Shown: positions 1 through 64,000 of the stretch, one piece after another
Layout: each line of letters begins with the position of its first letter
Position numbering within the stretch: the first letter of the stretch is position 1
Origin: Candidatus Helarchaeota archaeon
GTDB lineage: Archaea > Asgardarchaeota > Lokiarchaeia > Helarchaeales > RDOG01
Assembly: GCA_019058315.1 (NCBI GenBank)
Contig: JAHPZH010000002.1
Span: 704,001 to 768,000 of the forward strand
DNA length: 64,000 nucleotides
Direction of reading: 5' to 3'
Notes under the pieces: generated by a model
Seen by the model: only the letters and a program-made list of their open reading frames with translations
What the model was told of the DNA's origin: nothing
The model's database searches: none
Translations under genes and position numbers: made by a program

Positions 1-354
1 AACATCATTTTCAAAATTCCTAAATAAGGACATATTTCCACTATATTTTTCTATTTCATTTTGGTATTGCTTTAAAAAACGGTCTTTAAGTTCTTTTAAA
101 ATTAAATTAATAAATTTCTCATGTTTCTTCTCTTTTGTTAAAATTACAAAAATTAAATCACTTTCTTCTTCAAAAATAAAAGTAGTCGGATCTAAGTGTA
201 TCCTCTTAATTTCCTCACCACGTTCTGATTTAGCAAACATATGAAATGCTGACAAAAATCCAGATATTAGGCCAAAATCTGTCTCCTCTTTTTCTTTCTG
301 CCAGTTATAAAGAGGAACTCCCGAAGTATTAAGTATTAAAAATTGGTTAATCAT
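1..354 (-). CDS. Longin-domain protein (runs off window edge; missing from ORF track)
   Basis: Manual translation from ATG at 354 is open to position 1: MINQFLILNTSGVPLYNWQ...DFGLISGFLSAFHMFA...LIFVILT...LKELKDRF...YSGNMSLF. This fits the Asgard longin pattern (hhh-N-x-S-G-x-P-L-Y, L-I-S-G-F-L-S-A). Confidence 0.8.
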   Translation of the reverse strand, partial: MINQFLILNTSGVPLYNWQKEKEETDFGLISGFLSAFHMFAKSERGEEIKRIHLDPTTFIFEEESDLIFVILTKEKKHEKFINLILKELKDRFLKQYQNEIEKYSGNMSLFRNFENDV

Positions 355-695
355 TAGAAATAATTTCTTTTAATTTGTTAATAAATTTTTGATATTACAA
401 ATTAGAAGATAATAATTAAGATATTTCCTAATTATCAACTATTATTTTATATTCCCAAAGTCTTTTGATTATCTCTGAAATTTTAGATTTTTTAACAATC
501 TTTGAAATAGCTCCATATATTTTAATTGATCAATTATACCTATTTTCTTCTTTAAAATAAATTAGATTATTATAATTTGATTATAAATTAATTTTCTTAC
601 AATAACACTTATTTCTTTAACCACAAATCACCTCAAAACAATTTATAAAACAAATATACCTTATTAGAAAGATTTTTATACTTTAAAAAAGAATG

Positions 696-710
696 TAAAG
701 TTGAACTTTA
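696..710. promoter_or_regulatory. Palindrome TAAAGTT-G-AACTTTA, possible operator upstream of the radical SAM gene
   Basis: Perfect 7-1-7 inverted repeat about 25 bp upstream of the ORF start; function is inferred. Confidence 0.3.
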
Positions 711-734
711 TATAAAAACCACATTGAATAAAAA

Positions 735-1865
735 GTGAAAATAATGAAAAAAATAATGATTACTAAATCCGAAACTCCACGAATGTATAATAATTTCTAT
801 GTAACATTTGGAAAAATTTTCATTCCTTGGATTATTAAACATATTAAAAATTTTCCCTCAATCATAAAATTGTTGATAGGATATAAGAAATCTGGAAAAT
901 TAAGAAAAGAATGGGATAGAAAAGGAATTAAGGTTCCTGTATTTTTAATAATAAGCATTACCTCAAAATGCAATTTAAGATGCCTTGGATGTTATGCCGC
1001 AGCAACAGGAACAATTTGTAATAATGCGTTAAAGAAATCTCTTAATATTAGACATTGGCAAAGAATTATTAAAGAAGCTAAGGAACTAGGTGTTTATGGT
1101 TTTATTATTGCTGGTGGAGAACCATTCGTAATGTCAGATTTATTAAAATTAAATGCAGAAAACAAGGATAGATTGTTTTTAATATTTTCAAATGGGACTT
1201 TACTAAAAAAACAAGATTATGAGAATTTGAAGAAATTAAGAAATACTGCAATTATAATTAGTATTGAAGGTGACAGAGATTTAACAGATTCAAGAAGAGG
1301 CAAGGGAGTTTATGAGAAAGTAATTAGAAGTATACAAAATTTAAATAAACACGGAATTATAAATGGAATTTCGGTAACTATAACTAAGAATAATTTCAGA
1401 TTTTGGATGAATGAGAGAAATCTGGATAATTTAATAATGAAGGGTGTCCGATTAGGGTTTTTTATGGAATATATTCCTGTTGATAATAATACTGAATTAA
1501 TGTTAACAACTGAAGAAAGTAAAAAATTTAGAAAACAAATATTGTATTACCGAAAAAATAAAAAAATATTACTCATTCATTCACCGGGAGATGAAGAATA
1601 TGCGGGTGGATGTATTTCTGCTGGTAGAGGATTTGCACATATAACACCTTCAGGGGATCTAACTCCATGTCCCGTCTCTAATATAGCTACTCACAATTTA
1701 ACAAAGTCTTCTTTACGTGAAGGATTGAAAAGCCCTTTGTTTAAAATTATTAGAGATAATGAAAATTTATTAGAACCAAATGGCTCACCTTGTGCTCTAT
1801 TTTCTCATCAAAAAGAAGTAGATGAATTGGTTAAGGCAGTAAATGCATATCGAACAAGTAATTAA
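735..1865 (+). CDS. Radical SAM protein with SPASM/twitch domain
   Basis: CNLRCLGC (CxxxCxxC), GGEP, and C-terminal GC..G...I.P.G.L.PC motif. Confidence 0.9.
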   Translation: MKIMKKIMITKSETPRMYNNFYVTFGKIFIPWIIKHIKNFPSIIKLLIGYKKSGKLRKEWDRKGIKVPVFLIISITSKCNLRCLGCYAAATGTICNNALKKSLNIRHWQRIIKEAKELGVYGFIIAGGEPFVMSDLLKLNAENKDRLFLIFSNGTLLKKQDYENLKKLRNTAIIISIEGDRDLTDSRRGKGVYEKVIRSIQNLNKHGIINGISVTITKNNFRFWMNERNLDNLIMKGVRLGFFMEYIPVDNNTELMLTTEESKKFRKQILYYRKNKKILLIHSPGDEEYAGGCISAGRGFAHITPSGDLTPCPVSNIATHNLTKSSLREGLKSPLFKIIRDNENLLEPNGSPCALFSHQKEVDELVKAVNAYRTSN

Positions 1866-1898
1866 CCGTCGGATTTATATATTCTTATTTTTAAAGTA

Positions 1899-1923
1899 TG
1901 GAACAATATAGATTATTGTTCCA
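1899..1923. terminator. Hairpin between convergent genes (possible bidirectional terminator)
   Basis: TGGAACAATA-tagat-TATTGTTCCA, perfect 10-bp stem. Confidence 0.35.
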
Positions 1924-1988
1924 ATAAACTTCGCCTAAATCATAACCATAGGGATTAATAGCGCATATTAGCTACGAAGATCCTAATA

Positions 1989-2372
1989 TTACGGTAAAGC
2001 TTCTAATAGGTCTTCTTTGACTTGAGCTAATATTAATCTAATTCCACCAATACTTGGACATGCATGGCCAATAATGCATAAAATATAATTTTCTATAGGA
2101 ATTGATGTAATTTTCCCATGATCAAATTCAGCAATAACCCATTGAAAATTATTGAAATTTTTAGTCTTTTTAAATTTTTTATATTCATTAAAGACTTTAC
2201 CAGTTTTTGAGGCGATATAATCAAAATCCCATTGTTTTTCGATATTCGGATTCATTTTATATGATATAATTTTACCTTTTGCATCCATTAATAGTACAGC
2301 TTTAATGTCTGTCTCCCATTTTATCATTTTATTCAATATATTATTTATTTTCCCTAAATTAATAGATTTCAT
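1989..2372 (-). CDS. Roadblock/LC7 (MglB-like) domain protein
   Basis: 127 aa; IKAVLLMDAKGKIISY, VIAEFDHGKI, ILCIIG, SIGGIRLIL match the roadblock helix/strand pattern. Confidence 0.8.
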   Translation of the reverse strand: MKSINLGKINNILNKMIKWETDIKAVLLMDAKGKIISYKMNPNIEKQWDFDYIASKTGKVFNEYKKFKKTKNFNNFQWVIAEFDHGKITSIPIENYILCIIGHACPSIGGIRLILAQVKEDLLEALP

Positions 2373-2391
2373 ATTTATTCATTTCACTGTT

Positions 2392-3222
2392 TTATTTTAG
2401 GTTATTCTTTAACTGTACTTTTTTTAATTTTAAATCTTTAGAATGTGCAACACATGCTTTTACGCCTTTCTTATAAATTTTTTGATCATTTTCTGTAAGC
2501 CATTTTAAACTTAGATCCAACTTTTCTAGTTTTGAGAGATTTTCCAAACCTTGAATTATAGTTATATCGTTGGTCTTAAGCGATAATTCCTTTAATTGAT
2601 GAAGGTTTTCTAATCCTTCAATTTTTTTTATCGCATTGCTGTAAAGGTTTAAAATTTCTAATTGTTTGAGATTTTCCAGTCCCTCAATTTTTTTAATTCG
2701 ATTTCCCGCAAGTGACAAATAATCTAATTGAGTAAGGTTATTCAATCCCTCAATTTTATTAATATTATTCCATCCAAGATTTAAATATTGTAATTTGGTA
2801 AGTGTTTCTAATCCTTCTATTTGAGTTATATCATTTAAGTTGAGGTTTAAATGCTCCAATTGAGATAATGTATTTAGGTTCTCTATTTTCCTTATTCTAT
2901 TTTCATCAAGAAGTAGTTGTTTTAACTGTTTAAGATTTTCTAATCCTTCTATCTTCTCAATTTTATTACATCCAAAACTTAAAGCTTGTAATTGAGAAAG
3001 ACAATTTAAGCCATTAATTTTAGAAATCTCGTTTCTATCAAATCCTATTGCTGTTAAATTAGAAAGATTATCTAATCCCTCTATCGTTTTCAAATTTTGA
3101 TCTGCTAAAATCAGACCTACAACTTGTCCATTCTCAATTATATAATCGTCTTTTTCTAAATTATATTCTTTTATAAGATGATTTAACGCTAATTCTTCAG
3201 GTTTTGATTTAATTTCACTCAT
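2392..3222 (-). CDS. Leucine-rich repeat protein (SDS22-like)
   Basis: 22-aa repeats LxxLxLxxNxIxKIEGLENL; N-cap IENGQVVGL. Confidence 0.95.
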   Translation of the reverse strand: MSEIKSKPEELALNHLIKEYNLEKDDYIIENGQVVGLILADQNLKTIEGLDNLSNLTAIGFDRNEISKINGLNCLSQLQALSFGCNKIEKIEGLENLKQLKQLLLDENRIRKIENLNTLSQLEHLNLNLNDITQIEGLETLTKLQYLNLGWNNINKIEGLNNLTQLDYLSLAGNRIKKIEGLENLKQLEILNLYSNAIKKIEGLENLHQLKELSLKTNDITIIQGLENLSKLEKLDLSLKWLTENDQKIYKKGVKACVAHSKDLKLKKVQLKNNLK

Positions 3223-3251
3223 ATAACCTCATCATTCAATAGAATTTTGGA

Positions 3252-4415
3252 TTAAGATTTATATTGGGGTAAATATACCACTTGAACATCACGATTTTCC
3301 ATCTCTTGAATGGCTTTCTTATTTTCTTCATCCTCAAGGTTTATATAATTATCGTATAATTCGACACTCTTTAATTTTGTAAGGTTTTCTAAGCCTTCAA
3401 TTTTCGAGATTTTATTTGAATCCAGATATAGTGTCTCTAATTCTGTGAGATTATCTAAACCTTCTATCTTTAAAATTCTATTAGACATTAAACTCAAAAT
3501 TTTTAAATTTACTAAATTTTCTAATCCCTCAATCTTCTCTATTTGATTTAATTGTATATTAAGGTATTCCAGGTTCGTTAACGCTTCAAGCCCTTCTATT
3601 TTTTTAATTTTATTTGTATCAAGGTATAATTTTTTTAAAGTTGTTAAAGTTTCCAAACCTGATATTTTTGGTAACCAACAATCTGAAAAACTCAATTCTT
3701 CCAAATTCTTTAAATGTCCAATATTTTCTATAGTTCCTAAATTGCATTCAGAAATAACCAATTTTTTTAGGTTAATTAAATTATCCAGACCTTTTATTCC
3801 TTCAATATTCCTCCGCCGTGATGTTAACCATAGTTCTTCGAGGTTAGTTAAAGCATCCAATCCTTCGATAGTAGAAATGTTATTATCTGATAATTCGAGA
3901 ATTTTAAGGTTTTTTAAGGATGATAAATTTTCTATCTTTTCTATTTGATTTTCTCTTAGATTAAGTGACTCTAAATTCGTAAGATGCTCTAATCCTTCTA
4001 TTTTTTTTAGATAAACTCCCTCTGAACCACAACCTTGTAAATTTAGTATTTTTAAATTTTTTAAATTATCAAGACCTTGAATTTTTTTAATCTTTGTGTA
4101 TTGCAAATTTAAGGATTCTAGGTTTTCCAAAGCTTCTAATCCCTTTATTTCTGAAAGATCAAAATTTTCATAAAGGTTAAGATATCGAAGACTCGTTAAT
4201 TTTGAAAGAAGTGTCATATCATTAAAATTAGCTGCTCTTAATCTCAAACCAGCTACTTTTCCATCTTCTATGTATATAGCCAAATCTTCAGATGATTTTC
4301 TCTTAAACATTACATAATTATCAAATATTTTAAACCATTCTTCTGTCTTTTTAGTATGTTTAATTATTAAATCAAGATTTTTTCTTTCTTTATCCTCTAG
4401 GTCATTTAAGCTCAT
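3252..4415 (-). CDS. Leucine-rich repeat protein (SDS22-like)
   Basis: About 13 LRRs; GAGGTGA Shine-Dalgarno upstream; paralog of 5540-6703. Confidence 0.95.
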   Translation of the reverse strand: MSLNDLEDKERKNLDLIIKHTKKTEEWFKIFDNYVMFKRKSSEDLAIYIEDGKVAGLRLRAANFNDMTLLSKLTSLRYLNLYENFDLSEIKGLEALENLESLNLQYTKIKKIQGLDNLKNLKILNLQGCGSEGVYLKKIEGLEHLTNLESLNLRENQIEKIENLSSLKNLKILELSDNNISTIEGLDALTNLEELWLTSRRRNIEGIKGLDNLINLKKLVISECNLGTIENIGHLKNLEELSFSDCWLPKISGLETLTTLKKLYLDTNKIKKIEGLEALTNLEYLNIQLNQIEKIEGLENLVNLKILSLMSNRILKIEGLDNLTELETLYLDSNKISKIEGLENLTKLKSVELYDNYINLEDEENKKAIQEMENRDVQVVYLPQYKS

Positions 4416-4503
4416 GAAAAATCACCTCTTGTTGAAATTTTATAATTATATCTGTCTATTAATTCCTTGGGAGTAAATATACTACTTTATCTTCTTTTAT
4501 AAG

Positions 4504-5493
4504 TTAATCATCATCATTATCATAGACAAATACTTGACGATTTCTTAATTTTATTATCAATTTTTTTGATTTAGAGTCTAAATTCTGAATATTGCGTAAT
4601 CTTAATTCACGTAATAATGATAAATTAATAATTGATTTAGGTATAGTTGATATTTCATTACTAAATTCTAAGTTTTCCAGCGAGGATATATTACATATTG
4701 ATTCAGGGAAAGAGGTAAAAAGATTATGATTTAAATTGAGGTATTTAAGAGATTTTAAATTTCTTATTGACTCGGGGAGGTTTCTTAATTGATTATAACT
4801 CAGATGAACAATTTCCAAACTTGAAAGATTGCCAAATGATTCTGGAATTGTCTTTATTTGATTATCATTTAAATCTAGGTACTTAAGTAAAATTAAATTA
4901 CCAATTGAATCAGGAATCATAGATATATATTGATTGTTACCCAAAAGCAAATATCCAAGCATAATTAATTTATCCATTGAATCAGGGAGACTCTTTATCT
5001 GATTTTCAGATATATTTAAGTCTCTCAATTTTGTAAGATTACCAATTGATTCTGGTACAGTTGTTAATAAATTGGTTGCTAAACTTAACTCCTCTAGAGA
5101 TGTTAATTTCGAAATAAATTCTGGATATTCCGATAATCCATTAGCTGCTACATTTAATTCTTTTAAATTTATTAATTCTCCAATAATTTCTTGTAAAGGG
5201 TTTAATTCATTACCACCTAATGATAATTTTTCAAGTAATACAAGATTAGCTAATGAATCTGGTAATTCTGTCAACTTATTAGACCCCAAATCCAGTTCAT
5301 TTAGCATTTTTAGGTTACCAATTGAATCGGGAAGAGTTTCTAATTCATTATAATTTAAAAAAAGCTTCTTAATTAATTTAAGATTCTCCAAACCTTTTAC
5401 TTCATTTAAATCACTTATCTTCTTTTCTTTTAAGTTTAAAACCCCATTTTCTACATAAAATCTTTCTCCATTATATTCCACAAATTCATTCAA
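4504..5493 (-). CDS. Leucine-rich repeat protein (23-aa LPxSIGNL type)
   Basis: Repeats LxxLPDSIGNLxxLxxLxLxxN. Confidence 0.95.
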   Translation of the reverse strand: MNEFVEYNGERFYVENGVLNLKEKKISDLNEVKGLENLKLIKKLFLNYNELETLPDSIGNLKMLNELDLGSNKLTELPDSLANLVLLEKLSLGGNELNPLQEIIGELINLKELNVAANGLSEYPEFISKLTSLEELSLATNLLTTVPESIGNLTKLRDLNISENQIKSLPDSMDKLIMLGYLLLGNNQYISMIPDSIGNLILLKYLDLNDNQIKTIPESFGNLSSLEIVHLSYNQLRNLPESIRNLKSLKYLNLNHNLFTSFPESICNISSLENLEFSNEISTIPKSIINLSLLRELRLRNIQNLDSKSKKLIIKLRNRQVFVYDNDDD

Positions 5494-5539
5494 ATTGTGA
5501 GTTCACCTATGTATTTTTTCTTTATTATTTCTTTATAGA

Positions 5540-6703
5540 CTAGACACCTTCCCAATTAGGTTTTCTTAAAGGTTCATATATTACCTGAACTCCACGTTCT
5601 TCTAATATTTTTATTGCGTTTTTTGTTTCTTCCTCTTCAATTTTGAGATTATTTTCTTGTATCTCTAGTTCTTTTAATTTAGAGAGATGCTCTATGCCTT
5701 CTATTTTTTCAATATTATTACTATCTAATGACAGTGAATTCAAATTCGAAAGGTTTTCCAGCCCCTCAATCTTTTTAATTCGATTACCTCCGAGACCTAA
5801 ATGTTCTACATTTATTAGATTACCTAATCCCTCAATTTTTTCAATTATATTTGTTCCCAAATTGAGAATTTTTAACTTGGTTAATGTTTCAAGTCCTTCT
5901 ATCTTCTCTATTATATTAGCACCAAGATGAATATTTTTTAAATTTTTAAGGGTTTTTAAACTTGGAATACGTGTTAACTGACAATTATAAAGACCTAATT
6001 CTTCCAAACTTGGTAAATTTTCAATTTTATCTATATTGCAATAGAAATTGGATTCAAAGACTAACTTCTTGAGATTTATTAATGAATCAAGCCCCTCAAA
6101 TTCTTTAAATTTATTTGAATTTAACCATAATTCTTCGAGGTTTTTTAAATCCTCTAAATTTTCAATTTTTTCAATTTCATTATGACCCAATTCAAGTTTC
6201 TTTAAATTTTGAAGATGAGCCAAATTCTCAATTTTTTGTATGTTATTACTCGCAAGACTGAGAAATTCCAAGTTTCGGAGATTTTCCAAGTTTTTTATTT
6301 TTTCTATGGAGCAAGTTTCTAAATTTAATGATTTTAATTTTACTAAACTGTCTAAACCTTTTATTTCTGTAATTTTTCTGTTTGTACTCAAATTTAACGA
6401 TTCTAAATTTGATAGATTCGCTAAACCTTCAATTTCAGTCATTCTATTCTCGTGTAGGTCTAGATATCTTAGACTTGATAGATTTGAAAGTAAAGACATA
6501 TCATTCAACATACCCTCACGAATTCGCAACCCAACAATTTTATTGTTCTCAATATATAATGCTGAATAGTCACTAGTGTATTTCTCATCAATCTCACTAT
6601 AATTATCGTATATTTGAAACCAATCCTCTTGTTTTTCGGCATTTTTTATAATCTTATCAAAAATTTCCTTTTGTTCTTTCACTAAATCAATTGGCATTTC
6701 CAA
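5540..6703 (-). CDS. Leucine-rich repeat protein (SDS22-like)
   Basis: About 13 LRRs; N- and C-caps homologous to 3252-4415. Confidence 0.95.
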   Translation of the reverse strand: MEMPIDLVKEQKEIFDKIIKNAEKQEDWFQIYDNYSEIDEKYTSDYSALYIENNKIVGLRIREGMLNDMSLLSNLSSLRYLDLHENRMTEIEGLANLSNLESLNLSTNRKITEIKGLDSLVKLKSLNLETCSIEKIKNLENLRNLEFLSLASNNIQKIENLAHLQNLKKLELGHNEIEKIENLEDLKNLEELWLNSNKFKEFEGLDSLINLKKLVFESNFYCNIDKIENLPSLEELGLYNCQLTRIPSLKTLKNLKNIHLGANIIEKIEGLETLTKLKILNLGTNIIEKIEGLGNLINVEHLGLGGNRIKKIEGLENLSNLNSLSLDSNNIEKIEGIEHLSKLKELEIQENNLKIEEEETKNAIKILEERGVQVIYEPLRKPNWEGV

Positions 6704-6922
6704 AAATCCTCAATTTTTATTCCAATAATATTAATTTTTTATATTATTTTATTTACTCAAATTTTCATTTTTAAAAGATACCAAAAGTGCATTATGTCCT
6801 TATTGAATAAAATTAAATTATTTTTAATTTCTGAATTATTGATATTAGACATTAAACTAAATTTTTAAAATTAAAATTTTATTAATTTAGTTTAAAATAA
6901 ATAAGTTTGAGATTGGATTAAG

Positions 6923-7627
6923 ATGAATGAATTTGATTTAGATTATTTTCTTAAAAATTGGAATGATCAACTGAAAAAATATCGCCAATCATGGCCAGAA
7001 TGGAAAGAACTTGAAAATCTTGTTCAGGAATTATCGTTTGAACTCATCTATGAAGAATATATGGATGCAAATTACCTTGTTTCGGATTTATATAAGGATA
7101 ATTATTTTGTTATCCATAAAATTCCGTTTTCCGAATATGAAGAGAATAAGAAGAATGAATTTTTTGACCATCTGGATATAATCCCTTCATATTTTATTCC
7201 TCTATTAGATTTTAAAATAATTGACTTATATAATGAGGATAAGAGAAAGATAAATTATGTAAGTTATTCTGGAGGAATAGGTAGCACATTATCATCTAAA
7301 AGAATGACATGGATAAAGGAAAAAAACGAAGCTGGTGGTGCTTTGGGACTATATCCAAATCCTTGGGACGGAAGTATACCTAAAGACGAAAAATTGTTTT
7401 TATTACAATCTACTATTTCTGGAACTGATTTTTTTTGCAGTTCAAAACAGACGGTTTATGTACTTGATTTAGATAATAAGAAATATTTGCCAATAGGAAA
7501 TTTAGAGAATTTTATCCGTTGGTGCATTAAAATAAATTTGGAAACAAAAAATTGGCATAGTGAATTCTTTAATAAAACATACTTTGATGAATATAAACTT
7601 AAATATCAAGATACTTGGATGGATTGA
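6923..7627 (+). CDS. Hypothetical protein, possible SUKH (SMI1/KNR4) superfamily
   Basis: C-terminal GTDFFCSSKQTVYVLDLDNKKYLPIGNLENFIRW resembles the SUKH strand-strand-'lenFi' ending; weak match. Confidence 0.45.
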   Translation: MNEFDLDYFLKNWNDQLKKYRQSWPEWKELENLVQELSFELIYEEYMDANYLVSDLYKDNYFVIHKIPFSEYEENKKNEFFDHLDIIPSYFIPLLDFKIIDLYNEDKRKINYVSYSGGIGSTLSSKRMTWIKEKNEAGGALGLYPNPWDGSIPKDEKLFLLQSTISGTDFFCSSKQTVYVLDLDNKKYLPIGNLENFIRWCIKINLETKNWHSEFFNKTYFDEYKLKYQDTWMD

Positions 7628-7642
7628 GAGAGTTTATTAATA

Positions 7643-8491
7643 ATGGATGAATTTGACGAAATAGAGGAATTTGATGAAAAGAAAATAATTGAGTTAATTA
7701 ATAACATTGATAAAGACCCTGATCCTCTTCATAACGATATTACACCAGCTGTTCTCGAATTAGCAAAGATGGGGGGTGAAGTACTCCCCTATATAGAAGG
7801 TCTACTTGCTTCACCAAATGAAATGACACGACTTCATGCACAAAAAACGCTTGAATATGGTGTTCTTTATTATTTGGGTTGGATTCCTGGACGCGCAGAT
7901 AATGATCCACAAATTGAAGTTGCATTTAAGGAATTATGGAAAGAAAAGGGAGATTATCAATATGATGCTCCTGAAGAAAAACGAAAAGCATCCATAGAAA
8001 GTTGGATGAATTGGTATGAAAAAGATCCACTTGAACTTACACCTGATCAAATGGAAAAAATTATGGATAATATTGTAGACCCTGATATTGTTGTTGAATA
8101 TTTGTTTGTTGAAAAAGCAGAGAAACAAATTAAACCAATAAATGATGATCAAGGATATCTGTATGCCTTTATTAATATCTTTTTAGGTGGAAGATTCAGT
8201 AATGATGATGTAACTACAATTAGAAATCAGATACTCAATGAATTAAATTACTGTGTGAAAACTTATGATTCCTTTCAATCCAATAAGGTCGATTTTAATG
8301 ATTATAAATTCGGACTTGTCGATAATGATAAAAACATAACTATATTCGAAGAATTTGATGAGGAATTTTATGAAGCTCTCAAAGCATCTCTTAGGAACTT
8401 GGCAATTGTGGGTAAAAATTTTGATTTAGAGAAATTTAAAAATCATGACTTATTCTCCGAATGGTTTGAAAAATACAGTAATAGATCTTAA
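7643..8491 (+). CDS. Hypothetical protein with N-terminal HEAT-like helical repeat
   Basis: AVLELAKMGGEVLPYIEGLLASPNEMTRLHAQKTLE is a HEAT/PBS-like unit. Confidence 0.55.
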   Translation: MDEFDEIEEFDEKKIIELINNIDKDPDPLHNDITPAVLELAKMGGEVLPYIEGLLASPNEMTRLHAQKTLEYGVLYYLGWIPGRADNDPQIEVAFKELWKEKGDYQYDAPEEKRKASIESWMNWYEKDPLELTPDQMEKIMDNIVDPDIVVEYLFVEKAEKQIKPINDDQGYLYAFINIFLGGRFSNDDVTTIRNQILNELNYCVKTYDSFQSNKVDFNDYKFGLVDNDKNITIFEEFDEEFYEALKASLRNLAIVGKNFDLEKFKNHDLFSEWFEKYSNRS

Positions 8492-8538
8492 TAATTGCTT
8501 AACTTAGAAGATAAAAAAATAAAATAATTCATAATCTA

Positions 8539-9684
8539 ATGGGGTCTCCATTCATGAATAACGAGAGAGAAAAAGATAGAAATGAAATTGTAAATTTAAT
8601 TAATAAAGGATTAGATTTACAAAAACAAGGGAAATTTAAAGATGCCATAGCATGTTTTGATAAAGCCATTGAACTTAATCCTAATCTTTCTGGTGCTTGG
8701 AATAATAAGGGCGCAATTTTTCAGATTTTGGGAAAATTCGAAGATGCTATTTTTTGTTATAATAAAGCTATCGAGCTCGATCCAAAGTTAATTTTTGCTT
8801 GGAGTAATAAAGTAAAAACATTATTAGCAATGAAAAGATGGAAAAAAGCTATTGCTAGTATTAATAAAGTAATTGAACTAAACCCTGATTTTTTTGAGGC
8901 ATGGTATGATAAAGGAGTAGCTTCGGCTGAACTGGGATTGATTCAAGATTCCTTGTCTTGCTTCGAAAAGGCAATTGAACTAAATCCAAATAATAAAGAA
9001 AGTCATTATAATAAAGGACTCGCTTTATTGAAATTAGGAAAATTTAATGATGCCCTCTCTTCTTTTAATAAAGCTATTGAAATTAATCCTAATTATGCAA
9101 AAGCTTGGTTTAACAAAGGAGTAGTTTTAGAAAATTTGGGTAAAATCGATGAAAGTATTACTTGCTATGACAAAGTAATTGAACTTGATCCTACAGACAT
9201 CGAACCTTGGGTTAATAAAGGAACAGCATTAAATGATCTGGGAAAATTTGAAGATGCTTTGACTTGTTATGACAAAGTTATTGAATTAGACCCTAAAGTT
9301 CTCAATGCTTGGTTAGGAAAAGGATTAACTTTTGATAAACTAGGAAAATTTGAAGATGCTATAACTTGTTTTGATAAAATTATTGATCAAGACCCAAACT
9401 CTGTTGATGCTTGGATGGCAAAAGGAATAGCTTTATTTAAACAGAGAAAATTAGATGATGCATTATTTTGTTTTGATAAGATTACTAAACTTAAGCCAGA
9501 GGCTTTCTATGGTTTTTATAATAAAGCTGTTGTCAAATCTTTTCAAAACAAAAAAGAAGAGGCTTTAGAGCTATTAAAAATTGCAATAAAATTAAATCCG
9601 TCTTGTAAGGAGTATATGAAAACGGATTCTGAATTGGATAATATCAAACGATCAAAGGAATTTAAAGAATTGGTTGAAAATTAA
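8539..9684 (+). CDS. Tetratricopeptide repeat protein
   Basis: About 10 repeats of 34 aa (AWxNKG...G...A...FDKAIELNP); terminal YNKA...DSELDNIKRSKEF cap. Confidence 0.95.
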   Translation: MGSPFMNNEREKDRNEIVNLINKGLDLQKQGKFKDAIACFDKAIELNPNLSGAWNNKGAIFQILGKFEDAIFCYNKAIELDPKLIFAWSNKVKTLLAMKRWKKAIASINKVIELNPDFFEAWYDKGVASAELGLIQDSLSCFEKAIELNPNNKESHYNKGLALLKLGKFNDALSSFNKAIEINPNYAKAWFNKGVVLENLGKIDESITCYDKVIELDPTDIEPWVNKGTALNDLGKFEDALTCYDKVIELDPKVLNAWLGKGLTFDKLGKFEDAITCFDKIIDQDPNSVDAWMAKGIALFKQRKLDDALFCFDKITKLKPEAFYGFYNKAVVKSFQNKKEEALELLKIAIKLNPSCKEYMKTDSELDNIKRSKEFKELVEN

Positions 9685-9700
9685 CATGATTATAATTGAA

Positions 9701-10147
9701 TTATGATTGAATTTTATCCCATTTTTCACATTCTACATATAAATCCATCCTTTGTCCAGAAGGCTTTATTTTTAGCTCTGAAATAATCATATCCCATAAT
9801 TGTTTGATATTTTTTGATTCGTAATCTAATATTTTTCCACATTTTGGACATATAATGTTTATATGAGGTGAAATATTTGGGTCGAATCTTGAGCGGTTTT
9901 CAGCAAAATTTAGCTCTTGGACTAGTCCTAAATCACTAAGTAGATGCAATGTTTTATATACCGTTGCTAAGCTGATGGTGGGATTATTTTTTATTACTTC
10001 ATGATAAATCTCTTCAGCAGTGGGATGATCCTTACTTGAAAGGACAAATTCACAAATTTTTAAACGTTGGGGTGTTACTTTATATCCCTTTTCATGAAAT
10101 TTTGAAATAAGTTCTTTCCTACTTATCGATTTTTCCAAAAAATTCAA
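9701..10147 (-). CDS. Fur/PerR family transcriptional regulator
   Basis: TPQR, HPTAEEIY, SLATVYKTL, HINIICPKCG motifs; divergent from katG. Confidence 0.92.
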   Translation of the reverse strand: MNFLEKSISRKELISKFHEKGYKVTPQRLKICEFVLSSKDHPTAEEIYHEVIKNNPTISLATVYKTLHLLSDLGLVQELNFAENRSRFDPNISPHINIICPKCGKILDYESKNIKQLWDMIISELKIKPSGQRMDLYVECEKWDKIQS

Positions 10148-10241
10148 CTTTTTTTTAATGACTATTCAATTATTCTATATCTCATTAATATATGATAATT
10201 CTTAAATAATAATTTTTCTTTATAGATATTAAATACTAACG

Positions 10242-10260
10242 GATAATGATTATTATTAAC
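10242..10260. promoter_or_regulatory. Fur-box-like operator
   Basis: GATAATGATTATTATTAAC matches 16/19 positions of consensus GATAATGATAATCATTATC; lies between the fur-like gene and katG. Confidence 0.6.
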
Positions 10261-10307
10261 TAATTTTATATTCCTCGTAAATTATAAATACAAACAATCG
10301 TTGCAAA

Positions 10308-10326
10308 CTCAAAAATAATCATTATC
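10308..10326. promoter_or_regulatory. Second Fur-box-like operator
   Basis: CTCAAAAATAATCATTATC, 14/19 match; 10314-10326 is the exact reverse complement of 10242-10254. Confidence 0.5.
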
Positions 10327-10355
10327 TACTTTTAAATATTTTAAAATAAAAATAG

Positions 10356-12551
<2,196 letters not shown>

Positions 12552-12562
12552 TCTCGCATAAA

Positions 12563-12583
12563 TCCCTTTTTTTTTTCTTTTTT
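12563..12583 (+). terminator. Poly-T tract after katG (archaeal-type terminator)
   Basis: Long T runs immediately downstream of the katG stop. Confidence 0.45.
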
Positions 12584-12585
12584 GA

Positions 12586-14091
12586 TTATTCTATCATAAT
12601 TTTGTTTAATAAAGCTACTAAAAATTTCCACACTTTATAAATACTACTGACCTTTAAACGCTCGTCTGGTGAATGAGCACCTTCACCACTCGGTCCTATA
12701 GCTATCATTTCGATATTAGGAAAATGGTTTTGAAAATATCCACACTCAAGTATACCGTGAATTATTCTAGTTTTAGCTTCTTTATGATATAATTCATTAA
12801 ATACTTCTTTAGATATTTTTAATAACTTAGAATTAAAGTTGGGTATCCAACTGGGAGAGCTACCTAATTTATTGATCTTAAATCCCGCTAAATTCATTAA
12901 TGATTTCATTCGTTCATATAACATTTGATTATCATATTCATTTAAACTTCTCTGAAATGCTGCAAATGTAAGACCTCTTTTTTTTGTTTGAATATATCCA
13001 ATATTTATCGAGGTATTAACGTCTTTAGTTTTAGGATGGAAGGAAATAGGTCCATTAGGTAATAAATATAGTATATCCAAAACTTTTTTTTGTATATCTA
13101 ATGGAATATGGATATAATCTGTATGGTCTTTGACTTCTTTCAAGATAATTTTCATACTTGTTTCAATACCTTCATATAATACTTTAATATTAGATGATAA
13201 ATCTTTAACAAATTCTTGAATTTTTGGCTGTTCACTGATTTTTGTAAAGAAAATTGAATATGATTCTCTTGGTATTGCATTAAATGATGATCCCCCTCCA
13301 TGTATTTCATTAATATAGATTTGGAATTTTTTGTCAATCTTCCATAATATTTCAGATAATAACTTTATTGAATTAGCTCTTCCATTATGAATATCCATCC
13401 CAGAATGTCCTCCAATTAACCCTTCAATTTCTAGCTTTAGTGCAATATAATTTTTTTCATTTTCTGGTAATGGTATTCTTTTTAATTTCATAAAGCCTTC
13501 GAGTAAAGTGCCCCCTGCACATCCGATCGTGAATTTATCGATTCCTTCCGAGTCAAGATTAATTAAATATTTTCCTTTGATTAGATTCTTATCTAACCCT
13601 AATGCGCCAAACATTCCCGCTTCTTCACTTACAGTAAAAAGTAATTCAAATTCTAATGGACCAAAATCCAATTCTTTATTGTGAATCTTTTTCATTAACG
13701 TTAATTGATATGCCATACCAACAGCATTATCTGCTCCTAATGTGGTCCCTTCTGCGGTAAGCCATTTTTCATTTTCAATTTCAATTACTTTTAGTTTTAA
13801 TGGATCCTTTGAGAAATCATGAACTACATTATCATTTTTTTCACACACCATATCCATATGACTTTGAATAGCAACGACGTTGGTTTTTTTTGAGTTTCGC
13901 TCTTTAGAAGGTATTTTCACTAAAAGATTCCCAGCTTTATCTACAATCGTTTCAAAACCAAACTTTTCGGCTTCTTTTTTTATAAATTCTCTTACTTGAT
14001 CTTCGCTTCCAGAAGGGTGAGGGATTTGTGATATTTGGTAAAAATAATCCCAAAATTCCGATGGTTCTCCCAATTCGTCTAATTTTATCAT
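12586..14091 (-). CDS. pepD: Aminoacyl-histidine dipeptidase (peptidase M20C)
   Basis: QIPHPSG, QSHMDMV, LGADN, SEEAG, NLDSE, GGHSG, HSPDE motifs; ATG at 14091 preferred over the upstream TTG at 14139. Confidence 0.9.
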   Translation of the reverse strand: MIKLDELGEPSEFWDYFYQISQIPHPSGSEDQVREFIKKEAEKFGFETIVDKAGNLLVKIPSKERNSKKTNVVAIQSHMDMVCEKNDNVVHDFSKDPLKLKVIEIENEKWLTAEGTTLGADNAVGMAYQLTLMKKIHNKELDFGPLEFELLFTVSEEAGMFGALGLDKNLIKGKYLINLDSEGIDKFTIGCAGGTLLEGFMKLKRIPLPENEKNYIALKLEIEGLIGGHSGMDIHNGRANSIKLLSEILWKIDKKFQIYINEIHGGGSSFNAIPRESYSIFFTKISEQPKIQEFVKDLSSNIKVLYEGIETSMKIILKEVKDHTDYIHIPLDIQKKVLDILYLLPNGPISFHPKTKDVNTSINIGYIQTKKRGLTFAAFQRSLNEYDNQMLYERMKSLMNLAGFKINKLGSSPSWIPNFNSKLLKISKEVFNELYHKEAKTRIIHGILECGYFQNHFPNIEMIAIGPSGEGAHSPDERLKVSSIYKVWKFLVALLNKIMIE

Positions 14092-14388
14092 ATTTGAATA
14101 ATTATTAATAATAAATAAAAGAGTTCTTAATTTCATCAAAAAGGGAGAATTATAGAAAAATGATTAGATGAGAAATAAAATAACATAATTTTATAGAAAA
14201 TATTAGAAATTGAGCTATGAGAATAATATATCTCGTTCAACATATGAAATTTAAAAATTTAAATTGGTCATAATGGTTTTTTAGAGAAAATTTATTAATT
14301 ATAATATTCAATGTTATTTGAAATTTTAAGATTTTAAATTCTAAAATTATTTTTAGTTAATTAAGCATATTTTTAAAGAGGTAAAAAA

Positions 14389-15438
14389 TTGCTTGATGTT
14401 TGGAAGTTATTTGGGTTAGGATTTACTTTTATATTATCCAATTATTTAATTATTGTATTTTTTTATTTCATAAAAAAGATATATGGAAGTAAAAAATCAA
14501 TAAAAGAAATTTTACCTTTTTTAGGAATAGCCTTTTTGTTCTTATTTGGTGGTATATCTTATATTTTTGCTAATTTTTTTGATTATTTTCAATGGCAATA
14601 TGATCTAAAAATATTATTCTACTTTAGACTTCATTCTATTCTCTATTTCTCAAGTATCGCTTCTTGTATCTTTGTGTATGAATATGTTATTAAAAAGACA
14701 AAATATCTTCTAACAACTTATATTGTTATTGGTTTAATAGCAAATTTCATTGTTTACAGATATGAAGATTTAAATTTCTTATTAAACTTTTTTTTAGGCT
14801 CTGCTGTACCAATTCTATTGATTCTTCAATATGTGGTATTCGTTAGACCAACATCTGGAATGTTAAAACGCCGAATGAATTTTAGTCTAGTTGGTTTAAT
14901 CTGTGCTGGAGTTGGCAGTGCATTAAGGAATTTTTTTATAAATGAATTGTTGGGCTATTATATATTTTCAATAGGCACATCGATAGTAATTATCGGATTG
15001 TTATTAATGGCTTATGGATTTTCGGCATTTTCTACCCTAACTGATTTAAATTGGAAAGATAAATTACATCAACTTTATGTGGTTACGGAAGATGGAATTT
15101 GTCTTTATGCATATTCCTTTGAAAATAATCTTCCTATAGCTAATTCAAACCTACTTGCAGCAGGTTTTTCAGGTATACAAAAATTATTATCTGAAATATT
15201 AAAAACAAAAGAAGCTCTGAGGATAATTGAATATAAGCATCTAAATATTCTTGTTGATTTTAGACCAAATATTGTAGTTTTATTAGTTATTACTGAACAT
15301 AGTGCATTTCTATTTTATAAATTGAAAGAATTCGCTGAAAAATTTTCCAATTTTTTTAAGGATTTATTGATAAATTGGCAAGGGAATACAGAAATATTTA
15401 CACCTACCAAATCTCTTATTCAGAGCACATTTGAATGA
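14389..15438 (+). CDS. 7TM membrane protein with C-terminal longin domain (copy 1)
   Basis: Seven hydrophobic segments, then LYVVTEDGICLYAYSF...LLAAGFSGIQKLLSEI...F...F...WQGNTEIF longin pattern. Confidence 0.8.
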   Translation: MLDVWKLFGLGFTFILSNYLIIVFFYFIKKIYGSKKSIKEILPFLGIAFLFLFGGISYIFANFFDYFQWQYDLKILFYFRLHSILYFSSIASCIFVYEYVIKKTKYLLTTYIVIGLIANFIVYRYEDLNFLLNFFLGSAVPILLILQYVVFVRPTSGMLKRRMNFSLVGLICAGVGSALRNFFINELLGYYIFSIGTSIVIIGLLLMAYGFSAFSTLTDLNWKDKLHQLYVVTEDGICLYAYSFENNLPIANSNLLAAGFSGIQKLLSEILKTKEALRIIEYKHLNILVDFRPNIVVLLVITEHSAFLFYKLKEFAEKFSNFFKDLLINWQGNTEIFTPTKSLIQSTFE

Positions 15439-15490
15439 AATTTATGATTATACATCAAATCTTATTGAATTACATTAAAAATGAATCAAA

Positions 15491-16558
15491 ATGATATATC
15501 AATTAGATTTTTGGAAAATGATGAGTTTAGGAATAACTTTTATCCTAATTAGCAATACAATATTCTTATCTCATTATTTTATAAATAAAATATACCAAAC
15601 TAAGAAATTTAAATCTGAAATATTGCCTTTTTACGGAATAACTTTTTTATTTTTGTTTGGAAGTGTCTCATATATTTTCGCAATTATATTTGATTTTTTT
15701 CATTGGTATTATGATCACTCAATATTAATTTATTTCAGATTACACCTCATATTTTATGTTCTAAGTGTAGCCTCATGTATTTTCGTATATGAGAACGTTA
15801 CTAAGAAAACAAAATATCTTCTAACAATTTATATGATTGGTGGATTGGTAATAAATTTCTTTATATTTTCATATAAAGGTTTAAATTTATTTTCTAATTT
15901 CACATTTGGATTAGGTTTGCTAATTTTATTGATTCTTCAATATGTTGTATTCGTTAGACCAACTTCTGGGATGTTAAAACGTCGGATGTATAGTGCTTTA
16001 ATTGGTTTAATTATTATTGGATTTGGAAGTTTTTTAAGAAATCCTACTATAAATGAAGCGTTTGGCTATTACCTTTTTTCAATGGGCACTTTACTAGTAA
16101 ATTTTGGAGTATTATTAATGGGATTCGGATTTTCCGCTTTTTCAACATTTACTGATCTTAATTGGAAGGAAAAATTACATGAGATTTTTATATTAACAAA
16201 AGATGGACTTCTTTGCTATGCATACTCATTTGATGTTGATCAGAAAATGAATGGCTCTGAACTACTTGCAGCTGGTTTTTCAAGTATACAAATTTTCCTT
16301 TCTGAAATATTAAAGACAAAAGATGATTTGCAAATTATAGAATATAAAAATTTAAATGTTATTCTTGAATTAAAAGGGAATATTGTTTTTGTTTTAGTCA
16401 TAAAAGAAAAAAGCTCATTTCTAAAACACAAATTAGGAGAATTTTCTCAAAAATTTTGCGAAATATTTACAGATTCATTGAAGAATTGGAATGGAGATAT
16501 GGAAATATTTTATCCTACCAAAAATTTAATTCAAAATATATTTGAATTAAATAAATAA
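15491..16558 (+). CDS. 7TM membrane protein with C-terminal longin domain (copy 2)
   Basis: Clear paralog of its neighbours with the same architecture. Confidence 0.8.
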   Translation: MIYQLDFWKMMSLGITFILISNTIFLSHYFINKIYQTKKFKSEILPFYGITFLFLFGSVSYIFAIIFDFFHWYYDHSILIYFRLHLIFYVLSVASCIFVYENVTKKTKYLLTIYMIGGLVINFFIFSYKGLNLFSNFTFGLGLLILLILQYVVFVRPTSGMLKRRMYSALIGLIIIGFGSFLRNPTINEAFGYYLFSMGTLLVNFGVLLMGFGFSAFSTFTDLNWKEKLHEIFILTKDGLLCYAYSFDVDQKMNGSELLAAGFSSIQIFLSEILKTKDDLQIIEYKNLNVILELKGNIVFVLVIKEKSSFLKHKLGEFSQKFCEIFTDSLKNWNGDMEIFYPTKNLIQNIFELNK

Positions 16559-16667
16559 TTTCATAGATTAAACTAAAAGCTACCAAATCTCTTATTCAGA
16601 GCATATTTGAATGAAATTTATGATTATAAATCAAAATCCTATTGAATTACATTAAAAATGAATCAAA

Positions 16668-17735
16668 ATGATATATCAATTAGATTTTTGGAAAATGATG
16701 GGTTTAGGAATAACCTTTATCCTAATTAGTAATGCTATATTTTTATTTTATTATTTCATAAGTAAAATATACCATAGTAAAGAATATAAATCTGAGATTT
16801 TGCCCTTTTACGGAATAACTCTTTTATTTTTGTTTGGTGGTCTCTCATATATTTCTGCAATTATATTTGATTTTTTTCATTGGTATTATAATTTAACAAT
16901 ATTAATCTATTACAGATTAAACTTTATATTTTATGTTCTGTGTGTAGCTTCATGTATTTTTGTATATGAAAACGTTATTAAGAAGACAAAATATCTTTTA
17001 ACAATATACATGATTGGTGTGTTGATAATTAATTTCTTCATAGGAACATTTGAAGCTTTAGTCTTATTCGCTAATTTCACTTTTGGGTTTGCTTTAATAA
17101 TTTTATTAATTCTTCAATATGTTGTATTCGTTAGACCAACTTCTGGGATGTTAAAACGTCGGATGTATAGTAGTTTAGTTGGTTTAATCATTATTGGCCT
17201 TGGAAATTTTTTTAGAAATCCTTCCATAAATGAAACGATTGGTTATTATATTTTTTCATTAGGCACTTTACTAATAAATATTGGAATATTATTAATGGGA
17301 TTCGGATTTTCTGCTTTTTCAACATTTACTGATCTTAATTGGAAGGAAAAACTTCATCAGATTTTTATACTAACAAAAGATGGACTTCTTCTCTACGCTT
17401 ATTCATTTGATGTTAATCAAACAATTGATGACTCTGAATTACGTGCAGCTGGTATTTCAAGTGTCCGAATTTTCCTTTCTGAAATATTAAAAACAGAGGA
17501 TGATTTACAAATTATAGAATATAAAAATTTGAATGTTATTCTTGAATTAAGAGATATTGTTGTCTTTGCTTTAGTCATAAAAGAAAAAAGCTCATTTCTA
17601 AAACACAAATTAGGAGAATTTTCCCAAAAATTTTGCGAAATATTTAGAGATTCATTGAAAAATTGGAATGGAGATATGGAAATATTTTATCCTGCAAAAA
17701 ATTTAATTCAAGATATATTTGAATTAGATAAATGA
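16668..17735 (+). CDS. 7TM membrane protein with C-terminal longin domain (copy 3)
   Basis: Same length (355 aa) as copy 2 and highly similar to it at DNA level. Confidence 0.8.
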   Translation: MIYQLDFWKMMGLGITFILISNAIFLFYYFISKIYHSKEYKSEILPFYGITLLFLFGGLSYISAIIFDFFHWYYNLTILIYYRLNFIFYVLCVASCIFVYENVIKKTKYLLTIYMIGVLIINFFIGTFEALVLFANFTFGFALIILLILQYVVFVRPTSGMLKRRMYSSLVGLIIIGLGNFFRNPSINETIGYYIFSLGTLLINIGILLMGFGFSAFSTFTDLNWKEKLHQIFILTKDGLLLYAYSFDVNQTIDDSELRAAGISSVRIFLSEILKTEDDLQIIEYKNLNVILELRDIVVFALVIKEKSSFLKHKLGEFSQKFCEIFRDSLKNWNGDMEIFYPAKNLIQDIFELDK

Positions 17736-17746
17736 TTAAATACTTA

Positions 17747-18160
17747 TTAGACTAATAGGTAAAATATCGAGTTCTTTATTATTTTAATATAATATTTAGA
17801 AACTGGGTCCTCGCTTTTAAAAATGAGATCATCATGGAATTTGATTAATTTATAAAAAGTTCCTTCCATAATTATTTCTATTGCTTCATTATTAAGGTTC
17901 CAAATTGCAAATCTGGCAACGCTATATGAAGGTTCAGTATCTCCTTTATATGTTGAATAAAAATAAACATAGGGTTTGATATTCGCCACACCATCAGTAT
18001 AGGTGAAAACTAATTGAGCCTCTTTTTTAAAATAGAAATAAGCTAGAATAACTCCCTTTCCAACTTCATAATCCACGGAAGGAATACCCTCATATTTTTC
18101 TATTAAAACATTTGTTTTTGAATTATATATATCCCAAGAAGCCCATTTTTTCTCAACCAT
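17747..18160 (-). CDS. Hypothetical protein (beta-rich)
   Basis: 137-aa ORF with ATG start and native codon usage; no motif recognised. Confidence 0.55.
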   Translation of the reverse strand: MVEKKWASWDIYNSKTNVLIEKYEGIPSVDYEVGKGVILAYFYFKKEAQLVFTYTDGVANIKPYVYFYSTYKGDTEPSYSVARFAIWNLNNEAIEIIMEGTFYKLIKFHDDLIFKSEDPVSKYYIKIIKNSIFYLLV

Positions 18161-18317
18161 TTCTCAAATGCCTCAGAAGATTATTTTTTCGATTGCGATA
18201 CAATTTAATAATTTAAAGAAATTATATTTTTATTTATTCATCCCACCCTGTTTTCTAAATTCTTTAGCTATGGTAATTTAATTCCATTTTCATTATTTCT
18301 AACCTTATTTTCAAATA

Positions 18318-20306
18318 TTATTCGATTTTAAAAAGACTCTCTTCATCTTCCACATATATGATTTCTCTACATAATTCTTTAGTTTTAAGAAGAAAATCAT
18401 CCAAATAATTATTTAAATCTAAATTTTCTTGTTTTTCTATTAATAAATTGAGAATTTTGAAAGGATCATTTTTATAATAAAATCTAAATGTGACTGAATC
18501 TTTTAAATTCTTCGAACCAATAAGCAACTGGATATACCAACTATTGTCAAAATTTAAACCCGCTTCTAAATTAGCATTTTCACCAAAATATCTCCCAAAT
18601 GCAGGTGGGTTAACCTCTATTTCTGATTTAACAAAATCATTAAATGTTCTATTCCAATTTTTTGCTTCTTGCCATTTTGCTTTGTCAAGTTTTTCAGAAA
18701 ACAAATTAATGGTTTCAATTTCCTCTTTTGTATAATCTTTATTAGCTGGTTTATTGTTAATTCTTTCAATTTTTTTAAAATTAATTTTTGGTGTGATTAA
18801 CTTAATAAAATCTTCATCATCATGATATTCATTGAAATCCTCTTCATTTGCAGCTTTTTTAAGGTAGCTGTGATTTATTTTTATAGCTTTTTTAAGAAAT
18901 TTAAAGGAATTTGATTTATCTCGTAATAGAGAATATACCGCAGCTATCCAGAACAATAATTCAGCATTATTTGGCTTTTTTTCTAAGAATTTTAGGTAAA
19001 TTTCCAATGCTTTATTGAGATATGGTACTGCTTCTTTTCTTTCATTTTGCAATATTTTCATATGCCCAGCGCAATGGTAATATTCAGGAATTTCACTATT
19101 AGAAGAAATAAGTTCTTTAAAAATATCAAAAGCTTTTTTAAATTCTTTATTTTCCTTAAATAATATCGCTTCATTAAATTTCTCTTGGGGATCAAAATAT
19201 TGAACCCCTAAGAAATCAGCCAGACCTCTTCTATAACTTAAGTATTTACTACCATTTGAGTTTTTTAATAGTTTAAAGCTAAAGTTTATTCCTGCTCTTT
19301 TAAGATCACTATATATATTAGCATATTCCCAAACACCAGGACTTTCAACAAACCCTATTAATATCTCCTTCTGAAGAGTATTGAGTTCATCTTTTGATTT
19401 TATAGGATTCTTTTCATTATTTTCTTTAAATGCCATTTGTATTAGCGCATTGGCCATATCAAGACAATTATTACCATCAGATTCTTCTTTTAAAATATTA
19501 ACTAACGGTTTTATTATTATTTTTAACTGATCCTCTTTAATTCCTTTTAAATAATATAACATATTTTCATGTGTCATGCTTTGAGAAGAATGATATCTTT
19601 GAAGTTTTAAAAAGAGCTCTTTATTATCAAGAAGCGCTTTAAGATTGATAAGTATTGGTTCTTTCAAATTATTCTTATGTATTTTGATATATGTCAATAT
19701 AACTGCAAGTTTGACCAGTTTATAATCGCTTTTAAGTAATTCTTTTTCATAAAATTCAAAAATTTCTGAATTTTCTTCTAAAAGCTTACCCATACATAAA
19801 GTAAAAATACTTTTTAATGCTGGATCATTATCAGTTTTTCTAAATTCAATCATAAGTAAGTCCATTACTTCTTTTTTCTTATCTTTAAAGCAGGAAAGTA
19901 TATATGCAGCGTAATATTTTTCTTGATAAGTGCCAAAAGTGAGAAAATTGGTAAAAACCATAAATCCTTTTCCAAATTCTTCCTCAATGGCTTTTATGTA
20001 CTTATCATTTTTTGAATAACCATTTATAATATGATCAAGTAAATTAAGAATTTCCGAGGAAACGGGCAAATTATTTTCAAGAATTTCAATTAAAAAAGGT
20101 ATTGCATATGAAGTTGCTTCATAAACAGTTCCTTGATGATAAATATTTCCATATAATCCATATAATGCATTATTTCTATCCGCTTTATTTTCTGAGACTA
20201 GATCTTTTATTAATTCTGGCACATCAGTTGCTTCACCATAAGCATGACTTAGATTTTTCCAATCAATTTTATCTAGATTTTCAAAAATTCTATATCCCTC
20301 TGGCAA
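18318..20306 (-). CDS. HEAT-repeat / TPR multidomain protein
   Basis: N-terminal IDWKNLSHAYGEATDVP...HQGTVYEAT HEAT-type domain; internal TPRs with FWIAAVYS...EEDF cap; unknown C-terminal domain. Confidence 0.8.
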   Translation of the reverse strand: MPEGYRIFENLDKIDWKNLSHAYGEATDVPELIKDLVSENKADRNNALYGLYGNIYHQGTVYEATSYAIPFLIEILENNLPVSSEILNLLDHIINGYSKNDKYIKAIEEEFGKGFMVFTNFLTFGTYQEKYYAAYILSCFKDKKKEVMDLLMIEFRKTDNDPALKSIFTLCMGKLLEENSEIFEFYEKELLKSDYKLVKLAVILTYIKIHKNNLKEPILINLKALLDNKELFLKLQRYHSSQSMTHENMLYYLKGIKEDQLKIIIKPLVNILKEESDGNNCLDMANALIQMAFKENNEKNPIKSKDELNTLQKEILIGFVESPGVWEYANIYSDLKRAGINFSFKLLKNSNGSKYLSYRRGLADFLGVQYFDPQEKFNEAILFKENKEFKKAFDIFKELISSNSEIPEYYHCAGHMKILQNERKEAVPYLNKALEIYLKFLEKKPNNAELLFWIAAVYSLLRDKSNSFKFLKKAIKINHSYLKKAANEEDFNEYHDDEDFIKLITPKINFKKIERINNKPANKDYTKEEIETINLFSEKLDKAKWQEAKNWNRTFNDFVKSEIEVNPPAFGRYFGENANLEAGLNFDNSWYIQLLIGSKNLKDSVTFRFYYKNDPFKILNLLIEKQENLDLNNYLDDFLLKTKELCREIIYVEDEESLFKIE

Positions 20307-20345
20307 AATATTTTATTTTGTATAAACTTTTATGATTGAAATAAT

Positions 20346-21278
20346 TTAAATAGTTAAAGAATTTATCTTTTTAGTTATTCGCTCCACCTCTTTTTCTAAC
20401 TTATCCAACTTTAGTAATGTAATTCCTTCTTTATTCATTTCTGTTCTTAAAAATTCTAATCTCTTAATAAGCTTATTTATTTCTTGATCTTTACAATATT
20501 CAATTACCGCTTTTACTCCCTTTTTATAAATAGCTTTATCATTTTTCGTTAAATTTTTTGAGGTTATTTTTAATTTCTTTATATTAATAAGATATTTTAA
20601 ACCTTCTAATTCTTTTATCGGATTGAATTCAAGATCTAATATTCCTAATTGAGATAATCCTTTCAACCCCTCAATTCTTTTAATATCATTATGATTAAGA
20701 CTTAATTCTTTCAATTTAGATAGATGATCTATCCCCTCTATTTTCTTGATTTTATTAAAATAAAGATATAAAATTTCTAATCGAGTGAGTTTTTCCAATC
20801 CCTCAATTTTTTGAATATTATTATTGAAAAGATATAAACTCTTTAGCTGTTTGAGATTTTCTAATCCCTCGATTTTCGAGATTTTGTTATATCCAATATT
20901 TAATACTCTTAATTCGGATAATTTTTCTAATTCCTCTATTTTTTTAATCTGATTATCATAAATTCTTAATTCTTGTAATTGAGAAAGGTTTCCTAATCCC
21001 TCAATTTTTTTAATTTTATTAAAATTTAAAGTTAATTTCTTCAATTGATATAGGTTTTCTAATCCTTCAATTTTAGTGATTTGATTGCCAGACAGCTCCA
21101 ATAATAATAAATGAGAAAATTTCTCTAAACCTTTAATTTTTGTAATTCCTCTCCTACCCAAATCTAGAAAGATCAAATTACCATTTTTATTGATTTTAAA
21201 TTTAGTTTTTCCTAATCTATATAATGTCTTTAATTCATCAAGCGCTTCCATTTCTAATGATTTGCCAGTTGAGGACAT
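20346..21278 (-). CDS. Leucine-rich repeat protein with C-terminal coiled coil
   Basis: SDS22-like LRRs; YKKGVKAVIEY cap. Confidence 0.93.
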   Translation of the reverse strand: MSSTGKSLEMEALDELKTLYRLGKTKFKINKNGNLIFLDLGRRGITKIKGLEKFSHLLLLELSGNQITKIEGLENLYQLKKLTLNFNKIKKIEGLGNLSQLQELRIYDNQIKKIEELEKLSELRVLNIGYNKISKIEGLENLKQLKSLYLFNNNIQKIEGLEKLTRLEILYLYFNKIKKIEGIDHLSKLKELSLNHNDIKRIEGLKGLSQLGILDLEFNPIKELEGLKYLINIKKLKITSKNLTKNDKAIYKKGVKAVIEYCKDQEINKLIKRLEFLRTEMNKEGITLLKLDKLEKEVERITKKINSLTI

Positions 21279-21314
21279 TTATACTCCCTTTTATACGTTC
21301 CCGACTCATCCAAA

Positions 21315-23933
21315 TTATTTTATTATATCAAATAATGAACTGACTTTAAAAACATCTATAATTTTTACACCTGAAATTTGAGTCTTTATAAAATCTGGTA
21401 AACTTATTCTTAATATTATTACTCTTGATTCTGTTGGTTTTAATGAGAAATAATTATCAGAAGCAATTAAATCCACAATTTCAGAATAGATATATACATA
21501 GAGTGCAATATTTTTTGAAGTTATAGTCATAGAATAATAGCGTTCATTTTTATTATTTGAATTAATTTTTTTAATTTTATAAGAAAGACCAGGATCCTTT
21601 AAAGGAAAATTTTTTGGCTTCTCAAATAGCCGGAATCCATAGAATGGTTCAAATCCATTCTGTTCACTATCTTCAAGAGAATAAAAAATAATATTATTGC
21701 ACATTTCCTCTCTTGTTTTGTTTATAACTTCTACATCAATAGTCTCAACCAATAAAGAAGAACACGGAGGGATTTCAACCTTTTTTAAACCATTTATGAG
21801 TGTTTTTCCTTCTGCATTTAGAATGCTCCAATTTAATGTTCCCTTTTTAGAAACCCTTAAATCATTTATTACCCAAAGCTCGACTTTTTTTGGTTCTTCC
21901 ATAGCACTAACAAAGAAAGGTTGATATGCTCTTTTAGCAATATAATGTAAAGCTTTCCAGCGACCATAATAATCTAATGAAGACCAACTTGCAACCGGCC
22001 AACAATCATTCAATTGCCAATAAAGAGACCCCATACAGTGGAATTCATTCCTATTTCTCCTCCAATGCTCAATTCCATACTCTATTGCTTCAGCTTGAGT
22101 AATTTGTGAGAGAAGGACTTGATGCTCAAAATTTTGGGGGAATAAAAAACGCTTTTTGATATATCTCTTAATTTTTTTATTGCCTGCCCAGTTTTTTTGA
22201 TGGCTTTTCATTATAGGCGAATTGAAATGGTATTGTTCAGGTGGAGAAAATGTTTCAATAGTCTTCATTGATGGAAATGATTGAAAACCATATTCTGACA
22301 TAAATCTAGAGTTGAATTCTCGATAGGCTGTAAAGGGAGCACCGTTATGCCAGACCTGCCAAAAATGAGAATCACCTTTATTTGGAGTATTTGATTCTAT
22401 ATAACCTCTTTCCTTCTCACCACCACCATTGGAAGGTGAACTTGGCCAATAAGGATGATTGGGATCATATTTCTTAATTAACTCTGGCAATATCTTTTCA
22501 AATATTTCAAAGTAGCTTTTCTCAAATTTAGCTATGTCCTTAGGGTCTTGAATTTCAGATATACCAACTAAAGATGAGAATAAAAATTCATTTTCATTAT
22601 TTCCACACCAAAGAGCTAAGCTAGGTCTATGTCTCAATCTCTTAATATTTTGAATTGCCTCAATCTTAACATTTTCATTAAATTCACTGGTTGGTGGGTA
22701 AACTGCACAAGCAAACGAAAAATCCTGCCAAACCAAGATGCCTAAACTATCACAAATATCGTAAAAAAGATCATCCTCATAGATTCCCCCTCCCCAGATA
22801 CGAATAAAGTTCATATTAGCTTCCTTAGCATAGTTTAGAGTCATTTGATAAAGCCCTAATTTTTTACCACGAGGAATGAAACTATCTATTGGAATCCAGT
22901 TTGCACCCTTAGCAAAAACTGGGACTCCATTTAACAAAAAGTAAAAAGTTTCACCCCAGTGATCCAGTTCTCTTATAAGTCTGATATCTCGAAATCCAAT
23001 TTTAAGATTCTGTGAATCAATTTGGTCTTTATCATGTATTGAAACCTTTAATTCATAAAGATTTGGGGTGCCGAGGTCATGTGTCCACCACAATTGTGGA
23101 TTGCTAATATCCATCTCAATTGTTTGATTTTTGTCTTTAAGAGTAACACTCTTTGAGTGCTGTATTCCATCAGGACTAGTTAATTCAACCTTAATTTTAT
23201 ATCCTAAAGACTCTATATCATTTAGTTTTGAACTTATCTCGAGATTTACTTTGAGATTAACTGTCTCAACATTAATTTTTGAAATTTCTTCCGAATTCTT
23301 AATTTTCAGGGGGTCTATATTGTATTTAAATTTCTGAACTGGATAAATTGAATCAATTTTTAGCTCATTGTACCCAATTAATTCTACCGACTTCCAAATT
23401 GCAATATCCGGCAGTTGAGGACCCCAATCCCAACCAAAGGAGAATTGAGCTTTTCTTAAATATGGAATTCCTAGCAGAGAGTCAGCAGCTCTTAATTTGA
23501 ATTTATGTTTCTTTATTTCTTCTAAAGCGTAATTGGTTGGACTCTTTATAATTACTTTTAACTTATTTATTCCTTCTTTTAACTTAGATTTTACATCGAT
23601 ATCATAACTAACAAACATATTATTAGTGTGCCCGAGCAACTCATTATTTAAATAAATTTCAGCAATAGTATCTATTCCTTTGAATCTGAGAAGGATATTC
23701 TTACATTCTAAAAACTCAGCATTTATTACGAATTCTTTTTCAAACTTCCAATCAGAATTATAAACCCAAGCCACTTTAGATTCATTTTCACCATAAAATG
23801 GGTCCTCAATTTTTTGATTTATTAATAAAGCTTCAAATACAGACTCTGGAACTTCGATAGGTATATTAATATTTCTTTCTTCTTGTGTTAACGTCCATTC
23901 TCCATCTAAAGAAATCAATTCCATAATTATCAA
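21315..23933 (-). CDS. Beta-mannosidase, glycoside hydrolase family 2
   Basis: RKAQFSFGWDWGP, KGANWIP, RIWGGGIYE, WCGNNE, FMSEYGFQS, YWQLNDCWP motifs; no signal peptide. Confidence 0.95.
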   Translation of the reverse strand: MIIMELISLDGEWTLTQEERNINIPIEVPESVFEALLINQKIEDPFYGENESKVAWVYNSDWKFEKEFVINAEFLECKNILLRFKGIDTIAEIYLNNELLGHTNNMFVSYDIDVKSKLKEGINKLKVIIKSPTNYALEEIKKHKFKLRAADSLLGIPYLRKAQFSFGWDWGPQLPDIAIWKSVELIGYNELKIDSIYPVQKFKYNIDPLKIKNSEEISKINVETVNLKVNLEISSKLNDIESLGYKIKVELTSPDGIQHSKSVTLKDKNQTIEMDISNPQLWWTHDLGTPNLYELKVSIHDKDQIDSQNLKIGFRDIRLIRELDHWGETFYFLLNGVPVFAKGANWIPIDSFIPRGKKLGLYQMTLNYAKEANMNFIRIWGGGIYEDDLFYDICDSLGILVWQDFSFACAVYPPTSEFNENVKIEAIQNIKRLRHRPSLALWCGNNENEFLFSSLVGISEIQDPKDIAKFEKSYFEIFEKILPELIKKYDPNHPYWPSSPSNGGGEKERGYIESNTPNKGDSHFWQVWHNGAPFTAYREFNSRFMSEYGFQSFPSMKTIETFSPPEQYHFNSPIMKSHQKNWAGNKKIKRYIKKRFLFPQNFEHQVLLSQITQAEAIEYGIEHWRRNRNEFHCMGSLYWQLNDCWPVASWSSLDYYGRWKALHYIAKRAYQPFFVSAMEEPKKVELWVINDLRVSKKGTLNWSILNAEGKTLINGLKKVEIPPCSSLLVETIDVEVINKTREEMCNNIIFYSLEDSEQNGFEPFYGFRLFEKPKNFPLKDPGLSYKIKKINSNNKNERYYSMTITSKNIALYVYIYSEIVDLIASDNYFSLKPTESRVIILRISLPDFIKTQISGVKIIDVFKVSSLFDIIK

Positions 23934-24045
23934 TTAGGCTATTCAAATTAAATGTTTAAAGAATTTGAGAAAATATTACTATTCCAAATTATTTAATTTA
24001 TTTAAACTATGTAGAAGAAGATAAAGTGTCTCGTTATTAAACAAT

Positions 24046-24384
24046 TTATTTACTAAAATAACGCTCAGCAGAAAAGCTTTTTCCCTGTGCTATAATAACA
24101 CACGTTCTTTTTTCGGGAGTTATTGTTATTGTAGCACTTTCGATGACTTCAAGGGGAATACCCTCCTTTTTTAAAACATTATGAAACCACTTGGACATTA
24201 ATTTATAATATCTTTCTACGTCATCCCCTTCCATATCAGGGGTTAAAGTACCACTAATCAAGTCAACAATAATTTTTCTTCTTGGTCTAAAATGTTCAAA
24301 TGGGTAGTTACCAAATCCTTCTGGGTTCCACATTGAGGATCTTAATGCGTTATTAGCTACTGACCTTAATCTTATTAATTTCAT
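24046..24384 (-). CDS. Hypothetical protein
   Basis: 112-aa ORF with ATG start and protein-like composition. Confidence 0.65.
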   Translation of the reverse strand: MKLIRLRSVANNALRSSMWNPEGFGNYPFEHFRPRRKIIVDLISGTLTPDMEGDDVERYYKLMSKWFHNVLKKEGIPLEVIESATITITPEKRTCVIIAQGKSFSAERYFSK

Positions 24385-24455
24385 GTTTGAATAAATGAAA
24401 TTATTATATTTAAAATTAATTTGATTTTATTAACTTTATAAAAAGAAGATATGAA

Positions 24456-25355
24456 TTGGTTTTAATGGAAAAAATTAATGAAATTGAAGATGAACAAGAA
24501 AAAAAAGCCATTATTGAGTTATGGAATAATTTTAACTGCTGGGATGCTCCATTGAATCAGGTGGGATTTGAAATCAACGAGAAGGGACAAATAAAATTAT
24601 TGAGACTAAATAATAGAAAAATAAAAAAGATTCCTAACTTTATTGCTAATTTTTCAGAGCTTAAATATTTAGATTTATATTATAATAAAATCCGTAAAAT
24701 AGAAATACCAAATAATCTTAAGAAATTGAAGCGATTATATCTTGGAGGAAATCTCATTACTAAAATCGATGGCCTAGATAATTTTTCACAGTTGAATGAA
24801 TTAGCTATTTATGGAAATCGAATTTCAAAGATTCAAAATATCAATCATTTATCTTCCTTATTATCATTAAATCTAAATGGTAATAATATTACACAGATTG
24901 AAGGTTTAGATAATCTTATTCATTTACAAGATTTAAACCTGAATTCTAATAAAATTACAAAGATTAGTGGGTTAAATAATCTTTTTAATTTAAAGAGATT
25001 ATTATTGGATAATAATAGAATTACAAAAATCCAAGGATTAGAAAATCTAACTCAATTACAAGAAATTAGTCTAACAAATAACGAGATTATAAAAATCGAA
25101 GGGATAGAGGAACTTGATAACTTGGAAAGTATTTCACTTTTAGGAAATCCACTTTCAGAAATAGATAAGAAAGTCTATCATAAGGGTTTAATTGCTTTAA
25201 AAAAATTTTCTAGACAAAGGAAAATAGATGATTGCATAAAAAGAATAAAAGAAATACAAGAAATATTGAATTTGGGTAAGCTAAAATTAGATAATTATAA
25301 CATTTTAAATCAAGAACTTGAAGAACTACAGAAAAAAATTAAAGATTTCAAATAA
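24456..25355 (+). CDS. Leucine-rich repeat protein with C-terminal coiled coil
   Basis: SDS22-like LRRs ending GNPLSEIDKKVYHKGLIAL. Confidence 0.93.
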   Translation: MVLMEKINEIEDEQEKKAIIELWNNFNCWDAPLNQVGFEINEKGQIKLLRLNNRKIKKIPNFIANFSELKYLDLYYNKIRKIEIPNNLKKLKRLYLGGNLITKIDGLDNFSQLNELAIYGNRISKIQNINHLSSLLSLNLNGNNITQIEGLDNLIHLQDLNLNSNKITKISGLNNLFNLKRLLLDNNRITKIQGLENLTQLQEISLTNNEIIKIEGIEELDNLESISLLGNPLSEIDKKVYHKGLIALKKFSRQRKIDDCIKRIKEIQEILNLGKLKLDNYNILNQELEELQKKIKDFK

Positions 25356-25492
25356 AAAGGAGTTAAATCAATGGGATCTTCATTAATGTCAATTATAAAT
25401 TTTACAAATAAGAAATTACAAATATATAAAAAATAGGAAGGAAAAAATAATAATACAATACCAACATTCTTAAAATTCTGGGATATACAAGA

Positions 25493-26011
25493 ATGACAAT
25501 ATACAGATTTAAAATAGTTATTGTAGGAGATTATGGAGTAGGTAAAACATCATTAATAAATCAGTATGTTACCCAAAAATTTAAAGGAAGTTATATTCCC
25601 ACTTTGGGAGTACAATTCACTAAAATAAGTTTAAAAGCAAGCGATGATGAGGTTGAATTAATCCTTTGGGATATAGCTGGTCAAGATAGCTTTTTTAAAA
25701 TTAGACAGAGATTTTATGATAATACTCAAGGATTCATAGTTGTATACGATATTACAAGAAAATCCTCTTTGGAAAATATTAAAAATTGGTATGATGATGT
25801 CACGGCGCACACTGGGAAATTACCTTGTCTTTTACTTGGCAATAAATCTGACTTAACAGAAAGAAGAGTTATTAATAAGGAAGATGTAAAGGAAATTATT
25901 GAAAAACATGAAATGAATTTTATTAACTTTTTTGAAACCTCAGCAAAAACTGGAGAAAATGTGAAAGAAAGTTTTGAATCAATAGCTAAAAACATATTAA
26001 AAAATATATAA
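25493..26011 (+). CDS. Rab-like small GTPase (Ras superfamily)
   Basis: G1 GDYGVGKT, G2 YIPTLG, G3 WDIAGQ, G4 NKSD, G5 ETSAK; no prenylation tail. Confidence 0.97.
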   Translation: MTIYRFKIVIVGDYGVGKTSLINQYVTQKFKGSYIPTLGVQFTKISLKASDDEVELILWDIAGQDSFFKIRQRFYDNTQGFIVVYDITRKSSLENIKNWYDDVTAHTGKLPCLLLGNKSDLTERRVINKEDVKEIIEKHEMNFINFFETSAKTGENVKESFESIAKNILKNI

Positions 26012-26037
26012 ACTATTATTATTTCGATCTTCCAGAG

Positions 26038-27138
26038 GTGTATGAAATAAATAAACCGTATTTTTTAAGCATAATAAACCCTTCAGGAATATGTTTATTC
26101 TTATATTGCTTTAAAGAAGATTTTGATGTAACAGAATTTCAACTTTTTAGTGGTTTTATAACAGCCATTATTAAATTCTCAGAAGAATTAAATGAAAAAA
26201 TTGGGTATAGCAAGGAGGATGGACGAGTTCCTTCCATTCCTCTTAATTTAAATTTTGAAATTCTGATCTCATATAATGAACCCCTAATTGGTTGTCTTGT
26301 GGCGGAAAGAAAAGATTATGATGAGGATATGAAAATTTTTCTTAATGATGTATTAGATGAATTTCTAGAAATTAATGGTGAAAATCTCAAAGATTTTAAT
26401 GGTGATATTGGGACATTCGATCGTTTTAAAGATGAAATCGAAAGAATTTTCAGAAAAAGAAGCATTTTTTCTTATCAAATCCCAAAAATGAGAACAGACC
26501 AAACCAAGAGGATATCGCTGAAAGAAAATTTCTTAGATTTAATTGATTTGATAGATGGTAAGAGAGACATTAAACAGATTTCTCAAATTTTAAAAAAGGA
26601 AACAGAAAAAATAAAAGACATGATTTCACGATTATTATGGCTTGAAATGATAAATTTAAGTGCTAAAGTCTACGAAGATGATGTTTTTGAACCAAGAAAA
26701 GACTTATTTCAATTAATAAGAAGCAGAGAAATTGATCCAGAAAAGAGAAAAGAAAAAGAAAAACATTTAGAGGAAAAAGCATCCGAATTTGATTTATTAA
26801 ATGCCATTGATGGATTCAAAACTGTTCTTGAACTTGATAATGACTTTCCTAACTTATCTTCTGATGAGATAAAACGAATTTTATCATATTATCTCTCTCA
26901 AGGATCTTATCTTGAGAAAATTGAGCTGTACCCACAATTAATCAATATTAATGATAAACTTATTGAGAATTTATCCGATGAAAGCCTTGCACTATGTTAT
27001 TCATTGGAAAATATTTGTGAAGGAGATCTATCATTAGCAGAAATTTCAGCAAGAATTGGTATGCCAATTAATGAAATAAAAAAAATGTTAAATTTTATGG
27101 GAGATCATGTAACATATATTAAAAAATCTGTTAAATAA
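26038..27138 (+). CDS. Longin plus triple winged-helix protein, NPRL2-like
   Basis: N-terminal longin ([27 protein letters not shown]), then three wHTH-like units ([32 protein letters not shown]). Confidence 0.75.
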   Translation: [366 protein letters not shown]

Positions 27139-27166
27139 TAGATTAATACATTGCAAATAAAATGGG

Positions 27167-27847
27167 TTATGATATAACCTTGCTTCTTTCTATAATCCAA
27201 TTATTTAATCGCTGAAAATCCTCCTCAACAAAATAATTACATATTACTTCTTTGAATTCCTGACTTAAAATTTTATATCTTTTCCTATCACCAGATGAAA
27301 AATAATCCAAAATGAAGAATATAAACTCTTTACTGTCTTCGGGAGCAATTTCTACAAGGGCTTTAATTATTTTTTTTCTAAGCTTTAGACTAAAATCAAT
27401 TGGATCTACACCAGTTTCAATCAAACGTTTTATTGCTTCAATTAGGCATTTTTGAATGCCCTTTTCAATCAAAGATTCAACAAATGACTTTGATGCAATA
27501 AAATATTCTCCTGGAGCTAATAAATCACGTAAATCAGGACGTTTTTCAATAGGGATTTCTTTATAATCAGGCTCATAATTTTCATTAAATTTAAATTGAC
27601 CTATTGCAAAATGAGTAAGATTAAAATAAGAAAATTTTTCTCCCTTTCTCAATAGAACCAAATTCTTTTGTATTTTTCCATTTTTAATTTCTGTAAGGGC
27701 ACATATGTCTATCCCCTTTTCTTTTAAAAAATCGTCATTAATAGGAATATAACACTTTTCAAAAATATAATACCCTTTTTCTTTATCTACAACCCTTCTC
27801 TCATTTTTTTCGATACGATCTAACCAATCATCTGTCAAAAGAATCAA
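27167..27847 (-). CDS. Hypothetical protein
   Basis: 226-aa ORF; no motif recognised. Confidence 0.65.
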   Translation of the reverse strand: MILLTDDWLDRIEKNERRVVDKEKGYYIFEKCYIPINDDFLKEKGIDICALTEIKNGKIQKNLVLLRKGEKFSYFNLTHFAIGQFKFNENYEPDYKEIPIEKRPDLRDLLAPGEYFIASKSFVESLIEKGIQKCLIEAIKRLIETGVDPIDFSLKLRKKIIKALVEIAPEDSKEFIFFILDYFSSGDRKRYKILSQEFKEVICNYFVEEDFQRLNNWIIERSKVIS

Positions 27848-27895
27848 GTTCTATAATTTTTATAAATTTAAGAAATATCATCGTTTATACAATTG

Positions 27896-28843
27896 TTATT
27901 CTTTTTCTGCATCCTTAATTAATTCTTTTGCTGCTTCTTTAACTATTTCTTTTAAATCTTCTTTTTCTAATTTGCTAATCTTCTCTTCTATGTCCTCTTC
28001 TTCTTTAGGTTTCTCTTTTTTCGTTTTTTCCTTCTCTTTTTCCACTTTATCTTCTTTTTTCTTGTCCTCTCTAGCCTTCTTAACCTCTTTTAAATACTCA
28101 GCAGCTGCTTTATCTTGTTCAGAGAGGTTTGTTAATATCTGATCCATCATTTTTTCTGGTATTTTTTCTTTATATTGCTTTATTTTAGCTAAAAATATCT
28201 CAAATTCCTCTTTATTCATCTCTTTATCCGAAAATCTTAATAATAATTCAGGAAACTGGACGAGTAATTTTGGAAATTCATCTAAATTTGACCAGAATTC
28301 TAAGAATTCCAATCCAATAGTACTCTCTGAAACATGTCCCCAGTCTCCAATAATGACGTAATCAAATAATTCTTCCATCAAGTAACTAATTACCGACATT
28401 AGCAATTTTGAGTAATTAAGATTGAAGCTATGTGTTCCTTTAATACTGATATGATCTTCTCTTTTTATTTCATAATTGAGACTGTCTAGCCACATTAAGC
28501 CATTATTTCCAAGCTTTTTAATTAAAAATTGAAGAAATTCTTCGATATCAAAGTCTTCTTTCAATAAATCGAGTTGTAAATGAGCAAAATCGAGAAAGTT
28601 TTTTGCTGAATCTATAGAAATTTCTTCTAAAAGATCTTCTTCTATATCTTCTAATACCTTATTAAGCAGAGTTTTCTCAATAATGATCATGTTCTGATTG
28701 CGTGAATTAACAATTATATCTAACCATTCATAAATTGCTTTTCTAGCTATTTGATTAGTTGTTATATTCTGACTATTTGCTAATTTCTCTAATTCTTTAA
28801 AAATTTCTTCGGATATCCTGAGACCTATTAATTTATTAGGCAT
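27896..28843 (-). CDS. Ribbon-helix-helix regulator with V4R-like domain and charged tail
   Basis: LIGLRISEEIFKELEKLA...QIARKAIYEWL (CopG-like RHH); GLMWLD...IKGTHSFNLNYSK central domain; E/K-rich tail. Confidence 0.7.
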   Translation of the reverse strand: MPNKLIGLRISEEIFKELEKLANSQNITTNQIARKAIYEWLDIIVNSRNQNMIIIEKTLLNKVLEDIEEDLLEEISIDSAKNFLDFAHLQLDLLKEDFDIEEFLQFLIKKLGNNGLMWLDSLNYEIKREDHISIKGTHSFNLNYSKLLMSVISYLMEELFDYVIIGDWGHVSESTIGLEFLEFWSNLDEFPKLLVQFPELLLRFSDKEMNKEEFEIFLAKIKQYKEKIPEKMMDQILTNLSEQDKAAAEYLKEVKKAREDKKKEDKVEKEKEKTKKEKPKEEEDIEEKISKLEKEDLKEIVKEAAKELIKDAEKE

Positions 28844-29610
28844 TTAACTCACCTTTTCTTCCAATGGAGTACTCTATATAAAGAAGTCGTATGCGTGCGC
28901 GAGCTCTACGAAATATTTTTATATTCACAAAACTCGTACATAAAATTACAACCTTTACATTTATTAATCTTATTAACAAATGTTACCACACTTTTAGATT
29001 TTGTGTCCATAAAAATTGGTTAAAAATATGTTTGATGGTATATAGAATATTAATTTTATTTAATTTTTTTTGCTATAATAAAAAAATATTTGTAAATTAA
29101 ATATTTTTTTCTGTTATTTTATATAATTATACTTTAAATTACTGCTTTTGGATTAAATTCCTTATATATATGCAGAAATATTACCAAAATCTTAAATACT
29201 TCTCTTTTTTAGACTTCTTTAACATAAATATGTATATTTCTAAGAATTAAAGACCCCATTTTTAACAATTCTAAATAAACGCGTGCGCTGGCTTCTCATG
29301 GAGTAACATATACAACAAAGATGGAGTGGAGCATTTTAAATTATAAAAATATACATAAAATTATGCTATGAATCACACTTTTGAAATTATTTTATTTATT
29401 AGAAATGGAAATAAAATTAAATAAATCTTAAAAAATATTTTAAAGAAATTTATTTCTTTATTTCAATCAATCTTTTTACTTTATTCACTAATAACCTTTC
29501 TTTTTTTACTAATTAACATAGACATTTAAAAAAAGATTTTTTCAAATAATCTTTTCAACAGGTTTATTTCAATGCATTAGAAATCTATATTATAACAGTG
29601 TCATGAAATT

Positions 29611-29633
29611 TTATTCAATGCCTCATTGAATAA
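29611..29633. promoter_or_regulatory. Inverted repeat TTATTCAATG-cct-CATTGAATAA
   Basis: Perfect 10-3-10 palindrome in a long divergent intergenic region. Confidence 0.4.
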
Positions 29634-30047
29634 TATTCAATCGCTTAAATTTGTCAGCAACTATATTTTTTTGTGTAATTTTGTGTTAAATTGAATTGAC
29701 CTTTTCTTAAAATATATCCATTATATTACTATTCAAAAAAATTAAAATAAAAACATTTTAATTAAAGATAATAAGAATTTTGGGAATAAACGGAAAGAAA
29801 ATAACTGAAATTCTATTAAATTTTAGATAAAAAAGATTTTACAAAAAAAAAATATAGTTTTCAATACTTTTGATATTATAAATCTTTAGAAAAAGCTAAA
29901 AAATCCATTAAATAGATATTAATTCTTCATTTTCCAATTTTAAATTAAAGGATTTATCTATATATAACTTTTTGTGGATAGATTTATGATATATTTCTTC
30001 ATATATATTGATTAATAAATATTAATTTCATATTGGAACGAATTATT

Positions 30048-31688
30048 ATGAAAAAAAAAGTAATAGTTCTCATTTTAGCAATATTTCTTAGCTTTACGTT
30101 TATTTCTCTATCAAACTCCAATATATCAATAATTTCGAATAGGATTACTGTTAATTCACCCTCTAAAATATCTACAAGCGAAACAGCGAAAACCGCATGG
30201 ACAGCTAATGGTACACCAATCGCTATCCAACCTCAATATCAAGAAAGAGTTGATATTTGTAGCGATGGAGCAGGAGGAGCTATTATTACATGGGAGGATT
30301 ATAGAACTGGAACTAATGTTGATGTCTATGCACAAAGAATAAGGGCAGATGGGAGTGTTGCCTGGACTCCTGGTGGAGTTGCGATTTGTACACATACTTC
30401 AGATCAATTTAATGTTCGAATTTGTAGTGATGGATCAAGAGGGGCAATTATTTCGTGGTATGATTTTAGAGCAGGCAATGGTAATATTTACGCACAAAAA
30501 ATCAATTCTAGTGGAGTAGTACAATGGACACTTGATGGTGCGGGAGTCTGTACGTGGACTGGTAATCAATATTATCAAGAAATGTGTAGTGACGGTGCGG
30601 GAGGTGCAATTATCGCTTGGTATGATGATAGGGTTGGAAGTGATACTTATGCACAAAGAATCAAATCTAATGGAGCTCTAGACTCAGACTGGCCAGCAGG
30701 TGGAATATTGGTTACCTCCTATTCCACATATTATCCTCAAATTTGTAGTGATGGGGTTGGAGGTGCTATTATTGCTTTTTATTCTACAATAGGTAATATT
30801 TATGCACAAAGAGTTAATTCAAGTGGAGATTTACAATGGACATCAGCTGGAATAACAATATGTGATGAAGCAGATTGGCAGCAAAATCCACAGCTTATCA
30901 GTGATGGTGCCGAAGGGGCAATCATTACCTGGGAAGATTTTAGATCTACTACTAATTTTGATATTTATGCTCGTAAAATCAATGCAGCTGGGGGCGTGGA
31001 ATGGTTAGATGATGGTGAGGCAATATGCACTTTAGGCACTAACCAATGGAAACCTCAGATTTGTGCCGATGGAATGGGTGGCGCAATTATAACTTGGTAT
31101 GATAGTGATATCTCTGCTCAAAGAATCAATTCAGCAGGGAATGTACAATGGAAAACTGATGGTGTAGAAATATGTAATCTTGGAGGGGATCAAATAGAAC
31201 CCCAAATTTGTAGCAGTAAAAAAGGTAGCGCAATAATAACTTGGCTAGATAATAGAACCGGTCCAAATTCTGATATTTACGCCCAAAAAATAAGTTCGAG
31301 CGGTGCGGCGCAGTGGACTGCTAATGGAACTTTAATATGTAACGCAGACGGATTTCAAGCACTCCCAAAAATTTGTAGCGATGGAGCGGGTGGTGCAATT
31401 ATTGCTTGGGATGATGAAAGAACGGGAACTACCAACGATGATATCTATGCTCAAAGAATTAAAATCCCAGAGGAGGAAGATTACACTTTACTATTAATTT
31501 CGGCAGTATTATCACAATCTGGAGGGTTATTGGGAGAAATTCTAGGATTTTTCGATAGAGCCTTGAGCATACTATTATCCCCTATGGTAGTGGGTAGTAT
31601 TGTCTTGGTAGAAACACTTCTTATCATCATTTTGTCTTCTGTCGTTAAACGTCAAAGAAAATCATCTGGAAAAAGCAAAAAAGCTTAG
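30048..31688 (+). CDS. Secreted, membrane-anchored beta-propeller repeat protein
   Basis: Signal peptide MKKKVIVLILAIFL; about 7 repeats of ICSDGAGGAIIxWxDxR...IYAQRI; C-terminal TM plus basic tail. Confidence 0.85.
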   Translation: MKKKVIVLILAIFLSFTFISLSNSNISIISNRITVNSPSKISTSETAKTAWTANGTPIAIQPQYQERVDICSDGAGGAIITWEDYRTGTNVDVYAQRIRADGSVAWTPGGVAICTHTSDQFNVRICSDGSRGAIISWYDFRAGNGNIYAQKINSSGVVQWTLDGAGVCTWTGNQYYQEMCSDGAGGAIIAWYDDRVGSDTYAQRIKSNGALDSDWPAGGILVTSYSTYYPQICSDGVGGAIIAFYSTIGNIYAQRVNSSGDLQWTSAGITICDEADWQQNPQLISDGAEGAIITWEDFRSTTNFDIYARKINAAGGVEWLDDGEAICTLGTNQWKPQICADGMGGAIITWYDSDISAQRINSAGNVQWKTDGVEICNLGGDQIEPQICSSKKGSAIITWLDNRTGPNSDIYAQKISSSGAAQWTANGTLICNADGFQALPKICSDGAGGAIIAWDDERTGTTNDDIYAQRIKIPEEEDYTLLLISAVLSQSGGLLGEILGFFDRALSILLSPMVVGSIVLVETLLIIILSSVVKRQRKSSGKSKKA

Positions 31689-31904
31689 AAATAAAAAACT
31701 AATCTATCATTTTTTTTATTTTCTTTTTTAAAGGTTTTACCTTTAAACATAACTTTATAAATAATATTCTAGAAATCAAAGGAATTCGGCATAAAAAACA
31801 TTTCTTTTTTATGTTTACAATTCATTTTGCCTTGAAATTATTGTATTTATTTTCTATTTCTCTTTAACTTTCTAATACAAAAGAATTTGAGTGTGTATGC
31901 TTAA

Positions 31905-40712: not shown

Positions 40713-42725
40713 TTGGATTATATTTCTCACTGGATGATTACACCAAATATTATAGAATCTCGTGAATATCAGCAAAATATTTCAAATACTAGTTCTCAAA
40801 AAAACACATTAGTCATATTGCCGACAGCACTTGGAAAAACAATAATAGCGTTATTAACAGCAGTTAAACGATTAGATGTTTATCCTTGGGCTAAAATACT
40901 CTTTATGGCTCCTACAAGACCTTTGGTTTTGCAACATTATAAGACATTTTCAGAATTTTTAATTTATGATGAAAATAAAGTCTCTGCGATTACAGGAAAA
41001 AATGTTCCAAGAGAAAGAACTATGTTATGGGAACAATCCCAAATTATTTTTACAACTCCCCAAGTTGTTAAAAATGATTTAGAAAATGAACGATATGATC
41101 TTAGCGAAGTAGCATTAGTTATTTTTGATGAAGCACATCGAGCACGCCAGAATTATGCATATACTAAAATTGCTATGAATTACGTTAAAAATAACACTGA
41201 TCCATTAATTTTAGCTTTGACTGCTTCTCCTGGAAAAAACAAAGAACGAATTCAAGAAATAAGTAATCATCTATTTATTGAAGCTATTGAGATGCGTACC
41301 GAAAAGGATGAGGATGTGAAGCAATACGTAAATCCAATTCATATAGAATGGTATAAATTAAAACTTCCAAGAGAATATTTTGGCATAAGGAATCAATTAG
41401 AATCATTGCTTCACAAATTTCTTAAACGCTTACATTACATGAAGTTTTTTTTGAATAAACCAATTCAATATATTTCAAAAATGGATTTAATCAACCTCGG
41501 GAATAAACTTCGAACATACGTTGATAGTAATTATACAAATCAACGTAAAACTTATTATTATTCCGCTTTAAGTATTCAAGCTGCGGCTGTGTCTTTAATG
41601 CATGCAATGGAACTATTAACCACACAAGACATCGAGACATTCTTAAATTTCCTAAATAAAATGGAACGAAATTCGAATGGAAATCATAGAAAATATACTT
41701 TAAAAATAGTAAATGACCCCCAATTTCAAAAATTAAAAGCTATGACTCAAATGTATGCAAATATCGACCACACAAAAATGAATCGTGTCAGAGATATCAT
41801 TTTAGATGAAATAAAAACTAATGAAAACTCAAAAATTATTGTTTTTACTCAATTTCGAGATACGGCTTCAAAAATTGTCGATAAATTACAAATCCTCCCT
41901 AATATTCATCCAGTACGCTTTGTAGGACAGAGTTCGAAGGAGGAAGACATAGGTTTAACTCAAAGTGAACAAGCTGAAATTTTAGAAGAATTTAGTTATG
42001 GAAAATATAATATATTAGTTGCGACTTGTATTGCCGAAGAAGGACTAGATATTCCATCTGTTGAATTAGTAGTTTTTTACGAACCTATACCAAGCGAAAT
42101 ACGCTATATTCAACGTAGAGGACGAACTGGTCGTAAGAAATTTGGGAAGGTAAAAATCTTAATTGCTGAAAAAACATTAGATGAAGCATTTTTTTATGCA
42201 TCTTTGAAACGAGAGAAAGAAATGAAGTCCATAGTTTCCAGACTTGAAAAGGATTTAGATGTTAAAATAAACAGAATCCCATTAAAAAAGCCCGAAAAGC
42301 CAAGTGTTACTGATAAAATAAGTGATATTAATAAAAAATATAAAATTGATAAAAAGAAGAGTTCAAAAAGTAAAACACCTAGTTTTGATCCTAGGAATTA
42401 TAGCTTGGAATTAGAAAAAGGGAAAGTAACAGTTCTTTCCGATAATAAAGTCAATAAACTTAAAGTTAAAAAATGTCAGAAATCTACTCAACTCCTCACA
42501 AATTACAAACCAATAAAAACCAAAGGACTAAGTAATGCTGTGAAATGGGTTATAAGAAGGGCAGGCGAATGTGATAATGGAGATGGGATTAATATTGAAG
42601 AATTTTTAAAAAAATCTGAACTAGAAAATTTTGATCCGGATCTAATCTTAGCAGCAATCTCAAATCTTATTAATGAGGGGCTATTATATCAGCCAAATTC
42701 CCTTAAAATATGTGTTGTAAAATAA
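40713..42725 (+). CDS. Hef/FANCM-like SF2 helicase (no ERCC4 nuclease domain)
   Basis: REYQ, PTALGKT, PTRPLV, DEAHRA, LTASPG, EEGLDIP, QRRGRTGR motifs. Confidence 0.93.
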   Translation: MDYISHWMITPNIIESREYQQNISNTSSQKNTLVILPTALGKTIIALLTAVKRLDVYPWAKILFMAPTRPLVLQHYKTFSEFLIYDENKVSAITGKNVPRERTMLWEQSQIIFTTPQVVKNDLENERYDLSEVALVIFDEAHRARQNYAYTKIAMNYVKNNTDPLILALTASPGKNKERIQEISNHLFIEAIEMRTEKDEDVKQYVNPIHIEWYKLKLPREYFGIRNQLESLLHKFLKRLHYMKFFLNKPIQYISKMDLINLGNKLRTYVDSNYTNQRKTYYYSALSIQAAAVSLMHAMELLTTQDIETFLNFLNKMERNSNGNHRKYTLKIVNDPQFQKLKAMTQMYANIDHTKMNRVRDIILDEIKTNENSKIIVFTQFRDTASKIVDKLQILPNIHPVRFVGQSSKEEDIGLTQSEQAEILEEFSYGKYNILVATCIAEEGLDIPSVELVVFYEPIPSEIRYIQRRGRTGRKKFGKVKILIAEKTLDEAFFYASLKREKEMKSIVSRLEKDLDVKINRIPLKKPEKPSVTDKISDINKKYKIDKKKSSKSKTPSFDPRNYSLELEKGKVTVLSDNKVNKLKVKKCQKSTQLLTNYKPIKTKGLSNAVKWVIRRAGECDNGDGINIEEFLKKSELENFDPDLILAAISNLINEGLLYQPNSLKICVVK

Positions 42726-42733
42726 AAGGCTCT

Positions 42734-43318
42734 TTACCATAATATTTTCAGTAAAATATTTCCAACATTCCAAGCATCATCAATTGCTCTATGATGAAGA
42801 CCTTCGTGAGGTAAGTTCAATATTTCAAGAGCTTTCATCATACCAACTTCTTGGGACAATTTTTTATTAAAAGCAAATAAATTTTTTACATTAATATGGC
42901 TTGGACCAAATGGATAACCCACTTTAAATAATTCGCATTGTCTATGAAATTGATTTCTATCAAAATCTCCATAACTAGCCCATGTCCTCTTCTCTGTCAA
43001 ATATTTCTTTTTTAAAAGAGAACAAGCTTCCTTGAATGATATTCCTTTGTTAAGTTGCTCCTGAGTTAAATGTGTAAGCCTTGCACAAAACTCACTTAAG
43101 CTAGAAAGTTCCGGCTTTATTATTATGCATTCCTTCTCTAATTTACGTCCTTTAGCAACATCAATAGGACAAACACCTATCTCTATTATCTCAGCTTCCT
43201 CTCCTTTAGGTGGAGATCCTTCCCAACACGTTGCTTCAACATCAATTACAATAATTTGATCAAGTTTTTTAGCCAAATTAAATTCCACTTCTTTTGATTC
43301 TGTGTGAAAAAAAAACAA
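42734..43318 (-). CDS. DEDDh 3'-5' exonuclease (ERI-1/KapD-like)
   Basis: DVEATCW, EIIEIG, LSEFC..LT, GDFD, HHRAIDDA motifs. Confidence 0.92.
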   Translation of the reverse strand: MFFFHTESKEVEFNLAKKLDQIIVIDVEATCWEGSPPKGEEAEIIEIGVCPIDVAKGRKLEKECIIIKPELSSLSEFCARLTHLTQEQLNKGISFKEACSLLKKKYLTEKRTWASYGDFDRNQFHRQCELFKVGYPFGPSHINVKNLFAFNKKLSQEVGMMKALEILNLPHEGLHHRAIDDAWNVGNILLKILW

Positions 43319-43380
43319 TTACTACTTTTTATAATTAATGCTTAAAAAAGAAACTAAGAATTGTGGGAAATTATGATATT

Positions 43381-44661
43381 TTATAAAGTAAATTTAATTT
43401 TTAGAGTTTCTTTAAAATTTTTAATCTCGTTCCTTATAGTTACTCTTTCTTTACTTGTCGATTTTAATGTTCTAATAAACCAATCTGCTATTTTGCCAAT
43501 ATCTGATACATCAACTCCCGATCTAGCTAATTCTTGAGTTCCCATTCTACCAACATTGTCAACTATAATTCCTGATTCTTCAAGCATACCAGCTATTTTC
43601 ACAATCCCAAATTTCCATTTATTCATAAATTCCTCCTCTAACACATGGATTTGATGCGTTTTAGAAAAGCCTCTATGGGGACAGCGGATAAAAAAATCAT
43701 TTTCTGAAAGCATCTTTCCCAATTTTTGAGAGAGTTGAACTATTAATTTCGCATAAGGCTCTCCCCACTTTAATAACTCTTCTGTAGCTATTCCAAGAGC
43801 TGCTATACTTCCCCAATGAGAATTATCTTGCCATCTCCAAAAAAAATCTGTATTTATTTTTTCCATGAGTTCTTCTCTGTGAGTAAGAATAATTCCTCGT
43901 TGAGGGCCAAAAAATGTTTTGTGTGTACTTCCATAAAATATATCAGCACCATCTTTAATTGGATCTGGATACGCTTTTCCTGCAATTAGACCAAATATAT
44001 GAGATGCATCGAAAAAAATCATAGTCTCATGTTTAACATTTTCATCAAGTTCCTCTCTAACTCTTTTTATATCGAAAGGAAAGAGTGGAAAAGAGCTGCC
44101 AATAATAACTGCATTTGGTTGTACGCTCTTAAAATGTTTTTTCAGTGAATTATAATCTATATCCCAATTAGAATAATCGAATGGAAGAACCTTAGCTTTT
44201 ATTTGTAATAATTTGGGAAGAAGATGAGGCTCATATCCATCATAACCTCCTCCATCTACTGGTAAAAATGAAATTGTATCTCCTGGCTTAAGTAATGCCC
44301 CCATTGTTATCATAGCTGCTAAATGGCCGGAAAGTGGGCGGACATTAGAATAAGGAACATTAAAGAGCTTTTGAATTTTCTTGTTTGTCTCATTTTCTAC
44401 TTCATCCATATATCGCGTTCCTCTGTAGCCATTTTCAACGATCTCCCCATGAAGCTCTCCAGAGTATGGAAGGGTATATCTTGCTTCTAAATCAGAGGCA
44501 ATAGCTGCTGCTACTGCTGGAGAAAGAAGGTTTTCAGAAGGTATCATGTTTAATGTGGAATTTCGATAAGTCTGATGCTCAATAATTAAGCGAGAAATAT
44601 CTGATTTTTTTGAAATTTTTTGAAAAAATTCCTTAACATCCCAAATTGACAAATTTACCAC
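43381..44661 (-). CDS. glyA: Serine hydroxymethyltransferase (archaeal type)
   Basis: LNMIPSEN, YRGT, NVRPLSG, DASH..GLIAG, STHKTFFGPQ motifs. Confidence 0.88.
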   Translation of the reverse strand: MVNLSIWDVKEFFQKISKKSDISRLIIEHQTYRNSTLNMIPSENLLSPAVAAAIASDLEARYTLPYSGELHGEIVENGYRGTRYMDEVENETNKKIQKLFNVPYSNVRPLSGHLAAMITMGALLKPGDTISFLPVDGGGYDGYEPHLLPKLLQIKAKVLPFDYSNWDIDYNSLKKHFKSVQPNAVIIGSSFPLFPFDIKRVREELDENVKHETMIFFDASHIFGLIAGKAYPDPIKDGADIFYGSTHKTFFGPQRGIILTHREELMEKINTDFFWRWQDNSHWGSIAALGIATEELLKWGEPYAKLIVQLSQKLGKMLSENDFFIRCPHRGFSKTHQIHVLEEEFMNKWKFGIVKIAGMLEESGIIVDNVGRMGTQELARSGVDVSDIGKIADWFIRTLKSTSKERVTIRNEIKNFKETLKIKFTL

Positions 44662-44739
44662 ATTCTTAATAATTCTTGACGTAATGTATATATTTGAATA
44701 ATATGAAAATTAATTAATTGGTTTTTTGGTGATTTTAAT

Positions 44740-45783
44740 TTGCCTTGTACAACCATTGGAGTAGTTCCTCCAGCAACTTGCGATGGACAAGCTTATTTAT
44801 CTTGGAATTTAGATATAATGCGACCCATCAAATTAGTTCTTAACAGATGTAAATTTTTTATCACTCCAAATGAGCCTTATTCTTATGTATCATTTGGATT
44901 GCCAAATCTTGGCGGTTTTGGGTTAATGAATGAGACAGGGCTATCAGCAGTAGGAAATGCGGTAGGTGTCATGGATGGAAATCCTTACGGAAAAATAATA
45001 TGGTCTTTATGGGCTGATGCACTCAAAAATTATTCAAATGTTGAAGAAGTAACTTCACATCTTGAAAAAGCGACCCGTATGGCTGTTCCTGGTGCTAATT
45101 TATCAATTTTTATGAATTTAAATACCATGTGGATGGATAGCGGTGGAAATGCCGCAATAATTGAATACTCTGGAAGCCATGTTGCTGTAAAATATATTGA
45201 AGAAACAGGTGTTCTTGTAGAAACAAATCACCATCAATTTTTGGATCGAAAAAAATCCGGCTCTGGTGATCCATTAAAACAAAAAGCTTTATCTGGATCA
45301 TATGCTAGATTAGGAAGGGCATGGGAACTAGCAAAAAAATGGGATGGGCAATTTGATTTAGAAAAAGTGAAAAAATTTGCTTCTGATCATGAAAAAAATT
45401 ATGATTTACTAAAGGAATTTGGAATTGGTCCTGATAAGATAATTGATGATACAACTATTTGTTGTCATTATTGGAATCATACGAGATATATGCAACAAAA
45501 TAAAATCTTTCAAGCTTTAGAGGAAGTTGCAGCAGGAGAAACTCTTATGGGATTTATCATGGAACCGATTAAAAAAAGAATCCACTGGTGTCCTGAAAAA
45601 CCATGCCGGACTCCTTATAAAACCTATGATGCGGCAAAAGCATTCAAAAAAGCTAATGAATATAAGAAAAAACATAAATTGCCAAAAAAAATTGATATTT
45701 TTGATTCGAAATTCTTCAATAAATATGTTTTAAAATTTCTTTATTGGTCCTTCTCTTCGCTAGATAAATTAATTCCAATATAA
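44740..45783 (+). CDS. Ntn-hydrolase, peptidase C45/AAT-like
   Basis: N-terminal CTT, WNLD, MNETGL, ETNH, S..R motifs; GGTGA RBS 7 nt before the TTG start. Confidence 0.75.
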   Translation: MPCTTIGVVPPATCDGQAYLSWNLDIMRPIKLVLNRCKFFITPNEPYSYVSFGLPNLGGFGLMNETGLSAVGNAVGVMDGNPYGKIIWSLWADALKNYSNVEEVTSHLEKATRMAVPGANLSIFMNLNTMWMDSGGNAAIIEYSGSHVAVKYIEETGVLVETNHHQFLDRKKSGSGDPLKQKALSGSYARLGRAWELAKKWDGQFDLEKVKKFASDHEKNYDLLKEFGIGPDKIIDDTTICCHYWNHTRYMQQNKIFQALEEVAAGETLMGFIMEPIKKRIHWCPEKPCRTPYKTYDAAKAFKKANEYKKKHKLPKKIDIFDSKFFNKYVLKFLYWSFSSLDKLIPI

Positions 45784-45912
45784 TTTTTGTTTTTTATTTC
45801 TCTAATATTTTGTTCCTATAGTTGACAAAATTTAATATCAAATAAATAGTTGTCAGTGTCTTTAGATATATGAAATAATACATACAATTAAATCAGTAAT
45901 TAAATCATTAAG

Positions 45913-46794
45913 TTGTTTATTCAAATGTTAATAACTCATAAACTGTATAATATGGACTGTTTGGAGGGTATGAGAAAATATATAGAAGATTCTTCCATTG
46001 ATCTCGTCATTACTTCACCCCCATATAATATTAAATTAAAAGCTAGAAATGAATATACAAAAAATTATATGGATAACTTATCAGAAGAAGCATATCGCGG
46101 AAAAATAAAAGAATTGATTGAAGAATTAATCAGGGTAACTAAAGATGATGGCTCTATATGGATAAATATGAAAAGTCGATATTTCAATGAGGAAAGGAAG
46201 GTTGTCACTGCAACTTATGGCAGTTTGGAACCACCAACTTGGATATTAGAATATACTTGGGGTAAATTATACTTAAAAAATTTGGTCATTTGGAATTATG
46301 ATATAAACAGCGATACGAAAAATAATAAATTCCATCCACGATATGAATTCTTTTTTTGGTTTACAAAGAAGGCGAAGGATTATAAATTCTTTTTAGATGA
46401 AATTCGAGTTATCCCAAAGACAAGAGATAAACGAAACAACCCGAAAGGGGCAAATCCTACTGATGTTTGGTATATCCCCCTCGTAAAAGGAAATTCTCGA
46501 GAAAGAAACTTTCATCCAGCTCAATATCCAGAGAAATTAGTTGAGAGAATCATGAAAGGTTGTAGTGAAGAATATGATACTATATTAGACCCCTTTCTTG
46601 GATCGGGAACTACTATGGTCGTTGCTAAAAAATTAAACCGAAATTGTATTGGATTTGAAATTAATAGTGAATATGTTAAAAATACGGAAAAAAGAATGAA
46701 TTTAGCTCAAAAAAGTATAACTGAATTCAGAACATCAAACACTCCTACCATAAAAAATGTTATTGTAAATCAACTTGAAATAATTAAAAGATAA
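45913..46794 (+). CDS. Site-specific DNA methyltransferase (N4-C/N6-A, beta class)
   Basis: TSPPYN (motif IV) precedes HPAQYP and DPFLGSGTT (motif I). Confidence 0.95.
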   Translation: MFIQMLITHKLYNMDCLEGMRKYIEDSSIDLVITSPPYNIKLKARNEYTKNYMDNLSEEAYRGKIKELIEELIRVTKDDGSIWINMKSRYFNEERKVVTATYGSLEPPTWILEYTWGKLYLKNLVIWNYDINSDTKNNKFHPRYEFFFWFTKKAKDYKFFLDEIRVIPKTRDKRNNPKGANPTDVWYIPLVKGNSRERNFHPAQYPEKLVERIMKGCSEEYDTILDPFLGSGTTMVVAKKLNRNCIGFEINSEYVKNTEKRMNLAQKSITEFRTSNTPTIKNVIVNQLEIIKR

Positions 46795-46816
46795 AAAAAG
46801 AAAAAAAGTTTGAAAA

Positions 46817-48112
46817 TTATTTTCTCTTTTTAATAATTATGATTATAATGATTACTACTGTAGCTAAACCTATTCCAATTATTGAGAATAGTATTATTGG
46901 TTGATCTCCAGCTCCTATTTGTTGCATTCCTACCCCTAAAATTAAAAATTGAAGATCTTCTTCACTTGAGATAGGATTGTAAAATAAGTATACATGTTGA
47001 TCTAGTGAGCCTGCAACGATATATTGACCATTTACTGAAATCGCAACGTCTAGAATCATTCCTCCAGTTGTATAGTTCCATATAAATCCTTTCCTACTGA
47101 GGAGAGTTATATTGCCACTATTATCTCCTGCAACAATGAATTTGCCATCTGCTGAGATTGCCACAGTATAAACATTATATCCAGTATCATAATCCCATAC
47201 TTTAGTACCATCTTGCCTCAATAAAATAACTTTATTATCATCACTTCCAGCCACTATATATTTTCCATCTTGCGAAATTGCCACCGAGTTAACCGAGTCA
47301 TTAGTTGTAAAATTCCACATTAAACCAGTTCTGTTAGACAAAGTAACATTATTAGATGAACTTCCAGCTGCTACATAATAACCATCAGATGTCATATCTA
47401 CTGACCAGACGATACCTCCCATAAAAAGATCCCAAATTACTGTTCCGTTAGTATAACCATAAGTAACGTAGCTAGAATCACCTCCACAAACAGCAAACTG
47501 ATAATCTGCCGACACATCCATGGAACGGATAGTGTCTGCTGAAATAGGACCGCTCAACATTAAGTTAATTCCGTTGAATTCAGGGTTAAATGTGTTAAAC
47601 GAAGTTCCCCATCCATTTATATCTCCAACAATAAAATAAGAACCATTTTCTATTATTGTAGTTGTAAGTAACATATTTGCCGATGTGTAGTAATCTAAAA
47701 ATCCAGTTTGGTTAAATAAAGTAATATTATTAGCACTATCTATTGACACCATATATTGACCATCTGCAGAAATAACTACATCAAATATATTGGCTCCTGA
47801 ATTATAAAACCACTGAATACCATCCTTCTCATATAATGAAACATTACAAGGACCTAGTGACCATTCTCCTACTACAAAATATCTCCCATCTGCTGACATA
47901 TCTATAAAATAAGGAGTATTTGTAGTGGACCAATTATTTAACAAATTAGGAGTTGTAGATGTTTTAAGAACGTCAGTTGCTCTTTTATTTTTCAAAAGGT
48001 TGTTATTCCATAGTTGACTATTATTCGGTAATGTAACAAAACTTGTAAAAAATACTATAAATATCAATAAAATTTGAGAAATCAATAGACTTATAATTTT
48101 ATTTCTCTTCAT
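46817..48112 (-). CDS. Membrane-anchored WD40/PQQ-like beta-propeller protein
   Basis: Signal peptide; repeats VAISxDGxYIVAGSxD; C-terminal TM plus KKRK. Confidence 0.88.
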   Translation of the reverse strand: MKRNKIISLLISQILLIFIVFFTSFVTLPNNSQLWNNNLLKNKRATDVLKTSTTPNLLNNWSTTNTPYFIDMSADGRYFVVGEWSLGPCNVSLYEKDGIQWFYNSGANIFDVVISADGQYMVSIDSANNITLFNQTGFLDYYTSANMLLTTTIIENGSYFIVGDINGWGTSFNTFNPEFNGINLMLSGPISADTIRSMDVSADYQFAVCGGDSSYVTYGYTNGTVIWDLFMGGIVWSVDMTSDGYYVAAGSSSNNVTLSNRTGLMWNFTTNDSVNSVAISQDGKYIVAGSDDNKVILLRQDGTKVWDYDTGYNVYTVAISADGKFIVAGDNSGNITLLSRKGFIWNYTTGGMILDVAISVNGQYIVAGSLDQHVYLFYNPISSEEDLQFLILGVGMQQIGAGDQPIILFSIIGIGLATVVIIIIIIIKKRK

Positions 48113-48270
48113 AATTTTCCCTTGATTAAAATAGTAATTTCCAATATTAAAATAAGAATAAAATCTTTACTGCTTAAAATTCAAATAATCATGATTAATC
48201 AAAATTAAATATTAAACAATAAATGAAGAAATTAGAATATCAATATTCTCGTTTATTTATTTCTTATAAT

Positions 48271-49107
48271 TTAAAGCTTAAGTTCTTTGATTTCATAATC
48301 TTTTATTCCCAAACCATATTCAATTGAGTATGAAAGATGTTTTACGTCACTGAATTCTTTTTTAGGGTATGCCGGAGTATGTTTTTTTAATAATTTAAAA
48401 CCAAAGATATCTAATGCAACTGGATTGGTTCCAGCTATCATGTAACCAAGATCAAGAGGTTTCCCACCAAGTCGTAATTCATTAGCTACCATCATTGTTT
48501 TAATCGCATCCATGATAGTAAGGTGAAATTTAGGTCCTCTATCTTTATATAACAGCCAATTAGCTTCTGCAATCAATTTATCAACATCATTCCCGCCAGT
48601 ATGCATTTCAACCCTCTGCTTTCTATCAAAATATCCAACAACATTCTTTAATGCACCAGTCATTGTGCAAACTGGGTGAAATTTTAATACAGGTAAAGAA
48701 ATTATGCAATCAAATTCATTAAATGGTACGCTCGACATTTTAACAACGTATCCACGTTCCGTCTTCAGTTCCTCCATTTTTTCTTGATAAAAGTCAATAA
48801 ATGGAACATTTAGTTTCTCACAAAGGTTCTTGATTGGAGTATTTTTCATTTTTCTCTTAAATAAATCAAATGAATATCCATCTCCAACAAAAATACTAGT
48901 TTGAAGCTTTTCTAGAAATTGAATTACTGTCTCTAAAGTCTCTATATGTGTGGTTGTGGGATATTCATTATAAGATACTAGGTTTGGTTTTATTAGAATT
49001 TTACCTTTTAGTTGATTTTCAAAAATTTTTAAGATTTCAGTAATAAATTTCTTTCTTTGACTGGTTTTAGCAAAATAAACAAGGTTTCCCGACATTAAAA
49101 TAAACAA
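48271..49107 (-). CDS. DUF362 domain protein
   Basis: ILIKPNLV, TTH, ISLPVLKFH...TGALKN, NPVALD motifs. Confidence 0.88.
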   Translation of the reverse strand: MFILMSGNLVYFAKTSQRKKFITEILKIFENQLKGKILIKPNLVSYNEYPTTTHIETLETVIQFLEKLQTSIFVGDGYSFDLFKRKMKNTPIKNLCEKLNVPFIDFYQEKMEELKTERGYVVKMSSVPFNEFDCIISLPVLKFHPVCTMTGALKNVVGYFDRKQRVEMHTGGNDVDKLIAEANWLLYKDRGPKFHLTIMDAIKTMMVANELRLGGKPLDLGYMIAGTNPVALDIFGFKLLKKHTPAYPKKEFSDVKHLSYSIEYGLGIKDYEIKELKL

Positions 49108-49336
49108 ACCTAAAAAATTATTTAATAATTTTATTGATTTTTTATAATACGTATTTAGTACTTATTGACTAATTAATGGCATAATTGATACTGTTTAAAA
49201 TTAGAGAATAACATTTAATAATCTGCTCTCTATGTTTATTTTAAATTGTATATTCAAATTGAAACTTGAAACTATTTTCTGAAATGACATATTAAATTAA
49301 ATATTAACGAAAATAACTCAAGGAGTTTGAAGAATT

Positions 49337-50620
49337 ATGGGTAAACTTGGAAGAGAAGTTGCCATTGTTGCTGTAGGTATGTGTAAATTCGGGAATTATT
49401 CAAAATATGGTAAGCCAGAAAACATGAAAACATCAAGAGACTTATGGCTTGAAGCATATGAGGATATGCTCAAACATATCGATAAAATGAACAATATACA
49501 AGAAGAAGTTGAATGTTTATACTTAGGAAATTTTTCCTCTGATTTATTTGAAGGTCAAGGGCATTTAGCACCATTGATGGCAGAATTAATTGGTTTAGTT
49601 CCAAAACCTGCAATGCGTGTTGAAGATGCATGTGTAAGCGGCGGTGTTGCACTGCGATTAGGTGTCTTAGCGGTAGCTAGCGGGTTCTACGATACAGTTA
49701 TATCTGGAGGAGTCGAGAAAATGTGCGATTTGACTACTGCAGGTGTAACAGACACATTGGCTGCTGCATCTGACTTAATTTACGAACTTCCTTATGGTTC
49801 GACTTTTCCTGGATTATATGCTAATGTTGCTACTGCTCACATGGCAAAATTCGAAACAACTGAAGAACAAATGCACCGTGTTGCTATAAAAAATCATAAT
49901 AACGGTTCGTTAAATCCAAAAGCACAAATGCCAATAACAATTAAACAGATGATGGAAAAAACTAAGAAGAAATTGGAAGCTAAAGGAAGACCAATACCTG
50001 ATTGGAAGGATGAAATGGATTATCTAATGGACAAATCCGCAAATCCTATGATCGCATATCCATTAAGACTTAATGATTGTTCATTAGTTACCGATGGAGC
50101 TGCGATGTGCATAATTACTACTAAAGAAAAAGCAAAAAAGTGGACCGACACTCCCGTATATATAATTGGATCTGGACAAGGTAGTGACACCCTTGCCTTA
50201 CATTCCCGCCCTGAGAGATATACTCTAAGGGCTGCTGTTCAGGCTTCTAAAGAAGCTTTTAAAATGGCAGGAGTAGGACCTAAAGATATCCAATGTGCTG
50301 AAGTTCATGATTGTTTTACCATAGCTGAACTTGTGGCAATGGAAGATTTAGGATTTTTCCCTAGAGGTGAAGCTGCGCAAGCGGTAGAACAGGGATTAAC
50401 GGAATTAAATGCTCAATTACCAATAAATACAAGTGGCGGTCTTAAAAGCAAAGGACATCCAATCGGAGCATCAGGAATTGGACAGATGGTTGAGATATTT
50501 AAGCAAATGAGAGGACAAGCCGAAGGTAAAAGACAATTAAAAGATAGACCTGAAATTGCGTTAACACATAATGTTGGAGGCAGTGGTGGTAGTTGTGCCA
50601 TCCATATTTACAAAGTCTAG
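49337..50620 (+). CDS. Thiolase (acetyl-CoA acyltransferase, archaeal/SCP-x type)
   Basis: VEDACVSG, DCSLVTDGAA, EVHDCFT, NTSGGLKSKGHPIGASG, HNVGG motifs. Confidence 0.95.
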   Translation: MGKLGREVAIVAVGMCKFGNYSKYGKPENMKTSRDLWLEAYEDMLKHIDKMNNIQEEVECLYLGNFSSDLFEGQGHLAPLMAELIGLVPKPAMRVEDACVSGGVALRLGVLAVASGFYDTVISGGVEKMCDLTTAGVTDTLAAASDLIYELPYGSTFPGLYANVATAHMAKFETTEEQMHRVAIKNHNNGSLNPKAQMPITIKQMMEKTKKKLEAKGRPIPDWKDEMDYLMDKSANPMIAYPLRLNDCSLVTDGAAMCIITTKEKAKKWTDTPVYIIGSGQGSDTLALHSRPERYTLRAAVQASKEAFKMAGVGPKDIQCAEVHDCFTIAELVAMEDLGFFPRGEAAQAVEQGLTELNAQLPINTSGGLKSKGHPIGASGIGQMVEIFKQMRGQAEGKRQLKDRPEIALTHNVGGSGGSCAIHIYKV

Positions 50621-50628
50621 GAGGTTGA

Positions 50629-51075
50629 ATGATGTCTGAAAAACCATTTACTGTGCAAAGTTACATTGATTTTATTAATGAAAAAAAATTAATGGGAACA
50701 AAGTGCAAAGATTGTGGAAACATTGATCTTCCTCCTAAATCGATTTGTTCTAAGTGCTTTAAAGACAATGTAGAATGGATAGAAGTTGAAGGCAAAGGAA
50801 AATTAGCTACATTCTCTGCTATTCATGTTGGTACTACTTTAATGAATAATAAAGGGTATTCTATGAAAAAACCATATCTATTTGGTACAATTGACCTAGA
50901 TTGTGGAGTTTCTATCAGTTCACATATTAAAGGATTTGATGAATTAAATCCTGAAAAAATAAAATTTGGCACTCGATTAAAAGCAAATTTCGAAGATGGC
51001 ACGGAAACATTCGTAGATAGAAAGGGAAATGCTTCTGAAAGACCTAAAGTATTTTTATCTTTCGTTCCTGAATAA
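50629..51075 (+). CDS. DUF35 Zn-ribbon/OB-fold thiolase partner
   Basis: CKDCG...PP...CSKC plus OB fold, directly downstream of the thiolase. Confidence 0.92.
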   Translation: MMSEKPFTVQSYIDFINEKKLMGTKCKDCGNIDLPPKSICSKCFKDNVEWIEVEGKGKLATFSAIHVGTTLMNNKGYSMKKPYLFGTIDLDCGVSISSHIKGFDELNPEKIKFGTRLKANFEDGTETFVDRKGNASERPKVFLSFVPE

Positions 51076-51332
51076 TATCTATTTTATTTTTTTCTTTTTC
51101 TCTATAAATCTTAAATTTTTAAAATTAATAGTTGGTTTAAGTTGATTTTTTAAGGTTTTTCAATTTTCTTACTATTTAATCATTTAATATAATAATAATA
51201 AAAAATTGAAAAAATCAATAAAGAATTAATTTTTAAGATTTAGTAAAATAAAATCTCATTTACAAATTCTACAAAGCCTTCAAATGATTAAATATTGATA
51301 TAAAGAGAGACATTAATTGGGATAGTTATAAA

Positions 51333-53009
51333 TTGAATTACAATACTGCTGATATAAAAACGATTGCGGAGCAAATAAAGTGGGCCAAAGAGGAAGGGTA
51401 TTATACATGTGTATTGATAGGTGCTGGTGTATCTGTTTCTGCAGGAATTCCAGCTTGCAAGGAATTAGTTGCTGTTATAAGAAAACAATTTCCCCATACT
51501 GCAAATTATGCCACAAAACCTAATTATTGTGAATTTATGAGTCTCCTATCTCCTTTACAGAGACGAGAATTAATAGGCTCTTTTATAGATAAAGCCAAAA
51601 TTAATGTAGCGCATTTATATCTTGGTTCACTCGTCAAAAAAGGATATGTTCATCGAATATTTACAGTTAATTTCGATCCTCTTATTATTCGAAGTTTGGC
51701 CTTATTTAATTTATATCCTGCAATTTATGATTTTGCAGCTTCCCAGGAATATGTACCTGGTGCAGCAGCTCAACTCTCTGTTTTTTATCTTCATGGACAA
51801 AGAGATGGATTTGTTTTATTTCATACCGAAGAAGAAGTGAATAAGCATTCATATAAATTACAGAATGTATTCCATGATGTTAGAAAATGTTGTTGGTTAG
51901 TTATTGGCTATTCTGGAGAACAAGATCCAGTTTTTGAAAGATTAACAGAAACTAATGTCTTTCATAATAAATTATTTTGGGTAGGATATAAGGGTGAAGA
52001 ACCTAAACCTCATGTTCTGAAAAATGTTTTAACACCCTCGAATAAATACGGATATTATGTAAATGGGTTCACCGCTGATACATTTTTTTTACAACTTGCC
52101 AGGGAATTACATTTAGAAAATCCTGAAATAATTTCAACACCTTTTTCCCATTTGAAAGAATCGATTAAATCTATTAAGGAATTTACAATTGATGAAAAAT
52201 TGGTAGATCTAACAAAAGAAACAAAAAAATGGGTTGATGCAGCAATTAGATTCTTTGAAAAAGGCGAAGATATAGAGAAAATTAAAGTTGTTAAAAAGAA
52301 ACAGCTTGAAGAAGATGAAATTATCCGTAAAATTAAAAATATTTTTGTATATGGTAAATATAATCAATTAAATAATGTTAGAGATGAAATTTTATCAAGT
52401 GATTCAAAAGAAGCTAAAGAATATCTAAGTCTTACTTTAAATAATTGGGGAAATGTTTTTTCAGAACTTGGTGAGAAAAAAAGTGGCGAAGATGCGGAGC
52501 GTTATTTAAAATTAGGTATTAAGAAATACAAACAAGCTTTAGAAATAACACCATATTTCTACCAAACGTTTATTAATTGGGGAGAAACTCTCTCAAAACT
52601 TGCTAAATTAAAAAGTGGGGAAGAGGCTGATAATATATTCAAACAAGCACTTGAAAAATTTGAACATGCCAGTAAATTTAAACCGGATAATTATCAAATA
52701 CTTACAAAATGGGGATTGGTGTTTAAAGAGTTCGCAAAGATTAAAAGCGGTGAAGAGGCACAGTATTTACTTGATAATGCTCTGAGAATTTTTGAGAAAG
52801 TGGAAAATAAATACAAAGGTATGGGGAATTATAACATCGCATGTGTCCATTCTATAAAAAGAGAAAAGGAAAAAGCCCTAGAATGGCTTGAAAAATCACT
52901 GAAAATGAAATCAGCTCCCTCAAATTTGTATATTCAAAGGGATAGTGATTTTGAAAATATTAAAGATAGTGAAGAATTTAAAAAATTGATTAATTCATAC
53001 TCAAGTTGA
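51333..53009 (+). CDS. SIR2-like domain plus TPR protein
   Basis: LIGAGVSVSAGIP, TVNFD, YLHG, IGYSG (SIR2_2 motifs); TPRs (NNWGNV, INWGET, TKWGLV); YNIAC...DSDFENI cap. Confidence 0.88.
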   Translation: MNYNTADIKTIAEQIKWAKEEGYYTCVLIGAGVSVSAGIPACKELVAVIRKQFPHTANYATKPNYCEFMSLLSPLQRRELIGSFIDKAKINVAHLYLGSLVKKGYVHRIFTVNFDPLIIRSLALFNLYPAIYDFAASQEYVPGAAAQLSVFYLHGQRDGFVLFHTEEEVNKHSYKLQNVFHDVRKCCWLVIGYSGEQDPVFERLTETNVFHNKLFWVGYKGEEPKPHVLKNVLTPSNKYGYYVNGFTADTFFLQLARELHLENPEIISTPFSHLKESIKSIKEFTIDEKLVDLTKETKKWVDAAIRFFEKGEDIEKIKVVKKKQLEEDEIIRKIKNIFVYGKYNQLNNVRDEILSSDSKEAKEYLSLTLNNWGNVFSELGEKKSGEDAERYLKLGIKKYKQALEITPYFYQTFINWGETLSKLAKLKSGEEADNIFKQALEKFEHASKFKPDNYQILTKWGLVFKEFAKIKSGEEAQYLLDNALRIFEKVENKYKGMGNYNIACVHSIKREKEKALEWLEKSLKMKSAPSNLYIQRDSDFENIKDSEEFKKLINSYSS

Positions 53010-53087
53010 AGCACACTAAGAAGAAAGTATAAAAAAATATCTTAATAGGAAAAGAAAGTAGAAAGGAAAAAAAAGATTAAAAGGATA

Positions 53088-54623
53088 TTATTTCTTTTTG
53101 ATAATTATTAAAATTAAAATTATCGTTGCTGCCACCGCTATTAGAATAATTACAATGATTAAACCTGTATCGCTCGGTTGTTGCATAGCCAATAAAGGAA
53201 TCAAATTTAATTTGCCACCGGGAGCTCCGGAAGTGGATGTGAAATTCTTGCTATACATTATTTCTGGATCACCTGAACCACCTCCCCATACACCTACCGT
53301 CCAGTCTTCCCAAATAACATGTAATGTACTATTATTATCTATGGCTAGTTTAGGGCTTAAACTTGAACCATTATTCCAATCGGTATTATCATCTGATATT
53401 ACAATTCCTTTAGTCCAGCCTGTACTAGTTCTTTCTGCATACATTATTTCATTATCAGTTCCCCACGTACCAGGTGTGTTATCAACCCAGACCACATGTA
53501 AAGTTCCATTAATACCAACAGCAATTTTGGGGCTTGTACTTGTTCCAGTATTCCATAAAGAAATGTCATCAGAAATTACTGTTGCATTGGACCAACCAGA
53601 AACTGTGAAATTTGTATACATTATTTCTGTATCCGTTCCCCATGCACCATCAGTTTCATCATGCCAAACAACATGGATTACTGAATTGTTATCAATGGCG
53701 ATATTAGGAAGCCAACTACTTCCATCATTCCATTGAGTGTTATCATCTGAAATAACAGTAGCATTAGACCACCAACCTGTAGAAGTGTTTGTATACATAA
53801 TTTCAATATCATTACCCCATTCACCATTTGTGTAATCAACCCAAGCAGCATGGACTATTCCATTCTTATCAACGGTAACAAAGGGATAATCACTTAATTC
53901 ATTATTCCATCCTGTATTATCATCAGAAATCACAGTTGCATTTGACCAAACTGATCCAGTACGGTTCGCATACATTATTTCGTAGTCTGAACCCCATTCA
54001 CCATCGGTATAATCACGCCAAATAACATGTATATTTATATTATTATCCACTGCAATGCTAGGAATCATACTACTACCATCATTCCAGCCATAAATATCTG
54101 AAATCATCGTCGCATTAGACCAACCTGAGGCAGTATGATTTGTATACATAATTTCTGCATCTGATCCCCATGGTCCAACTGTCCCATCATGCCAAACAAC
54201 ATGTAATACTCCATTTTTATCAATTGTCATGCTTGGGCTTCTAGATGGACCGTTATTCCACCCAGTGTAATCATCTGAAATTACAGTAGCATTAGACCAG
54301 CCTGAAGATGATGTATAATTTGCATACATTATTTCAGCATCAGAGCCCCATTCACCATCTGTTAAATCCTCCCATACTACATGTATTGTGCCATTTTCAT
54401 CTATAACCATATCTTGGTTGTAACTTCTATCATCATTCCATCCAGAACTACTATCTGAAATTACAATTGCTTTGGACCAGTCTGATGAAGTTAATATATA
54501 CAATTCGTTTGTAAATGAAGATATAGGACCAATTGACGAATTTGATAGTAATACACCGAATACTGAAGAAAATAATATTTGAGTTGCCATAATAAATATT
54601 TTGATCCGCTTCATAACGATCAA
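53088..54623 (-). CDS. Secreted, membrane-anchored beta-propeller (BNR/sialidase-like repeats)
   Basis: About 7 repeats of WSNATVISDD..GWNxGxS..P.IA.D....HVVWxDxTxGxWGxDxEIMY; C-terminal TM plus KKK. Confidence 0.88.
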   Translation of the reverse strand: MIVMKRIKIFIMATQILFSSVFGVLLSNSSIGPISSFTNELYILTSSDWSKAIVISDSSSGWNDDRSYNQDMVIDENGTIHVVWEDLTDGEWGSDAEIMYANYTSSSGWSNATVISDDYTGWNNGPSRSPSMTIDKNGVLHVVWHDGTVGPWGSDAEIMYTNHTASGWSNATMISDIYGWNDGSSMIPSIAVDNNINIHVIWRDYTDGEWGSDYEIMYANRTGSVWSNATVISDDNTGWNNELSDYPFVTVDKNGIVHAAWVDYTNGEWGNDIEIMYTNTSTGWWSNATVISDDNTQWNDGSSWLPNIAIDNNSVIHVVWHDETDGAWGTDTEIMYTNFTVSGWSNATVISDDISLWNTGTSTSPKIAVGINGTLHVVWVDNTPGTWGTDNEIMYAERTSTGWTKGIVISDDNTDWNNGSSLSPKLAIDNNSTLHVIWEDWTVGVWGGGSGDPEIMYSKNFTSTSGAPGGKLNLIPLLAMQQPSDTGLIIVIILIAVAATIILILIIIKKK

Positions 54624-54662
54624 ACTCCAAAATTTTTTGACTTAAAAAATTTTGAAAAATAT

Positions 54663-54700
54663 TGTAAGTTAATATAAAAATGTAAGTTAATATAAAAATG
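54663..54700. repeat. 18-bp tandem repeat TGTAAGTTAATATAAAAA x2
   Basis: Exact copies at 54663 and 54681, in the promoter region of the upstream surface-protein gene. Confidence 0.85.
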
Positions 54701-55244
54701 AGACCTCATATAAATACATGATAAAAGAAGGCAACAAATTCCCATGAATTCAAGTGTTATGTTTTTTTTACTAAAATTAATACCAATTTTACCACAAAAA
54801 TGATCAATATTTAATGAATTAGATATTGCTTATAATTAGCATAAAATTAAAAATAATTTTCATGACATGCTGCCTTTTAATATTTATTAATAAATGAAAA
54901 AATTCGTTTACTTCTTTTTATTCTGCTTAAAATTTCAATTTTTCAATTCATTTACTCTGATATATCATTAAATTTATGATTTTACAAAAAAGGTAAATAT
55001 AGATTAAAAATAATTTAATAACATTTCAATGAACTTGTCTACTATTTAAATACTATATTCTTTGAAATTATCATAAATATATCAAAATTTAAATGTGTTA
55101 AAAGTTATCTATTTGTCTATAATTATATTTAAATTTTTAAACACAAATATGTTTTAAACATAAATAGTGAAAAATCGAAAAATTTTTACATGGTTGGAAA
55201 CCTTTAAATATCGTCCTTAACTATTTCATAAAAGAGGTTATTTT

Positions 55245-56057
55245 ATGGATATGAAAGTCAACAAACAATACAAAAAATTCGATCTTCATATCCACTCTAC
55301 GTGTAGTAAACACCCGTTTTTTGGTGTCGACGGGATGTGTCCGCCAAAAGAAATAGTAAAAACGGCGATCAAGAAAGGATTAAATGGTATCGCTGTAACG
55401 GACCACGATACTGTGAGGGGAAGTCTTCTTGTAGCCAAGATTGTTAAAGATTTAAATTATAATCACGATTTTTTAGTAATTCCTGGGGCTGAACTTAGAT
55501 CTAAGCATGGTGATATTTTAGCGTTAGGAATTACAGATGAAATAAAAGGAACAAAGAGATTGCCTGCTGTTGAAGTAGTTGAGAAAGTTCAGGACCACGG
55601 GGGGCTCGCTATCAAAGCACATTTGTTCAAAACCAACTTTTTTGGTTCTAAACTAGAAAAATGTACTAAATGGATAAGAAGGATGAATGGCACTAAATTC
55701 AATGGTATTGAGACCTACAATGGGGGAAGTTCCGAAACTGCTAATAATTTAGCGGATTGTTTAGCCACAAAACATAAATATTCTAAGACTGGTGGCAGTG
55801 ACGCTCACATTTTATCCCATATCGGCAGCGGTCTTACCATGATCGATGCTGAGTTGACAGTAGATGACGTGCTTGAGGCGATAAGAAAGAAAAAAACTAA
55901 AGTCATAGGTGTGCCGTATAATTTGACTAGACCAATTAAAATCTATTTTTACAAAATGGTACAACTACTCCGGCGAACTATCGGAAAGGGTTTTAATCAT
56001 TGTCCTAGAAAAACAAATGAATTAGCTTTCAACATTTTTCATTTAGAAACAAATTAA
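55245..56057 (+). CDS. PHP-domain metal-dependent phosphoesterase
   Basis: DLHIHS, AVTDHD, GAE, AH, GGSDAH motifs. Confidence 0.93.
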   Translation: MDMKVNKQYKKFDLHIHSTCSKHPFFGVDGMCPPKEIVKTAIKKGLNGIAVTDHDTVRGSLLVAKIVKDLNYNHDFLVIPGAELRSKHGDILALGITDEIKGTKRLPAVEVVEKVQDHGGLAIKAHLFKTNFFGSKLEKCTKWIRRMNGTKFNGIETYNGGSSETANNLADCLATKHKYSKTGGSDAHILSHIGSGLTMIDAELTVDDVLEAIRKKKTKVIGVPYNLTRPIKIYFYKMVQLLRRTIGKGFNHCPRKTNELAFNIFHLETN

Positions 56058-56304
56058 AATTAATAATCAGAATTTGTAGATACTTATTTACACACCACTT
56101 TTTTTATTATTTAACTCACTTTTTCCCCTTTTTATTGTCTAATACTCTAATAACATAGATTAAAATGGAATTCTAGATTTCAAATTCATATAATTTTGAA
56201 TGCAAATTTAAACGACAAAATTATATAAAATGCAAAAGAAAAGAATCATATCGAATATAAAATAAATTAACGAATTTTAAAAATTACAAAAAAAAGGTGA
56301 GATT

Positions 56305-57393
56305 ATGGTTATTCGTGACTTTCATAAGAAACCAAAATCATTATGTCCACGTTGTGCGACACCAATGGTTGAAAATAAAGATGAAGAAGGAAATATTACG
56401 AGTAAATCTTGTCCCGCATGTAAGTTTTCCACATTAATAGGTCCAAAAAAAGCAATTAAATTCAGAGAGGATGTGGTGGAACAAAAAGTCGAAAAAGTCA
56501 AAATGTTTAATGTAATAGGTGATGCCGTACAAGTAACCCAAAAATTGGAAAGTGATAATGTAGTTCTTGTATGTGATCGCAAAGATAATATAATTTGGGT
56601 TTGGAAAGGAAAAAATACTAGCCCCCGTCTCTATTATGCTGCTGGTACTCAGGCAACAAAATTAAGAACTGCTGAAAAAATGTATGGTGCAAAGATTCAA
56701 AACATTGAAGAGGGAGAAGAACCTCTAAGTTTTTTGGATCTGGTCGGAGAAGATAAAGGAGGTTCAGAAGTACCTTCAACAATGACTGTATATAGAATAG
56801 AAGGAGGGGAATTAAAGAAAATAGATGAAGCTGTGTTTACAAGCGGTGATGCTTATATTGTGGACTTTATCAATACAATCTATGTTTGGATCGGCAAAAA
56901 TGCTTCTGTTGACGAAAAATTCACAGGTGCTCATGTTGCAACAATGATAGATGCTGTGAGAAGTGGCACTCCTAAAATCATAACTGTCGATCAAGGTTCA
57001 GAACCGTTGGATTTTAAGGCAAAAGTGGGTATCATTAAAATTGTTGAAAAGGACGTTGCAGAATCAATGTTAAGTCATTATGAAAAACCAGTTCATGAGC
57101 CTATCCTGTTCAGGGTCTCATCAGAGGAATATGAAACAATAAATGATATTCAATATATTCAAGTGCCATTGTCAAAAGATAGCCTTGATAGTGAAGATGT
57201 CTTTTTACTCGATGATAGGACTAATGATAAATGTTATATATGGGTAGGTAAAGATGCTACGGTAAAAGAAAAGGTTGTTGCAGGACAAATTTCGAGGAAA
57301 TTTGATGTTGAACGTGCTGGGGTTCAATATGAAATATTCATAGAAGAAGGAGACGAGCCAGAGGACTTTAAGAATATTCTAGGAATGGAATAA
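56305..57393 (+). CDS. Gelsolin-family actin regulator with N-terminal Zn ribbon
   Basis: CPRC/CPAC, then three gelsolin domains (IWVWKG...EGEEP; GDAYIVD..IYVWIG...QGSEP; EDVFLLD...YIWVG...EGDEP). Confidence 0.9.
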   Translation: MVIRDFHKKPKSLCPRCATPMVENKDEEGNITSKSCPACKFSTLIGPKKAIKFREDVVEQKVEKVKMFNVIGDAVQVTQKLESDNVVLVCDRKDNIIWVWKGKNTSPRLYYAAGTQATKLRTAEKMYGAKIQNIEEGEEPLSFLDLVGEDKGGSEVPSTMTVYRIEGGELKKIDEAVFTSGDAYIVDFINTIYVWIGKNASVDEKFTGAHVATMIDAVRSGTPKIITVDQGSEPLDFKAKVGIIKIVEKDVAESMLSHYEKPVHEPILFRVSSEEYETINDIQYIQVPLSKDSLDSEDVFLLDDRTNDKCYIWVGKDATVKEKVVAGQISRKFDVERAGVQYEIFIEEGDEPEDFKNILGME

Positions 57394-57449
57394 TTAGTTC
57401 TAAAAATATTTTTAATTTTATTTCTTTTTTATGAAATGAGAAAAATCTT

Positions 57450-58760
57450 TTATGTTATAGCTTTTTTAATTCTTTTAATTTTTCGTTTCTTAATTTTTTT
57501 AACTTTTTTAACTTTTTTCTTTTCTCGCCAATCTTCAGGACGCATGAATTTAGTTTCAAGTCCATGTCCCATAGAAATTATGTCTTCTTTTCTTACTTCT
57601 CGATCAAAATTTTGGTCTATATCGAAAAGTATTCCTCTTAGGCATTCATCTATTGATAAATCTAATTCTTGGTAATTAAACCTCGGACCTGGAGGATATT
57701 CATTTATGAGTTTTACCCATTTTTTTGTTACTGGGTCATATTTTGGTGGAGTTGATAATATTGTTTGACGGGGAAGTGGGATGCCTCCATTATGTACGAA
57801 TCCCCAAGCAAGTCGTTTATTAATCACTTCCCAAATTTCATAACTGTGTTTTTTCAGAGAATCTAAAATTTCCTTCTCAATATGATTGACATAAAATAAA
57901 TTATTAATAATCATTCCTGCAATTTTTTCACAAAAATCGCCTCGAGTAAGTCCGAACATGGTATTTAAAATTGGGGGCCAAGGCTCGTAACCCATTCCAG
58001 GTTCTTCTAACCCATATACAGACTTGGCAGTAACACCATCATAAATCCTCGCTATAGACTCCCAATTTGATAATTCATATGCCTCTGTAAATGTTGTATA
58101 AAAAACAGCTATGGAATATGCACTATGGGCCCATTGAGGTGTACGTTCATTTCGATAATCAAGCATAATATCTCGTAAGCGTTTAGCGCACTCGCCCCAA
58201 TCATGTATTCTCTGAGGGATTTCTTTTAATTGATAACCCAACTTCATATGACGGCGATTTAAAATATCTTGTTCGTCTTCTGTTATATACCACCAATCTG
58301 CAGGCAGCCCCTCCTCATAGTGAATGGACATAACATGAACTACTTCTCGTGTATAATCATCTAATCCCATAAATGTAATATCTGTTGAAGGTCCGTATAT
58401 CATCTTTGTAGCAAGTCTTTGTAAATCTGCCCGGATGGTTAAAACGGGTGGAAATCCGTAATATGTAATTGTTTCGTTCGGTCTTTCTAATTTTCCATCA
58501 GCATAGGCTTTTGCGACTTCGATAGCTTCTTCAAATCTAACCTCAATTATTTCTTGAGCATAAGTTGTAATATCATTTGCAAGAGCTTCATATTGTTCCC
58601 AGCTATCTAAGAATCTCAGAAATTCAATTGCGTTTCCACCGAGTGGGATATACTTTTTACTGTGCAATTCATCGGGTATATCTTTCCATACTTCTGAAAC
58701 AGAACGGAGTTTTATTTCAGATACATCAATTTCATCTGGCAAGGGTAATCCCATATTCAT
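57450..58760 (-). CDS. Hypothetical protein with Lys-rich C-terminal tail
   Basis: 436-aa globular-looking ORF; no family recognised. Confidence 0.8.
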   Translation of the reverse strand: MNMGLPLPDEIDVSEIKLRSVSEVWKDIPDELHSKKYIPLGGNAIEFLRFLDSWEQYEALANDITTYAQEIIEVRFEEAIEVAKAYADGKLERPNETITYYGFPPVLTIRADLQRLATKMIYGPSTDITFMGLDDYTREVVHVMSIHYEEGLPADWWYITEDEQDILNRRHMKLGYQLKEIPQRIHDWGECAKRLRDIMLDYRNERTPQWAHSAYSIAVFYTTFTEAYELSNWESIARIYDGVTAKSVYGLEEPGMGYEPWPPILNTMFGLTRGDFCEKIAGMIINNLFYVNHIEKEILDSLKKHSYEIWEVINKRLAWGFVHNGGIPLPRQTILSTPPKYDPVTKKWVKLINEYPPGPRFNYQELDLSIDECLRGILFDIDQNFDREVRKEDIISMGHGLETKFMRPEDWREKKKVKKVKKIKKRKIKRIKKAIT

Positions 58761-59069
58761 GGATGATTAGCTTATAATTGAATTGTAAAGGTTTTCTTAT
58801 TTAAAACTTTTCTAAAATACTAAATATTAGACAATTTGAAAATGAATAAATTTAAAATCTGATGAAATAAATTAGTTTTAACTCTAAAATTTTATTGAAC
58901 TAATAAAAGGAATCCTATTTTTAAAAGTCTTCTCGACATATCATTAAATTTTTTTTAAAACAATTAGGATCGTTAAATTATAATTTATCGCATCAATTAT
59001 TATCTATATAAATTGGAATCACTATATAATTTGTAAATGTAATATCGTTAATTCAAAATCAAACAAAAT

Positions 59070-59858
59070 TTGGAGAGAAAAATCATCGAATTGAAATATT
59101 ATCAATCAACATTTGACCTTTTAAAGCTAAAACCTAGAATTTTAGAAAGTAATGTAGATTTATTGAAAAGACAAGAGAAAAAACTTGGAAGACACATCCC
59201 CGAATCCGTTATTGAATGGTATTCACTTGAAGGATCTATTGATTTAATGAGAAAATATAGTAATGATGACTATCCAGAAGAAGTTCATTCTTTTAAAATT
59301 ATTGAAATAGAAGAGGGAGAGGTAATTTCAATAATGACAGAGAACCAAGCTGTTTGTGAATGGGTTTTAAAAATTGATGATAGTAAGGATCCTCCTGTAT
59401 TAGTGAAAGTTGATGGATCATTAGGTCATAAAGGAAAGTGGCAGATCTATTCAAACCATTTTTCAGAATTTATTTATTCAATAGTTTTTGATCATATCAA
59501 TCAATTTTATCCAACAATTACAGCTTTTAGTTGCGAAATGATGAACGAGCAAGAATATACTGATATTAAAAAAACATTTATCGAGGATTTAATTACTTAT
59601 GGATGGCCTAGCGAAATTCAACTCAGATTTTATAATAAAGAAAGAAATCAATTCATTTTGGTTTGGAATAAATATGAATGTGGAAATGATTTATGCAGTG
59701 ATTGGTTTTTCTGGGGAACTACTAAGGAAGATTTATTTAAATTATTAGAAATTGTTCTTCCCTATAAAAGAAATCTATTTGAGGGATTGGATGCATATAA
59801 AGAGGATGGAGAAGAAATATTGTCTAAATTTAAAAATAAATATCCCTCTGGCATTTAA
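59070..59858 (+). CDS. SMI1/KNR4 (SUKH) family protein
   Basis: QEKKLGRHIPESVIEWY, ENQAVCEW, DPPVLV, HFSEFI motifs. Confidence 0.8.
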   Translation: MERKIIELKYYQSTFDLLKLKPRILESNVDLLKRQEKKLGRHIPESVIEWYSLEGSIDLMRKYSNDDYPEEVHSFKIIEIEEGEVISIMTENQAVCEWVLKIDDSKDPPVLVKVDGSLGHKGKWQIYSNHFSEFIYSIVFDHINQFYPTITAFSCEMMNEQEYTDIKKTFIEDLITYGWPSEIQLRFYNKERNQFILVWNKYECGNDLCSDWFFWGTTKEDLFKLLEIVLPYKRNLFEGLDAYKEDGEEILSKFKNKYPSGI

Positions 59859-60060
59859 CCTAATATAATTTCTCTCTTTTACTTTTTGATTTATTTAATA
59901 AAATTATAGATTATAATTTGATATATCAAATATTTATAATGTCAACTAACCAAACCCTACCTTTCATAATAGGATTTGTAAAAAAAAAACAGAAGATATT
60001 TTTTTTTCTGGAGTGATAAAAAATACTTCTTTAACAAATTAATTTATTATTTATTTCTGT

Positions 60061-60564
60061 CTAATATCTCCTTTTACCGTAGGAACCTCTTCGGTCACCT
60101 TTATAAGGTCTTCGACCGCCGCCGCCGCCGCCAAATCTACTGCCACCACCACCACCACCATATCCTCCACCTGGACGATATTTTCGTGGTTGTTCATAAA
60201 CTTTGTCGGAGAGATTATTGCTTGTGTTTACTTCTTTAAGTTCTTCATCACTGATTTCTTCGAAACTTCCATATTTACCAATGTTAAGTCTTAGAGAACC
60301 TTTAAACACTGTTGTATATACGTTTGTTAACTGATAAACATGGTCAACTTCCATTTTATCGATATCATCATTCCATAGGGTCAAATAGATACTTGCAGTT
60401 TCATCACCGACTAATGCTTCAGTTACTCTTAAGGTTTCTCCGGTTTTTCTAGAAGTAACTTCTTTTTCTTCATTTTTCGAATTACATCTTATTTTTGTAT
60501 TAATACCCCTTAAACCGGGTTTTAATTCATCAACAATTTTAAATTCTTCTACAGTTTCACTCAT
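60061..60564 (-). CDS. ssb: Single-stranded DNA-binding protein (single OB fold, G/R-rich tail)
   Basis: ELKPG...LVGDETASIYLTLW...VFKGSLRLNIGKYG OB fold of the crenarchaeal SSB/hSSB1 type. Confidence 0.9.
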   Translation of the reverse strand: MSETVEEFKIVDELKPGLRGINTKIRCNSKNEEKEVTSRKTGETLRVTEALVGDETASIYLTLWNDDIDKMEVDHVYQLTNVYTTVFKGSLRLNIGKYGSFEEISDEELKEVNTSNNLSDKVYEQPRKYRPGGGYGGGGGGSRFGGGGGGRRPYKGDRRGSYGKRRY

Positions 60565-60962
60565 TTTTTATTCAACTTTAGAACATACTATGTGGTAATT
60601 CGTCTCGTAAACTAATTATGTCCTAATTCGTTATTTCGACAAATTATATTTTAGAAGTAGAAAAAACTATAAAAACTCATCAATTAAAAACTTTTCAAAG
60701 CTTTGTTATTTTTTCTATGAAGATAAGTAATTTTAGATATATATAAACTTACTTAGAGGTTTGTATACTATACTTTTACCATCCTTCCAAATTCATATTT
60801 CATGGCAAGTTTGTAATAAAATCAAAGTTGAATTGAAAAAGAATACGTTTTTAAAATTATTTTTTTCAAATTACTAAATATCAGACTATTTGAAAATGAT
60901 TAAAATTAAAATCTGATGTCATAAATTACTTTATAATTCTAGACTTTTTTGGAGCAATTAGT

Positions 60963-61463
60963 ATGAATTCTATCATTAAAGGAAGAGTTTGGAAATTTGG
61001 AGATAATATAGACACTGATATTATTATTCCTGGCAGATATTTAACACTTAGAGATCCTAATGAGATGGCATCTCATGCATTCGAACCTATCGACCAAGAA
61101 TTTGGTAAAAAAGTTAAAAAAGGAGATATAATTCTTGGAGGAAAGAACTTTGGATCTGGATCTAGTAGAGAAGAAGCTCCATTTGTTCTAAAACAATTAG
61201 GAATATCTGCCATTGTCGCGGAATCTTTTGCTCGTATTTTTTTTAGAAATGCTATAAATTTAGGAATTCCTTTAATTGAGATTAAAGAAATTTCAAAAAA
61301 AGTCAAAGCTGGACAGGAAATTGAAATAGATCTTCCTAATGGTACCTTAAAAAACTTAGAATCCCAAGAAATTTTTAAATATGCTCCAATTCCAGATTTT
61401 CTTATGGATATTCTTCAAGCTGGAGGGGCAATAGAAGCGATTAAAAAAAGAATAAAGAAATAA
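60963..61463 (+). CDS. leuD: 3-isopropylmalate dehydratase / homoaconitase small subunit
   Basis: GDNIDTDIIIP, NFGSGSSREEA, SFARIFFRNAINLG motifs; LeuD versus HacB specificity is not resolvable by eye. Confidence 0.88.
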   Translation: MNSIIKGRVWKFGDNIDTDIIIPGRYLTLRDPNEMASHAFEPIDQEFGKKVKKGDIILGGKNFGSGSSREEAPFVLKQLGISAIVAESFARIFFRNAINLGIPLIEIKEISKKVKAGQEIEIDLPNGTLKNLESQEIFKYAPIPDFLMDILQAGGAIEAIKKRIKK

Positions 61464-61475
61464 GGAGTTAAAAAT

Positions 61476-62726
61476 TTGCCAACTATTGCTGAAAAGATTT
61501 TTACATCACACTCTGATAATGAAAAAGTAGAACCTGGTCAAATTATTAATGCTAAAGTAGATATTATTATGGTTCATGATATGCTTGGAATGCGTGTAGT
61601 TGATACTTTTGAAAAAATTGGAATAGATAAAGTAAAGAATCCAGATCGCATAGTTGCACTTTTAGATCACTGGGTTCCTCCAAATACTATTGATTCTGCA
61701 ATTATAAATAAATCTTCAAGGGAATTCATAAAAAAACATGGCATTAAAAATTATTTAGGTATGGATAAAGGTATTTGTCATCAAATTGTCCCTGAAAACG
61801 GCTTTATATGGCCTGGTGCTTTAATAGTAGGAACTGATAGTCATACTTGCACTTATGGAGCATTTGGAGCATTTTCTACAGGTATTGGATCAACTGATTG
61901 TGCAGTTCTATTCGCTGAAGAAAAATTATGGTTTAAAGTGCCAGAGACCATATTATACAAAATACAAGGAAAAATTCCCAATATGGTTTTTGGAAAAGAC
62001 ATAATCCTCAAATTGATAACTGATATAGGTGTTGATGGGGCTACATATAAATCCGTAGAATTTACTGGGGATGCAATTAATGAACTTAGTATTGATGGTA
62101 GAATGACCATGTGCAACATGGGTATAGAGATGGGTGCAAAAGCAGCTATTATTCCGCCAGACCAAAAAACTATTGATTGGTTAAAAAATCGTGTAAAACA
62201 TGATTATAGTATTGTAAAATCAGATCCTGATGCCAACTTCGAAAAAATAATTAATTTGGATATATCCAATCTAGCACCTCAAGTAGCAAAACCACATAGT
62301 CCAGGAAATGCTGTTGCTGTTAGTGAAGTTGAGGGAGTTAAAGTCGATCAATGTTTTATTGGAAGTTGTACCAATGGAAGGTTTGAAGATTTAGAAATTG
62401 CTGCGAAACTTCTGCGTGGAAAAAAAATTCATGATGATGTAAGATTAATAATAACAGCTGCATCTAAAGAAATATATACCGAAGCTTTGCATCAAGGATT
62501 GATTGAGCTTTTTATAAATGTAGGGGCAATTGTTACTCATCCTACATGTGGCGTATGCCTTGGTATTTTCGGGACTCTTGCTCCAGGAGAAGTTAGTCTT
62601 TCTTCCAGTAATCGCAATTTTATAGGTAGACAAGGCAGTCGGGAGGCAAAAATATATTTATCATCCGCAGCCACAGTGGCAGCTAGTGCTATCAAAGGCG
62701 AAATTACAGACCCAAGAACAATTTAA
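61476..62726 (+). CDS. leuC: 3-isopropylmalate dehydratase / homoaconitase large subunit
   Basis: TIAEKI, DHWVP, GICHQ, DSHTCTYGA, IGSCTNGR, CGVCLG, NRNFIGRQG motifs. Confidence 0.9.
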   Translation: MPTIAEKIFTSHSDNEKVEPGQIINAKVDIIMVHDMLGMRVVDTFEKIGIDKVKNPDRIVALLDHWVPPNTIDSAIINKSSREFIKKHGIKNYLGMDKGICHQIVPENGFIWPGALIVGTDSHTCTYGAFGAFSTGIGSTDCAVLFAEEKLWFKVPETILYKIQGKIPNMVFGKDIILKLITDIGVDGATYKSVEFTGDAINELSIDGRMTMCNMGIEMGAKAAIIPPDQKTIDWLKNRVKHDYSIVKSDPDANFEKIINLDISNLAPQVAKPHSPGNAVAVSEVEGVKVDQCFIGSCTNGRFEDLEIAAKLLRGKKIHDDVRLIITAASKEIYTEALHQGLIELFINVGAIVTHPTCGVCLGIFGTLAPGEVSLSSSNRNFIGRQGSREAKIYLSSAATVAASAIKGEITDPRTI

Positions 62727-62733
62727 TTTGCCT

Positions 62734-63186
62734 TTATTTTGTAAAAAGTTCAGGTTTTAAAAATATCTCTTTAAACGCAGATTTTAAAATATTTTCTAAG
62801 TTTTTTTTATCATTAAAATAAAATAAATGCGTTTTACACCCCGCTTTACAGTCAGAATTTCCAAAATCTTTGAATAAATTTGAATTTGAATAAGCCATTA
62901 TTTTAGATGAGAGTTCACATTCTTTTTTCTGATCTGTTTTAGTATAGTAAGCTTTTTCAGCTTCAACATTTGGGTTATTTAATAAATAATCAATATGCCA
63001 AAAAAGCGTCTTATTATTTGAGAAATGACGTTTTAACCGATTTTCGATATTAGTTGAATAATTTCCAAGAGCAGAACCAACATAAATATAATAACCCGGC
63101 AAAAAAATATATTTTTTCTTTTTTCCGATATTTAAACTGATCTCTTTTCTGACATTAATTATGATGGCATAGATTCCTTTAGTCAT
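62734..63186 (-). CDS. GIY-YIG nuclease family (DUF123)
   Basis: KGIY, YIYVGSA, RLKRH, WHIDYL, ECEL, FGNSDC..C..HL motifs. Confidence 0.9.
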   Translation of the reverse strand: MTKGIYAIIINVRKEISLNIGKKKKYIFLPGYYIYVGSALGNYSTNIENRLKRHFSNNKTLFWHIDYLLNNPNVEAEKAYYTKTDQKKECELSSKIMAYSNSNLFKDFGNSDCKAGCKTHLFYFNDKKNLENILKSAFKEIFLKPELFTK

Positions 63187-63220
63187 TTTATAAGTTTTTA
63201 TAGATCTTTTTTTTAGAAGG

Positions 63221-63994
63221 TTATGCTGAAGCTCTTTTCGGTTTTGCTCTTTTAACTTTCTTATCCTTGCCTTCTATAACTTCTTCAGCTTTAGTTACTT
63301 TTTCAATATTATTAAGGGCTTCTTTTGCGACATCTCGAACGATTCCGCTTTCATCTTTTGCCTGTGCTTTTATTTGAGGGATTGGGTCGACTGTTGGTTT
63401 TACTGGAGCTTGAGTTCTTATTTTTTCCAATGTATCTGTTGCAGCAGCTCTAATTTGTTCATTTTGGGCATTTAATAATTTTGTAAGATAAGGAATAAGA
63501 ATATCATTCACTTCTGGAAATTTAATTCCAAAATTCCCTAATTCTAGAACATATCTCCATCTATCCGGGTCTTCTTTATTCTTTAAGCTGTCCATAATTA
63601 CATTTATAAATTTATTAGGAGCTTTAATCCGAATTAGCTCCAAAGTTTGTTTTATTTTTGTATATACACTTTGATTATTTAATTCCCTAATAAGGTCAGG
63701 GACGATATTTACGAAACTTTCGGGCATTTTAGCGATGATATCAGAAAAGATGTTGATTAGAATTTCATAATCTTCTTCACTTTGTCTTTTTGCGAGATCA
63801 ATTATTAATGGTGCGACATTTGGATACTTAATCCCGATTTGTGTAAACTCTGTTACACATTCAGCCCGAGTCTCCTCCTCTTTACTATTTATATAACAAT
63901 CTATAAGATAAGTTAATACTTCTTCAAATTTTTCCTTTTTTAGGAGTTTTTTAATTTGTTCAATATCTAACAAATATATCTCCGTTCTGGGCAA
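63221..63994 (-). CDS. HEAT-repeat protein (may extend beyond window)
   Basis: LIPYLTKLLNAQNEQIRAAATDTLEKI and DESGIVRDVAKEAL; reading frame stays open to the window edge. Confidence 0.82.
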   Translation of the reverse strand: MPRTEIYLLDIEQIKKLLKKEKFEEVLTYLIDCYINSKEEETRAECVTEFTQIGIKYPNVAPLIIDLAKRQSEEDYEILINIFSDIIAKMPESFVNIVPDLIRELNNQSVYTKIKQTLELIRIKAPNKFINVIMDSLKNKEDPDRWRYVLELGNFGIKFPEVNDILIPYLTKLLNAQNEQIRAAATDTLEKIRTQAPVKPTVDPIPQIKAQAKDESGIVRDVAKEALNNIEKVTKAEEVIEGKDKKVKRAKPKRASA

Positions 63995-64000
63995 AAGATA

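Follow-up and report, generated by a model that had tools for sequence, protein, structure and literature searches.

Tandem genes for seven-helix membrane proteins with a C-terminal longin domain in an Asgard archaeon, putatively serving small GTPases as membrane sensors or docking sites

The longin domain is the fold by which eukaryotes control small GTPase switches. In the complexes Mon1-Ccz1, Fuzzy-Inturned and HPS1-HPS4, two first longin domains pair to form a Rab-binding site. At the lysosome, polytopic sensors feed longin/roadblock complexes that control the Rag GTPases, as in LYCHOS (GPR155)-GATOR1 and SLC38A9-Ragulator. Prokaryotic GTPase modules include MglA-MglB and the Streptomyces “conservon”, which is composed of the membrane sensor CvnA, the Roadblock protein CvnB, CvnC and the GTPase CvnD. 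The Roadblock/LC7 domain follows the order helix-strand-strand-helix-strand-strand-strand, with an N-terminal helix and without a long C-terminal helix. In Asgard archaea, Ras-superfamily GTPases number about one hundred, and there are dozens of proteins with longin or roadblock domains. CAAX motifs and prenyltransferases were tabulated as absent from Lokiarchaeum in a 2016 review (PMC4917890), so how and where its GTPases meet membranes stays open, which is a question for eukaryogenesis. None of the papers searched connected longin domains of Asgard archaea with transmembrane helices, whether seven (7TM) or any other number.

The locus described here lies in a window of 64,000 nucleotides, this being the whole stretch of DNA that was analysed. 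Three intact ORFs, named P1, P2 and P3, were found in tandem on the same strand, spanning positions 14389-17735. These genes and their parts are the following:

14389..15438, + strand: P1, 7TM-longin gene of 349 aa with a TTG start (ORF)
15491..16558, + strand: P2, 7TM-longin gene of 355 aa, the copy modelled with AlphaFold2 (ORF)
16668..17735, + strand: P3, 7TM-longin gene of 355 aa, sister of P2 (ORF)
15509..16135, + strand: seven-helix bundle of P2, residues 7-215, N-terminus outside (AlphaFold2 helix boundaries and loop charges)
14398-15024 and 16686-17312, + strand: equivalent bundles of P1 and P3, respectively
15860..15895, + strand: most divergent stretch, P2 residues 124-135, comprising the outer end of TM4, outer loop 2 and the outer start of TM5
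15923..15988, + strand: invariant block, P2 residues 145-166, at the cytoplasmic end of TM5 and in loop 5-6 (identical run)
16130..16174, + strand: conserved segment with Trp225 that comprises the TM7 end and the longin linker, P2 residues 214-228 (invariant in the trio)
16175..16555, + strand: cytoplasmic longin domain of P2, residues 229-355 (AlphaFold2 fold order and superpositions)
15064-15435 and 17352-17732, + strand: equivalent longin domains of P1 and P3, respectively

P2 and P3 were 81% identical, and P1 was about 60% identical to either of them. The family profile was covered in full by P1 (E 2.8e-109), and a GAGGT sequence was located 6 nt upstream of its TTG start. The assembly was checked with contig pieces of the probable source run, which matched the P1-, P2- and P3-specific parts with zero mismatches, none of them spanning the whole array. 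A look for RNA data covering this stretch found none.

Seven TM segments were observed in the hydropathy plots and in the AlphaFold2 model of P2 (pLDDT 90.7, pTM 0.85), in which the helices cover residues 7-36, 41-69, 75-104, 110-122, 128-155, 160-182 and 193-215. Among 86 homologues, the mean number of Lys and Arg residues per loop was 2.9-3.6 in loops 1-2, 3-4 and 5-6 and 0.2-0.6 in the others, and this positive-inside distribution places the N-terminus outside and the C-terminus inside.

The tail of the P2 model follows the order strand-strand-helix-strand-strand-strand-helix, with strands at residues 229-236, 241-246, 282-285, 288-295 and 298-304 and helices at 257-274 and 309-331. It was superposed on the first longin domain of Fuzzy, from a CPLANE chain (Z 14.1, rmsd 2.8 over 123 residues), on the TRAPP core chain 3cue_C (Z 12.6, rmsd 2.4 over 120 residues), on the longin domain of VAMP7 (Z 12.5) and on Mon1-Ccz1 (Z 12.2). 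Each of the longin superpositions spanned 116-124 residues, and all of the domain-level matches listed by VIA-align for the tail were longin domains. MglB appeared among the weaker Foldseek matches. A Roadblock/LC7 domain of the MglB type was rejected for the tail because of its two leading strands (after a helix turn of 4 residues) and its final helix of 23 residues. The Pfam model Fuz_longin_1 (PF19036) matched P2 with 20.7 bits (E 5e-4), under its gathering cut-off of 26.1 bits, and did not match P1 or P3. It was the sole recurrent Pfam hint, found below the cut-off in 4 of the 86 homologues at E ≤ 0.01. Since the cut-off was not reached, the tail was assigned at the level of the longin fold only. 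Sybindin was matched in 2 of the 86 homologues, and weak profile matches to Trs23 and TRAPPC1 were also obtained. Hence, the architecture proposed in the initial annotation, three tandem paralogs each with seven TM helices and a C-terminal longin domain, was confirmed by the ORFs, the hydropathy, the P2 model and the longin superpositions; the count of seven came from both hydropathy and model, and the longin fold from the order of the elements and the Z of 12.2-14.1 against solved longin domains.

The source genome contained 41 full-length 7TM-longin copies across 29 loci, and five other Asgard genomes contained from 0 to about 17. The family profile matched 145 of the 151 Asgard genomes sampled, often through the longin part alone. 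When an alignment of 18 sequences was used as a profile on the genome contigs, 7 loci were found. A family model was lacking in Pfam and NCBIfam for the homologues, and those that had a name were called “hypothetical protein”. These comparisons indicate that P1-P3 belong to a large, Asgard-specific and unannotated family of predicted seven-helix membrane proteins with a C-terminal longin domain.

The block at the end of TM5 and in loop 5-6 is a run of 22 residues identical between P1 and either P2 or P3 (permutation P = 0.001-0.002), and its core motif was kept in the 18-sequence subfamily. The block formed by the end of TM7 and the linker was also invariant in the three copies. Two nearly invariant segments had been singled out previously, the TM5 end with its loop and GFSAFSTxTDLNWK, and both were indeed invariant in P1-P3. 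Synonymous differences were present inside these segments (6 between P1 and P2 in the 22-residue block, and several in the linker block), indicating that they are kept by purifying selection; gene conversion was rejected as their origin on the same grounds. In the family as a whole, the end of TM7 with the linker was the most conserved stretch, W225 being present in 98% of the 86 homologues, and ICL2, ICL3 and this linker led overall. The outer halves and loops were less conserved than the cytoplasmic ones (2.41 vs 2.95 bits, P = 2.8e-6, 18 sequences), a difference also observed across the 86 homologues (P = 0.002). The “conserved coupling surface” of the initial annotation was thus borne out as a conserved cytoplasmic face (ICL2, ICL3 and the TM7-longin linker), for which coupling is a predicted role.

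In the most divergent stretch (P2 residues 124-135), 7 of the 12 residues differed between P2 and P3, and this stretch was among the least conserved in the family. The strings quoted earlier as evidence of TM4-TM5 divergence were correct, but the clustering of P2/P3 differences in this region was within chance, with permutation P = 0.26 in windows of 12 residues and 0.10 in windows of 20. P2 and P3, referred to as recent duplicates, are the youngest pair, although this recency is relative (dS 0.31). Their dN/dS was 0.30; in all of the close comparisons the values were 0.16-0.50, the segment values were 0.07-0.37, and a dN/dS above 1 was not found among the segments with adequate counts. Furthermore, the P2/P3 differences favored family-variable sites, with 6 observed vs 13.4 expected in the top conserved fifth. 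Positive selection in TM4-TM5 was not supported by the segment dN/dS or the clustering test, and the “diversifying ligand pocket” was not borne out, given the dN/dS of the pair, the non-significant clustering and the location of the differences at family-variable sites.

The mechanism considered most likely consists of three steps. First, the membrane bundle would act as the input, or at least as a membrane dock. Second, the state of the bundle would be relayed to the longin domain by the conserved cytoplasmic side (loop 3-4, loop 5-6 and the TM7 end), the connection running through the conserved Trp-containing linker. Third, the longin platform would bind, recruit or regulate a small Ras-superfamily GTPase, or a longin/roadblock partner doing so. 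In this scheme the tails of P1-P3 would bind a GTPase and the bundle may sense a ligand, any GEF or GAP activity being putative. A probability of around 50% was assigned to the reading of P1-P3 as putative membrane sensors or docking sites of small GTPases, and the 7TM-longin family may link Asgard GTPases to the membrane. As for the earlier reading as a whole, its architecture and its cytoplasmic conservation were supported, but its diversification by positive selection was not.

Among the alternatives, the one that survives best is a passive anchor, in which a non-sensing bundle merely holds the longin platform and its partners (GTPases, longin/roadblock proteins) permanently at the membrane. 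The P2 model lacks an extracellular domain and its outer loops are short, so that they give no pointer to a ligand, and these features, together with the low conservation within the bundle, favor an anchor. The same longin tail also rides on other carriers, namely MFS-type membrane domains and large soluble proteins, and the variability of the outer face fits a weak constraint equally as well as a ligand diversification. Nevertheless, seven helices far exceed the needs of an anchor, and conservation peaks along the inner side of the bundle and in the linker, hinting at a specific coupling between bundle and longin. In addition, a set of 41 paralogs in one genome whose outer faces vary corresponds to the pattern of a receptor family. 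A passive anchor was considered possible, if unlikely.

The association of these proteins with small GTPases was analysed by gene neighborhood. Outside the locus, two genes of the window are relevant:

25493..26011, + strand: nearest small GTPase gene, Ras family (Pfam Ras, E 2.4e-51)
26038..27138, + strand: soluble protein of 366 aa with an N-terminal longin domain of the same type (family profile E 7.2e-12, profile positions 228-348)

This GTPase gene is 7.8 kb downstream of the trio, with several genes on both strands between them. The gene of the 366-aa protein starts 27 bp after it, and its product was 27% identical to the P2 tail by BLASTP (E 7e-5). In a FastTree phylogeny, the GTPase of the window grouped loosely, with a support of 90, with the GTPase of contig C10 that the two closest paralogs flank, a grouping too weak to use. 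A GTPase gene adjoining the trio was not found, nor was one present in the available flanks of its orthologous loci, which extended 8 kb upstream and 0.6 kb downstream for L001 and 8 kb downstream for L003. In other assemblies, a GTPase was present within about 1 kb at 2 of 24 loci (up to 9-10 kb per side, contig permitting). Across this genome, which has 105 small GTPases, a GTPase gene was found at 300 bp or less from 4 of the 29 7TM-longin loci (1.3 expected, P = 0.037), and the enrichment was weak further out (P = 0.12 at 1 kb and 0.17 at 5 kb). All four GTPases located beside or next to the two large arrays formed one clade (support 99). The same longin type also occurs in ORFs outside the 7TM group, and at 10 of their 62 loci a small GTPase gene was no more than 300 bp away (3.3 expected, P < 0.001), the pair at 25493-27138 being one such case and the figure for ORFs below 450 aa being 9 of 39 (1.3 expected), and three further ORFs were fused to a GTPase domain. 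No 7TM-longin-GTPase fusions were detected among the longer relatives, nor in a longer-protein search, the latter being weak evidence by the note of the tool itself. The proposed link to GTPases has indirect genomic backing, by adjacency and fusion, in soluble proteins with the same longin, but not at this locus or its orthologous loci.

These data bear on a second alternative, in which the longin would be a regulatory or dimerisation module not acting on GTPases and the activity would reside in the bundle, as a channel, a transporter or a lipid-handling protein. Longin-like folds fall within a broad class of alpha/beta regulatory domains whose functions are diverse (PMC4917890), which fits this explanation. 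So do the presence of the same tail on MFS transporter-like domains in relatives, the lack of an adjoining GTPase gene at the trio locus and the Z of 13-15 obtained for alkaline ceramidase and adiponectin receptor against the bundle. However, a conserved His/Asp metal site was not found in the bundle, with His at or below 8% in every TM column, and this argues against metal-dependent hydrolases of the CREST/PAQR type, such as those two proteins. Neither was a conserved Lys found in TM7, the Lys-rich columns being located at loop edges, which argues against a retinal protein (microbial rhodopsin). Since, moreover, the same longin type is tied to small GTPases through adjacency and fusion, a longin without a role on GTPases was judged quite improbable.

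A third alternative is that these proteins are true homologues of eukaryotic GPCRs that signal via heterotrimeric G proteins. The top structural matches of the P2 bundle were adhesion and class C GPCR 7TM domains, with Z 16.4 for ADGRL3 (rmsd 3.4 over 202 residues) and Z 13.5-14.3 for GPR156, GABA-B and mGlu5. Non-GPCR folds reached Z 14.9 (ceramidase), 13.1 (adiponectin receptor) and 12-12.7 (rhodopsins). Helical models often score about Z 14 by the own statement of the superposition tool, and the GPCR-like Z of 16.4 thus appears only a little above the helical-bundle background. A Foldseek comparison gave zero matches against the PDB at E ≤ 0.001. A language-model atlas search with the bundle yielded only noise-level scores, and in the language-model neighbour cluster HisKA_7TM was present on 10% of the members with a score of 0.81, also at noise level. 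In the Pfam scans of the 86 homologues, 7TMR-DISM_7TM, which like HisKA_7TM stands for prokaryotic 7TM receptors carrying fused outputs, was matched in one (E 0.0011) and GPCR families were absent; a PDB profile search gave a single GPCR chain (E 0.25). At its inner end, TM3 has an acidic position with R, Y or K just after it (E101 in 90% of the family), as would suit a GPCR, but columns of TM6 and TM7 were not among the four most Pro-rich TM columns (30% Pro in the richest), and the fused output is a longin domain instead of a G-protein-coupling tail. With zero sequence-level matches to GPCR families, homology was considered highly improbable. The earlier term “GPCR-analogous” holds as an analogy of shape (seven TM, N-out, C-in); homology was not supported, neither sequence or profile matches to GPCR families nor class motifs having been found.

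The history of the trio was deduced from one additional feature and from the tree:

16580..16667, + strand: spacer preceding P3, which repeats 15404-15490 (the final ~33 nt of P1 together with the P1-P2 spacer)

This spacer is about 94% identical to 15404-15490, exceeding the identity of the coding regions (88% nt), and it marks the limit of a tandemly duplicated unit of ~1177 bp. P3 and P2 were recovered as sisters in the phylogeny (SH-aLRT 98). The trio is accordingly described as the probable product of local tandem duplication, P3 (or P2) having been added in this lineage by the ~1177 bp duplication, while synteny and the tree point to a pair of P1 plus a P2-type gene that predates the trio and was already present in close relatives. 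P1, the slowly evolving copy, and its L001 ortholog were 89% identical, with a dN/dS of 0.16. That P1-P3 are redundant, decaying and functionless duplicates is hardly credible: the end branches of P2 and P3 are 2-3 times those of single-copy orthologs and their dN/dS (0.3-0.5) is above that of P1, but the three ORFs are intact, dN/dS is far under 1, the P2/P3 differences avoid family-conserved sites and the spacer with a putative promoter is conserved. P1, P2 and P3 are predicted to be functional members of the family.

Returning to P1-P3 as sensors or docks for GTPases, a more specific version joins a ligand- or state-gated 7TM bundle with longin homo- or heterodimers similar to Mon1/Ccz1, by which lipid-free GTPases would be directly recruited and switched at the membrane. 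This joint reading is rather unlikely. If true, it would represent a previously undescribed receptor system in which a single protein acts as a “receptor-GEF”, perhaps a precursor of the eukaryotic principle by which longin-domain GEFs set membrane identity, and the 41 paralogs would be a chemosensory-like repertoire. In any case, the family provides specific genes that can be cloned as candidates both for the missing link to the membrane and for the inputs of Asgard GTPases. Binding, if true, would mean the coupling of an archaeal receptor to a small GTPase within one polypeptide; without binding, the family would still be among the larger unannotated expansions of Asgard membrane proteins, for which a family model is needed.

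Compared with known systems, the P1-P3 family shares with eukaryotic GPCRs (adhesion class B2 and class C) the seven helices, the N-out/C-in orientation and a similar helix arrangement, although the fold scores lie near the helical-bundle background. It is likewise a large set of paralogs in which the outer face varies and the inner face is kept. Unlike GPCRs, its output is a fused longin domain and not a heterotrimeric G protein, and it has neither sequence homology nor GPCR motifs. As in the LYCHOS and SLC38A9 systems, a polytopic membrane part is joined to a longin platform, whereas in those systems the sensor is a protein distinct from the longin complex, and the P1-P3 locus is without a linked Rag-type partner. 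The proposed scheme also resembles the conservon and MglA-MglB in its logic, which combines a sensor in the membrane, an adaptor of the Roadblock or longin type and a small GTPase. However, MglB and CvnB are separate proteins with the Roadblock topology, helix first, in contrast to the membrane-fused tail of P1-P3, with strands first and a long final helix. The TRAPP core longin subunits Bet5/TRAPPC1 and Trs23/TRAPPC4 (Pfam Sybindin) have the longin fold in common with the P2 tail, but they are small soluble pieces of a multi-subunit GEF. Finally, the best structural match of the P2 tail, the first longin domain of Fuzzy, belongs to the tri-longin Rab GEFs (Mon1-Ccz1, Fuzzy-Inturned in CPLANE and HPS1-HPS4 in BLOC-3), which are soluble, contain three longin domains and are recruited peripherally, whereas P1-P3 carry a single longin domain attached to a 7TM bundle that is integral to the membrane.

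Three tandem genes in the window, P1, P2 and P3, were found to encode proteins in which a bundle of seven transmembrane helices (7TM) is followed by a C-terminal longin domain, the tail:

14389-15438, same strand as P2 and P3: P1, ORF of 349 aa with a TTG start
15491-16558, same strand as P1 and P3: P2, ORF of 355 aa
16668-17735, same strand as P1 and P2: P3, ORF of 355 aa

A GAGGT motif was located 6 nt 5' of the TTG start of P1, and this start was also present in the P1 ortholog of a related assembly. P2 and P3 shared 81% protein and 88% DNA identity, and the P1 protein was approximately 60% identical to either of them. The trio region is AT-rich, as is the rest of the window (GC ~0.25), and lies on a contig of 1.4 Mb within an Asgard genome of 5.8 Mb. 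Its neighbours encode a peptidase, an unknown 137-aa product, a TPR protein and LRR proteins. The latter form an expansion around the trio (2392-6703, 20346-21278 and 24456-25355), with at least six genes whose sole Pfam matches above the curated cut-offs were leucine-rich repeats. A 727-aa ORF at 10368-12551, assigned catalase-peroxidase (KatG-like) features from its sequence alone, adjoins a FUR-family regulator (9701-10147, minus strand); its GC is ~0.50 against ~0.26 for the window, which suggests recent acquisition from a bacterium.

The AlphaFold2 model of P2, built from 86 full-length homologues, was confident (pLDDT 90.7, pTM 0.85). Residues 7-215 formed seven long helices, the number proposed in the initial annotation, and the hydropathy count agreed with the model. 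In the 86 homologues, Lys plus Arg averaged 2.9-3.6 in loops 1-2, 3-4 and 5-6 versus 0.2-0.6 in the other loops, which places the N-terminus outside and the tail in the cytoplasm. The C-terminal domain of 127 residues had the order strand-strand-helix-strand-strand-strand-helix and proved to be a longin fold, as had been proposed: in an exhaustive structural comparison it superposed on solved longin domains with Z 12.2-14.1. The highest score went to a CPLANE chain, over its first longin domain (123 residues, rmsd 2.8, Z 14.1), followed by a TRAPP core chain at Z 12.6, the longin domain of VAMP7 at 12.5 and Mon1-Ccz1 at 12.2. The sequence libraries held no family model, the sole recurrent signals being sub-threshold Fuz_longin_1 and Sybindin, and a Foldseek search gave no matches at E <= 0.001.

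The nearest homologues of the trio were "hypothetical proteins" in MAGs labelled Hod-, Hel- and Promethearchaeota. An exhaustive profile-free search returned 524 cluster representatives at E <= 0.001, the majority ~350 aa long and aligned over their full length, and the predicted-structure clusters of the same shape were all archaeal and all "hypothetical". The source genome carried 41 full-length 7TM-longin copies spread over 29 loci, among them an array of six (C5:1284350-1291644) and one of four (C11:127611-132965), and five other Asgard genomes carried from 0 to ~17. The family profile matched 145 of the 151 Asgard genomes sampled, often through the longin part alone. The same longin type was detected on 75 other ORFs of the source genome, from single-domain proteins of 120 aa to others of at least 1100 aa; the window itself opens inside another ORF with this longin type (1-354, minus strand; ~377 aa in the genome; family profile E 1e-11). 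In three metagenomic relatives (P0155, P0156 and P0143) the longin tail stood behind membrane domains matching Pfam MFS_1, and the tail is thus common to different membrane modules. Contig DATKTP010000006.1, from a MAG labelled as the bacterium "Candidatus Deferrimicrobium", also bears a 7TM-longin gene of Asgard type, and a GTPase-like ORF of 322 aa lies 182 bp upstream of that gene; this contig is probably mis-binned.

The history of the trio was read from its tree and its spacers. L001, the locus of a close relative, has two copies only, between the same flanking genes (the M20 peptidase and the 137-aa gene). P1 grouped with the "A" copy of L001 (support 100), and P2 and P3 were sisters (support 98) within a clade that also contained the "B" copies, one each, from L001 and from L003, a further related locus (support 99). 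The 88 nt 5' of P3 (16580-16667) duplicate the 3' end of P1 (~33 nt) together with the spacer between P1 and P2 (in all 15404-15490), and mark the boundary of a tandem duplication unit of ~1177 bp. The spacer copies were ~94% identical, exceeding the adjacent coding regions (88%; dS 0.31), which points either to constraint on a promoter region or to local gene conversion. The large arrays of the source genome consist of two old, strongly diverged gene types; the trio is not one of their two-gene units, which fall in separate clades of the tree.

The dN/dS values (Nei-Gojobori) were 0.30 for P2 against P3, 0.16 for P1 against its L001 ortholog and 0.27-0.50 for P2 or P3 against the L001 and L003 orthologs; the end branches of P2 and P3 were two to three times longer than those of the single-copy orthologs. 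The differences between P2 and P3 avoided the most conserved fifth of family sites (6 observed versus 13.4 expected), and mean family conservation was lower where they differed (P = 0.017). The nearly invariant segments described initially were real: the identical run at P2 145-166 exceeded chance when P1 was compared with P2 or P3 (P = 0.001-0.002). Six synonymous differences within this run, and others in the block of TM7 and the linker to the longin domain, show that purifying selection maintains these blocks and rule out gene conversion as their source. The divergence claimed for TM4-TM5 held in part, since P2 124-135 was the densest cluster of P2/P3 differences (7 of 12 residues), but equally dense clusters arose in 26% of shuffles. 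The conservation proposed for a putative coupling surface was recovered, the cytoplasmic helix halves and inner loops being more conserved than the outer halves and outer loops (2.95 versus 2.41 bits, P = 2.8e-6, with 18 sequences; 1.50 versus 1.28 bits, P = 0.002, with 86). Conservation peaked in the linker and in loops 3-4 and 5-6, with troughs at residues 73-90 and 120-136; two residues were family-wide, Trp225 of the linker (98%) and, where TM3 ends on the inner side, Glu101 (90%).

The source genome encodes 105 small GTPases, one of them at C10:174342-174887. The longin type of these tails is clearly tied to small GTPases by gene context. Among non-7TM ORFs carrying it, a small GTPase gene lay within 300 bp at 10 of 62 loci versus 3.3 expected, and at 9 of 39 versus 1.3 for ORFs below 450 aa (both P < 0.001, from 1000 placements); three further ORFs were fused to a GTPase domain. 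Soluble examples in the source genome include C3:142046-144130, C11:576632-577630 and C5:553629-555673, and one pair lies in the window:

25493-26011: Ras-family GTPase gene
26038-27138: 366-aa soluble protein with the same longin type in its first 140 residues, 27 bp after the GTPase gene

A paralogous pair was found at C1:522008/C1:523201, its GTPase being the tree sister of that in the window. Around the 29 7TM-longin loci of the source genome the enrichment was modest (within 300 bp, 4 of 29 versus 1.3 expected, P = 0.037; at 1 kb, P = 0.12). The two large arrays have four Rab-like GTPases beside or next to them, and these formed one clade. No GTPase gene adjoined the trio, the nearest small one being 7.8 kb off, and of 24 loci examined in other assemblies only 2 had a GTPase within ~1 kb.

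No description of a 7TM-longin fusion was found in the searchable literature. Asgard "7TM proteins" and GPCR-like clusters appear in a 2026 preprint, with the longin link absent, and a 2016 review (PMC4917890) counted 41 longin-like domains in Lokiarchaeum, some GTPase-fused, and tabulated the lipid-anchoring machinery as absent there. The bundle could act as an input or a dock embedded in the membrane, its conserved inner face coupling it rigidly to a longin domain that would give a small GTPase its platform. P1, P2 and P3 may bind such GTPases through their tails, the tails may pair with one another, and the bundle may sense a ligand.

Low His (<= 8% in every TM column) and a TM7 without a conserved Lys excluded the metal-hydrolase and retinal families for the bundle. 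Non-GPCR folds matched it too (alkaline ceramidase, Z 14.9; adiponectin receptor, 13.1; rhodopsins, 12-12.7), as did designed GPCR-like folds and class C and class A GPCRs (Z 12-14). Since Z values near 14 are common for helical models, "GPCR-shaped" is used as a description of the fold and not as evidence of homology, and it is in this sense that the bundle resembles the 7TM domain of ADGRL3 (Z 16.4, rmsd 3.4, 202 residues).

Follow-up and report, generated by a model that had tools for sequence, protein, structure and literature searches.

Small GTPases and longin/roadblock proteins are found by the dozen in Asgard genomes, and the assignment of each regulator to its GTPase is largely unsettled; the matching is hard because these genes are generally not organised in operons (Tran et al., PMC10933270). 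The locus considered here, which belongs to an Asgard archaeon of Lokiarchaeia type and lies in a window of 64,000 nt (the whole stretch of DNA that was analysed), contains a small GTPase gene followed by the gene of a 366-aa protein. A preliminary description had interpreted the pair as a candidate proto-GATOR1 module, in which a full-length NPRL2-like protein could act as an ancestral GEF or effector rather than as a GAP. The locus thus raises the question of whether the 366-aa protein is related to NPRL2, whether the two genes form a real pair and what the partner may do to the GTPase.

The gene pair and its GTPase

The GTPase gene occupies positions 25493..26011 of the + strand (ATG start, stop included) and encodes 172 aa. 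It is followed by a 26-bp spacer (26012..26037, +) and by the gene for the 366-aa protein at 26038..27138 (+, GTG start, stop included); both ORFs are exactly as first described, and the AF2 model agrees with a longin followed by three winged helices. Two 86%-identical homologues, P0002 and P0003, start at the same point with M-D/N-E-I-N-K-P-Y-F, which backs the GTG start. A separate promoter for the second gene is unlikely, since the spacer is too short; in the closest relative, L038, the GTPase (3447-3986) and its partner (3979-5073) even overlap by 8 bp. The two genes may therefore be viewed as a putative co-transcribed module.

The GTPase is of Rab type and is devoid of a fused roadblock domain, as initially proposed. 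It matches Pfam Ras with an E-value of 2.4e-51, against 2.3e-5 for Gtr1_RagA; its best 60 PDB matches are all Rab proteins (7e-35 to 8e-30), led by Rab35, Rab2A, Rab1A and Rab14 (7e-35 to 6e-34), and its relatives carry the NCBI name 'Rab family GTPase'. Motifs G1-G5 are complete: the P-loop GDYGVGKT (residues 12-19, 25526..25549, +), Thr37 of switch I, DIAGQ with the catalytic Gln64, NKSD and TSAK; switch I, interswitch and switch II span residues 37-76 (25601..25720, +). According to column counts, the P-loop Tyr14 is Y in 34/40 family members and, from the GxxxxGK[ST] register, we take it to occupy the position of Ras Gly12. A prenylatable C-terminal Cys was not found in the GTPase, which ends with ...AKNILKNI; for this reason the protein is better defined as Rab-like than as a canonical eukaryotic-type Rab, and the lack of this residue has likewise been reported for Asgard Rab-like proteins (PMC10933270). 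Since Gln64 is kept and an intrinsic switch I Arg is absent, the enzyme probably needs a GAP, following the same argument as in PMC10933270.

Homology of the partner to NPRL2 and NPRL3

In the AF2 model of the 366-aa protein (pLDDT 83, pTM 0.77), residues 9-139 adopt a longin fold with the order beta1-beta2-alpha1-beta3-5-alpha2-alpha3; secondary structure, VIA structural alignment and column counts delimit the domain at residues 4-142 (26047..26463, +). It is followed by three units, each made up of three helices with beta strands, at about residues 146-220 (winged helix 1, 26473..26697), 243-303 (winged helix 2, 26764..26946) and 304-366 (winged helix 3, 26947..27135), all on the + strand; a low-confidence acidic linker (residues 236-244) precedes the second.

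The family profile detects human NPRL2 (6ces_N) with an E-value of 1.4e-4, aligning positions 143-302 to NPRL2 172-338 in colinear fashion. In winged helix 1 the IDGK...ISxLLW block corresponds to NPRL2 residues about 200-235, being aligned by HMMER to [12 protein letters not shown]...NLLYYGVV; Pfam HTH_47 matches here too, over residues 151-205 (4.5e-7). The alignment continues through the winged helix 2 region up to NPRL2 residue 338 and includes the LyP/KYP block, where ylekveLyP is placed on LIRRLQKYP. Two of the three NPRL2 alignments given in the preliminary description are reproduced by HMMER, and the third falls beyond it, inside a structural alignment that extends to residue 380. Winged helix 3 carries the motif Y-S-L-E-N-x-C-x-G (residues 321-329), with L323, N325, C327 and G329 invariant, and weak Pfam HTH_NPRL3 matches are found on this last domain in 7/30 family members. 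Pfam NPR2 (PF06218) is matched in 2/30 members. The 55%-identical homologue P0012 exceeds the cut-off (31.1 bits versus 27.5) in the winged helix 1 region, and P0173 reaches 21.4 bits. The 366-aa protein itself gives no Pfam NPR2 match at E up to 1, and a single-sequence phmmer search of the PDB returned noise only.

Structural comparisons, which the preliminary description had indicated as a check, point to the same family. With the full model, the best 13 Foldseek matches are all NPRL2, NPRL3, Npr2 or Npr3 (2.7e-11 to 1.9e-6), followed by generic longins at 5e-4; with the C-terminal half, the best 15 all belong to NPRL2/3 or Npr2/3 (2.8e-9 to 5e-3), the next family appearing at 9e-3. An unbiased VIA search with the C-terminal model has NPRL2 (8fw5_B) as its top match, with 180 residues aligned at Z 9.6 and rmsd 9.7; it pairs model residues 4-221 with 172-380 and reaches the NPRL2 C-terminus. 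Because NPRL2/3 chains top both fold searches, clear of unrelated matches, the likeness is more than chance: the 366-aa protein is a full-length, colinear homologue of NPRL2/NPRL3, and the relationship is real but remote.

Longin domain and catalytic motifs

The VIA matches of the N-terminal domain among longin/roadblock folds range from Z 14.2, where 125 residues align at rmsd 2.5, to Z 11, including TRAPP, Sec22b, Fuzzy, MglB and LAMTOR. As Sec22b, adaptor sigma subunits, MglB and LAMTOR all lie within 1-3 Z units, the modelled longin alone is a generic match, not an NPRL2-specific one. The NPRL2 chain 9v0j_A aligns with model residues 5-295 at a VIA Z of 11.4, but with an rmsd of 14.5. Searched against the PDB, a longin-only profile matched neither a longin nor NPRL2, indicating that the NPRL2 sequence signal resides wholly in the C-terminal half.

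The longin had been described as apparently lacking the long Arg-finger loop, and column counts in 30 sequences agree. A conserved Arg-Asn pair, essential in Npr2 (R84/N85, PMC12999518), is absent from residues 1-145, and strands beta4 and beta5 are joined by a tight, short turn (residues 80-82) with R in 0/30 sequences. The GP motif of GAP longins, located just before the second longin strand (PMC12290439), was not found either: the conserved Gly17 in the beta1-beta2 loop (29/30 sequences) is followed by I, V or L, never by Pro. NPRL3 is also devoid of the GP motif (PMC12290439). The sole strongly conserved longin Arg is Arg63, in the alpha1-beta3 loop (R in 26/30 sequences, K in 3/30, invariant in a 22-sequence subset), followed by L, V or I and then P; elsewhere in the loops, R never exceeds half of the sequences at a given position. 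Together with G17, P68 and N70, R63 forms a conserved patch at the loop end of the longin.

Conservation and distribution of the pair

The linkage to a GTPase is a stable property of close relatives. In 10/13 close loci the GTPase gene lies directly upstream on the same strand, and in an 11th a single gene is interposed; the other two, L002 and L042, have no adjacent GTPase, and the L042 contig ends just after the gene. The genome carries three NPRL2-like paralogues (51-54% identical), which could heterodimerise and each of which has a Ras-family GTPase linked to it. L014 and L040 contain the pair as a tandem duplication, the two genes remain neighbours although the flanking genes are rearranged relative to L038, and in a 27%-identical subfamily (L016, L043) the GTPases are directly downstream. 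GTPase and partner also show correlated identity matrices (Mantel r 0.77, a value reached by 0/5000 permutations). The pair is thus conserved in adjacency and duplicated as a unit. Synteny across Asgard genomes extends only so far, however: seven loci of distant homologues from other Asgard classes (E about 1e-27 to 1e-32) have no adjacent co-directional GTPase. GTPase genes are located 2-6 kb away in 5/7 of them, which is not counted as linkage because such genes are dense in these genomes.

The family itself is patchy, being present in 6/161 genomes and 3/30 genera of its class; the C-terminal profile found nothing in closed genomes of family f5, whereas positive genomes matched in the same type of search. 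At least 23 Rag-like GTPase genes are present in the genome and none adjoins the three NPRL2-like paralogues. A search for Iml1/DEPDC5 (PF12257) found no match in the genome (94% complete), nor in the control genomes. The term proto-GATOR1 is therefore overstated, given that there is no Rag partner, that DEPDC5 was not detected (with the control genomes equally unmatched) and that the family is confined to so few genera; this patchy distribution also argues against a direct ancestor of GATOR1, and with it against the idea of an ancestral module.

Sister modules add, beside the pair, a 130-aa longin, a GTPase-fused roadblock or a 214-aa protein. The last, whose gene is located between the GTPase and the NPRL2-like gene, contains a GP motif and an invariant Arg; a sister locus of this three-gene kind lies in the same genome at C1:521.7-525.8 kb (L004). 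Its family has no Pfam, NCBIfam or PDB sequence match, hhalign relates it to the NPRL2-like family with a probability of 8.8% and its Atlas matches are unnamed archaeal clusters only. A split Roco protein (LRR-Roc-COR) formed with an upstream LRR gene was also considered; it was rejected because four loci (L038, L039, L001 and L040) have no LRR gene upstream of the pair. Moreover, a COR domain is absent and the Roc match is a generic Ras-fold one.

Predicted complex between the GTPase and its partner

Complex prediction, proposed at the outset as a check, gave a score of 0.68 for the GTPase with the 366-aa protein, against 0.00 for the best control. In the calibration, the mark was reached by 58/80 solved complexes and by 2/110 mismatched pairs; the score is a model confidence rather than a measurement, and the use of own alignments and of riding GTP/Mg differs from the calibration. 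Contacts agree across runs to at least 97%, with a partner pLDDT of at least 89.

On the partner side, the predicted interface consists of helix 314-326 and turn 338-342 of winged helix 3 (26977..27063, +), and not of the longin. On the GTPase side it comprises residues 26, 37-44, 57, 59, 70, 73-74 and 76, all of which, except residue 26, lie within switch I, interswitch and switch II; Phe42 and Trp59 are included, and Tyr75 is flanked by contacts 74 and 76. Apart from Tyr14, the P-loop lies outside the predicted contacts, and so does Gln64. As a set, the interface residues show no significant excess of conservation over the remaining protein (0.74 versus 0.67, equalled by 17% of random sets).

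Proposed function and alternative explanations

The reading preferred here, to which we assign roughly an even chance, is that the Rab-like switch and the 366-aa protein are cognate, the latter being an effector or scaffold that resembles NPRL3 and has no catalytic role. The partner would bind the GTPase directly, placing the winged helix 3 helix that enters the YSLENxCxG motif against switch I, interswitch and switch II, the surface on which Rab effectors sense whether GTP is bound. Because the Arg-Asn finger and the GP motif of catalytic NPRL2 are absent, the partner is most likely non-catalytic and NPRL3-like, and its longin, left free, might dimerise or recruit other longin/roadblock parts such as those encoded in the sister modules. 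Hence, of the two roles initially suggested in place of a GAP, that of an effector fits the predicted interface, while a longin-mediated GEF does not, the GTPase being docked on winged helix 3.

The opposite possibility is that the 366-aa protein works as a genuine GAP of longin type, possibly a homodimer, and inserts Arg63 into the nucleotide pocket of the Rab-like protein as a functional proto-GATOR1; this appears rather unlikely. Homology to NPRL2/3, the conservation of Arg63 and the probable requirement of the GTPase for a GAP speak for it. By longin topology, moreover, the loop bearing Arg63 would be on the Gly17-loop end of the sheet, the end at which the GP motif and the Arg finger are found in GAP longins (PMC12290439). 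Against it are the lack of both the Arg-Asn pair and the GP motif, and the predicted interface, from which the longin, the P-loop and Gln64 are left out; by analogy with Ras codon-12 mutants, Tyr14 would also hinder a classical Arg finger. A role as a longin-platform GEF for the Rab-like GTPase, similar to TRAPP, Mon1-Ccz1 and Fuzzy-Inturned, seems less probable still, even if longins serve as GEF platforms more frequently than as GAPs (PMC8534245). The best rigid-body matches of the longin are indeed of GEF type (TRAPP Bet5/Trs23, Z 14.2 and 13.2; Fuzzy, 13.0; Mon1/Ccz1, about 11.3), and weak Pfam Sybindin matches occur in family members, but the generic character of the longin match reduces their meaning; the predicted contact is made by winged helix 3, the GTPase having GTP bound and its switch regions ordered, and no wedge residue for the nucleotide-free state was identified.

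A transcription regulator gated by the GTPase, with the three winged helices binding DNA, is very improbable. The Pfam HTH_47 matches, the weak TrmB, IclR and HTH_5 matches, the resemblance of single winged helices to MarR, AsnC and ArsR regulators (Z 6-7) and the mildly basic winged helix 1 (pI 8.2) would agree with such a function; however, the whole three-domain array is matched only by NPRL2/Npr2 and NPRL3/Npr3, in which the winged helices serve for protein contacts (PMC8534245), and DNA binding is unlikely since the protein is acidic overall (pI 4.8, with pI 4.1 and 4.9 for winged helices 2 and 3).

A more speculative extension of the effector/scaffold reading, which we consider doubtful, sees in the module an archaeal precursor, coupled to a Rab-like GTPase, of the eukaryotic two-longin GAP complexes (NPRL2-NPRL3, FLCN-FNIP, SMCR8-C9orf72). 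In that case the 366-aa protein would be a non-catalytic, NPRL3-like platform that captures the GTP-bound switch via winged helix 3, while its longin would pair with a second, catalytic longin, which would be the 214-aa protein. If this were true, the division of labour between a catalytic and a scaffold longin would predate eukaryotes, and the system would have first served Rab-like rather than Rag GTPases.

Significance

The locus offers a rare conserved, co-duplicating GTPase-partner pair with a predicted interface, which makes direct reconstitution possible. Here the NPRL2/3 fold goes with a GTPase of Rab-like, not Rag, type and, according to the prediction, with a contact made by a winged helix instead of the longin; both aspects bear on the origin of the eukaryotic GATOR1, folliculin and C9orf72 GAP complexes. 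In the literature searched, neither the Rab pairing nor the predicted interface was found.

Comparison with known systems

Human NPRL2 and yeast Npr2, the catalytic longin subunits of GATOR1 and SEACIT (6CES, 7T3B, 8FW5, 8ADL), share with the 366-aa protein an N-terminal longin and a colinear winged-helix array that extends to the C-terminus, and NPRL2 is both its best sequence-profile and its best structural match. Functional coupling to a small GTPase would be a further common trait. Identity is about 16-20% over the aligned C-terminal half, and the longin of the 366-aa protein has no detectable sequence similarity to that of NPRL2; the Arg78-Asn79 finger and the GP motif are missing, the GTPase is Rab-like rather than RagA/Gtr1 and the predicted contact is made by winged helix 3 instead of the longin.

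NPRL3/Npr3, the non-catalytic GATOR1 paralogue, has the same architecture and comes close to NPRL2 in Foldseek (5.3e-10 for the full model and 5.8e-8 for its C-terminal half), and the lack of a GP motif and the weak HTH_NPRL3 matches on the last winged helix recall it. Conversely, the sequence profile matches NPRL2 only, no heterodimer partner is encoded at the locus and NPRL3 is much longer, with large insertions.

The presence of NPRL2-like proteins in Asgard genomes, mentioned in the preliminary description, is already published: Liu et al. (bioRxiv 10.1101/2020.10.19.343400; Nature 2021) describe a longin with an NPRL2-specific C-terminal domain in most Thor and a few Loki MAGs. The 366-aa protein is very probably one of these few Loki members. 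Their text, as far as considered here, reports no GTPase neighbour, motif analysis or binding mode for the family; the operon described there comprises a LAMTOR1-like protein, a Rab-like GTPase and a DENN protein. Asgard longins of the FLCN/SMCR8 type (Traffic 2025, PMC12290439) have been proposed as relatives of eukaryotic longin GAPs, with possible small-GTPase partners, but they possess the GP motif and the Arg finger, whereas the 366-aa protein has neither.

The pair also resembles MglA-MglB, where a prokaryotic small GTPase stands beside a regulator of roadblock/longin fold; MglB matches the longin with Z 11.7-11.9. MglB, however, is a single-domain homodimer that contacts MglA through its roadblock fold, while the 366-aa partner has three additional winged helices, and MglA uses an intrinsic switch I Arg and has no catalytic Gln, differently from the Rab-like GTPase described here, which retains Gln64.

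Gene organization and conservation of the pair

The window encodes an NPRL2/NPRL3-family protein wired to a Rab-like GTPase. The GTPase gene (25493-26011, + strand, 172 aa) is followed after 26 bp by the gene for its 366-aa partner (26038-27138, + strand, GTG start); both ORFs have the coordinates, lengths and spacing given in the preliminary description, and the GTG start agrees with the N-termini of 86%-identical homologues. Since the spacer is too short for a second promoter, the nucleotide sequence suggests that the two genes are co-transcribed; a TATA-like A/T-rich stretch is found ~60 nt 5' of the GTPase start codon, and the closest relative (L038) has an 8-bp overlap between its copies of the genes. 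A gene for a 299-aa LRR protein (LRR_4, 5e-39; 24456-25355, + strand) lies on the same strand 137 bp 5' of the GTPase; it is probably outside the conserved module, because it was not found at the equivalent position in L038, L039, L001 and L040. Synteny therefore lends no support to reading the LRR and GTPase genes as a Roco-type system. The window, which is C5:704001-768000 of a 12-contig, 5.8-Mb genome, is AT-rich (GC about 0.26-0.32), and a GC-rich island is present at 10001-12000 (GC 0.50 vs about 0.26-0.29 in the flanks). MAGs with close relatives of the window proteins are named Promethearchaeota, Helarchaeota and Lokiarchaeota at NCBI.

The same genome contains three full-length NPRL2-like paralogues, 51-54% identical, each linked to an upstream Ras-family GTPase on the same strand: the window copy directly adjoins its GTPase, the one at C5:554591 starts 17 bp 3' of a roadblock-GTPase fusion, and the one at C1:523201 is separated from its GTPase by one 214-aa gene. 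Among the loci fetched, a GTPase neighbours 11 of the 13 close family members (in one case with a gene between), and two of these contexts are tandem GTPase/NPRL2-like double pairs; the exceptions are L002, with only a 214-aa gene upstream, and L042, whose contig stops just past the gene. The pairing proposed earlier is therefore upheld by synteny, at these 11 loci and for all three paralogues. Flanking genes for a GH2 mannosidase-like protein and for proteins of 112, 226 and 315 aa are 79-92% identical between window 21315-28843 and L038:3447-10821; in the window the LRR-GTPase-NPRL2-like block is inverted between the 112-aa and 226-aa genes, so that the local rearrangement left the pair intact and moved it as a unit between conserved flanking genes.

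Pairwise identities of GTPases and partners are correlated (Mantel r 0.77, reached by 0 of 5000 permutations), a value to which shared genome ancestry contributes, and close homologues of both proteins co-occur on many contigs. The genome also encodes at least 23 Rag-like GTPases, none of which adjoins an NPRL2-like paralogue. Taken together, the GTPase and the 366-aa protein are very probably a cognate, functionally coupled pair. In a subfamily with ~27% identity (L016, L043) the order is reversed, the NPRL2-like gene being followed by two GTPase genes. The first of these (L016:2549-3076, L043:2296-2829) codes for a divergent GTPase-like protein of 176-177 aa that matches the family model at no better than E 1e-14, perhaps a pseudo-GTPase or the partner in a heterodimer; a normal Rab-like GTPase comes after it.

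Homology to NPRL2 and NPRL3

The 366-aa protein matches only a generic winged helix in Pfam (HTH_47) and nothing in NCBIfam. It belongs to a small family, with 52 clusters at 90% identity and, for E up to 0.001, 41 representatives at 50%. A 30-sequence family profile recovered human NPRL2 from the PDB at E 1.4e-4 in one colinear stretch of 160 positions (profile 143-302 vs NPRL2 172-338), slightly outscored by two designed-repeat proteins through repeated short matches only. One 55%-identical homologue, P0012, exceeds the Pfam NPR2 gathering score (31.1 vs 27.5 bits), and weak HTH_NPRL3 matches are present in 7 of 30 members. The AF2 model (pLDDT 83, pTM 0.77) consists of a longin domain and three winged-helix units. 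With the full model, Foldseek ranks 1-13 are all NPRL2, NPRL3, Npr2 or Npr3 (2.7e-11 to 1.9e-6), which confirms the homology claimed in the preliminary description, and generic longins come next, from 5e-4; with the C-terminal half alone (pLDDT 85), ranks 1-15 are NPRL2/3 chains (2.8e-9 to 5e-3). In a search of this half with VIA wide, independent of Foldseek, NPRL2 took first rank (Z 9.6, rmsd 9.7, with 180 residues aligned, model 4-221 vs chain 172-380) and yeast Npr2 ranked third (Z 8.6); differing interdomain angles account for the high rmsd and low TM-scores.

Taken by itself, the longin is generic: rigid-body comparison matched it best to TRAPP Bet5/Trs23, Sec22b and Fuzzy (Z 13-14) and nearly as well to MglB and LAMTOR, and a longin-only profile found no PDB match by sequence. 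We are thus highly confident of homology to NPRL2/3, the protein being a true but remote family member whose family signal sits in the C-terminal array. Elsewhere in the window (about 15064-17723; C5:719064-721723) lie three ORFs in tandem, each about 353-357 aa long and each with a longin-like segment that matches the NPRL2-like family in its N-terminal domain (E 1e-7 to 4e-6); the whole genome yields 76 longin-type matches.

Within its class, a specific C-terminal profile detected the family in 6 of 161 genomes, from 3 of 30 genera, the present genome included and all positive genomes being matched in the same search; it had no match in the single-contig genomes of family f5. Four further families of the phylum have more distant homologues, with the longin and first two winged helices aligned at E about 1e-25 to 1e-30, and no adjacent GTPase was found at their loci. 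An NPRL2-like family in Asgard archaea has been published before (bioRxiv 10.1101/2020.10.19.343400), and an asCOG category, "NPRL2-like longin domain", has been applied to Ca. L. ossiferum. According to Tran et al. (PMC10933270), GTPase genes of Asgard archaea as a rule do not share operons with longin or roadblock genes. In the papers searched, neither the pairing with a GTPase nor the lack of catalytic motifs nor a winged-helix interface was found described.

The GTPase and its predicted complex

The GTPase is of Rab type (Pfam Ras 2.4e-51, Gtr1_RagA 2.3e-5); its best 60 PDB matches are all Rabs and its relatives are annotated "Rab family GTPase". It keeps catalytic Gln64 and every G motif; like the Asgard Rab-like proteins described in PMC10933270, it lacks a C-terminal cysteine. 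In 34 of 40 family members, the residue equivalent to Ras Gly12 is Tyr (motif GDYGVGKT; codon 14, window 25532-25534), which is unusual among Rab-like proteins and could bear on the approach of any GAP finger.

Prediction of the full 366-aa protein with the GTPase, GTP and Mg, from custom-made alignments, scored 0.68, and three controls all scored 0.00; the score mark, reached by 58 of 80 solved complexes and 2 of 110 mismatched pairs, is a rough guide here, as our alignments and riding ligands differ from the calibration. At least 97% of contacts were common to runs, and partner pLDDT was at least 89. To our knowledge, no structure of a Rab bound to such a winged helix has been solved, so in our judgement the passing score is unlikely to reflect memorized structures.

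In the model, the third winged helix uses its helix 314-326 and turn 338-342 to contact GTPase residues 26, 37-44, 57, 59, 70, 73-74 and 76; these residues span both switch regions and the interswitch strands, the surface where Rab effectors bind. Phe42 and Trp59 are among these contacts, and Tyr75 lies between 74 and 76. Helix 317-325 of the partner belongs to its most conserved segments: L317, L319, Y321, S322 and E324 each reach at least 90%, and L323, N325, C327 and G329 do not vary. Over the whole predicted interface, however, conservation does not significantly exceed that of the remaining protein. On this model, direct binding of the GTPase by the 366-aa protein appears probable.

Mechanism and comparison with known regulators

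The preliminary description regarded the pair as a candidate proto-GATOR1 module, with an ancestral GEF or effector rather than a GAP. A GAP role is addressed by the longin: GATOR1 catalysis requires a longin-loop Arg finger and a neighbouring Asn (human R78; yeast R84-N85; PMC8534245, PMC12999518). The missing finger loop noted earlier is borne out, as only a turn of three residues joins beta4 to beta5, with Arg in 0 of 30 sequences. Arg63, in the alpha1-beta3 loop, is the sole strongly conserved Arg among longin loop residues and, by longin topology, is at the same sheet end as Gly17. The P-loop and Gln64 are absent from the confident predicted contacts. An effector or scaffold, rather than a GAP or GEF, seems to us about an even chance. 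The earlier interpretation is partly supported: NPRL2/3 homology and the GTPase linkage stand, effector over GAP is kept at that strength, and the GEF option is not favoured.

Sister modules contain further parts. In L001, L013 and L015 a 130-aa longin is encoded upstream. The 214-aa gene lies between the Rab-like GTPase and the NPRL2-like paralogue in L004:833-1474 (C1:522533-523174), directly upstream of the partner in L002:4329-4970, and adjoins an NPRL2-like gene in four MAGs (NCBI locus tags). Its family (16 members, 15 aligned) had no match in Pfam, NCBIfam or PDB by sequence and no detected sequence relatives; D-W-D-S-x-x-G-P is invariant after the first strand, and Arg78 before a hydrophobic strand.

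Compared with known systems, catalytic NPRL2/Npr2 has an Arg-Asn finger, whereas no conserved Arg-Asn pair is found in the longin of the 366-aa family (30 sequences). Similarly, a GP motif ahead of strand 2 is common to GAP-type longins (PMC12290439), while this family conserves Gly17 followed by I, V or L. For the paralogue at C5:554591, the upstream GTPase (L006:539-1483; C5, about 553.6-554.6 kb) is a 315-aa fusion in which a Roadblock/LC7 domain (Pfam 2.4e-10) at the N-terminus precedes the Ras-type G domain, an order opposite to that of eukaryotic Rag GTPases. Finally, the alignment of the 214-aa family shows the GP-plus-Arg sequence pattern of GAP-type longins; because a sister-module protein carries this pattern, the NPRL2-like protein is suggested to be the scaffold half of a two-longin regulator.
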